A DNA stretch of 30,748 nt from Candidatus Scalinduaceae bacterium (GTDB lineage Bacteria; Planctomycetota; Brocadiia; Brocadiales; Scalinduaceae): positions 1-30,748 of the forward strand of contig JBHICG010000040.1 in the NCBI GenBank assembly GCA_046759445.1, read 5' to 3'. Numbering within the stretch: position 1 is the first letter of the stretch; each line of letters begins with the position of its first letter. The translations under genes were made by a program, and so were the position numbers. Of the stretch, positions 1-30,748 are shown in pieces. The notes below the pieces were generated by a model. That model did no database searches and was not told where the DNA came from. It was given only the letters and a program-made list of their open reading frames with translations.

Positions 1-75
1 TGTAGTGTGCAGATATTTATAATGCAAAAACAAATAATCTGTCAAGTTTTTTACACATAAGCACAGAAATACTAA

Positions 76-103
76 TTGACAAAAGACTAACCAGGTATAA
101 AAT
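76..103 (+). promoter_or_regulatory. putative sigma70 promoter (TTGACA-N16-TAAAAT)
   Basis: TTGACA at 76-81 and TAAAAT at 98-103, upstream of the GTT at 136 and the + strand genes. Confidence 0.35.
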
Positions 104-156
104 TGCGCTAATCAATACGATAATATAAAAGTAATGTTTGCGACCGAAAGGGCGGT

Positions 157-281
157 CGCAAACAAGCCATTCGAGCGGACACCCCTGCAAGTGGGGCTGC
201 CGCCTTGACGACACTAATATGCGAACGCAAGCGTTCATTCTCCGTATCGTCTGCGGTTGCCGTTAAATTCCACCTTTAGGC
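157..281 (+). other. degenerate attC-like integron recombination site
   Basis: Starts CGCAAAC-AAGCCATTCGAGCGGAC and ends GCCGTTAAATTCCACC-TTTAGGC (one change from GTTAGGC); GC-rich imperfect inverted repeat with attC-like box spacing. Confidence 0.55.
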
Positions 282-385
282 TATTAATTATTTTACCTTA
301 TGATGGGAGGTGATGCCGGAATGGGTTAAATGAAGTTTATTTTATTAAAAAGTATATAGAAATCTAATTATCAAAAAGGAGGGTT

Positions 386-631
386 ATGATAATGAAGTCA
401 ATAAATCGCTTTAGAAAACTTAATTTTATAAGAATTATACCTATTCTATTAATATTTTTACTTGTAACATCGAATGCTTGGGCAGCTAATGGAGCAGAGA
501 CGGGGGCAATTGTAGGAACAATTGTAGGTGCCATCATAGGGGTAATTGTCATGTTTAGAATTCATCCAGTTTTGGGCATCTTAACTCTTATTGGTGCTCT
601 AGCCTACATAGGAAGGATGTTAAGTAATTAG
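386..631 (+). CDS. small membrane protein, 81 aa (signal peptide plus glycine-zipper-like helices)
   Basis: RBS AAGGAGG just upstream; basic N-terminus, hydrophobic core, AWA-A cleavage-like motif; GAIVGTIVGAIIG. Confidence 0.6.
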   Translation: MIMKSINRFRKLNFIRIIPILLIFLLVTSNAWAANGAETGAIVGTIVGAIIGVIVMFRIHPVLGILTLIGALAYIGRMLSN

Positions 632-655
632 AAATTGAGTAAGGGGGACAATATT

Positions 656-1639
656 ATGGAGGAAACGCGTGAGAGGTTGATTGAGAAAGGTCATGTGATT
701 ATGTGTAATAGAAAAATTGCTATGTTGAAAAACGCTAAGTTAGTAATTACAGGTTTATTATTGTTTGTAGTTACTTTTATGTATCAGGCATCTGTGTACT
801 CTCAACCTTTGTTACAAAACAACTGTATTAAGGCGCTGGAATACGGTGCTGTTGGTGAGTTAGATAAGGCACGTTTGCAATTTGAAGAGACATTGGATAG
901 CTCTTCTCATTGCGAGTATGCGAAAGGAGGTATGGAATTACTTAGTGACGTTTTCGACGGAAAAGTATCGCGGAAAGTGGCTATACACATTTTTAAGGCT
1001 TGGGTTCATGACTCAAATGGCGAATTTAAAGAGATGGCCGCTGAAGGTGAGAAAGCAATACGGTTAGATCCAAATTATAGTCCTGGATACAACGTACGTG
1101 GGGCTGCATATGGTTTATTGGGAGAATTTGATAAGGCGATTAGGGATATTGATCGATCATTATTACTTACACCGAACGACCCTGTTTCATATAACGCACG
1201 CGGACTTGCTAAAAAGGCTAAGGGAGATATAAAGGGGGCACTTGCAGATTTTAACCATGCGATAAAACTTGGATATACGGAAGCATATGTTGGGCGTACT
1301 GCAATCTACATGATGACGGGCGAGTTTAAAAAAGGGTTTAAAGAGGCTAATCGTGCCGTAGAACTCAATCCTAACATGGCAGAAAGTTGGTCCGCACGGG
1401 CTTTTTTTCAAGGGGCGCTAGGATATACGAACGGAGCTAAAGAGGATATAAAAAAGGCATTAAGTATCAACCCTGAGAATCCTGAAGTATGGTTTATCAA
1501 GGCTGCTATTCATGATATGGCCGGGGAAAAGGCCGCCACCATTAAAGCAATGCGTAAATTTTTGAAGGTTGCCCTTCCAATGATGTCTGCTCAGATTAAT
1601 TTTGTACGTCAAAAGCTACGCAAATTGGAAGCTGATTGA
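656..1639 (+). CDS. tetratricopeptide repeat protein, probably exported
   Basis: Repeated TPR signatures (AIRLDPNYSPGYNVRG, LLLTPNDPVSYNARG, ALSINPENPEVWF); N-terminal hydrophobic segment. Start uncertain (635, 656, 701 or 722); 656 follows AAGGGGGA. Confidence 0.85.
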   Translation: MEETRERLIEKGHVIMCNRKIAMLKNAKLVITGLLLFVVTFMYQASVYSQPLLQNNCIKALEYGAVGELDKARLQFEETLDSSSHCEYAKGGMELLSDVFDGKVSRKVAIHIFKAWVHDSNGEFKEMAAEGEKAIRLDPNYSPGYNVRGAAYGLLGEFDKAIRDIDRSLLLTPNDPVSYNARGLAKKAKGDIKGALADFNHAIKLGYTEAYVGRTAIYMMTGEFKKGFKEANRAVELNPNMAESWSARAFFQGALGYTNGAKEDIKKALSINPENPEVWFIKAAIHDMAGEKAATIKAMRKFLKVALPMMSAQINFVRQKLRKLEAD

Positions 1640-1696
1640 TATGCCTTGAAGGGATTAAGGGTTATTGACATAAGACAAATAAGAAATGCCTAGGTT

Positions 1697-1917
1697 TTAA
1701 ATCGGGGGACACTGTACCTATTTAATTGACTTATAAGGATACAAAAGCTAAAAATTTTAGCACAACCCAAAGGGGAAAACATAGACAAAGACGTTTTTTT
1801 AGTAATGTTATTTTTTTAACCCGTCTTGAGAAATCTATAGGGATGTTTCTCAAATCTAAAAAATCAGGACGAAAACCCAGGAAAAGCAAAAAATAGGTAT
1901 GATATCCCCCGATTTAA
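1697..1917 (+). mobile_element. internally deleted RAYT/Y1-transposase element (MITE-like remnant)
   Basis: 27-bp terminal inverted repeats (1697-1723 and 1891-1917, 23/27 match, TTAA ends); interior translates to TQRGKHRQ/DVFFS and FLTRLEKSIGMFLKSKKSGRKPRK*, resembling RAYT N- and C-termini. Confidence 0.65.
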
Positions 1918-2021
1918 TCCAGAGTCTTTTCCCGCCCGAAATGTAAAAGGTGGCGTGAGCTGAAAATAGTCAATCTGGCCATAATAATTGGCCTTAACCA
2001 ACTTTAGAAAAGGAGAACGCC

Positions 2022-2450
2022 ATGACTACCAAAGGTTATATAAGATATAGAAGTGACTATAAGTATCAGCTGGCTGAGGGTTATGCGATCAGTATTTCAA
2101 TTAAGCCGAAATCTGATATCAAAACAGAATTTGTTGATTTAGATACTGACGGGAATTTAACGGTTAAAAAGGGCTATGCCTGGGATGGTCCTTCCGGGCC
2201 GGTAAAGGACACAAAGGAGAATATGCGTGCGTCCTTGGTCCACGATGCACTCTATCAGCTAATGAGAAATAAAGAGCTCAATTCTAGAACGCATAGAAAG
2301 GCAGCGGACCAGGAGTTTAAAGATATATGTAAGGCTGATGGAGTGTCTAATTTTAGGGCATCAGTTTATTACAAGGTTTTACGAAAGTTCGGAAAGCCTG
2401 CTGCCAGTCCGGAGAATAAGAAAACGGTAATTCGTGCTCCGAGGAAGTAA
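2022..2450 (+). CDS. DUF1353 domain protein
   Basis: RBS AAGGAG; motifs GYAWDGPS, ASLVHDALYQ, RKAADQEF typical of DUF1353. Confidence 0.8.
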   Translation: MTTKGYIRYRSDYKYQLAEGYAISISIKPKSDIKTEFVDLDTDGNLTVKKGYAWDGPSGPVKDTKENMRASLVHDALYQLMRNKELNSRTHRKAADQEFKDICKADGVSNFRASVYYKVLRKFGKPAASPENKKTVIRAPRK

Positions 2451-2462
2451 TAAAATCGCTAC

Positions 2463-2590
2463 ACATAACCATCGGATTAAGATTGAGCAAAACAGCAGTC
2501 TTTCTTAGTGTATCGCCTTTGAGATTTCATTCTTTTTTCAAATGCAATCTGTTTCGGTTTGATGCTGTTTTGCCAACCAGTCCCCACCAG
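2463..2590 (+). other. attC-like site with degenerate right end
   Basis: ACATAAC 12 bp after the stop, then CATCGGATTAAGATTGA; perfect 11-bp stem GCAAAACAGCA (2487-2497) / TGCTGTTTTGC (2563-2573); no intact GTT box at the expected position. Confidence 0.45.
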
Positions 2591-2704
2591 AATGCTTGCT
2601 ATTATAATCCACCAACGCACAATTGTTTAATTTGTCATATATACGTTATGTAAGTCTTGGAAACCTGAAGGTTTCCGCTATAACTATAACAATTCGTGTC
2701 TAAA

Positions 2705-3649
2705 CTATTCTCTCTTAATTCCCATATTATCAGGACATAGACCTAGATGCCATATTAAAAGTTTATGGTATTTTAATAATCTGTTCCTGAGACGTTTGGA
2801 TTGAAAAAACGTTATCAAGTTTCCAAAGATATTCAGGACAAGGTTAAGAAAAATTTTAAACGGCTTTATTACGCGCAGAATAAGATATGAAACAAAACTC
2901 CTGTTTTTTCTGAAAAACACATACAGGGATCTATAATATTCAATTTGTGATTCCCAGGGCGCCATTTTTTTGCTATGACCTGAAGCATGTATTACTCTGG
3001 CATCCGGTACATGATATACCTTCCGTCCTTTTGTGTGCATTCTAAGACACCAATCAGTTTCTTCAAGAAAGAAAAAGTAATCTTCATCAAGGGCTCCTAC
3101 CTCATCCATTGCCTCTTTTCTGACCATTATACATGCCCCTATTACGGAATCCACTTCGATTGGATTATGGTAACTTTTTCTTTTACTTGGATATTTTTTG
3201 GGAAAAAAAAGACGTAGGAGACTTTTATTACATATTTCTGTTCCCAGAGAGGGGAAATTATCGATTGAGTTTTGTCTTGAACCATCATCGTTAATGAGTT
3301 GAGCGCCTGCTATTCCTGCCTCAGGAGAATCTCTCATGAAAGATAAGAGAGTTTTTATTGCTCCCTCTTGTAGGATTGTATCAGAATTGAGGAGTACGGC
3401 AAATTTCCCCTGTATCATCTGGAGAGCCTGGTTATTTGCATGGGCAAAACCAGTGTTTGTTTTGTTTTCGATCAGATTTACTTCGGGGAAGTGTTTTCTT
3501 GTTGCTTCCTGGCTTCCATCTGTTGAATTATTATCAACTACAAAAATTTCAAAATCAATATCATTAACTGTTTTGTAAATGGAACTCAGACAATTGTTAA
3601 GCATGTCACGGGTGTTCCAGTTTACGATTATGAAAGAGATATCTACCAA
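2705..3649 (-). CDS. glycosyltransferase family 2
   Basis: ISFIIVNWN, VVDNNSTDGS, GFAHANN, LLNSD, YFFFLEETDWCLR motifs. Confidence 0.93.
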   Translation of the reverse strand: MVDISFIIVNWNTRDMLNNCLSSIYKTVNDIDFEIFVVDNNSTDGSQEATRKHFPEVNLIENKTNTGFAHANNQALQMIQGKFAVLLNSDTILQEGAIKTLLSFMRDSPEAGIAGAQLINDDGSRQNSIDNFPSLGTEICNKSLLRLFFPKKYPSKRKSYHNPIEVDSVIGACIMVRKEAMDEVGALDEDYFFFLEETDWCLRMHTKGRKVYHVPDARVIHASGHSKKMAPWESQIEYYRSLYVFFRKNRSFVSYLILRVIKPFKIFLNLVLNIFGNLITFFQSKRLRNRLLKYHKLLIWHLGLCPDNMGIKRE

Positions 3650-5421
3650 TCTTCCGTTACATCTCCTTTAGACGAAACATAGAGCAGTTTTTCAGTCTTA
3701 CTGATGTTTATTATTTCCCTGAGAATGGTTTTCTTTTCGTCTATTATGTTACATTGTTTCAGGCCTGCCTGTGCGTTGTCTGACTGCGAGCTTCGCTCAG
3801 GCAGACATGCAGACAGATATTCCGTTAGAAATCTAAATCTATCGGTATACGTAATACACCCCGGTGTGGATAGATTGAGTTGTATTAGGTTGTTAATTCT
3901 TTTATGGATACTTATTTTATCATTGAAGATGACCTTGTCAAAATCCAGGAATATGAAATCGTATGACTTGTCCTCTATTTCTTTTACCATAATATTACAT
4001 GTCTTCAGGTCACTATGAAATACGTTCTCGTTATGCATGTTTGCGATAGTCTTTGCAAAGTCAGCTATAAACGTTCTTGTCTTCTTCAACTCTCCCGGTG
4101 ATGACTGATTATGGAAGTTTTTTAATATGTATCTATCCATTTCCAGACTGTTCGTGACATCCTCCATGATTAGATAGCTGTCCGTAGTGATTCCCAGTAT
4201 TTTCTTTTCAATTAATGCCAGCGGCTTCGCAGTATTGTACCCATAAACTAATAGACCATTGCCCGCAATCCACGCCTTTCTTCCCGTTGAACTACGGAAG
4301 ATGTTTTTTATAAGACAAAGACCACATGTTGTTTTATATTGCTTTACGACAACGCTTCGTATTTCCTTATCTTTAAAAGGAAATCTGGTTAGGGTTGTTT
4401 TAGAATCGCGTTTAAGGATTGCGTTCTTATCATTGTTTACAATTGCAATATGATGTTTCTCAATTAGTTTCAAGAAACTATCTGTATCATAACCTTTCCT
4501 GAAAAATATCCTGAGTCTGCCCAGTTTTTTATTAGAAAAGTTACTGCTTTCCTTCAGGCATCTCTTGAGTCTGCTTCTATAGTGAATGTTTCTTATTCTT
4601 GAGGATATTGATTCTATTTGATTGGTGAGGTCTTGTTCATTATTGTTGTTACTAAGGGCATCAATTCCGTAAGATTTAACAAATTCCAACCTGTCAGATT
4701 TTGTTAACGTGGAGGATAAAGAGTTAAATATCTGTGCAAGATTATATAATTTTTTACGTTTGGATAATTTATTAAATATCCTTACATGGTGGAGGTCCAT
4801 TAAATAAAATGTATAACTCTGCTCCTGTATGGGATGATTATTATGAAACTTTATCAATAAATTGCCTGCATGAAGGTCGTTGTGAAAGAATCCTTTTACG
4901 TGAATATTTCTTATAAATTTTGCCAGGTTATTGAGGAGCTTCTTCTTTTCGATTATTTTTTTCCCTGACAACATATCCTTAAAGTTAGCCTCACAAAATT
5001 CAATGAGAGGCTTACCATTTGAGATAGCCTCCGTAACAAGCAAGTCACTTTTTAACAAACTCCATGATTTATTCTCTGCTATTGCGAGTGGTAATGTAGT
5101 ATTGATATCTTCACTTAGCAATTTATTTGCAACCTTCCACTCAGTTTTGGTTTTGGTTGGTAAAAGTAAATACTTGACGTAATCGCTATAATTTTTTCCT
5201 TTGAAAAGTTTGACGTATATTCCCGTATCATTTACGCCTCCACCTGGAATTGAAATAACCGACCTTACTTTGGTTTCCTTTATTATTTTGTGTGGTTTTT
5301 CCCTTAATACGGAATCAAAATTATCAAAGTCAATTTTGTCTAAAAGACTTTCGTACCCCTCTCTTATAGTCCAATTTGTTCCGTTCTGTACTGTTTTTAT
5401 TGATGCTGTATTATAAGGCAT
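3643..5421 (-). CDS. lipopolysaccharide kinase (Kdo/WaaP/InaA family), two kinase domains
   Basis: Two sets of motifs: YVK..HNDLHAGNLL..MDL and VVK..HSDLKTCNIM..LDFD; ATG at 5421 overlaps the end of rfaE2. Confidence 0.88.
   Translation of the reverse strand: MPYNTASIKTVQNGTNWTIREGYESLLDKIDFDNFDSVLREKPHKIIKETKVRSVISIPGGGVNDTGIYVKLFKGKNYSDYVKYLLLPTKTKTEWKVANKLLSEDINTTLPLAIAENKSWSLLKSDLLVTEAISNGKPLIEFCEANFKDMLSGKKIIEKKKLLNNLAKFIRNIHVKGFFHNDLHAGNLLIKFHNNHPIQEQSYTFYLMDLHHVRIFNKLSKRKKLYNLAQIFNSLSSTLTKSDRLEFVKSYGIDALSNNNNEQDLTNQIESISSRIRNIHYRSRLKRCLKESSNFSNKKLGRLRIFFRKGYDTDSFLKLIEKHHIAIVNNDKNAILKRDSKTTLTRFPFKDKEIRSVVVKQYKTTCGLCLIKNIFRSSTGRKAWIAGNGLLVYGYNTAKPLALIEKKILGITTDSYLIMEDVTNSLEMDRYILKNFHNQSSPGELKKTRTFIADFAKTIANMHNENVFHSDLKTCNIMVKEIEDKSYDFIFLDFDKVIFNDKISIHKRINNLIQLNLSTPGCITYTDRFRFLTEYLSACLPERSSQSDNAQAGLKQCNIIDEKKTILREIINISKTEKLLYVSSKGDVTEDW
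3763..3816. repeat. 54-bp nested palindromic element inserted in frame in the kinase
   Basis: GC-rich island; minus strand CTGTCTGCAT-GTCTGCCTGAGCGAAGCTCGCAGTCAGAC-AACGCACAGGCAGGC; encodes LSACLPERSSQSDNAQAG. Confidence 0.7.
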
Positions 5422-5875
5422 TTTTAATTTTTGTACTTGAATGGCTCTTTTTATCACCTGTGATTGCAATCTCACCGCCGTATGAAAGTACGGTTTTACG
5501 TTCAGGAACTGTTTCTATTGTGTAATCAGTACCCTTGGCATGAACGTGGGGTTTGAGTTTTAATAGCAAATTGTCCACAGTTTCTTCGGAAAAAAGTGTA
5601 ATGTAATCAACACACCGTAAAGCCGCTAAAATTTCCATCCTTTCATCCTCTTGCATTAGGGGATGACCTTCACCCTTAATCATCTTCATTGACCTGTCAT
5701 CATTAACGGCTACGATTAGGATGTCTCCAAGTTTTTTAGCGTCATTTAAGCATCTGACATGTCCCACGTGGAGAATGTCAAAACATCCATTGGTAAAGAT
5801 TATTTTTTTACCCTCTTTCTTGAGTTTTTCAACTGTAGAAAGTAGCTGATTGTGGTCTTTAGTAATATCTGCCAT
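5411..5875 (-). CDS. rfaE2: D-glycero-beta-D-manno-heptose 1-phosphate adenylyltransferase (HldE domain II)
   Basis: FTNGCFDILHVGH (HIGH-like), AVNDDRS, ERMEILAALRCVDY, AKGTDY, SST; LPS core context. Confidence 0.92.
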   Translation of the reverse strand: MADITKDHNQLLSTVEKLKKEGKKIIFTNGCFDILHVGHVRCLNDAKKLGDILIVAVNDDRSMKMIKGEGHPLMQEDERMEILAALRCVDYITLFSEETVDNLLLKLKPHVHAKGTDYTIETVPERKTVLSYGGEIAITGDKKSHSSTKIKNAL

Positions 5876-5974
5876 CAGTCACTTAACACTTATTTCTTTA
5901 CCATTTTAGGCAAAATATTTTACCGTTCCAGTTGTTCCGAATTAAATATAAGCACTAAAAAACAAATAAATTAG

Positions 5975-6099
5975 AAATCCGAAGCACGAAATTCGAAACA
6001 AATTCAAATGAACAAAATTCAAAACATTAGATTGTTTAGATCATTTGAACATTCTAATTTCAGATTTGTTTCGTATTTCGATATTCGATATTCGGATTT
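5975..6099. repeat. long imperfect inverted repeat built of roughly 7-bp periodic units
   Basis: AAATCCGAAGCACGAAATTCGAAACAAAT ... ATTTGTTTCGTATTTCGATATTCGATATTCGGATTT. Confidence 0.75.
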
Positions 6100-6136
6100 A
6101 TGTAATTTGAAATTTGTAATTCAAAATTATAAAACC

Positions 6137-6165
6137 TTTTTGGTTCTGACTTGTCAATGTTAGGT
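6137..6165. repeat. dispersed 29-bp repeat, copy 1
   Basis: TTTTTGGTTCTGACTTGTCAATGTTAGGT; 25/29 identical to 29140-29168. Confidence 0.7.
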
Positions 6166-6170
6166 TAATA

Positions 6171-7169
6171 TTATGGATTATTATCTATAGCCTGAATTAA
6201 TTCTAACTTATTTATGGTAGCAGGGCCATTTTTCATTACTGTAACTGAAGCTCCAAAATTGGATAATTTTGCCGCCTGTATGAATGAGGCGCCTGAGGCC
6301 ATACTTAGTGAGAGAAGGCTTGCAACAGTATCTCCAGCGCCTGTTACATCAATAACCTCTCTCTTGCCGTAAACGGGAATCTGTTCAATTCTTCCATCGT
6401 CTTCAAAGAGTGTCATTCCCTGATTGCCCTGTGTGATTAGGACGGCTTTTGTATTCACTTCATTCAAAAGCTGTCTACCTACCTCTAACAAATGATTCTT
6501 ATTATTGATTGTTTTGTTTGTTGCCTCTTCTGCTTCAGATTCGTTTGGAGTGATGATTGTAACGCCCTTAAATTCTTTAACTCTATGTCTCGAATCAGCA
6601 ACTACTAACTTGTCCTTTGCTAATATTTTTATGCGTTTAATAATTGAAGCAGTGATTATGTCATACCCGTAATCGGATGTAATCAATAAATCAATCTTAT
6701 CTTCAATTGTATCGATATAGTCGATGATTTTCTGCTCTACGTTGCCGTCCATAGTAACGTTAGGTTCTTTATCAAAACGTACTACTTGTCTCTTAGTGGT
6801 ATGTGAGTCACCTACCAGAAATCTAGTTTTGGTTATTGTAGTTCTGTCGTTACAGGTAAGCAGTCCTTTTGTGTCTACATCATGATTAGAAAAATAATCT
6901 AAAAGACTTTTGCCATTATTATCTTTTCCAATAAGGCCTATGGGATATACGGTAGCCCCTAATGAAACTATATTATTAATAATATTTCCGGCGCCACCGG
7001 GGAGGATTTCCTCGTTTTCATACTTTGCAACTATTACGGGCGCCTCCCTTGAAAGCTTAAACTGTCTTCCATATACATATACGTCTGCGACAATATCGCC
7101 TATAACGGCTACTTTTGCTTTATTAAATTTTTCAATCAGTGATTTATACAAACTCTTTTCATTATCCAT
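6171..7169 (-). CDS. rfaE1: D-glycero-beta-D-manno-heptose-7-phosphate kinase (HldE domain I, PfkB family)
   Basis: VIGDIVADVY, LSREAPV, PGGAG, TKTR, SDYGY, TPNESEA, DVTGAGDTV; ATG 7169 preferred over 7202. Confidence 0.92.
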   Translation of the reverse strand: MDNEKSLYKSLIEKFNKAKVAVIGDIVADVYVYGRQFKLSREAPVIVAKYENEEILPGGAGNIINNIVSLGATVYPIGLIGKDNNGKSLLDYFSNHDVDTKGLLTCNDRTTITKTRFLVGDSHTTKRQVVRFDKEPNVTMDGNVEQKIIDYIDTIEDKIDLLITSDYGYDIITASIIKRIKILAKDKLVVADSRHRVKEFKGVTIITPNESEAEEATNKTINNKNHLLEVGRQLLNEVNTKAVLITQGNQGMTLFEDDGRIEQIPVYGKREVIDVTGAGDTVASLLSLSMASGASFIQAAKLSNFGASVTVMKNGPATINKLELIQAIDNNP

Positions 7170-7265
7170 TTTATATAACCATACTCTTTTATTCACGGAC
7201 AAACGAGTTTGCCCATGCCACCTTATACATAACTCTTCATTATTTTAAACATATGATCTAATTAT

Positions 7266-8408
7266 CTAGTGAGGTAATCCAATAGAAAAACGTTCATCTT
7301 TTTTAATCTCTAATAAATCCATACAGGCTTCAACAACTCTTTCAGGTGATATCATAGTCATACAGCGATGATCTGTAGGACATGTTTTGAGATGGCACGG
7401 TGAGCAATCAACGTCTTCTCTGATAACCTTACCAATCTCGTATTCCGATTCTGTGTATCTAGGGTCTGTAGGCCCCATTAATACTACCACAGGTTGTTTA
7501 AGTGCCACTGCAAAATGTCTTGGTCCAGAGTCTACGGTTAATAACAACATGCACCTTTTTACGAGAACCTTAAGGATATCAAGGGAGATAGACTCTTTTG
7601 AAAGATTGATTAAGCTTTTCTTCGTAAATTTCTCAATCTCATCAACAAGCTTGGTTTCACCCGGTCCACAAGTTAAAACTATATTACAATCAATAATATC
7701 CGTTAACATATCTGCTGTTCTGGCAAACCCTTCGGCAGTCCAGCATTTTGAAGAACCATAGGATGCTCCGGGGTTTATCAAAATAAAGGGTTTTTTATCG
7801 ATATTGTATTTTTTAAATAATTTATTCGTGACATCTTCACTTTCACCGGTAATAAACAGCCCTAACTCCTTTGAATTTACTTTACATCCAATCTGAGTGC
7901 ATAATCTTAGATAATAATCTGCCATATAGGTAGGGCGAAATTTTCCATTCTCACTCAGTCTATCTATACTATCCGTTAACAAGAGAGAACGAGTATCACG
8001 ACGGTATCCTACTCTTTTCCTAACCCCACTTAACCATACTGTGAATGCAGAACTGAATGAATTTGGGAACAAAAGCCCCAGATCAAATCTTTCCTGTCTG
8101 AGTTTACGAATCAAGGATAAATAACTCTTGATACTGCCATTGAATACTTTTTGTGGAAGAGGAAGAAATCTATAAGTATCTTTCTTCCTTAAGGGTTCAA
8201 GCTTAATTACCTCGTCAAACCATGGAGAACCACTTATTATTCTGCTCAAATTCTTTTTAATCAGTAAAGTTATGTGCGAATCCCTGAAGTTTTCCCTAAT
8301 ACATCTGAACGAAGGAGTTGCCATAACAACGTCACCTACCCAGTTGGGTGCTCTAACAAGGATTTTCTTTGCCTTAATTACGCCATTAACATTAATTATT
8401 TGTCCCAT
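7266..8408 (-). CDS. waaF: ADP-heptose:LPS heptosyltransferase II (GT9)
   Basis: ILVRAPNWVGDVVMATP, PNSFSSA, NPGASYGSSKCW, DSGPRHFAVAL, CSPC..CP..H.CM. Confidence 0.9.
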   Translation of the reverse strand: MGQIINVNGVIKAKKILVRAPNWVGDVVMATPSFRCIRENFRDSHITLLIKKNLSRIISGSPWFDEVIKLEPLRKKDTYRFLPLPQKVFNGSIKSYLSLIRKLRQERFDLGLLFPNSFSSAFTVWLSGVRKRVGYRRDTRSLLLTDSIDRLSENGKFRPTYMADYYLRLCTQIGCKVNSKELGLFITGESEDVTNKLFKKYNIDKKPFILINPGASYGSSKCWTAEGFARTADMLTDIIDCNIVLTCGPGETKLVDEIEKFTKKSLINLSKESISLDILKVLVKRCMLLLTVDSGPRHFAVALKQPVVVLMGPTDPRYTESEYEIGKVIREDVDCSPCHLKTCPTDHRCMTMISPERVVEACMDLLEIKKDERFSIGLPH

Positions 8409-9904
8409 TTTGAGTTTACGGCAGTAAAAGAATTATACTTAATTGTATAATGTTCGGTATTTGATTGTACCAGTTGTTTAGAAATCTCTCTGTCACATGG
8501 CATTATAAAATCTTTAACATCTTCCCACGCATCAGAAGGAATTTTTTCAATCATCTTTGTTAAAATTGGGAAAATCCCATTTGATGAATTATTACAATAC
8601 ACGTTTACGTACCATGGGAAAGTTCGCTGTAACCTCGAAATAAAGAGATTGTGTTCCTCACCAAAGTCCAGGCAGGTATCATCTGTGAAATTGTCTAAGC
8701 TTTTCATCTTATCGAAATTTATGAAATTCCCTTTCTTACTGATTTCGTAGGCAACTGTCTTTGGAAATGGATAGAAAATAGACCACCTGAACCGACCGGG
8801 TTTTATTGTGCCTAAGAGCTTGATGGTTTCAAAGATGTCTTCTTTGGTTTCATGCGGAAGTCCAAACATGACGAATGCCGAGGTGTGCAAATCATATTTA
8901 TGAGCACATTCAAAGGCATGAATTATCTCTTTATTTGTCATTGGACGATTCAGTATTTCTCGCCGAATCCTTTCGCTCCCGCTTTCCAGGCCGAACTTAA
9001 CAATTATACATCCCGCTTCTTTCAGCATTTTTGCCCTGTCCTCATCAAATGCCCTGGCATGAGCATTAACAACGAAGGGTATTTTTACAGTATTTCCATA
9101 CCTATCACAGAATTCCCTTAGATATGTCTTGTTAGAAGTAAATATGTCATCATCAAATACAAATGTTGTGATGTCTTTATAATTAGTGAGTAAAAAATTT
9201 ATTTCCTCAATCACTTCATCAACATCATGTCTTCTTATGTAATTAATGTCTTTAAAGGAACGGCCAGTTTCATTCTTATAGCGGTCTGCAATAGAGTGAT
9301 TAAAGCAATATGTGCATTTGAATGGACAGCCCCTTGACGTCATCAAACGAACCCAACCATCTTCCGCATTTATCATATCTTGAAAGTCAAAGATGTCGTA
9401 GTCCTTTCTTGGTAACTTAGATAATTCCGGCAAGGGTCTAACCTTATTTGAAATTGTTTTCCCATTATCCTTCGACCAAATATTAGCAATGTGTTTAGTA
9501 TCAGCGCCTTTTTCGAGGTTGGAGGCTAATTCCAAAACTGCCTCTTCACCTTCTCCTACGCAAACATAGTCAAAACAGTCTTCCTTTATAACCTCTTCTG
9601 GAACCATGGTGGCATGAACCCCACCACAGACAATGGATATATCACAAAAACTCTTAATAAGCTTTGCTACTTTCAGGGCATATTGGTATTGAGGGGTAAC
9701 TACCGAAAACCCGATTAAGCGTGGTTCGAATTCTTCTATTATTTTCTGTATTTCCTTGTCTTCAGGTAATCTGGCTAATTTTTCGTTTAAGTTTATTAAT
9801 CTCGTAGTATGCCCATGTTTTCTTAGTAGTGCAGAGATAAAGGCAACTCCAAAATTAAAACCGACTTGAGCGTTAATATTAGGGTATATAAGAAGAATTT
9901 TCAT
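8396..9904 (-). CDS. B12-binding domain radical SAM protein
   Basis: N-terminal cobalamin-binding fold (IGFS, GGVHAT, VGEGE), SRGCPFKCTYC, DDDIF, GLESGS, MFGLPHET. Confidence 0.93.
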   Translation of the reverse strand: MKILLIYPNINAQVGFNFGVAFISALLRKHGHTTRLINLNEKLARLPEDKEIQKIIEEFEPRLIGFSVVTPQYQYALKVAKLIKSFCDISIVCGGVHATMVPEEVIKEDCFDYVCVGEGEEAVLELASNLEKGADTKHIANIWSKDNGKTISNKVRPLPELSKLPRKDYDIFDFQDMINAEDGWVRLMTSRGCPFKCTYCFNHSIADRYKNETGRSFKDINYIRRHDVDEVIEEINFLLTNYKDITTFVFDDDIFTSNKTYLREFCDRYGNTVKIPFVVNAHARAFDEDRAKMLKEAGCIIVKFGLESGSERIRREILNRPMTNKEIIHAFECAHKYDLHTSAFVMFGLPHETKEDIFETIKLLGTIKPGRFRWSIFYPFPKTVAYEISKKGNFINFDKMKSLDNFTDDTCLDFGEEHNLFISRLQRTFPWYVNVYCNNSSNGIFPILTKMIEKIPSDAWEDVKDFIMPCDREISKQLVQSNTEHYTIKYNSFTAVNSKWDK

Positions 9905-9910
9905 AGTATT

Positions 9911-9979
9911 GAGGGATTGCGAATTTAGGAATTGTGAATTGAGGAATCTCCTTAATTCCTTAATCCCTGAATTCCCCTC
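9911..9979. repeat. inverted repeat of 7-8-bp periodic units (GGAATTGA-like), copy 1
   Basis: GAGGGATTGCGAATTTAGGAATTGTGAATTGAGGAAT..TTAATTCCTTAATCCCTGAATTCCCCTC; similar element at 22578-22637. Confidence 0.7.
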
Positions 9980-10030
9980 TTACAGAGCCTACTTTCGGCA
10001 ATTCTTAAATTTTAATTTTTTGCCTTCTGA

Positions 10031-10065
10031 TTAAGGCTGTTCTCTGAACCGCACAACAGTCTTAA
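10031..10065. repeat. short inverted repeat (11-bp arms)
   Basis: TTAAGGCTGTT-N13-AACAGTCTTAA, 10/11 match. Confidence 0.5.
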
Positions 10066-10182
10066 ATAGGTCAAAAAATTTTATTAAGGTACTATCTGTA
10101 TTTCTCTATTTCAATATTATATTTACGTTGACATAATAACTGAACTGTCATATGTTTACAATAATAATTTATCAAAGATCTG

Positions 10183-10223
10183 TATTATATTACTGCGTTT
10201 AGGCAGTCTAATCTATGTTAGCT
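10183..10223 (+). other. attI-like site preceding the PIN gene
   Basis: ATTATATTACTGCGTTTAGGCAGTCTAATCTAT-GTTAGCT; GTTAG (10217) is complementary to CTAAC at 11692-11696 after the gene; ATG follows at 10240. Confidence 0.4.
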
Positions 10224-10239
10224 TTCTTTATGATAGAAA

Positions 10240-11614
10240 ATGAAAAACTCTTACAAAGGTTTTAGACAATTATCGGAAGCAGATTTTAAGAGCCTTTGGA
10301 AAACAGCGGTGTTTGTCTTTGATGCAAATGTTCTCTTAAATTTATATCGATACCAGAGTCCAACAAGAGATGATCTGTTAAAAGTTCTTGAGAAGCTGGA
10401 TGATAGGATTTGGATTCCTTATCATGTAGGTCTTGAATTTGAGCGAAACAGATTGATAGTAATAGCAGACCAGAAAAGAAGGTTCTCAGAAGTTAGAAAA
10501 ACCGTTGAAAAGTCAAAAAATAATCTAATTGCAGAGCTGGAGGAATTTTCAACTAAGCAAGCGACATTCATCAATAAATCCAGCGAAACTTGTAGAAGGG
10601 TATGAACAACTAACGAAAGAATTTCTCAATAATCTTGATAAATTGCAGAAAAAGCAGCAAGACCTTACAGATTCCGACCCATTAAGAGAGAAAGTAGAAA
10701 ATCTTTTCGATGGTCGTGTCGGTAGCCCACCAGCAAATCAGGAAATTATAGATAAAATAAACGAAGAAGGAGAAAAACGTTTCGCTCACAAAATTCCTCC
10801 CGGTTTTGAAGATGGTGGCAAAGGTAAAGAAGAAGCAGATGAATTCTTGTGGGGTGGAATATTATATAAAAGAAAATATGGTGACCTTATAATCTGGAAA
10901 CAGATACTTGCTTACGCAAAGAGTTCAAGTATCAAATCTCTTGTTTTTGTTACTGATGACAACAAGGAGGATTGGTGGCAAATAATAGACTCAGATGGCC
11001 CTAAAACAATTGGACCACGGCCTGAGCTTGCTGATGAAATACTTATAGAGGCAGGTGTTGAGACGTTCTATATGTATAACCCAGGAGGCTTCTTAAAATA
11101 CTCCAAAGAACTTCTTCATACTAAAGTATCGGAGGATACAATCAAAGAAGTCAGGGATATTTCTGTCAGCCGATCTAGTGCTAAAATAAGTGCTAGCGAA
11201 TTTAGACGTATAGCAATATCGGCTGAGAAAGCTGTTTATAGATGGGTGAAACTTCGTCATGAAGTAGTTGAGTATGGCCGATATTTATCTCCTAACATTA
11301 TTGCTAGAAGCGTGGATAATAAATATGGGTTCTTTGTAAAGCTTGTGCGAAATCCAAACACATTGGAAATTCCTTTACTAAAACTGATGTATCAATCTGA
11401 ATATCTTATCAAAGAGGAAGACTTTGACGAAATATCTATTGTGCTTGTATTCACTAACATCACATCTATGAATATAGTGACAAAGAATTGTGCAACATTG
11501 ACTGATAAAATGCCTTCAGGTTTAAGAATTGTCATTGGTCTTGGCGAAACAGATAGATCAGGTGACATAATAGACTTCTTCCCTCACGAAGACTTCAGTG
11601 CTGATATAAAATAG
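10240..11614 (+). pseudogene. PIN-like domain (DUF4935-type) protein, frameshifted
   Basis: ORF 10240-10605 has VFVFDANVLLNLYRY and IWIPYHVGLEF; +1 frame ORF continues with IPPGFED, YGDLIIWKQIL, FVTDDNKEDWW; one extra base near 10541-10550. Confidence 0.85.
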
Positions 11615-11689
11615 AAATATTTTCAAGGAATAACAAAACTTGCAGGACAACAATCTATTGATAAATTGAATTCTATTAATGAATCGGAT

Positions 11690-11763
11690 TCCTAACAAAT
11701 CGCTGGACAGACGACTGGGTTTTCGCTGCGCTCCATTTCTGCCAGTGAGCTTGGTCGTTTTAG
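11690..11763 (+). other. attC-like integron recombination site
   Basis: TCCTAAC-AAATCGCTGG...GGGTTTTCGCTGCGCTCC...CCAGTGAGCTTGGTC-GTTTTAG, 74 bp; RBS AAGGAG of the next gene follows directly. Confidence 0.7.
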
Positions 11764-11789
11764 AAAAAATAAAGTAAGGAGATAGTGTT

Positions 11790-12421
11790 ATTAATGACCA
11801 ATGGATGATTCGTGGTAGTGAATTCTCAAACTGCAACTGCGCATTTGGATGTCCGTGCCAATTTAATTCACCATCAACAAACGGTTATTGAGAGGCCATA
11901 GGCAGCGTGCTGATTGAAGAAGGTAACTTTAATGACATTTCTTTAGATGGGCTTTGCTTTGTCATGCTCCTGAAGTGGCCGGGCGAGGTAGCTGAAGGAA
12001 ACGCCAGCAACAGCTTATTATTGATGAGAGCGCCAACCCTGAACAGCGTGAAGCACTACGCAAGATCGCTCATGGCGAATCCACGGCACCGGGAGCGACG
12101 CATTTTTATGTTTATAACAGCACTATGTCTAAGGTGCATGATACCCTTTATGCACCGATAAAGATAAGCATCGATGTAGAAGCAAGACACGCCCACATTA
12201 AAATCGAAGGCCTTGTCGAATCTACAGGTACGCCGCTGGTTGACCCATTTAGCGGTGAGGAGTCCAGAGCGCGAATTCATTTACCAAATGGTTTTGAATA
12301 TACTTATGCAGAGATGGGGGCAGGCACTTCTAAAATAACGGTTGATATTGAACTTGATCTAAACAATAGTTACGGCCAGTTCAATATCCTGCATATGAAT
12401 CAGGATGGTGTTATCCGCTAG
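11790..12421 (+). pseudogene. DUF1326 domain protein, inactivated
   Basis: WMIRGSEFSNCNCAFGCPCQF motif; TGA at 11889-11891 where Cys is expected; one-base loss near 12003-12005; probable ATG-to-ATT change at 11790. Confidence 0.82.
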
Positions 12422-12444
12422 CGACTTGCCAGGATGCTAATTTA

Positions 12445-13212
12445 ATGAAATTAACCAGAGAATTACCCCGTCGTGATGTCATAGCCATTATTATTTCGCT
12501 TGGTGGCATAACCCTGCTGTTATGGCTCTATCTTTTGTCAATGGCCACAAACATGTCCTTGAGCAATGGCATGGCAGCAATGCAGATTCGGCCATGGGAT
12601 GCCGGGTATTTTCTGATGATGTTCCTGATGTAGGCCGTCATGATGGTTGGCATGATGCTGCCTTCAGTCACCCCCATGGTATTGATCTATGCCGCAGTTG
12701 CCAGAAAATCAGCCATGCAGGGTATGCCAGTCGCACCAACTGCTGCCTTTGTTTCTGGGTATATCGCAATGTGGTTTATCTTCAGCCTGTTCGCAACCAT
12801 CGCACAATGGGGGTTGGATCAAGCAGCTCTCTTATCCCCAATGATGGTTTCTAATAGCTTTGGTTTAGGTGCAGTTTTACTAATCGCTGCGGGTATTTAT
12901 CAATGGCTGCCCATTAAAGATAAATGCCTTCACCACTGCCGCTCTCCAGTGCATTTTATTACAACACATTGGCGTCTGGGCTCCACAGGTGCATTCAAGA
13001 TGGGCCTTTCTCACGGCGCGTTTTGCCTCGGGTGCTGTTGGGTTTTAATGAGCTTATTGTTTGTTGTCGGCGTGATGAACATCTTATGGATAGCTGCGAT
13101 TACCCTATTTGTACTGTTAGAAAAGGTGTTGCCTCTTGGGGATGTAGGTGGATGCTTGATGGGCCTGCCGATGATCACGGCAGGTGGGATATTCGCATTT
13201 ATTGGAACATAA
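12445..13212 (+). pseudogene. DUF2182 metal-binding integral membrane protein, internal stop
   Basis: MFLM*AVMMVGMMLPS, AGIYQWLPIKDKCLHHCRSP, CLGCCWVLM, VLLEK; in-frame TAG at 12631-12633 where Trp is expected. Confidence 0.85.
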
Positions 13213-13248
13213 GCAACGCCTATTATCTACCGGGATACAGGAGATTAC

Positions 13249-14241
13249 CTATTGAGGTGATAGTTGTTGAAATACTTTCAACAACCTTGGTGTATTTGCA
13301 TCGAGTGAGTAATGTTTAATAACCTTCTTTCTTCCCTCCATCCCCATTCTCTTCCTGAGGTTATTGTCATTTATCAAGATTTCAAGTTTCTCTATCCATT
13401 CTTCCGGTGTGTCTGCCCAGAAACCATGTACACTATCTTCAACAATCTCCTTATTGATACCAGCCGGGCTGCATACCACCGGAACGCCCGTAGCAAGACA
13501 CTGCAATATTTTCAGACCACACTTCCCGTGTGACCATGGGTCATCTAAGAGTGGCATCAGGCCAATATCAAAACTTTTAATATCTTCTACTTCATCCTTC
13601 TCGTTCCAGAATTTCTTCTCCACAATCATATCTTTACAATCGAAAAAGATATCACATACAATCTTCAATTTTAAATTATTGTGTCTTTTGCCAAGGATTT
13701 CAAATACAGGCTTCATCTTTTCCAGATAATGTATACTTCCATGCGCACCTATCCAGCCTAATGTAATGTAGTCGTTATTCTCTGAATATTCCTTTTGAGT
13801 ATATAAGGTCATGTCGATGGGAGATGGAATGATTGTAATATTATTTGTATATGGCGTTGTATTTTCCTTTAAGTATTCGTTTCCAGCTATTACGTGGTCA
13901 GAGGCATCAATCATATTTTTAAACATCCTGGTTCGTGTATTTGATTGAGGTTTGAGCGCCTTTGAATTGCGGCACATTACGGTGTCATCAAAATCATAAA
14001 CAATTTTCTTTGCATTCTTCCTAATATATTTAAGCCAGGGAATTGGGAATCTTTTTCGCTGTATAAACAGTATGTCGTATTTACTTATTTCCTTGAACAG
14101 TCTTAGTTTTTTAAAGAATCCTTTCGGAAAAGGAGAAACAGTCGATTCTATTCCGTGTTCTTTCAGATACGGAAGATATTGAAGTACCCTGTATCTGCTT
14201 GCGGCCACATCAAGTCCCTGAACTAAGAATAATATCTTCAT
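13249..14241 (-). CDS. glycosyltransferase family 4
   Basis: ASRYRVLQY, VYDFDD, LGWIG, DIGLMPL, GKCGLKILQCLATGVPVVCSP. Confidence 0.92.
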   Translation of the reverse strand: MKILFLVQGLDVAASRYRVLQYLPYLKEHGIESTVSPFPKGFFKKLRLFKEISKYDILFIQRKRFPIPWLKYIRKNAKKIVYDFDDTVMCRNSKALKPQSNTRTRMFKNMIDASDHVIAGNEYLKENTTPYTNNITIIPSPIDMTLYTQKEYSENNDYITLGWIGAHGSIHYLEKMKPVFEILGKRHNNLKLKIVCDIFFDCKDMIVEKKFWNEKDEVEDIKSFDIGLMPLLDDPWSHGKCGLKILQCLATGVPVVCSPAGINKEIVEDSVHGFWADTPEEWIEKLEILINDNNLRKRMGMEGRKKVIKHYSLDANTPRLLKVFQQLSPQ

Positions 14242-14321
14242 ATTTGCAATTATGCTGTTATTTAATGCTATCTAACTCGTTCTAAAGGTCCAGTATTTTT
14301 TATCATATTTTAAGTTGTTAT

Positions 14322-15554
14322 TTATTTAATCCAGTCTTTCTTCTTAATATCTTTGTAAATTTCTCTAGCTGCAATCCTGTGACCTTCAGCATTCCAATGG
14401 CCATCACGAGTAAAATAAAGCTGATTGCCATTTGATGACTCTTCTCTCATTGCAGGTAAAAGGTCCAAGTAGGCTATTTCTAGTTCTTTGCAAAGTTTAG
14501 ATAATTTCCTGTTCGGTTTTTCTATGTCGAAATCTGATGGATCATGGCCATATTTTCTTGCAGTTCTTTCATAAAATTTTTGTGAGACCTGACCTCTTAG
14601 TGGTATAAAAAGCACATAAAGTTTTGCGCCTGCTTTCACGACATAGTCTTTCGTAGTCTTTAAAGTAGCGGCTAATAATTTCCAACCGTATTTTACATCC
14701 TCAGGATCTCTTTTCATACAATAATTTAAGAAACCAAATGCGCGCTTATTTTCAATACCAAAAAACTTAAGTATTCTTGTATAAAGATGTGAACCCTTTA
14801 TAATTTCAGAATAATAATCCCGATAATTGTCTATGAAAGTACAGAGCTGGACGTGGCGAATTAACCAATAGTGTATTCGTCCTCTGATGTTCCTTTTTTT
14901 AGTTGGTGAATATTTTTCTTCGCTTTCTTTTCTGATTGCATCTACTTCTTCTTGACTTTTCATCTTTCCAATTAAGACGAAATTGCCTTTACTATCAAAT
15001 CCCCATTGTGGAGGAGAATCATCGTCTTTTGGATAATAAGCTACAATATCGTTTCCTATGAAAAAACCAAGAAGAACCACATTATGTTCATAATGAAGCC
15101 CTCTAGATATATACGCCTTAAGCTCGCCAGGTGGATCTCCACCTGAACCTCCCATGTTAATAGTTTCAATATTTACATCATATTTTTCCAAAACCTTCAT
15201 ATATATCTGATCATTTTCTACACCATGCCCCCATGTAAAGCTGTCACCTAGCGTAATAATGCGGAACTTGTTTTGAGTGTTTTTTTTGTCGTGATTATAA
15301 TCACGAAATCCTTCGTTATTAAGTGTTATGGTTGTTTTGAATGATCTTGTAGCATATACTCCTTTTTTATTAGGAATTCCTTCAAAACCGATAAAAGGTT
15401 CGTAACGAAAAAAAAGATCTCTTCGCCGAAGATCAGATTGGGGATCAAGAATACGTATTGCCACTTCACAAATTAAAAGACAAATTAAAAAGGTGCCAGC
15501 AAGCGTAACCGCCATAAATAGTCTTTTTTTATTTTTTTCTGTTATGTTTAACAT
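14322..15554 (-). CDS. SGNH/GDSL hydrolase-fold protein (AlgX/AlgJ-like), membrane anchored
   Basis: N-terminal TM, LGDSFTWG, GND, DGHWNAEGH. Confidence 0.85.
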   Translation of the reverse strand: MLNITEKNKKRLFMAVTLAGTFLICLLICEVAIRILDPQSDLRRRDLFFRYEPFIGFEGIPNKKGVYATRSFKTTITLNNEGFRDYNHDKKNTQNKFRIITLGDSFTWGHGVENDQIYMKVLEKYDVNIETINMGGSGGDPPGELKAYISRGLHYEHNVVLLGFFIGNDIVAYYPKDDDSPPQWGFDSKGNFVLIGKMKSQEEVDAIRKESEEKYSPTKKRNIRGRIHYWLIRHVQLCTFIDNYRDYYSEIIKGSHLYTRILKFFGIENKRAFGFLNYCMKRDPEDVKYGWKLLAATLKTTKDYVVKAGAKLYVLFIPLRGQVSQKFYERTARKYGHDPSDFDIEKPNRKLSKLCKELEIAYLDLLPAMREESSNGNQLYFTRDGHWNAEGHRIAAREIYKDIKKKDWIK

Positions 15555-15576
15555 GTTTCAAGCAAAAAATTAAAAA

Positions 15577-16596
15577 CTAAGGCACAGATAGTATGGTATC
15601 AGAACTTAAAGTAAGCTCTACTATTCTTTCTTCAGCAACCACTCGGCGAATTTCCTGTGCAGTGATTTCATGGCCGAACTCTCTGAAGTGGTAGAGATCT
15701 GGAAAATAAATCAGGTTTTCCTCTTCAGAATTGAACTTCTCCTGCAATTTTATGTAAGGAATATTAAATTCTTTTGCCACAGTCTTTAGGCTATCTTGGT
15801 ATTTAGGAATGGTGGGACGTCGTTTTAGGCGCTGTTCTGAGTATGGCGGAATAAGAATTAGGGCTTCCACTCCCGACTTGATGACTTTATTTATCATCTC
15901 TATCATATTATTATGAAACTCTATTATGGGCACACGCGCCCTTGCATCTCTTGATCTCAATTTTCGTAAGAACTTACGATAAAGTATGTCGTTGATGCTC
16001 TCTATTGCTCGCAACAATCGAATGTGGTGCCAGGTTGTATGGAGACGAGCAGCCCTTGCGGGGATATCCGCATCCTTGTAGTAGCGAGCGCGAGTGTGAT
16101 CGTTATTAGCGCCGACGTAAAATACTACTAAATCAGTTTTCATTGGGAGTAACCGATCAAGCATGATTTTGGACTGGTAGGAGCTGTATCCAGGGAGAGC
16201 TCCTATTATATACTCAATCTTAGATTCTGGATTATCCTCGGCGATGAAGCGCGAGGCTCTAGCGGCGAAAGTGTCCTCAAGCTGCACACCCAGTCCCCAG
16301 CAGGTCGAATCTCCGATGAAGAGTATACGGAAGTGTCCTGGTGCCTTCTTGACAGGTAATACTGGTCCCCTCAAACCGTGCTTATTTACCTTAAATCCTG
16401 CTATCTCACTGCCTGGCACTGCGACGAATCCAAGCTTTGGATCAGCGGCTGCGTAATTATTATCCATAACGCAGGCATCGAAATTGGGAAGATCAAATTG
16501 AGTCATAACAACTTCACTGACGATTAGGATGAACACGATAATGACTACGTTCAAGAGAAGTATCTTGGAATGCCAACTAGGAAATATGTAACTCAT
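15577..16596 (-). CDS. SGNH/GDSL hydrolase-fold protein, membrane anchored
   Basis: N-terminal TM, IGDSTCWG, PGYSSYQ, GANND, DLYH..EFGH. Confidence 0.85.
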   Translation of the reverse strand: MSYIFPSWHSKILLLNVVIIVFILIVSEVVMTQFDLPNFDACVMDNNYAAADPKLGFVAVPGSEIAGFKVNKHGLRGPVLPVKKAPGHFRILFIGDSTCWGLGVQLEDTFAARASRFIAEDNPESKIEYIIGALPGYSSYQSKIMLDRLLPMKTDLVVFYVGANNDHTRARYYKDADIPARAARLHTTWHHIRLLRAIESINDILYRKFLRKLRSRDARARVPIIEFHNNMIEMINKVIKSGVEALILIPPYSEQRLKRRPTIPKYQDSLKTVAKEFNIPYIKLQEKFNSEEENLIYFPDLYHFREFGHEITAQEIRRVVAEERIVELTLSSDTILSVP

Positions 16597-16811
16597 CCGT
16601 TGTTTGATTTTCAGTTGTGATACGGACTATTATGCTTTTTCTCATACTAGGGAGAAAGCTACCGTTCACTAAACTAGAAATAATATCTATGAAAACTACA
16701 CAAATCAAGGGAAAACCAGATGTTATGCAAGCGTTAGTAAGATTAGGTTTTCGCTCCAATATGAATTTTACAATAATTGATGGATTTATAAGGAAAAATT
16801 TCAATCATTAA

Positions 16812-18020
16812 CTACTTTGTTGAGGCTATTTTTGAAGTGCTGTCATTAAAAATGTTTTTGTTTATGTTAGAAAGATTTATCACCTCATTGTAAACTTTTA
16901 TAATTTCTTCACAATTTTTCTCTGCAGGATATTTTTCAGCCTTCTTTCGAGCCGCAATTGATACCCTTTGTCTGAATTCATCATCAAAGAAGAGACTTAT
17001 CTTATTTGTTAATGTCTTGTAATCCAAAGGGTCTTTCAAGACAAAACCCTCTATGCCGTCATCAATCACACCGCTTGCTCCATCAAATACAGTTGTAATA
17101 ACAGGTAGGCCACTTGCCAGAGATTCCGTAACAACTAGAGAGCATATATCGTAAAATGTGGGATGTACATAAAGATCAGATGCTGCGTAATATTTCTCAA
17201 TTTCATTCACATATCCCAAAAATACCAAATTTTCCAGGCAATTTAGTTTTTTTGCTAGTTTACGATATGAAGCATTTCTTCCTCTTCCAATAATTAATGC
17301 CTTGAAGTTCTTATGAGACTTTTTAAGCTCTCCCAGTGACTTTATCAGTATGGCAAGACCTTTCCGCTTGAAGTCATTACTTATGTATGAGATTACGAAT
17401 TCTTCACCTATAGATAGTTTTTCTCTTATAATTCTCCGGAATTGTTCTTTATTGGCTGGATTGAATCTTTGAAGGTCCACACCATTATAGATTACCTTTA
17501 TCTTTTGTGGATTGATATTATGGTATTTTATAATGTCATTCTTTTCTATATCAGATATAGCTATAATCCTTGATACATTATTATTTGTATACTGTTTTTT
17601 GTCCAGCCATAAAAGAAAATTCTCCCTGAGGCTAAAAAATCTGATTACGTGTTTAAGGCATCTATAAAAAGGATTTCTTATAGACACGTAATCCTGTTTA
17701 AGCCATGCTTTTTCCACTCCACAGTGTGGGTTAAAGACGTTCATCCCTAATGCTCTACCAACAACATGTATTATGTCAAAATCATTTTTAACTATCTTTC
17801 GTAAGCTATTTATAACGAATGAGATATCTTTAAGAAATTTTGGGTATCTTATAACTGGGATGGTATGGAAATGTATCAGGTTATTACTGTTTTCCCACTC
17901 GTTAGTAAACACATGCACTTCGTGGCCTCTCTCTGTCAATTGATTTGCAAGATTAGCCAGGTATCTTTCTCCTCCACCCTTTGAGGGTATGAATTTGTAT
18001 ATATTTAAGGCTATTTTCAT
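16812..18020 (-). CDS. glycosyltransferase family 4 (WaaG/RfaG-like), paralog 1
   Basis: GGGERY, VIYNGVD, HPTFYDICSLVVTESLASGLPVIT. Confidence 0.92.
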   Translation of the reverse strand: MKIALNIYKFIPSKGGGERYLANLANQLTERGHEVHVFTNEWENSNNLIHFHTIPVIRYPKFLKDISFVINSLRKIVKNDFDIIHVVGRALGMNVFNPHCGVEKAWLKQDYVSIRNPFYRCLKHVIRFFSLRENFLLWLDKKQYTNNNVSRIIAISDIEKNDIIKYHNINPQKIKVIYNGVDLQRFNPANKEQFRRIIREKLSIGEEFVISYISNDFKRKGLAILIKSLGELKKSHKNFKALIIGRGRNASYRKLAKKLNCLENLVFLGYVNEIEKYYAASDLYVHPTFYDICSLVVTESLASGLPVITTVFDGASGVIDDGIEGFVLKDPLDYKTLTNKISLFFDDEFRQRVSIAARKKAEKYPAEKNCEEIIKVYNEVINLSNINKNIFNDSTSKIASTK

Positions 18021-18138
18021 AACAATACTAATAAACCACCTTGTATAAGAATGTACTGTTGCTATTTAAAGAATTTTTCTCTAGATATTTATATACAAGC
18101 ATTATTTATTTGTTCTTAATAGAAAGACTTCGTTTACA

Positions 18139-19293
18139 TTAAAAAGATTTAGTTCTCACCTTATTATACACTTCTATAATTTCTTCACAGTTTTTTTCTA
18201 CAGGATATATTTCTGCCTTCTTCCTAGCAGCAGTGGATGTCCTTTGCCTGAATTCATCATCAAAGAAGAGACTTATCTTATTTGCTAATGTCTTGTAATC
18301 CAAAGGGTCTTTCAAGACAAAACCCTCTATGCCGTCATCAATCACACCGCTTGCTCCATCAAATACAGTTGTAATAACAGGTAGGCCACTTGCCAGAGAT
18401 TCCGTAACAACTAGAGAGCATATATCGTAAAATGTGGGATGTACATAAAGATCAGATGCTGCGTAATATTTCTCAATTTCATTCACATATCCCAAAAATA
18501 CCAAATTTTCCAGGCAATTTAGTTTTTTTGCTAGTTTGCGATATGAAGTATCTCTGCCTCTTCCAATAATTAATGCCTTAAAATTCTTATGAGACTTCTT
18601 AAGTTCTCCAAGTGCATTTATCAGAGTAAGAAGGCCCTTCAACCTGAAGTTGTTACTTATGTATAAGATTACAAATTCTTCACCTATAAATAGTTTTTCT
18701 CTTAAAAGTTTACTGAATTCCTTTCTATTGTCAGGTTTGAATCTCTGAATGTCTACACCGTTATAGATTACGTTTATCTTTTGCGGGTTGATATTATGGT
18801 ATTTTATAATGTCGTTCTTTATCATATCGGATATGGCAATAATCTTGGATACATTTTTGCTTGTATACTGTTTCTTGTCCAGCCACAAAAGAAAATTTTC
18901 CCTGAGGCTAAAAAATCTGGTTATGTGTTTAAGGCATCTATAAAAAGGATTTCTTATAGACACGTAATCCTGTTTAAGCCATGCTTTTTCCACTCCACAG
19001 TGTGGGTTAAATACGTTCATCCCTAGAGCCCTGCCAACAACCTGTACAATGTCAAAATCATCTTTAACTATCTTTCTCCAACTGTTAATAACAAATGATA
19101 CTTCTTTAAGGAATTTTGGGTATCTAATAACTGGAACGGTATGGAAGTGTATCAGTTTATGATTTTCCCACTCGCTGGCAAATATGTGTACTTCATGGCC
19201 TCTCTCAGTCAATTGATTTGCAAGATTAGCCAGATATTTTTCTCCTCCGCCCTTTGAGGGTATGAATTTGTATATATTTAAGGCAATTTTCAT
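18139..19293 (-). CDS. glycosyltransferase family 4 (WaaG/RfaG-like), paralog 2
   Basis: Tandem duplicate of 16812-18020 with the same motifs. Confidence 0.92.
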   Translation of the reverse strand: MKIALNIYKFIPSKGGGEKYLANLANQLTERGHEVHIFASEWENHKLIHFHTVPVIRYPKFLKEVSFVINSWRKIVKDDFDIVQVVGRALGMNVFNPHCGVEKAWLKQDYVSIRNPFYRCLKHITRFFSLRENFLLWLDKKQYTSKNVSKIIAISDMIKNDIIKYHNINPQKINVIYNGVDIQRFKPDNRKEFSKLLREKLFIGEEFVILYISNNFRLKGLLTLINALGELKKSHKNFKALIIGRGRDTSYRKLAKKLNCLENLVFLGYVNEIEKYYAASDLYVHPTFYDICSLVVTESLASGLPVITTVFDGASGVIDDGIEGFVLKDPLDYKTLANKISLFFDDEFRQRTSTAARKKAEIYPVEKNCEEIIEVYNKVRTKSF

Positions 19294-19564
19294 ATAAATT
19301 AGCTCACTTCGTTTACTAATTTATGTGTTTATTTTGCTTCGCAAAATAAGATTATAAATAATTCTTAAAAACAGTGCCTAAATTTTATTTTTTTCTGCCC
19401 AGATTCGCAACCTATGGCCTTTTTTTGTGAAGATTACAAGTTGAGATATAATTATTTCTGATAGTCTAAATAATAACTTTTTTGTCATGTTATGATTCAA
19501 ATAAAATAATATCAAGTTATTTATTGACACTTCTGTTATCAGATATGGAAGAATGGATTTTTTC

Positions 19565-19592
19565 TTGACAAAATCCTATGCTAGGAGATACT
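19565..19592 (+). promoter_or_regulatory. putative sigma70 promoter (TTGACA-N16-GATACT)
   Basis: In the divergent intergenic region; spacer contains palindrome TCCTA-TGC-TAGGA. Confidence 0.3.
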
Positions 19593-19704
19593 TACCCTGT
19601 TTATACTGTTTGTAAGAAAAATTTAACGTGTTAGATTAATTTTATTTTGTATACATTGGACATTAGTAGCCTTCTAAATATACAGACTAACATTTAAGGG
19701 CGTT

Positions 19705-20451
19705 ATGGGAAAAAATGATTCTACGTGTGAACAAGAGCCTCAAGGGTTGGTGACTCTTTCAATGCCTGGAACTCATGAAAAGATAATTCAATTCTTACAA
19801 AATGAGAAGAAAGGGAAGCTCTTGGACGTTCCAGCAGGAACGGGCATATTATCAATGAAGCTAAAGGGAATAGGTTTTGAATGCTACGGTTGTGACATAA
19901 ATGCGGAAGGTTTCAAGGCTAAAGATATAGAATTCAGAGTGGGCAACTTGAACAAGAGAATACCATTCGAAACAAATTGTTTTGATTACATCACATGTAT
20001 TGATGGCCTTGAGCACCTGGAAAATCCTCATAACGCAATAAGAGAATTTAAAAGAATTCTAAAAAAAGGTGGAAAGCTTTTTATCTCTATACCTAACTAT
20101 TTGAATATTGAAAGAAGGATGAAATACCTTATAACAGGTTCCTTCACAAAGCCCGTAAGCCAGGAGATGTTTGAGGAGAGATTCAATTGCAATACGACAA
20201 TGATGCATATTAATTTGATTGGATATCCACTTTTGAGATTTATGTTGGAAAGTAATGATTTCTGTATAACGAAACTGGATATAGACAAACGAAAACCAAA
20301 GATGATTTTCTTGTCTCCTATCACAGCATTGATAAAGCTGTATTGCTGGTTTTGGCCAAAGAAGGCAAAGGAAAGGTATTGGCTTAAAGAGACACTTTCT
20401 AAAGAGATTCTTTTAGGTGGGAATACGTTGATTGTTGTGGCAGAAAAGTAA
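19705..20451 (+). CDS. class I SAM-dependent methyltransferase
   Basis: LLDVPAGTG motif I, FDYITCIDGLEHLENP, RILKKGGKLFISIPN. Confidence 0.92.
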   Translation: MGKNDSTCEQEPQGLVTLSMPGTHEKIIQFLQNEKKGKLLDVPAGTGILSMKLKGIGFECYGCDINAEGFKAKDIEFRVGNLNKRIPFETNCFDYITCIDGLEHLENPHNAIREFKRILKKGGKLFISIPNYLNIERRMKYLITGSFTKPVSQEMFEERFNCNTTMMHINLIGYPLLRFMLESNDFCITKLDIDKRKPKMIFLSPITALIKLYCWFWPKKAKERYWLKETLSKEILLGGNTLIVVAEK

Positions 20452-20452
20452 C

Positions 20453-21439
20453 ATGAAAGATTATTTTAAAGATAAAAAGATATTAATAACTGGAGGATTG
20501 GGTTTTTTAGGAAGTAATATTGCACATCAGTTGGTTGAATATGGCGCAAACGTTACTTTGCTGGATGCGCTTTTGCCTCTTTATGGCGGAAATAGATTTA
20601 ATATCCATGGTATAGAGGATAAGGTAGAAGTTATTATAGGAGATATTCGTGATTTTAGGTTGATAGAGAAAACAGTTGAAGGAAAGGATATTATTTATAA
20701 TTTAGCCGGCCAGGTCAGCTATACGGACAGTATAGAAATACCATTTGAGGATATAGATATTAATTGCAAAGGTCATATGATTGTACTGGATGCGTGTAGG
20801 CATAGAAATCCACATGCTACAATTGTATTTTCCAGTTCCAGAATGGTGTTAGGAAAGATACTTTATACACCCGTTGATGAAAAACATCCGACCGAACCAT
20901 TAAGTATATATGGTATACATAAACTAACGGGGGAAAAGTATTATCTTGCCTATCATAAAACTTATGGACTAAAAACGGTAATTTTAAGAATTACCAACCC
21001 ATACGGTATTAGGCAGCAAATGAAACATGATAAATATTCATTGGTAGGATGGTTTTTGCGCCAGGCGATGGAGAGAAAGACAATTCAGATCTTTGGAGAT
21101 GGTAAGCAACTGCGAGATTATATTTATGTGGAGGATATAATAAATGCTTTTCTGACAGCAAGTATTTCTGATAAAGCGGTTGGTAACATTTATAATGCAG
21201 GTTTTGGCAAATCACATCAATTTTCTGATATGGTTAAGACCGTCTTAAAGGTGGTTGGTCAAGGAAAATTAGAGTATGTGCCCTGGCCTGAGAATTATGA
21301 GAAAATTGAAACAGGAAGTTTTAAAATGAGTTTAGAAAAGGCTAAAAGTGATTTAGGATGGTCGCCAAAGATTGAGCTAGAAGATGGTATAAAAAAGATG
21401 TATGAATTTTATAAAAAATTTAAGCATTATTATTGGTAA
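20453..21439 (+). CDS. NAD-dependent epimerase/dehydratase (extended SDR)
   Basis: TGGLGFLGS, YGIHK (YxxxK), RITNPYG, GDGKQLRDYIYV; ATG 1 bp after the upstream stop. Confidence 0.93.
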   Translation: MKDYFKDKKILITGGLGFLGSNIAHQLVEYGANVTLLDALLPLYGGNRFNIHGIEDKVEVIIGDIRDFRLIEKTVEGKDIIYNLAGQVSYTDSIEIPFEDIDINCKGHMIVLDACRHRNPHATIVFSSSRMVLGKILYTPVDEKHPTEPLSIYGIHKLTGEKYYLAYHKTYGLKTVILRITNPYGIRQQMKHDKYSLVGWFLRQAMERKTIQIFGDGKQLRDYIYVEDIINAFLTASISDKAVGNIYNAGFGKSHQFSDMVKTVLKVVGQGKLEYVPWPENYEKIETGSFKMSLEKAKSDLGWSPKIELEDGIKKMYEFYKKFKHYYW

Positions 21440-21443
21440 ATGG

Positions 21444-21607
21444 CAGCATCGATCGGTTAGGTTTTTGCATGTTTATTTATTACCCCAAAGCTGTCATTCC
21501 CGCATGTTTTTAGCGGGAATCTAGGATGAATGAACCTCTAGTTACCCGACAAAAGAGTTCGGTTATGACAAAACCCGCTCAAGCGAAAACCTAACCGGAC
21601 GATGCTG
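21444..21607. mobile_element. MITE-like element with 25-bp TIRs and a 9-bp target duplication, carrying a GTCATTCCCGC-type palindrome
   Basis: TIRs 21444-21468 and 21583-21607 (22/25); flanks GGTAAATGG / GATAAATGG; inner TGTCATTCCCGC..GCGGGAAT..TTATGACA at 21492-21570. Confidence 0.7.
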
Positions 21608-21674
21608 GATAAATGGGAGAATTAACAACGGAAGAAATTAAAACTGTTACCGGGTGTATTAATGGAGATTCAAA

Positions 21675-22460
21675 ATGGCCAAAGTAAAGGTATCTGCATG
21701 TGTAATGACATATAGCAAGGAGGATTTAATCGAAGATTGTCTAGAGAGTATTAAATGGGCAGATGAAATCATCGTTGTGGATTCGTATAGTACTGACAAA
21801 ACCCTTGACGTATGTCGTAAATATACAGATAAAGTATATCAAAGAAAGTGGACGGGATTCAGAGATCAGCGTAATTATACCATGAGTCTTGCCAGTTATG
21901 AATGGATTCTGTTTGTAGATATAGATGAAAGAATTTCTCCTGAGCTTTACGAAGAAATACAGTTACATCTTAGGGATGATTCAAATAGATGGGATGGTTT
22001 TTATTTCCCGCGTAAAACATATTATCTGGGAAAATGGATTAATCATGGGGAATGGTATCCAGCGTATAGTCTCCGCCTTTATAGGAAGGACAAAGGTCAT
22101 TGGGTGAATGAACCCCATGAGCATCTTGAGTTAAATGGGAAGGCAAAATATCTAAAGAATGATATGTGGCACTTTACGCATAGGGATCTTTCAGACCAGC
22201 TATTAACTATCGATAAATACACTGATATGATTGCTGGGGAAATGGAAAAAAAAGGTGTAAGATTTATTACTCTTCAACTTATTTTTAGGCCTATTTACAG
22301 ATTAATCAGGGGATATTTTTTTAAGCGTGGTTTTCTGGATGGAGTTCCCGGTATAGTTGTTGCAATAACAACATCGTTTTATGTCTTCATGAAATATGCA
22401 AAATTGTGGGAATTACGCATGAAGAATCGGACACGAGTTGACACAAATAAAAACGAATAA
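21675..22460 (+). CDS. glycosyltransferase family 2 (KdtX/WaaE-like LPS beta-1,4-glucosyltransferase)
   Basis: CLESIKWADEIIVVDSYSTDKT, WILFVDIDE, PHE, GFLDGVPG, KYAKLWE; RBS GGAG. Confidence 0.9.
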   Translation: MAKVKVSACVMTYSKEDLIEDCLESIKWADEIIVVDSYSTDKTLDVCRKYTDKVYQRKWTGFRDQRNYTMSLASYEWILFVDIDERISPELYEEIQLHLRDDSNRWDGFYFPRKTYYLGKWINHGEWYPAYSLRLYRKDKGHWVNEPHEHLELNGKAKYLKNDMWHFTHRDLSDQLLTIDKYTDMIAGEMEKKGVRFITLQLIFRPIYRLIRGYFFKRGFLDGVPGIVVAITTSFYVFMKYAKLWELRMKNRTRVDTNKNE

Positions 22461-22473
22461 TAATGAAATGTTT

Positions 22474-22571
22474 CCTCTCCCCGAGGGGAGAGGGCTAGCA
22501 GAGGGGGTGCCGGATTATAAATGTAATGGCGGGTTTGCCTGCCTGTCGGCAGAGAGGGAAACCCGCCCTAC
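22474..22571. repeat. cluster of REP-like palindromes
   Basis: CCTCTCCCC-GA-GGGGAGAGG (22474-22493); GGCGGGTTT...AAACCCGCC-CTAC (22528-22571) with CCTGCCTGTCGGCAGAGAGG in its loop. Confidence 0.75.
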
Positions 22572-22577
22572 CTAAGT

Positions 22578-22637
22578 GAGAAATTGGGGAATTGAGGAAT
22601 TTAATCCCGTAATTCTTGAATCCCTAAATTCCTTAAT
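22578..22637. repeat. inverted repeat of 8-bp periodic units, copy 2
   Basis: GAGAAATTGGGGAATTGAGGAATTTAATCCCGTAATTCTTGAATCCCTAAATTCCTTAAT. Confidence 0.65.
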
Positions 22638-22688
22638 CTTTAATTTTGTGTAATTCACGTGAAATTCTGTGGTGAATTGATAAGGCAA

Positions 22689-23834
22689 ATGAAAGTACTT
22701 CATCTTTTTAGTGATTGGAAATGGACCGGCCCGGCAGAGCCTGCGCTTAACCTCTGTACGGCATTAAAAAAACGTGGACATGATGTTACCATCGCCTGTG
22801 GAAAGGCCATTGATGATTATCCGTTTCCTCCTGATTCAGAGTCTGTCGAGAAGAGCGCATACGAACGTGGCTTTGTGCCTGTTACCGAATTTAATTTGAG
22901 CAAGCATTTCAGGCTTTTTAAGGCTATTTATGATATTAAAAGGTTATCAGTTTTTATGAATGATGAAGGGTATGATATAGTTCATGTCCATCGTAATCAG
23001 GATCATTTGGTAGGTGGGATAGCTGCGAGACGTACGGGAAGATATTTACCTGTTGTGCGTACGAGTCATGATGGAGTTGCATTGAGAAGAGGTTTGAGAA
23101 ACAGGGTTTGTTTAACCCGACTCACTGATAAATTAATTACGGTTTCAGAAAGGGCAAAGAAGGCAGATGTGAGAAATTTTGGATTGTCTGAAGAAAAGGT
23201 GATTAAGATCGACGCCTCTATAGATTGCGAGCGTTTTAATCCGCATAATGGACGCCTTGACCATAGAGAAAGTTTTGGACTAAAAAAAGACGACGTTGTG
23301 GCAGGTATTATTGCAAGGATTCAAACCCACCGTAGATTTGACGTGCTCTTAAAGGCAATAAAAATCGCATCGCAAGAAGATTCCCGATTACGTTTATTTG
23401 TCATAAGCAGAGGGACTAAAGAAAAACAACTGCTGATAGAACCAGCCAGGGCAATGGGATTGGAAGATGTCGTAATCCATATTGGCTATCGCACGAAAGA
23501 TTATGTAGAAGCCGTTTCATGTATGGATTTTGATATTTTTTTGGTACCCGGTACTGATGGTTCCTGCCGTGCCGTCAGGGAAGTGATGGCGATGGGGAAG
23601 CCCGTTATAGCCGCTAATAGGGGTATATTGCCTGAAATTGTTGATGATAAAGTTACAGGACTTGTCATTGACGACACGCCGGAAAACCTGGCAGCGGCTA
23701 TCCTGAAATTAGTTAAAGATGAGGGACTTAGAAGGGAAATGTCTGAGGCATCACTGAAAAAGGCGCAAGATAAATTTTCTTTAGAATCTATGGCTGTAAG
23801 AGTTGAGAAAGTTTATGAAGGGCTTTACTCGTAA
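22689..23834 (+). CDS. glycosyltransferase family 4
   Basis: MKVLHLFSDWKWTGPAEPA, GTDGSCRAVREVMAMGKPVIA, EIVDDKVTG. Confidence 0.9.
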   Translation: MKVLHLFSDWKWTGPAEPALNLCTALKKRGHDVTIACGKAIDDYPFPPDSESVEKSAYERGFVPVTEFNLSKHFRLFKAIYDIKRLSVFMNDEGYDIVHVHRNQDHLVGGIAARRTGRYLPVVRTSHDGVALRRGLRNRVCLTRLTDKLITVSERAKKADVRNFGLSEEKVIKIDASIDCERFNPHNGRLDHRESFGLKKDDVVAGIIARIQTHRRFDVLLKAIKIASQEDSRLRLFVISRGTKEKQLLIEPARAMGLEDVVIHIGYRTKDYVEAVSCMDFDIFLVPGTDGSCRAVREVMAMGKPVIAANRGILPEIVDDKVTGLVIDDTPENLAAAILKLVKDEGLRREMSEASLKKAQDKFSLESMAVRVEKVYEGLYS

Positions 23835-23983
23835 TAGTTCACCACAGAGCTCGCAAAGAACGCAGGATAAGTTGAGGAAAAAGTCTTGCAGGTGGAGTGG
23901 TGTTTCAGAGGTCAGGAAATGGAGAGAACATAATAAATACGTATAGTCGTATAATTTGTCAATTGAAATATAAAGGTGACACT

Positions 23984-25282
23984 TCAGTTCGCTCTAATCA
24001 AATTAACCGTTATCATCGAGACGGTCAGCGGTAGGGCGAATACTATAAACAGAATTGCTGTTCCCCAGCCTGCGTCAAGCAATACCCCCGCAATAAAGGG
24101 TGAAAGGATTGCCCCAATACGACCAATACCTATTGCCCACCCCATACCTGTGGTTCGGATAGAAGCGGTATAGAGATTCGGGGCCAGTGCATAGAGTCCT
24201 ATCATTGAACCAAACAGGAAAAAGCCGATAAACAAGGAGATTACCAAAGCCGTTGTCAGGCTGGATGTAAGTATGCCAAAAATGATCATTAAGGCTGCAG
24301 TCGCCAACATATACACACCTATAAGTTTTTGCAGATTGAACCTGGATGACATGTAGCCAAGCAGTAAACCACCGACAATACCGCCGACATTGAGTAGCAC
24401 ACCACCGGAAATGCCCTGTTCGGCAGAGAGCCCGGCGGCAACCAATAACTTTGGTGTCCAGCTCAATACAAAATAGAAACTGAACATCACCATAAAAAAC
24501 GACGACCATATGAGCAGGGTAGAAAGCTTGATTGAATCCTTGAACAGACTGACAAAACCCGATGATACAACTTTTTCCTTAAACACCGGTTCTGGCAATG
24601 TCTCTATCTCATCACGACCCATACGACGTAAAAGATCATTCACATGTTTCAGTGCATTACACGGTCTTTTCGCCAGTAGATAATCCATTGATTCAGGAAG
24701 TCGCCAGATGACGATAGGAATCATTATTGCTGACGTCACGGCTCCAAAAACAAAGACAGAACGCCACCCGGTTTGAACAATTAAGAATGCGGCAATGCTA
24801 CCGCCAATGGCAGCCCCGATAGGATAACCCGTTTGCAAAAAGCTCACGGCTAAGCTACGCCATTTATCTGACGCATACTCGGCCACAATCACATTCAAAC
24901 TGGCCAGCATACCGCCTATGCCCACACCTGTGATTGCACGCAAAATAGCAAGTTGAGTCATTCCTTGTGACATGGCAGACAAAAACATGCTAACGCTTAT
25001 AATAATCAGACAAAACAGCGCTATAGTGCGACGGCCATATTTGTCAGCATAGGGAGCAAGAAAGAGAGACCCTCCCGCCATGCCGAAGAGTCCTGCGCTG
25101 AGTAATATGCCTAGTTCAGACCCGGACAACCCCCACTCATTGGAGACGTGGGAGGCAGTAAATGCCATCACTAAAACGTCGAAACCATCCAACATATTGA
25201 TAACCAGGCAGACGGAAATAGCGATAACCTGCAAGGATGACATCGGGCCTTTATGTATGAACTCTTTTATGTCTTGGTTCAT
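23984..25282 (-). CDS. MFS transporter, aromatic acid:H+ symporter (PcaK/BenK-like)
   Basis: LDGFD, ADKYGRR, RAITGVGIGG, AEY, LPES, RTTGMGWAIGIGRIG; many hydrophobic segments. Confidence 0.9.
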   Translation of the reverse strand: MNQDIKEFIHKGPMSSLQVIAISVCLVINMLDGFDVLVMAFTASHVSNEWGLSGSELGILLSAGLFGMAGGSLFLAPYADKYGRRTIALFCLIIISVSMFLSAMSQGMTQLAILRAITGVGIGGMLASLNVIVAEYASDKWRSLAVSFLQTGYPIGAAIGGSIAAFLIVQTGWRSVFVFGAVTSAIMIPIVIWRLPESMDYLLAKRPCNALKHVNDLLRRMGRDEIETLPEPVFKEKVVSSGFVSLFKDSIKLSTLLIWSSFFMVMFSFYFVLSWTPKLLVAAGLSAEQGISGGVLLNVGGIVGGLLLGYMSSRFNLQKLIGVYMLATAALMIIFGILTSSLTTALVISLFIGFFLFGSMIGLYALAPNLYTASIRTTGMGWAIGIGRIGAILSPFIAGVLLDAGWGTAILFIVFALPLTVSMITVNLIRAN

Positions 25283-25343
25283 ATTCTTCCGTTATTATTT
25301 GGAGGAGGTTCGTTATGTAAGGGTTTTCGCTATTTAGATTTTA

Positions 25344-25457
25344 AACATCTTAGATTAACAAAGAATTGAAATCAACAAAAAATGGGTTCCGAACTGATAC
25401 AGGTTGGTGGTTCCGGGCGGGAACGATGTCGGGTTGATAAGATTGAACCATTAAGGG
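25344..25457 (-). repeat. promoter-bearing module, copy A
   Basis: Minus strand TGGTTCAATCTTA end motif (25438-25450) and TTGATT(25375-25370)-N17-TAAGAT(25352-25347). Confidence 0.8.
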
Positions 25458-25485
25458 TCCAGTTGACCGATTTATTAGAGGCGGT

Positions 25486-25569
25486 TCATTCCATTAGTTT
25501 TTCTATGCTGTGTTTAAGTTTTGACAAATCTCTCTCAATAATTCCCCAAACAACCACATTATCTACCAT
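25486..25569 (-). pseudogene. HEPN/DUF86 toxin remnant (C-terminal helix only)
   Basis: MVDNVVVWGIIERDLSKLKHSIEKLME*, overlapping the MNT stop; resembles the DUF86 C-terminus and lacks RxxxxH. Confidence 0.7.
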
Positions 25570-25861
25570 ATATTTTAATCTTATCTCTTTCTATTGCTCT
25601 TTTCAGGTATGGGTTTCTTATAGACCTTGGTGTAAGTAAATCAACTTTCTTACCAAATTTATCTTCAAGAAAGTGAAGAAACCCAAAGTACCTTTCAGAT
25701 ACATTTTCTTCAATGGGGTCTTCAAATTCTATAATTAAATCGATATCATAGTCTTCTTTTTCTTCATTCCTGGCAATGGAACCAAATAACTCAACATATT
25801 TGATCCTATATGTATTACATATATCAGGTAATATTTTTTTTATGTCGTGAATAGTAATCAT
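25559..25861 (-). CDS. minimal nucleotidyltransferase (MNT antitoxin family)
   Basis: LFGSIARNE..DIDLIIEF, LEDKFGKKVDLLT..IRNPYL. Confidence 0.9.
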   Translation of the reverse strand: MITIHDIKKILPDICNTYRIKYVELFGSIARNEEKEDYDIDLIIEFEDPIEENVSERYFGFLHFLEDKFGKKVDLLTPRSIRNPYLKRAIERDKIKIYGR

Positions 25862-25870
25862 TTCTCTTTT

Positions 25871-26079
25871 ATTTAACTTCTAATAGTTAGTATAAGATAT
25901 TCTTACTGTGTTAACATCTTAGAGCAATAAGGTATTGAAATCAATAGAAAACGGGTCTTGGCGATACTTATAGCACATTCCTGCCAGCCTGTTCGAATGG
26001 AATCTGCTCAAACTATGGTACAGGCAGGTGGTTGAATGGGAACAATGTAGGGCTGGTAAGATTGAACCATCAGGGGAAT
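25871..26079 (-). repeat. promoter-bearing module, copy B (with nested CCTGCC..GGCAGG insert)
   Basis: End motif 26057-26069; TTGATT(25944-25939)-N17-TAAGAT(25921-25916); AATATCTTATACTAACTATTAG then GTTAAAT before the MNT ATG. Confidence 0.8.
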
Positions 26080-26233
26080 CTATGACAGAGAAAGTCGAGA
26101 GTGTTTATGACGGACTTTTGCGTGACACTCCAGCAGCTTAAGAGGAAAATAAACAAATGAACGAAAGTAGCCGCTATTCCTATTATTCTAAGGTTTTTTC
26201 ACCCACAATTACTTCGAGGGCTCATACACCCGT

Positions 26234-26842
26234 CTATTTTCCAGCGGCGGCTTGTGCAAATGCGGCACCGATATTACTCAAAAAGTCTTTGGGAATCGCT
26301 ATGGCCGTTTCCCCGAGTTCAAGGAAGTACTGTGCGATCGGACGCATTTTCTCTCGCCGTTGAATGGATTCTACGCGGTATTTTACCTCTCTGAGTAGCT
26401 GGTCACTCTTGAGACCCGAAGCTGTGCAGTGAGTGATTTCGGTGAAAAGGTCGGCGAAGACCTTTTCAACCTGGGTAGGATCCTTCTCGAACAGCTCAGA
26501 TTTCAACGGATAGTAAGTGCTGTCTTCTGCTCCATCCTTGGTGTCTAGCATCGTGAAAAGCACGATTCCGGGTAGACGATTCGGGTCGATCCCAAAAAGA
26601 GAGGCGACACGTGGACTAGGATTTGACGACCCACTTTCGTGATCAAATGGTACGAACGCGAAGAAAAAGATCTTTGCCCTAATGGCAAGAGAGTCAAGCC
26701 ACTTAAAAGATCGTGTTGCATATCGCTTGATTGACTCGTGGCTCTCCCTGTCATCGAACAGCAGAAATGCAAATAACTCTCGCTTATCTTTGAGCTTATT
26801 GAACATATAAGCGAAATCCTCAAAGTTATTGACAGCAATCAT
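26234..26842 (-). CDS. hypothetical protein
   Basis: Open frame with RBS AAGGAG before the ATG at 26842; visibly GC-richer than host genes; GTTAGGT at 26871-26865. Confidence 0.75.
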   Translation of the reverse strand: MIAVNNFEDFAYMFNKLKDKRELFAFLLFDDRESHESIKRYATRSFKWLDSLAIRAKIFFFAFVPFDHESGSSNPSPRVASLFGIDPNRLPGIVLFTMLDTKDGAEDSTYYPLKSELFEKDPTQVEKVFADLFTEITHCTASGLKSDQLLREVKYRVESIQRREKMRPIAQYFLELGETAIAIPKDFLSNIGAAFAQAAAGK

Positions 26843-26882
26843 TGTAGTGTCTCCTTTTCTTAACACCTAACGCGCAGCGCGA

Positions 26883-27050
26883 CCGAACTATTATTTAATA
26901 TATTATATTTATTCTTGAGTTTATTCTTTAAGTAAGATAATAGATTAACAATATACATAAATCAATAAAAAATGAGGCTATGAGCTGGATCAGGGATTAT
27001 GGCTGCTTCGAAACATTTAGGTTTGATATAAGATTGAACCATCAAGGAAT
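26883..27050 (-). repeat. promoter-bearing module, copy C (diverged)
   Basis: End motif 27029-27041; TTGATT(26965-26960)-N17-TATTAT(26942-26937); AATATATTAAATAATA-GTTCGGT. Confidence 0.7.
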
Positions 27051-27051
27051 A

Positions 27052-28908
27052 TTATAGAGAACGCTCTTCCTGTTCAAAAGCCTGCTTTTCTTGTTCGTAT
27101 TTTCCGGTAGTTTCTTCCAGTTGTTTGTAAAGTGTGTCTATACTGGCTTGTGTTTGCTTCGCCGATCTTGACAATGCTGTGATAGTGTTTTTATCCTGTT
27201 CCCGGGAGGCCTTAATCAGGGATTGATTATCATCGTGTAGTTGTTGTTCCATTTCAACGATATTCTTTTCGAGTTCCTCGATTCTCTTTTTATAAGGGGT
27301 CAGAGTTTTTGAACGTCTGGTGATAAATTCAGCCCTTGCTTTTCTTGTGTCCTTCCTATTGATGGCCTTCACTGATTCTCCACGACGTTTGTGTGAACGT
27401 TTGCCGAACGTAATACTCTCCTGGTCATCCCAACCAATCTGTTCAAGGAACTGAGAGTATTTACCTTGAAAGGGAAATACCCTGTCATGGTGAAAGACTA
27501 TCAACTTGTTTGCAATCCTATGGAGTATGTATTCATTGTGTGTGACCATAATTACGGCGCCCTGAAATGTATTGATGGCGTCTATCATGGCATCGCATGA
27601 CTGCATGTCTAAATGGTGAGTGGGCTCGTCAAGGAGAAGAAGATTGGATGGTGTTATGAGTATCTTTCCCAGCAAGACTCTGCATTTCTCGCCACCGGAT
27701 AAAACCTTAATCTTCTTAAGAGCGCTGTCACCGGAAAACATCATAGCGCCACAGATATCTCTGATCCTTTTCCTGTCTATATTAGAATTATTCAAGTATA
27801 TTTCTTCTTCAACCGTAAGCTTATCGTTGAGGCTTGCGGTATTGGCTTGTTCATAATAGCCAATTTTAGCCTGTGGGTGGTTTTTAATCTTTCCCTCTAA
27901 AGGCGATAACTTCCCGGCCAGTAACCTTAATAAAGTTGTCTTACCTTTACCGTTTTGACCTACGATACAAACCCTGTCTCGCTTCTCAACAGCAAATCCG
28001 AGTTGGCTTAATAAGTAAGGGGAGTTGCCATTGTAAGAAAAAGTTATATTGCGTGCCTCTTGTGTATATTCGGCATGAAAAGGCGCTGAATTGAACGAGA
28101 ATGAAAAAGTGGGAATTTTTTCAAGCTTCTTAATTCTCTCCTGTTTTTCAAGTGTTTTTATGCGTGATTGTACCAGACTGGCATGGCGTGCTTTGGCCCT
28201 GAAACTGTTTATAAACTGTTCTGCCTGTTTTCGTTTTTTCTCATCGTTGAGACGTTGCTTTTCATGGATTTCCTCTTCTTTTATGATTTGACTATAATAG
28301 TCTTTAGTAGTTCCCTTAATCTTTCTTACTTTGGAGCGATGAATGCCTATTATGTGTGTTGTGACATTATCCATGAAACCTCTATCGTGGCTTATGACGA
28401 CGACTTCATTCCGCCATGAGTTCAGGAAGTTTGTTAGCCAGCGAATGGAAACAATATCCAGGAAATTGGTTGGCTCATCTAGTAAAAGCAGATTTGGTTC
28501 AGATACAAGGACTTTTGCCAGGTTAAGGCGTATCTGGTAACCACCCGAAAATTCAGACGGGTTACGGCAAAAATCACTTTCTGAAAATCCAAGACCCGAT
28601 AAGATTTTTTTTACCTTCCACTCGTCCTCTTTCTGGCTGTCCGGCAATCCACTGCAACCCTCTTCAAGTACCGTTGGTCTGGTAAAGTGGATATGCTGGT
28701 TCAGGTACCCTATACGGTAATCCTTTGGTATCTTAATAGTACCCTCATCATATTGTTCCTGTCCTGTGAGAAGGCGAAAAAGAGTGGTTTTACCGTGTCC
28801 GTTTCTACCCACCAGCCCGACACGCTCGCGGAGGTTCAGGTTAAAAGTAATATTGTCAAATATAACCTGGTTGCCATATCGTTTGCTTAAGTTTTGTACC
28901 GTAATCAT
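27052..28908 (-). CDS. ABC-F family ATP-binding protein (YheS/Uup-like)
   Basis: Two ABC cassettes (GRNGHGKTT/FSGG/LLLLDEPTN and GQNGKGKTT/LSGGE/LLLLDEPT), linker, C-terminal coiled coil, no TM segments. Confidence 0.95.
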   Translation of the reverse strand: MITVQNLSKRYGNQVIFDNITFNLNLRERVGLVGRNGHGKTTLFRLLTGQEQYDEGTIKIPKDYRIGYLNQHIHFTRPTVLEEGCSGLPDSQKEDEWKVKKILSGLGFSESDFCRNPSEFSGGYQIRLNLAKVLVSEPNLLLLDEPTNFLDIVSIRWLTNFLNSWRNEVVVISHDRGFMDNVTTHIIGIHRSKVRKIKGTTKDYYSQIIKEEEIHEKQRLNDEKKRKQAEQFINSFRAKARHASLVQSRIKTLEKQERIKKLEKIPTFSFSFNSAPFHAEYTQEARNITFSYNGNSPYLLSQLGFAVEKRDRVCIVGQNGKGKTTLLRLLAGKLSPLEGKIKNHPQAKIGYYEQANTASLNDKLTVEEEIYLNNSNIDRKRIRDICGAMMFSGDSALKKIKVLSGGEKCRVLLGKILITPSNLLLLDEPTHHLDMQSCDAMIDAINTFQGAVIMVTHNEYILHRIANKLIVFHHDRVFPFQGKYSQFLEQIGWDDQESITFGKRSHKRRGESVKAINRKDTRKARAEFITRRSKTLTPYKKRIEELEKNIVEMEQQLHDDNQSLIKASREQDKNTITALSRSAKQTQASIDTLYKQLEETTGKYEQEKQAFEQEERSL

Positions 28909-29083
28909 ATAATTTAAAATCTAAAAGAATCTATAATACGTTTATATTGTCTGTATTGCAAAGTGTGTTTTATATTACTTAAAAACGGGAATATCGTCAA
29001 AAAGTTTCTAAGTGACCCTGAAAGAGAAAAGGGAGAGCGTTCTGTAGAAAGTCTAATTATGCCTAAAAAATTGCCTAATTTAG

Positions 29084-29137
29084 TCTCTAAGGAGACAATT
29101 TTCTGTCAGAAAAAGCAAGAAATTGTCTCCTTAGAGA
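29084..29137. repeat. perfect 18-bp inverted repeat
   Basis: TCTCTAAGGAGACAATTT (29084-29101) / AAATTGTCTCCTTAGAGA (29120-29137). Confidence 0.85.
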
Positions 29138-29139
29138 TT

Positions 29140-29168
29140 TTTTTGGTTCTGGCTTGACCAGGTTAGGT
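29140..29168. repeat. dispersed 29-bp repeat, copy 2
   Basis: TTTTTGGTTCTGGCTTGACCAGGTTAGGT; 25/29 identical to 6137-6165. Confidence 0.7.
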
Positions 29169-29264
29169 ATGGGTTAGTATATGTAGTGTGGGAATGAAAT
29201 ACCATTTGGTATAATTTCCAAAATATTGGCTCAGGAATTAACAGCATGAGTAGTGCCGTCCGAG

Positions 29265-29317
29265 ATATAACGAGCAAGGTCAACGGCGAGTTTACAATAG
29301 TTGCAGCGGAGTTATAC
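29265..29317 (-). other. short attC-like site overlapping the stop codon
   Basis: Minus strand GTATAAC (contains the TAA stop)-TCCGCTGCAAC...GCCGTTGACCTTGCTC-GTTATAT, 53 bp. Confidence 0.6.
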
Positions 29318-29905
29318 GGTATCAATCTGGCCATCACTTTTCGCCGGTACTACTATGTGTAGCACACGGTAGTATGACTTCCTGAGATCATAGTACGCCA
29401 TTCCACAGGCAACAGTAAGTAACGTCCCACCGGCGCCGACGAAAATAAATGCCTTCGTTTTTATACCACAATATACTCCGAGCAAGATGAGTCCAGTGAT
29501 TGTAATTAGGGCAAAGTTGAAAACGCTTGAACGAGCTACTCTCATTCGTGATCGGTTGTAGTTGACGAACTCCACTGCCATCTTCGGATCTGCACTAAAG
29601 ATTTTTTGGCGGGTTGTGTGGAACTCGTCTTCAGTCTTCGCTTCTCTGGCAGCGGTGCTTGATTTTGCGGGTGCCTTAATGTGATCATCCAGGCCAGATT
29701 TATCAAGGATGAAATCCCATATTCGGTCGAAGACAACGCCTAACCCATACGAGATTGCAACGATGATGACGACACTAACAGATGGTGCATTGATGATAGG
29801 GGAGAAGGTCTTCGGACCCAAGACCGTCATCCCGATCAGCGAGAGCCACGTTAGGGTTTGAAGCCCTCCGATGACTAGCTCTGCAAAAATGGCAGTGGTA
29901 TTCAT
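29312..29905 (-). CDS. hypothetical membrane protein (about 4 TM), gene-cassette-like
   Basis: 197-aa ORF with two pairs of hydrophobic segments; GC-richer than flanks; bounded by GTTAAGC and an attC-like site. Confidence 0.75.
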   Translation of the reverse strand: MNTTAIFAELVIGGLQTLTWLSLIGMTVLGPKTFSPIINAPSVSVVIIVAISYGLGVVFDRIWDFILDKSGLDDHIKAPAKSSTAAREAKTEDEFHTTRQKIFSADPKMAVEFVNYNRSRMRVARSSVFNFALITITGLILLGVYCGIKTKAFIFVGAGGTLLTVACGMAYYDLRKSYYRVLHIVVPAKSDGQIDTV

Positions 29906-29924
29906 TTGGAATCGTAACTATACC

Positions 29925-30005
29925 GCTTAACTGTAATATAATATATTTTGGTTATAATAACTTTGTGACTTTCAACATCTTAGATCAATAAAGTACTGAA
30001 ATCAA
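29925..30005 (-). repeat. promoter-bearing module, copy D (truncated) with attI-like site
   Basis: TTGATT(30005-30000)-N17-TAAGAT(29982-29977); AATATATTATATTACA-GTTAAGC (29931-29925). Confidence 0.75.
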
Positions 30006-30016
30006 TTATATAATTT

Positions 30017-30748
30017 TCACTTCCACACCAAATAATCTTCTATTGCGAGATAATCGAGTCCGCAACCATAAAATGTCATTATTGCATCACGGGGTGTGCA
30101 AACTATTGGCTGACCTGCCACGTTGAAACTGGTATTGAGAACGGCCGGTACTCCCGTTAGCTTTTTAAATTCATTGATTAGGTCCCAATACTTTGGAAAT
30201 ATTTCTTTTCTGACCGTCTGCACCCTTATAGTGTTATCTACATGCGCAGCCGACACTATATCGGGAACTTTTTCCTCAACACCTTGAAATGCAATTATCA
30301 TAAATGGTGAATTGTAAGGATTCTTTACGTAGTCATGGTAGTCGTTTTCTATAAATGATGGAGCGAAAGGTCTCCACGGTTCCCGTCCTTTTATGCCTTT
30401 GTTTACAATATCCTTCATATCTTTGTTTTTTGGATTTGCGAGTATGCTTCTACCGCCAAGCGCCCGTGGACCAAATTCCATCCTTCCCTGAAACCAACCT
30501 ATAGTCTTGTTTTCTGCAATCAGTGTGGCAACTTCTTTAGCTATATCGTTACAACGTTTATGATTATTAAGTTTGGACTTTTTTAGTTCATGTTCAACTT
30601 GTTCGTTAGTGTAATCAGGACCGTAATATGGATGTTCTAGAACAATATTGGGTCTATGTCCTGTAACATCTGTGTGGACACTTAGGGCTGCCCCTAATGC
30701 GGTACCCACGTCATGAGCAGCAGGCTGAATAAATATATTATCAACATG
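30017..30748 (-). CDS. carbamoyltransferase (NodU/CmcH family), C-terminal part; 5' end outside window
   Basis: FIQPAAHDVGTALGAA, GWFQGRMEFGPRALGGRSILA, REPWRPFAPS, HVDNTIRVQTV, LNTSFN; frame open to the window edge. Confidence 0.93.
   Translation of the reverse strand, partial: HVDNIFIQPAAHDVGTALGAALSVHTDVTGHRPNIVLEHPYYGPDYTNEQVEHELKKSKLNNHKRCNDIAKEVATLIAENKTIGWFQGRMEFGPRALGGRSILANPKNKDMKDIVNKGIKGREPWRPFAPSFIENDYHDYVKNPYNSPFMIIAFQGVEEKVPDIVSAAHVDNTIRVQTVRKEIFPKYWDLINEFKKLTGVPAVLNTSFNVAGQPIVCTPRDAIMTFYGCGLDYLAIEDYLVWK

Follow-up and report, generated by a model that had tools for sequence, protein, structure and literature searches.

Repeated Promoter-Like Blocks in Front of Different Accessory Genes at a Variable Locus of Scalinduaceae

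Introduction

In integrons, cassettes are joined at the G/TT of a GTTRRRY core, and the base of the attC stem carries the motif AAC/GTT. ISCR common regions, which encode an IS91-type transposase, provide an outward promoter and a precise end that abuts diverse captured genes. Replacement islands, or hotspots, hold variable accessory and defence-type genes between conserved anchors and turn over by recombination in the flanks; we know of none that repeats one promoter block before each gene with a fixed junction. Xer-dependent modules have dif-like sites of 28 nt, in which two 11-nt arms surround a 6-nt spacer and whose orientation alternates.

According to one integron paper, attC sites fold and combine R and L boxes with unpaired central spacers and extrahelical bases, cassettes rarely contain promoters, and integrons are reported in Planctomycetes generally (PMC4889954). 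Putative mobile promoters were defined by Matus-Garcia, Nijveen and van Passel in 2012 as sequences at least 80% identical over at least 50 nt in front of non-homologous genes, and Correia elements, ERIC and REPIN are promoter-bearing miniature elements (PMC3575422). In the part of the literature that was covered, no relevant paper on Scalindua and integrons was found, nor any on anammox transcription start maps or Scalindua islands.

Here we describe a locus on contig JBHICG010000040.1 of a Candidatus Scalinduaceae bacterium (GCA_046759445.1); the whole 30,748-nt stretch analysed is called the window. Our best reading, in which we place about even confidence, is that the repeats at this locus are junction modules that carry promoters, within an accessory-gene island whose units are stacked and recombine.

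Results

Copies and Anatomy of the Promoter-Like Block

The minus-strand pattern TTGATT-N17-TA(A/T)(G/T)AT is present at all four positions where the original prediction had placed it, 25375-25347, 25944-25916, 26965-26937 and 30005-29977 (copies A to D). Written as TTGATT-N17-TAWKAT, it matched five times in the 30.7-kb window, for which 0.09 matches were expected, and none of 100 shuffles gave at least five; the fifth match, at 16708-16680, lies 5' of a GDSL-lipase gene and has a spacer unrelated to those of the other four. A repeat finder placed all four blocks in one 44-nt family (73–82% identity to the reference copy), so the likeness extends beyond the hexamers, and by alignment copies A to D are homologous to each other.

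A block is made up of a T-rich tract, the −35 hexamer TTGATT, a 17-nt spacer and the −10 hexamer TAAGAT or TATTAT. The hexamers are exactly 17 nt apart in four of four window copies, within the 16–18 nt expected for sigma-70, and TTGATT and TAAGAT each match four of six consensus bases; a promoter scan at a threshold of 9/12 listed copy C alone. The 3' half of the spacer is conserved, with TTnTTAATC common to type 1 and type 2 cores, and TAAGAT/ATCTTA half-sites recur in the blocks by reading. All ten known blocks are oriented toward the gene 3' of them. The block looks promoter-like through its hexamers at 17-nt spacing, as had been claimed, and consensus matching predicts that the block from which the copies have diverged is a sigma-70-type promoter, as part of the whole explanation that we rate at about even. 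An Rfam search of the window and of the related loci L036, L040 and L070 (see below) returned seven matches, all below the gathering score and none on a module.

Three window copies continue into a second, AT-rich TATAyT box. It ends as originally described, with GTT in copies C and D and ATT in copy B, copy A having no box. The palindrome ATAAGAATATCTTAT lies within the second box of copy B, and by reading this type of box contains a perfect 15-nt palindrome.

The upstream motif TGGTTCAATCTTA, said to be shared by three copies, was recovered exactly at 25450-25438, 26069-26057 and 27041-27029; with up to two mismatches it gave seven matches (three exact) versus 1.68 expected. Flank similarity behind the ABC-F gene stops at 27029 across three genomes. 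In two of eight copies this left motif forms one arm of a hairpin (z −4.0 and −3.5) with a conserved stem base, GGTTCAATCT / AGAyTGAACC, and an unrelated interior. A small ORF starting at the ATG of the left motif (MVQSY...) was considered and rejected: its length and sequence vary by copy, and its substitutions lack third-position bias.

Genes and Anchors of the Variable Locus

The locus is summarized in Table 1. A different gene stands behind each copy, as had been stated: MFS, MNT/HEPN, a 202-aa orphan and a 197-aa membrane-like protein. These are accessory rather than housekeeping genes, the MNT gene being accompanied by a HEPN remnant. The 202-aa orphan has four relatives among 5.8 billion proteins, and a thioredoxin-like fold is a lead only; the 197-aa protein has 28 relatives, none with a name. 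Mid-gene GC is 45–50% in the three genes absent from relatives versus 36–44% in the conserved flanks. The glycosyltransferase relic is 82% identical over 104 nt to L036 and 91% over 44 nt to L040, and was also grouped by the repeat finder within the window.

Table 1. Features of the locus in window coordinates.
Feature	Position	Strand	Remarks
Group-1 glycosyltransferase gene, conserved	22659..23834	+	Right anchor of variable stretch, convergent
MFS transporter gene, behind block A	23984..25282	-	GC 41–49%; missing in both syntenic relatives
Copy A block	25337..25375	-	Type 1 core; second box absent
Left motif copy, 5' of block A	25438..25450	-	After HEPN remnant
HEPN (HepT-like) partner remnant	25486..25571	-	~246 bases fewer than in L040
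MNT nucleotidyltransferase gene (antitoxin-type), behind block B	25559..25861	-	GC 27–31% in mid-part
Copy B block	25882..25944	-	Type 1 core; second box ending ATT at 25884-25882
Left motif copy, 5' of block B	26057..26078	-	Fused to glycosyltransferase 3'-end relic
Relic of glycosyltransferase 3' end and downstream spacer	26076..26178	-	Between 202-aa gene and block B
Orphan 202-aa gene, behind block C	26234..26842	-	GC ~49% mid-gene
Copy C block	26886..26965	-	Type 2 core, −10 TATTAT; second box ending GTT, 26888-26886
Left motif ATTCCTTGATGGTTCAATCTTA	27029..27050	-	Directly 3' of ABC-F stop codon
ABC-F type ATPase gene, conserved	27052..28908	-	Left anchor of variable stretch
Direct repeat, right copy TGGAAATTATA	29210..29220	-	Ancestral spacer continues after
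Insert, ~785 bases (block D, 197-aa gene, tail)	29221..30005	-	Missing in both relatives
Orphan 197-aa membrane-like gene, behind block D	29312..29905	-	GC 46–50% mid-gene
Copy D block	29929..30005	-	−35 TTGATT 30005-30000, 17-nt spacer, −10 TAAGAT 29982-29977; without T-tract; second box ending GTT, 29931-29929
Direct repeat, left copy TGAAAATTATATAA	30006..30019	-	Overlaps carbamoyltransferase stop codon
Carbamoyltransferase gene, conserved, 3' part	30017..30748	-	Upstream neighbour of copy D

The absence of a nearby integrase was borne out: none of the 70 window ORFs of at least 60 aa carries an integrase, transposase or other recombinase domain (Phage_integrase included), the window ending 743 bases beyond copy D. 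A search for a tRNA gene or fragment as an integration site found none, and 25283-27060 had no match among plasmid and phage records.

Comparison with Related Genomes

A genome scan with the pattern recovered this locus from two further Scalinduaceae genomes, Maj_2_bin.64 (L036/L037) and Ca. S. sediminis (L040), and one copy elsewhere in Ca. Scalindua rubra (L070), where it precedes a STAND NTPase gene at a different locus. The ten copies studied comprise those of the three syntenic genomes and this further one. Alignment places the locus in synteny in the two other genomes, with different genes there: the glycosyltransferase, ABC-F and carbamoyltransferase genes are 86–91% identical to L036/L037 and L040, the MFS, 202-aa and 197-aa genes are missing in both syntenic relatives, and L036 has BrnT/BrnA, an SNase-HhH nuclease and a 353-aa orphan instead. 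Intact MNT/HEPN is found in relatives, the window holding MNT and a HEPN remnant. Variation of the downstream genes between relatives (e.g., MFS versus BrnT/BrnA, SNase-HhH and the 353-aa orphan) was a check named with the original prediction, and its outcome agrees with it. In these alignments the differences between genomes start and stop at module edges.

Copy C and an L036 copy in front of an unrelated gene share 93.9% identity over 99 nt; copy A matches another L036 copy at 92% over 51 nt, this latter similarity stopping after TAAGATGTTTAAAATC. Module pairs within a genome are closer than orthologous ones (L036a/L036b, 327 nt, 93%; L040a/L040b, 129 nt, 90.7%), and cores of different genomes are 92–98% identical, at least as much as the flanking coding genes.

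The stacking could in principle stem from a metagenome assembler stringing strain alleles together at a repeat. The related loci do come from metagenome-assembled genomes, and stacked alleles are the expected product of such an error. We reject this explanation, which we find hardly credible, because the exact words shared by window copies are 12–13 bases at most, too short to mislead an assembler; moreover, stacks occur in three independent assemblies, and evolution has left its scars in the glycosyltransferase relic and the deletion in HEPN.

The module had also been called dispersed, which does not hold, as nine of the ten copies lie within one syntenic variable locus. Module parts were absent from the remaining 25 kb of the window and from the L070 flanks, and a dispersed repeat family was accordingly ruled out for these sequences. 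The strict pattern has one or two matches per positive Scalinduaceae genome and none in the other Scalinduaceae representatives. The 69 scan loci outside Scalinduaceae were discarded as chance matches: their best profile score was 16 versus 31–44 for the ten copies, whose scores follow by construction from a profile built on them.

The region also contains other small repeats with inverted ends. A ~200-base element bounded by AATTGAGCTATTT has four matches in L036, forming two inverted pairs.

The Second-Box Junction

A break of similarity at GTT, another check named in advance, was observed in eight of ten copies, directly after the second box. The junction triplet is GTT in seven of the eight and ATT in one, with unrelated sequence immediately 3'; the L040 ortholog of copy B has GTT where the window has ATT. 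Over 28 pairs, ungapped identity drops from 0.64 across the 20 nt 5' of the junction to 0.30 across the 20 nt 3' of it. One 15-nt start, CGRTCGCGCTGCGCG, stands behind a type 2 block in the window and behind a type 1 block in L040. By reading, the junction lies 6–7 nt 3' of the TATAyT hexamer in six of eight copies, and from this spacing we take the GTT to be near the expected transcript start. The four bases after GTT agree with RRRY at 18 of 24 positions, and perfectly at two of six independent junctions, in a post hoc count. General recombination does not explain how the same GTT joins six unrelated genes, and since this junction recurs, an integron-like mechanism is still considered below.

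Conservation in the blocks might instead reflect a shared operator, with one regulator preserving the spacer and the TAAGA(T) half-sites and the copies arising by ordinary local duplication. The conservation of TTnTTAATC between core types, the recurrent TAAGAT/ATCTTA half-sites and the perfect 15-nt palindrome of the B-type second box would suit such a regulator. However, the genes are functionally unrelated and differ by genome, which suggests no regulon, and duplication leaves the unrelated sequence from one fixed base unaccounted for; we regard this explanation as very improbable.

The Copy D Insert

In both relatives (L036 and L040), the site of copy D is empty and reads GAAAATTATATAA followed directly by CCTGACAC; block D starts at the exact base where similarity to these empty sites ends. 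The direct-repeat copies TGAAAATTATATAA and TGGAAATTATA stand on either side of the 785-base insert. Because two relatives show the empty site, block D belongs to the inserted DNA, and, on this comparison, it came in together with its gene. The 3' end of the insert resembles the sequence preceding other cores (best of nine comparisons p = 0.006, next 0.016), a similarity that is short, A+T-rich and modest once the nine comparisons are allowed for. Such a tail would fit a circle opened just 5' of TTGATT.

The insert bears on another alternative, that the block, or the module as a whole, is a small mobile element like Correia elements or REPINs, non-autonomous and with a promoter facing outward, which lands in front of resident genes, the variability of island genes being a separate matter. 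Defined ends common to copies before unrelated genes, the second locus in S. rubra and the presence of other small inverted-end repeats such as the ~200-base element agree with this, and promoter-carrying mobile elements are known (PMC3575422). However, the block has neither terminal inverted repeats nor target duplications, the sequences searched above hold no scattered copies, the strict pattern is confined to one or two matches per genome, and all ten copies point at the downstream gene. In no case was the same gene seen with and without the block, and at copy D both block and gene are missing in relatives. A mobile element of this type is distinctly improbable in our view.

Integron Features

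The canonical integron reading fails. A pattern and folding scan detected no consistent attC-like site (R''/R' pair plus L boxes) either within modules or 3' of the genes; the single attC-like candidate, at 29317-29265 where the 197-aa gene has its stop codon, is no better than matches in coding regions. Single-stranded DNA folds of 14 sequences (module parts, reverse strands and the attC-like candidate) gave z-scores from −0.66 to +1.21, and attC-like folding of blocks and modules, tried on both strands, was rejected with z-scores no better than shuffles. A CALIN has at least two attC sites without a neighbouring integrase, and neither scan nor folds revealed attC-like sites here. Every unit is headed by its own promoter-like block, in place of the single Pc of an integron.

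Of the Pc-attI reading originally offered, the promoter-like block, the varying accessory genes and the break at GTT therefore stand, and dispersal and the attI platform capturing cassettes do not: the copy D block is inside the insert, no attC-like partner lies behind the genes, and the blocks fold no better than shuffles.

A looser, integron-like capture would have a recombinase encoded elsewhere join promoterless genes at the second-box G/TT, or recombine the left-motif hairpin, so that the repeated modules serve as recombination sites and promoter source. The triplet count with unrelated sequence directly 3', the post hoc fit to RRRY, the 15-nt start shared by two block types and the hairpin with a conserved stem base in two of eight copies are in line with it. 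So is the content, which resembles chromosomal cassette arrays (toxin-antitoxin pairs, orphans, small proteins, all co-directional), and so is the existence of integrons in Planctomycetes (PMC4889954). Against it, the modules and the sequence behind the genes lack a consistent R''/R' and L-box pair, the 14 folds are unremarkable, the copy D block itself sits inside the insert, no recombinase is encoded in the 30.7 kb, and the stem base of the hairpin is AAT/ATT versus AAC/GTT in attC. A promoter block in every unit also contrasts with integron cassettes, which rarely have promoters (PMC4889954). We consider integron-like capture unlikely.

In a more specific form, an undescribed anammox gene capture would rely on a recombinase in trans that joins promoterless genes to a portable promoter module at a fixed GTT, with the GGTTCAATCT G+C-rich hairpin as a second site; this we judge quite unlikely. 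If true, it would give integron-like arrays in which each cassette is expressed from its own promoter copy.

Discussion

In the preferred reading, that of promoter-bearing junction modules, the accessory-gene units, each headed by a block, would be stacked in an island that varies between strains and belongs to a Scalinduaceae polysaccharide-synthesis cluster. When complete, a unit would run from the motif ATTCCYTGATGGTTCAATCTTA through G+C-rich hairpin remnants and the promoter block to the gene or genes and a tail. The block would transcribe whatever gene stands behind it, and units may be gained, lost and stacked by recombination through the repeated modules. Modules might recombine with each other by general recombination, or circular or linear DNA carrying a module might integrate, sometimes via a few bases of microhomology; a canonical integron would be unnecessary. 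The direct repeat at copy D could alternatively be a transposase target duplication or the core of a site-specific recombinase.

If the block is active, new genes could be expressed at once in a slow-growing, uncultured lineage. A cassette-like architecture of this form would escape standard integron tools, and a fixed junction before six unrelated genes bears on how genes and recombination or expression signals first unite as cassettes. Should the junction result from general recombination and selection, the locus would be a clear example of promoter reuse in a replacement island, useful for annotation and unsurprising.

Compared with known systems, the locus resembles integron arrays and CALIN in its small accessory genes, which all run in one direction and count toxin-antitoxin pairs and orphans among them, a repeat and GTT at the junctions, content that varies between close relatives and, as in CALIN, no adjoining integrase. 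It differs in that the repeat is a promoter-like duplex feature and not a folding attC, that each unit has its own promoter versus one Pc, and that the repeat is 100–400 nt long, mosaic, and moved with the gene at copy D.

Putative mobile promoters are similar in showing closely similar upstream sequences before unrelated genes, within and between genomes. The pairs wC/L036c (99 nt, 93.9%), L040a/L040b (129 nt, 90.7%) and wA/L036b (51 nt, 92.2%) reach the published threshold, and pairs within the window fall below it (the longest, wA/wB, 63 nt, 77.8%). Unlike mobile promoters, these copies form a stack at a single variable locus, stop at a fixed base and are linked to the gain and loss of the genes that follow them.

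With Correia elements, ERIC and REPIN, the module shares the form of a short intergenic repeat able to drive its neighbours, and the left motif is a REPIN-like hairpin in two of eight copies; it differs from them in lacking terminal inverted repeats of the block and target duplication and in showing no dispersed high-copy family among the sequences searched. An ISCR likewise has a conserved sequence with a precise end before diverse genes, but no IS91-type transposase is encoded in the window. Finally, variable genes between conserved anchors are shared with replacement islands, from which this locus is set apart by its repeated promoter-like block and fixed junction.

Repeat family at the end of a polysaccharide cluster

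By Pfam scans, the window is a cluster for the synthesis of polysaccharide or lipopolysaccharide: many glycosyltransferases are present, along with sugar-nucleotide enzymes, GDSL esterases and a Kdo-type kinase. The promoter-like blocks A–D and their genes form its right end. Elsewhere in the window, two tandem group-1 glycosyltransferase paralogues (16812–18020 and 18139–19293) are alike over stretches of 300 nt (94% identity) and 137 nt (89%). At 10240–11614 and 11907–12421, a PIN_8 domain gene is broken into two ORFs that overlap, and a DUF1326 gene likewise lies in two pieces; both are probably frameshifted pseudogenes.

Features at the right end of the polysaccharide cluster, in minus-strand order
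Feature	Position	Strand	Setting
Carbamoyltransferase	30017–30748	minus	first in order, followed by copy D
197-aa membrane-like orphan	29312–29905	minus	behind copy D
ABC-F type ATPase	27052–28908	minus	between 197-aa orphan and copy C
202-aa orphan	26234–26842	minus	behind copy C
MNT nucleotidyltransferase with HEPN partner remnant	MNT 25559–25861; HEPN remnant 25486–25571	minus	behind copy B
MFS transporter	23984–25282	minus	behind copy A, last of the minus-strand run
Group-1 glycosyltransferase	22659–23834	plus	convergent with the minus-strand run

The pattern TTGATT-N17-TAWKAT matched the window five times against 0.09 expected, and five or more matches occurred in 0 of 100 shuffles. Four of the matches are copies A–D, located where the original prediction had placed them; the left motif TGGTTCAATCTTA, for which three copies had been claimed, has exactly three exact occurrences in the window. 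The four copies are real and homologous, forming one 44-nt repeat family (73–82% identity to the reference copy) whose alignment spans the T-rich tract, both hexamers and the spacer. The spacer of the fifth match, TTGATT-N17-TATTAT (16708–16680, minus strand), is unrelated, and a GDSL-lipase start codon follows 84 nt downstream of the match, which suggests that these hexamers are near the ordinary promoter consensus of the organism.

Copies A, B and D carry a type 1 core, TTGATTTCAATnCTTTATTnATCTAAGATGTT, and copy C a type 2 core, TTGATTTATGTATATTGTTAATCTATTATCTT. Both types have the −35 hexamer, the TAnnAT frame and, ahead of the −10, TTnTTAATC, a pattern expected if promoter function constrains the sequence. 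The copies are most simply read as a predicted promoter block that has been reused; that they instead represent a shared operator is very unlikely.

Related genomes and variable gene content

A genome scan with a loose 20-base pattern fitting copies A–D returned 73 loci. Of these, 69 belonged to unrelated A+T-rich genomes, with core profile scores of at most 16 versus 31–44 for the ten real copies, the latter range arising by construction as the profile was built from these copies. The profile revealed no further module copies among the 73 loci. The real loci were L036 and L037 on one contig of Scalinduaceae Maj_2_bin.64, L040 in Ca. Scalindua sediminis and L070 in Ca. Scalindua rubra. These hits place the source organism among the anammox planctomycetes of that family. 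With three syntenic genomes and one further copy compared, copy number and lineage spread are lower bounds.

L036 and L040 are syntenic with the window, their glycosyltransferase, ABC-F and carbamoyltransferase genes aligning at 86–91% identity. Between these anchors the content differs in all three genomes, in agreement with the proposal that genes behind the blocks vary between relatives. The S. sediminis interval is limited to an intact MNT/HEPN pair and a remnant with no gene; that of Maj_2 contains BrnT/BrnA, an SNase-HhH nuclease and a 353-aa orphan. The MFS, 202-aa and 197-aa genes of the window are missing in both. In S. rubra, the block is found at a different locus, heading a STAND NTPase gene. 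An assembly artefact as the source of the repeated blocks is scarcely credible.

GC content was 45–50% across the middles of the three relative-absent genes versus 36–44% in the conserved flanks, and 27–31% in the mid-part of the MNT gene. The HEPN (HepT-like) toxin gene is intact in S. sediminis (111 aa, L040 3322–3657); in the window remnant ~246 bases are gone between two short ATATGG repeats, leaving an orphan MNT antitoxin gene. Both orphans are rare: relatives were found for the 202-aa (4) and 197-aa (28) proteins, none of them named and most on short contigs. As a lead only, look-alike clusters of both have most of their records in other phyla. For the 202-aa protein, the Atlas model is similar to thioredoxin-like domains and to a portion of long TIR-domain proteins (TM by query 0.61), which hints, again as a lead, at a defence-related accessory domain.

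Module anatomy and the GTT junction

Comparison of ten copies, read in gene direction, defined the following module: (a) the left motif ATTCCYTGATGGTTCAATCTTA, close behind the upstream gene's stop codon; (b) 60–350 nt of G+C-rich units, e.g. CCAGCCCGAC...TCTGGCGGGTA, which in L036 are broken up by a small element nested in them; (c) a T-rich tract; (d) the core; and (e), in 8 of the 10 copies, a second box AATATCTTATAyTAAnnGTT and variants, 20–35 nt past the core. This box ends in GTT in 7 of the 8 copies, copy B having ATT. Copy A and L036-4001 lack it and share common sequence only as far as TAAGATGTTTAAAATC. At L070 3905–3985 (minus strand), a ~130-nt G+C-rich element with inverted CTTCGAC ends separates core from second box, which shows that the two were once a single unit.

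Homology broke at the GTT as originally predicted: over 28 pairs, ungapped identity was 0.64 in the 20 nt before the junction versus 0.30 in the 20 nt after it, the copies being unrelated directly past the second box. Only two pairs were still alike beyond it, copy B with L040-4032 (orthologous) and copy C with L040-3115. The latter both run on into CGRTCGCGCTGCGCG for 15 nt, behind a type 2 block in the window and a type 1 block in L040, which places the breakpoint exactly at the GTT. A G+C-rich palindrome, TCGCGCTGCGCG, lies directly past the GTT at window 26871–26885 and L040 ~3037–3051, and the blocks ahead of it are of different types; the window palindrome runs into GTTAGGT, which fits the integron core pattern perfectly.

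As read from the compared sequences, 6 of 8 copies have a TATAyT hexamer that ends 6–7 nt ahead of the junction, which, by the usual distance from −10 hexamer to start, would put the block end at about the start of the transcript. The junction is common to six unrelated genes (197-aa, 202-aa, MNT, BrnT, 353-aa and STAND NTPase), and general recombination leaves its fixed position unexplained.

Breakpoints and the insertion of copy D

Breakpoints recurred at three positions. Past the left motif, homology of the ABC-F flank in all three genomes ends at 27029, the last base of TGGTTCAATCTTA. The second position is within ~12 nt upstream of TTGATT, where copy D and the L070 copy begin; farther upstream, L036a and L036b match over 327 nt (93%), nested element included, but their cores are of type 2 and type 1. 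The third is past the GTT.

At 26076–26178 the window preserves a relic, the 3' end of the glycosyltransferase gene with its spacer, joined to a left motif by the bases ATTC, which indicates that everything from block B through the MFS gene was added at a former island end. The short motif GAATAGAGGAATAGG and its variants occur in the tails of four units and also adjoin the glycosyltransferase, which suggests that the units are stacked copies of one slot plus its two flanks. Modules are more alike inside one genome than between orthologues, which fits ongoing exchange between modules of one genome. We give a recombination-driven stack of units about an even chance of being correct.

Past the carbamoyltransferase stop, L036 and L040 retain an empty site, ...GAAGTGAAAATTATATAA|CCTGACAC, where the window reads ...TATATAA|TTGATTTCAG; the ancestral spacer picks up 785 bases on, past the second copy of a short repeat. 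Judged from these alignments, the block itself belongs to the DNA inserted at copy D. The flanking direct repeats are TGGAAATTATA (29220–29210) and TGAAAATTATATAA (30019–30006). The last 30 nt of the insert resemble sequence preceding other cores (nine comparisons: p = 0.006, 0.016 and 0.07, the rest ≥0.08). The layout, repeats and tail likeness give the picture expected if a circle with one module and one gene had opened immediately ahead of TTGATT and integrated into the chromosome via 8–11 shared bases. Target duplication by a transposase would produce the same flanking repeat. That the block is instead a promoter element mobile by itself seems rather improbable.

The insert tail shares a 29-nt repeat (29140–29168) at 86% identity with the spacer past the pfkB kinase gene (6137–6165). 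A near-perfect 18-bp inverted repeat at 29083–29135 folds into a highly stable hairpin (z = −6.35, equalled by 0 of 200 shuffles), with only sub-threshold microRNA-model matches in Rfam. It sits where relatives have a small ~200-base element. A small element of ~200 bases with inverted AATTGAGCTATTT ends and a 'gtcattgcga...cgcaatgac' type interior occurs at L036 462–674 and 4076–4250 and at L040 ~6130–6260, inserted between ATACCTG and TAGRCATAATT; one copy lies between a promoter block and the SNase gene.

Comparison with integrons and mobile promoters

Integron core sites follow the consensus motifs RYYYAAC and GTTRRRY. An integron-like site-specific system would accord with the GTT at 7 of 8 junctions, an RRRY fit past the junction at 18 of 24 positions (a post hoc count) and gene content resembling cassette arrays. 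In addition, 2 of 8 copies have a stable hairpin whose outer arm is the left motif (z = −4.0 and −3.5; 1 of 200 shuffles as good in each), with the base GGTTCAATCT / AGAyTGAACC kept and the interior unrelated; the three window copies have no such hairpin. Against this system, no recombinase domain was present in 70 ORFs of the window, and a scan for RYYYAAC...GTTRRRY pairs with folding gave no consistently placed attC-like site. The one candidate, located where the 197-aa gene stops, is equalled by matches inside coding regions. Fourteen single-stranded DNA folds were no better than shuffles (z-scores −0.66 to +1.21); they covered blocks and modules, with three of the blocks folded on the reverse strand as well, plus the stop-codon candidate. 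According to PMC4889954, integrons are reported from Planctomycetes, which favours such a system, and cassettes rarely carry promoters and have one Pc in common, whereas every unit here has its own block. Overall, an integron-like system is unlikely, and the proposed attI platform served by an integrase in trans is not supported and is partly contradicted.

Putative mobile promoters are an already described phenomenon (PMC3575422), and several module pairs here reach the threshold of that study. Three features go beyond the cases described: stacking of the blocks within a single replaceable island, gain and loss of the gene units that follow them, and one junction common to six unrelated genes.
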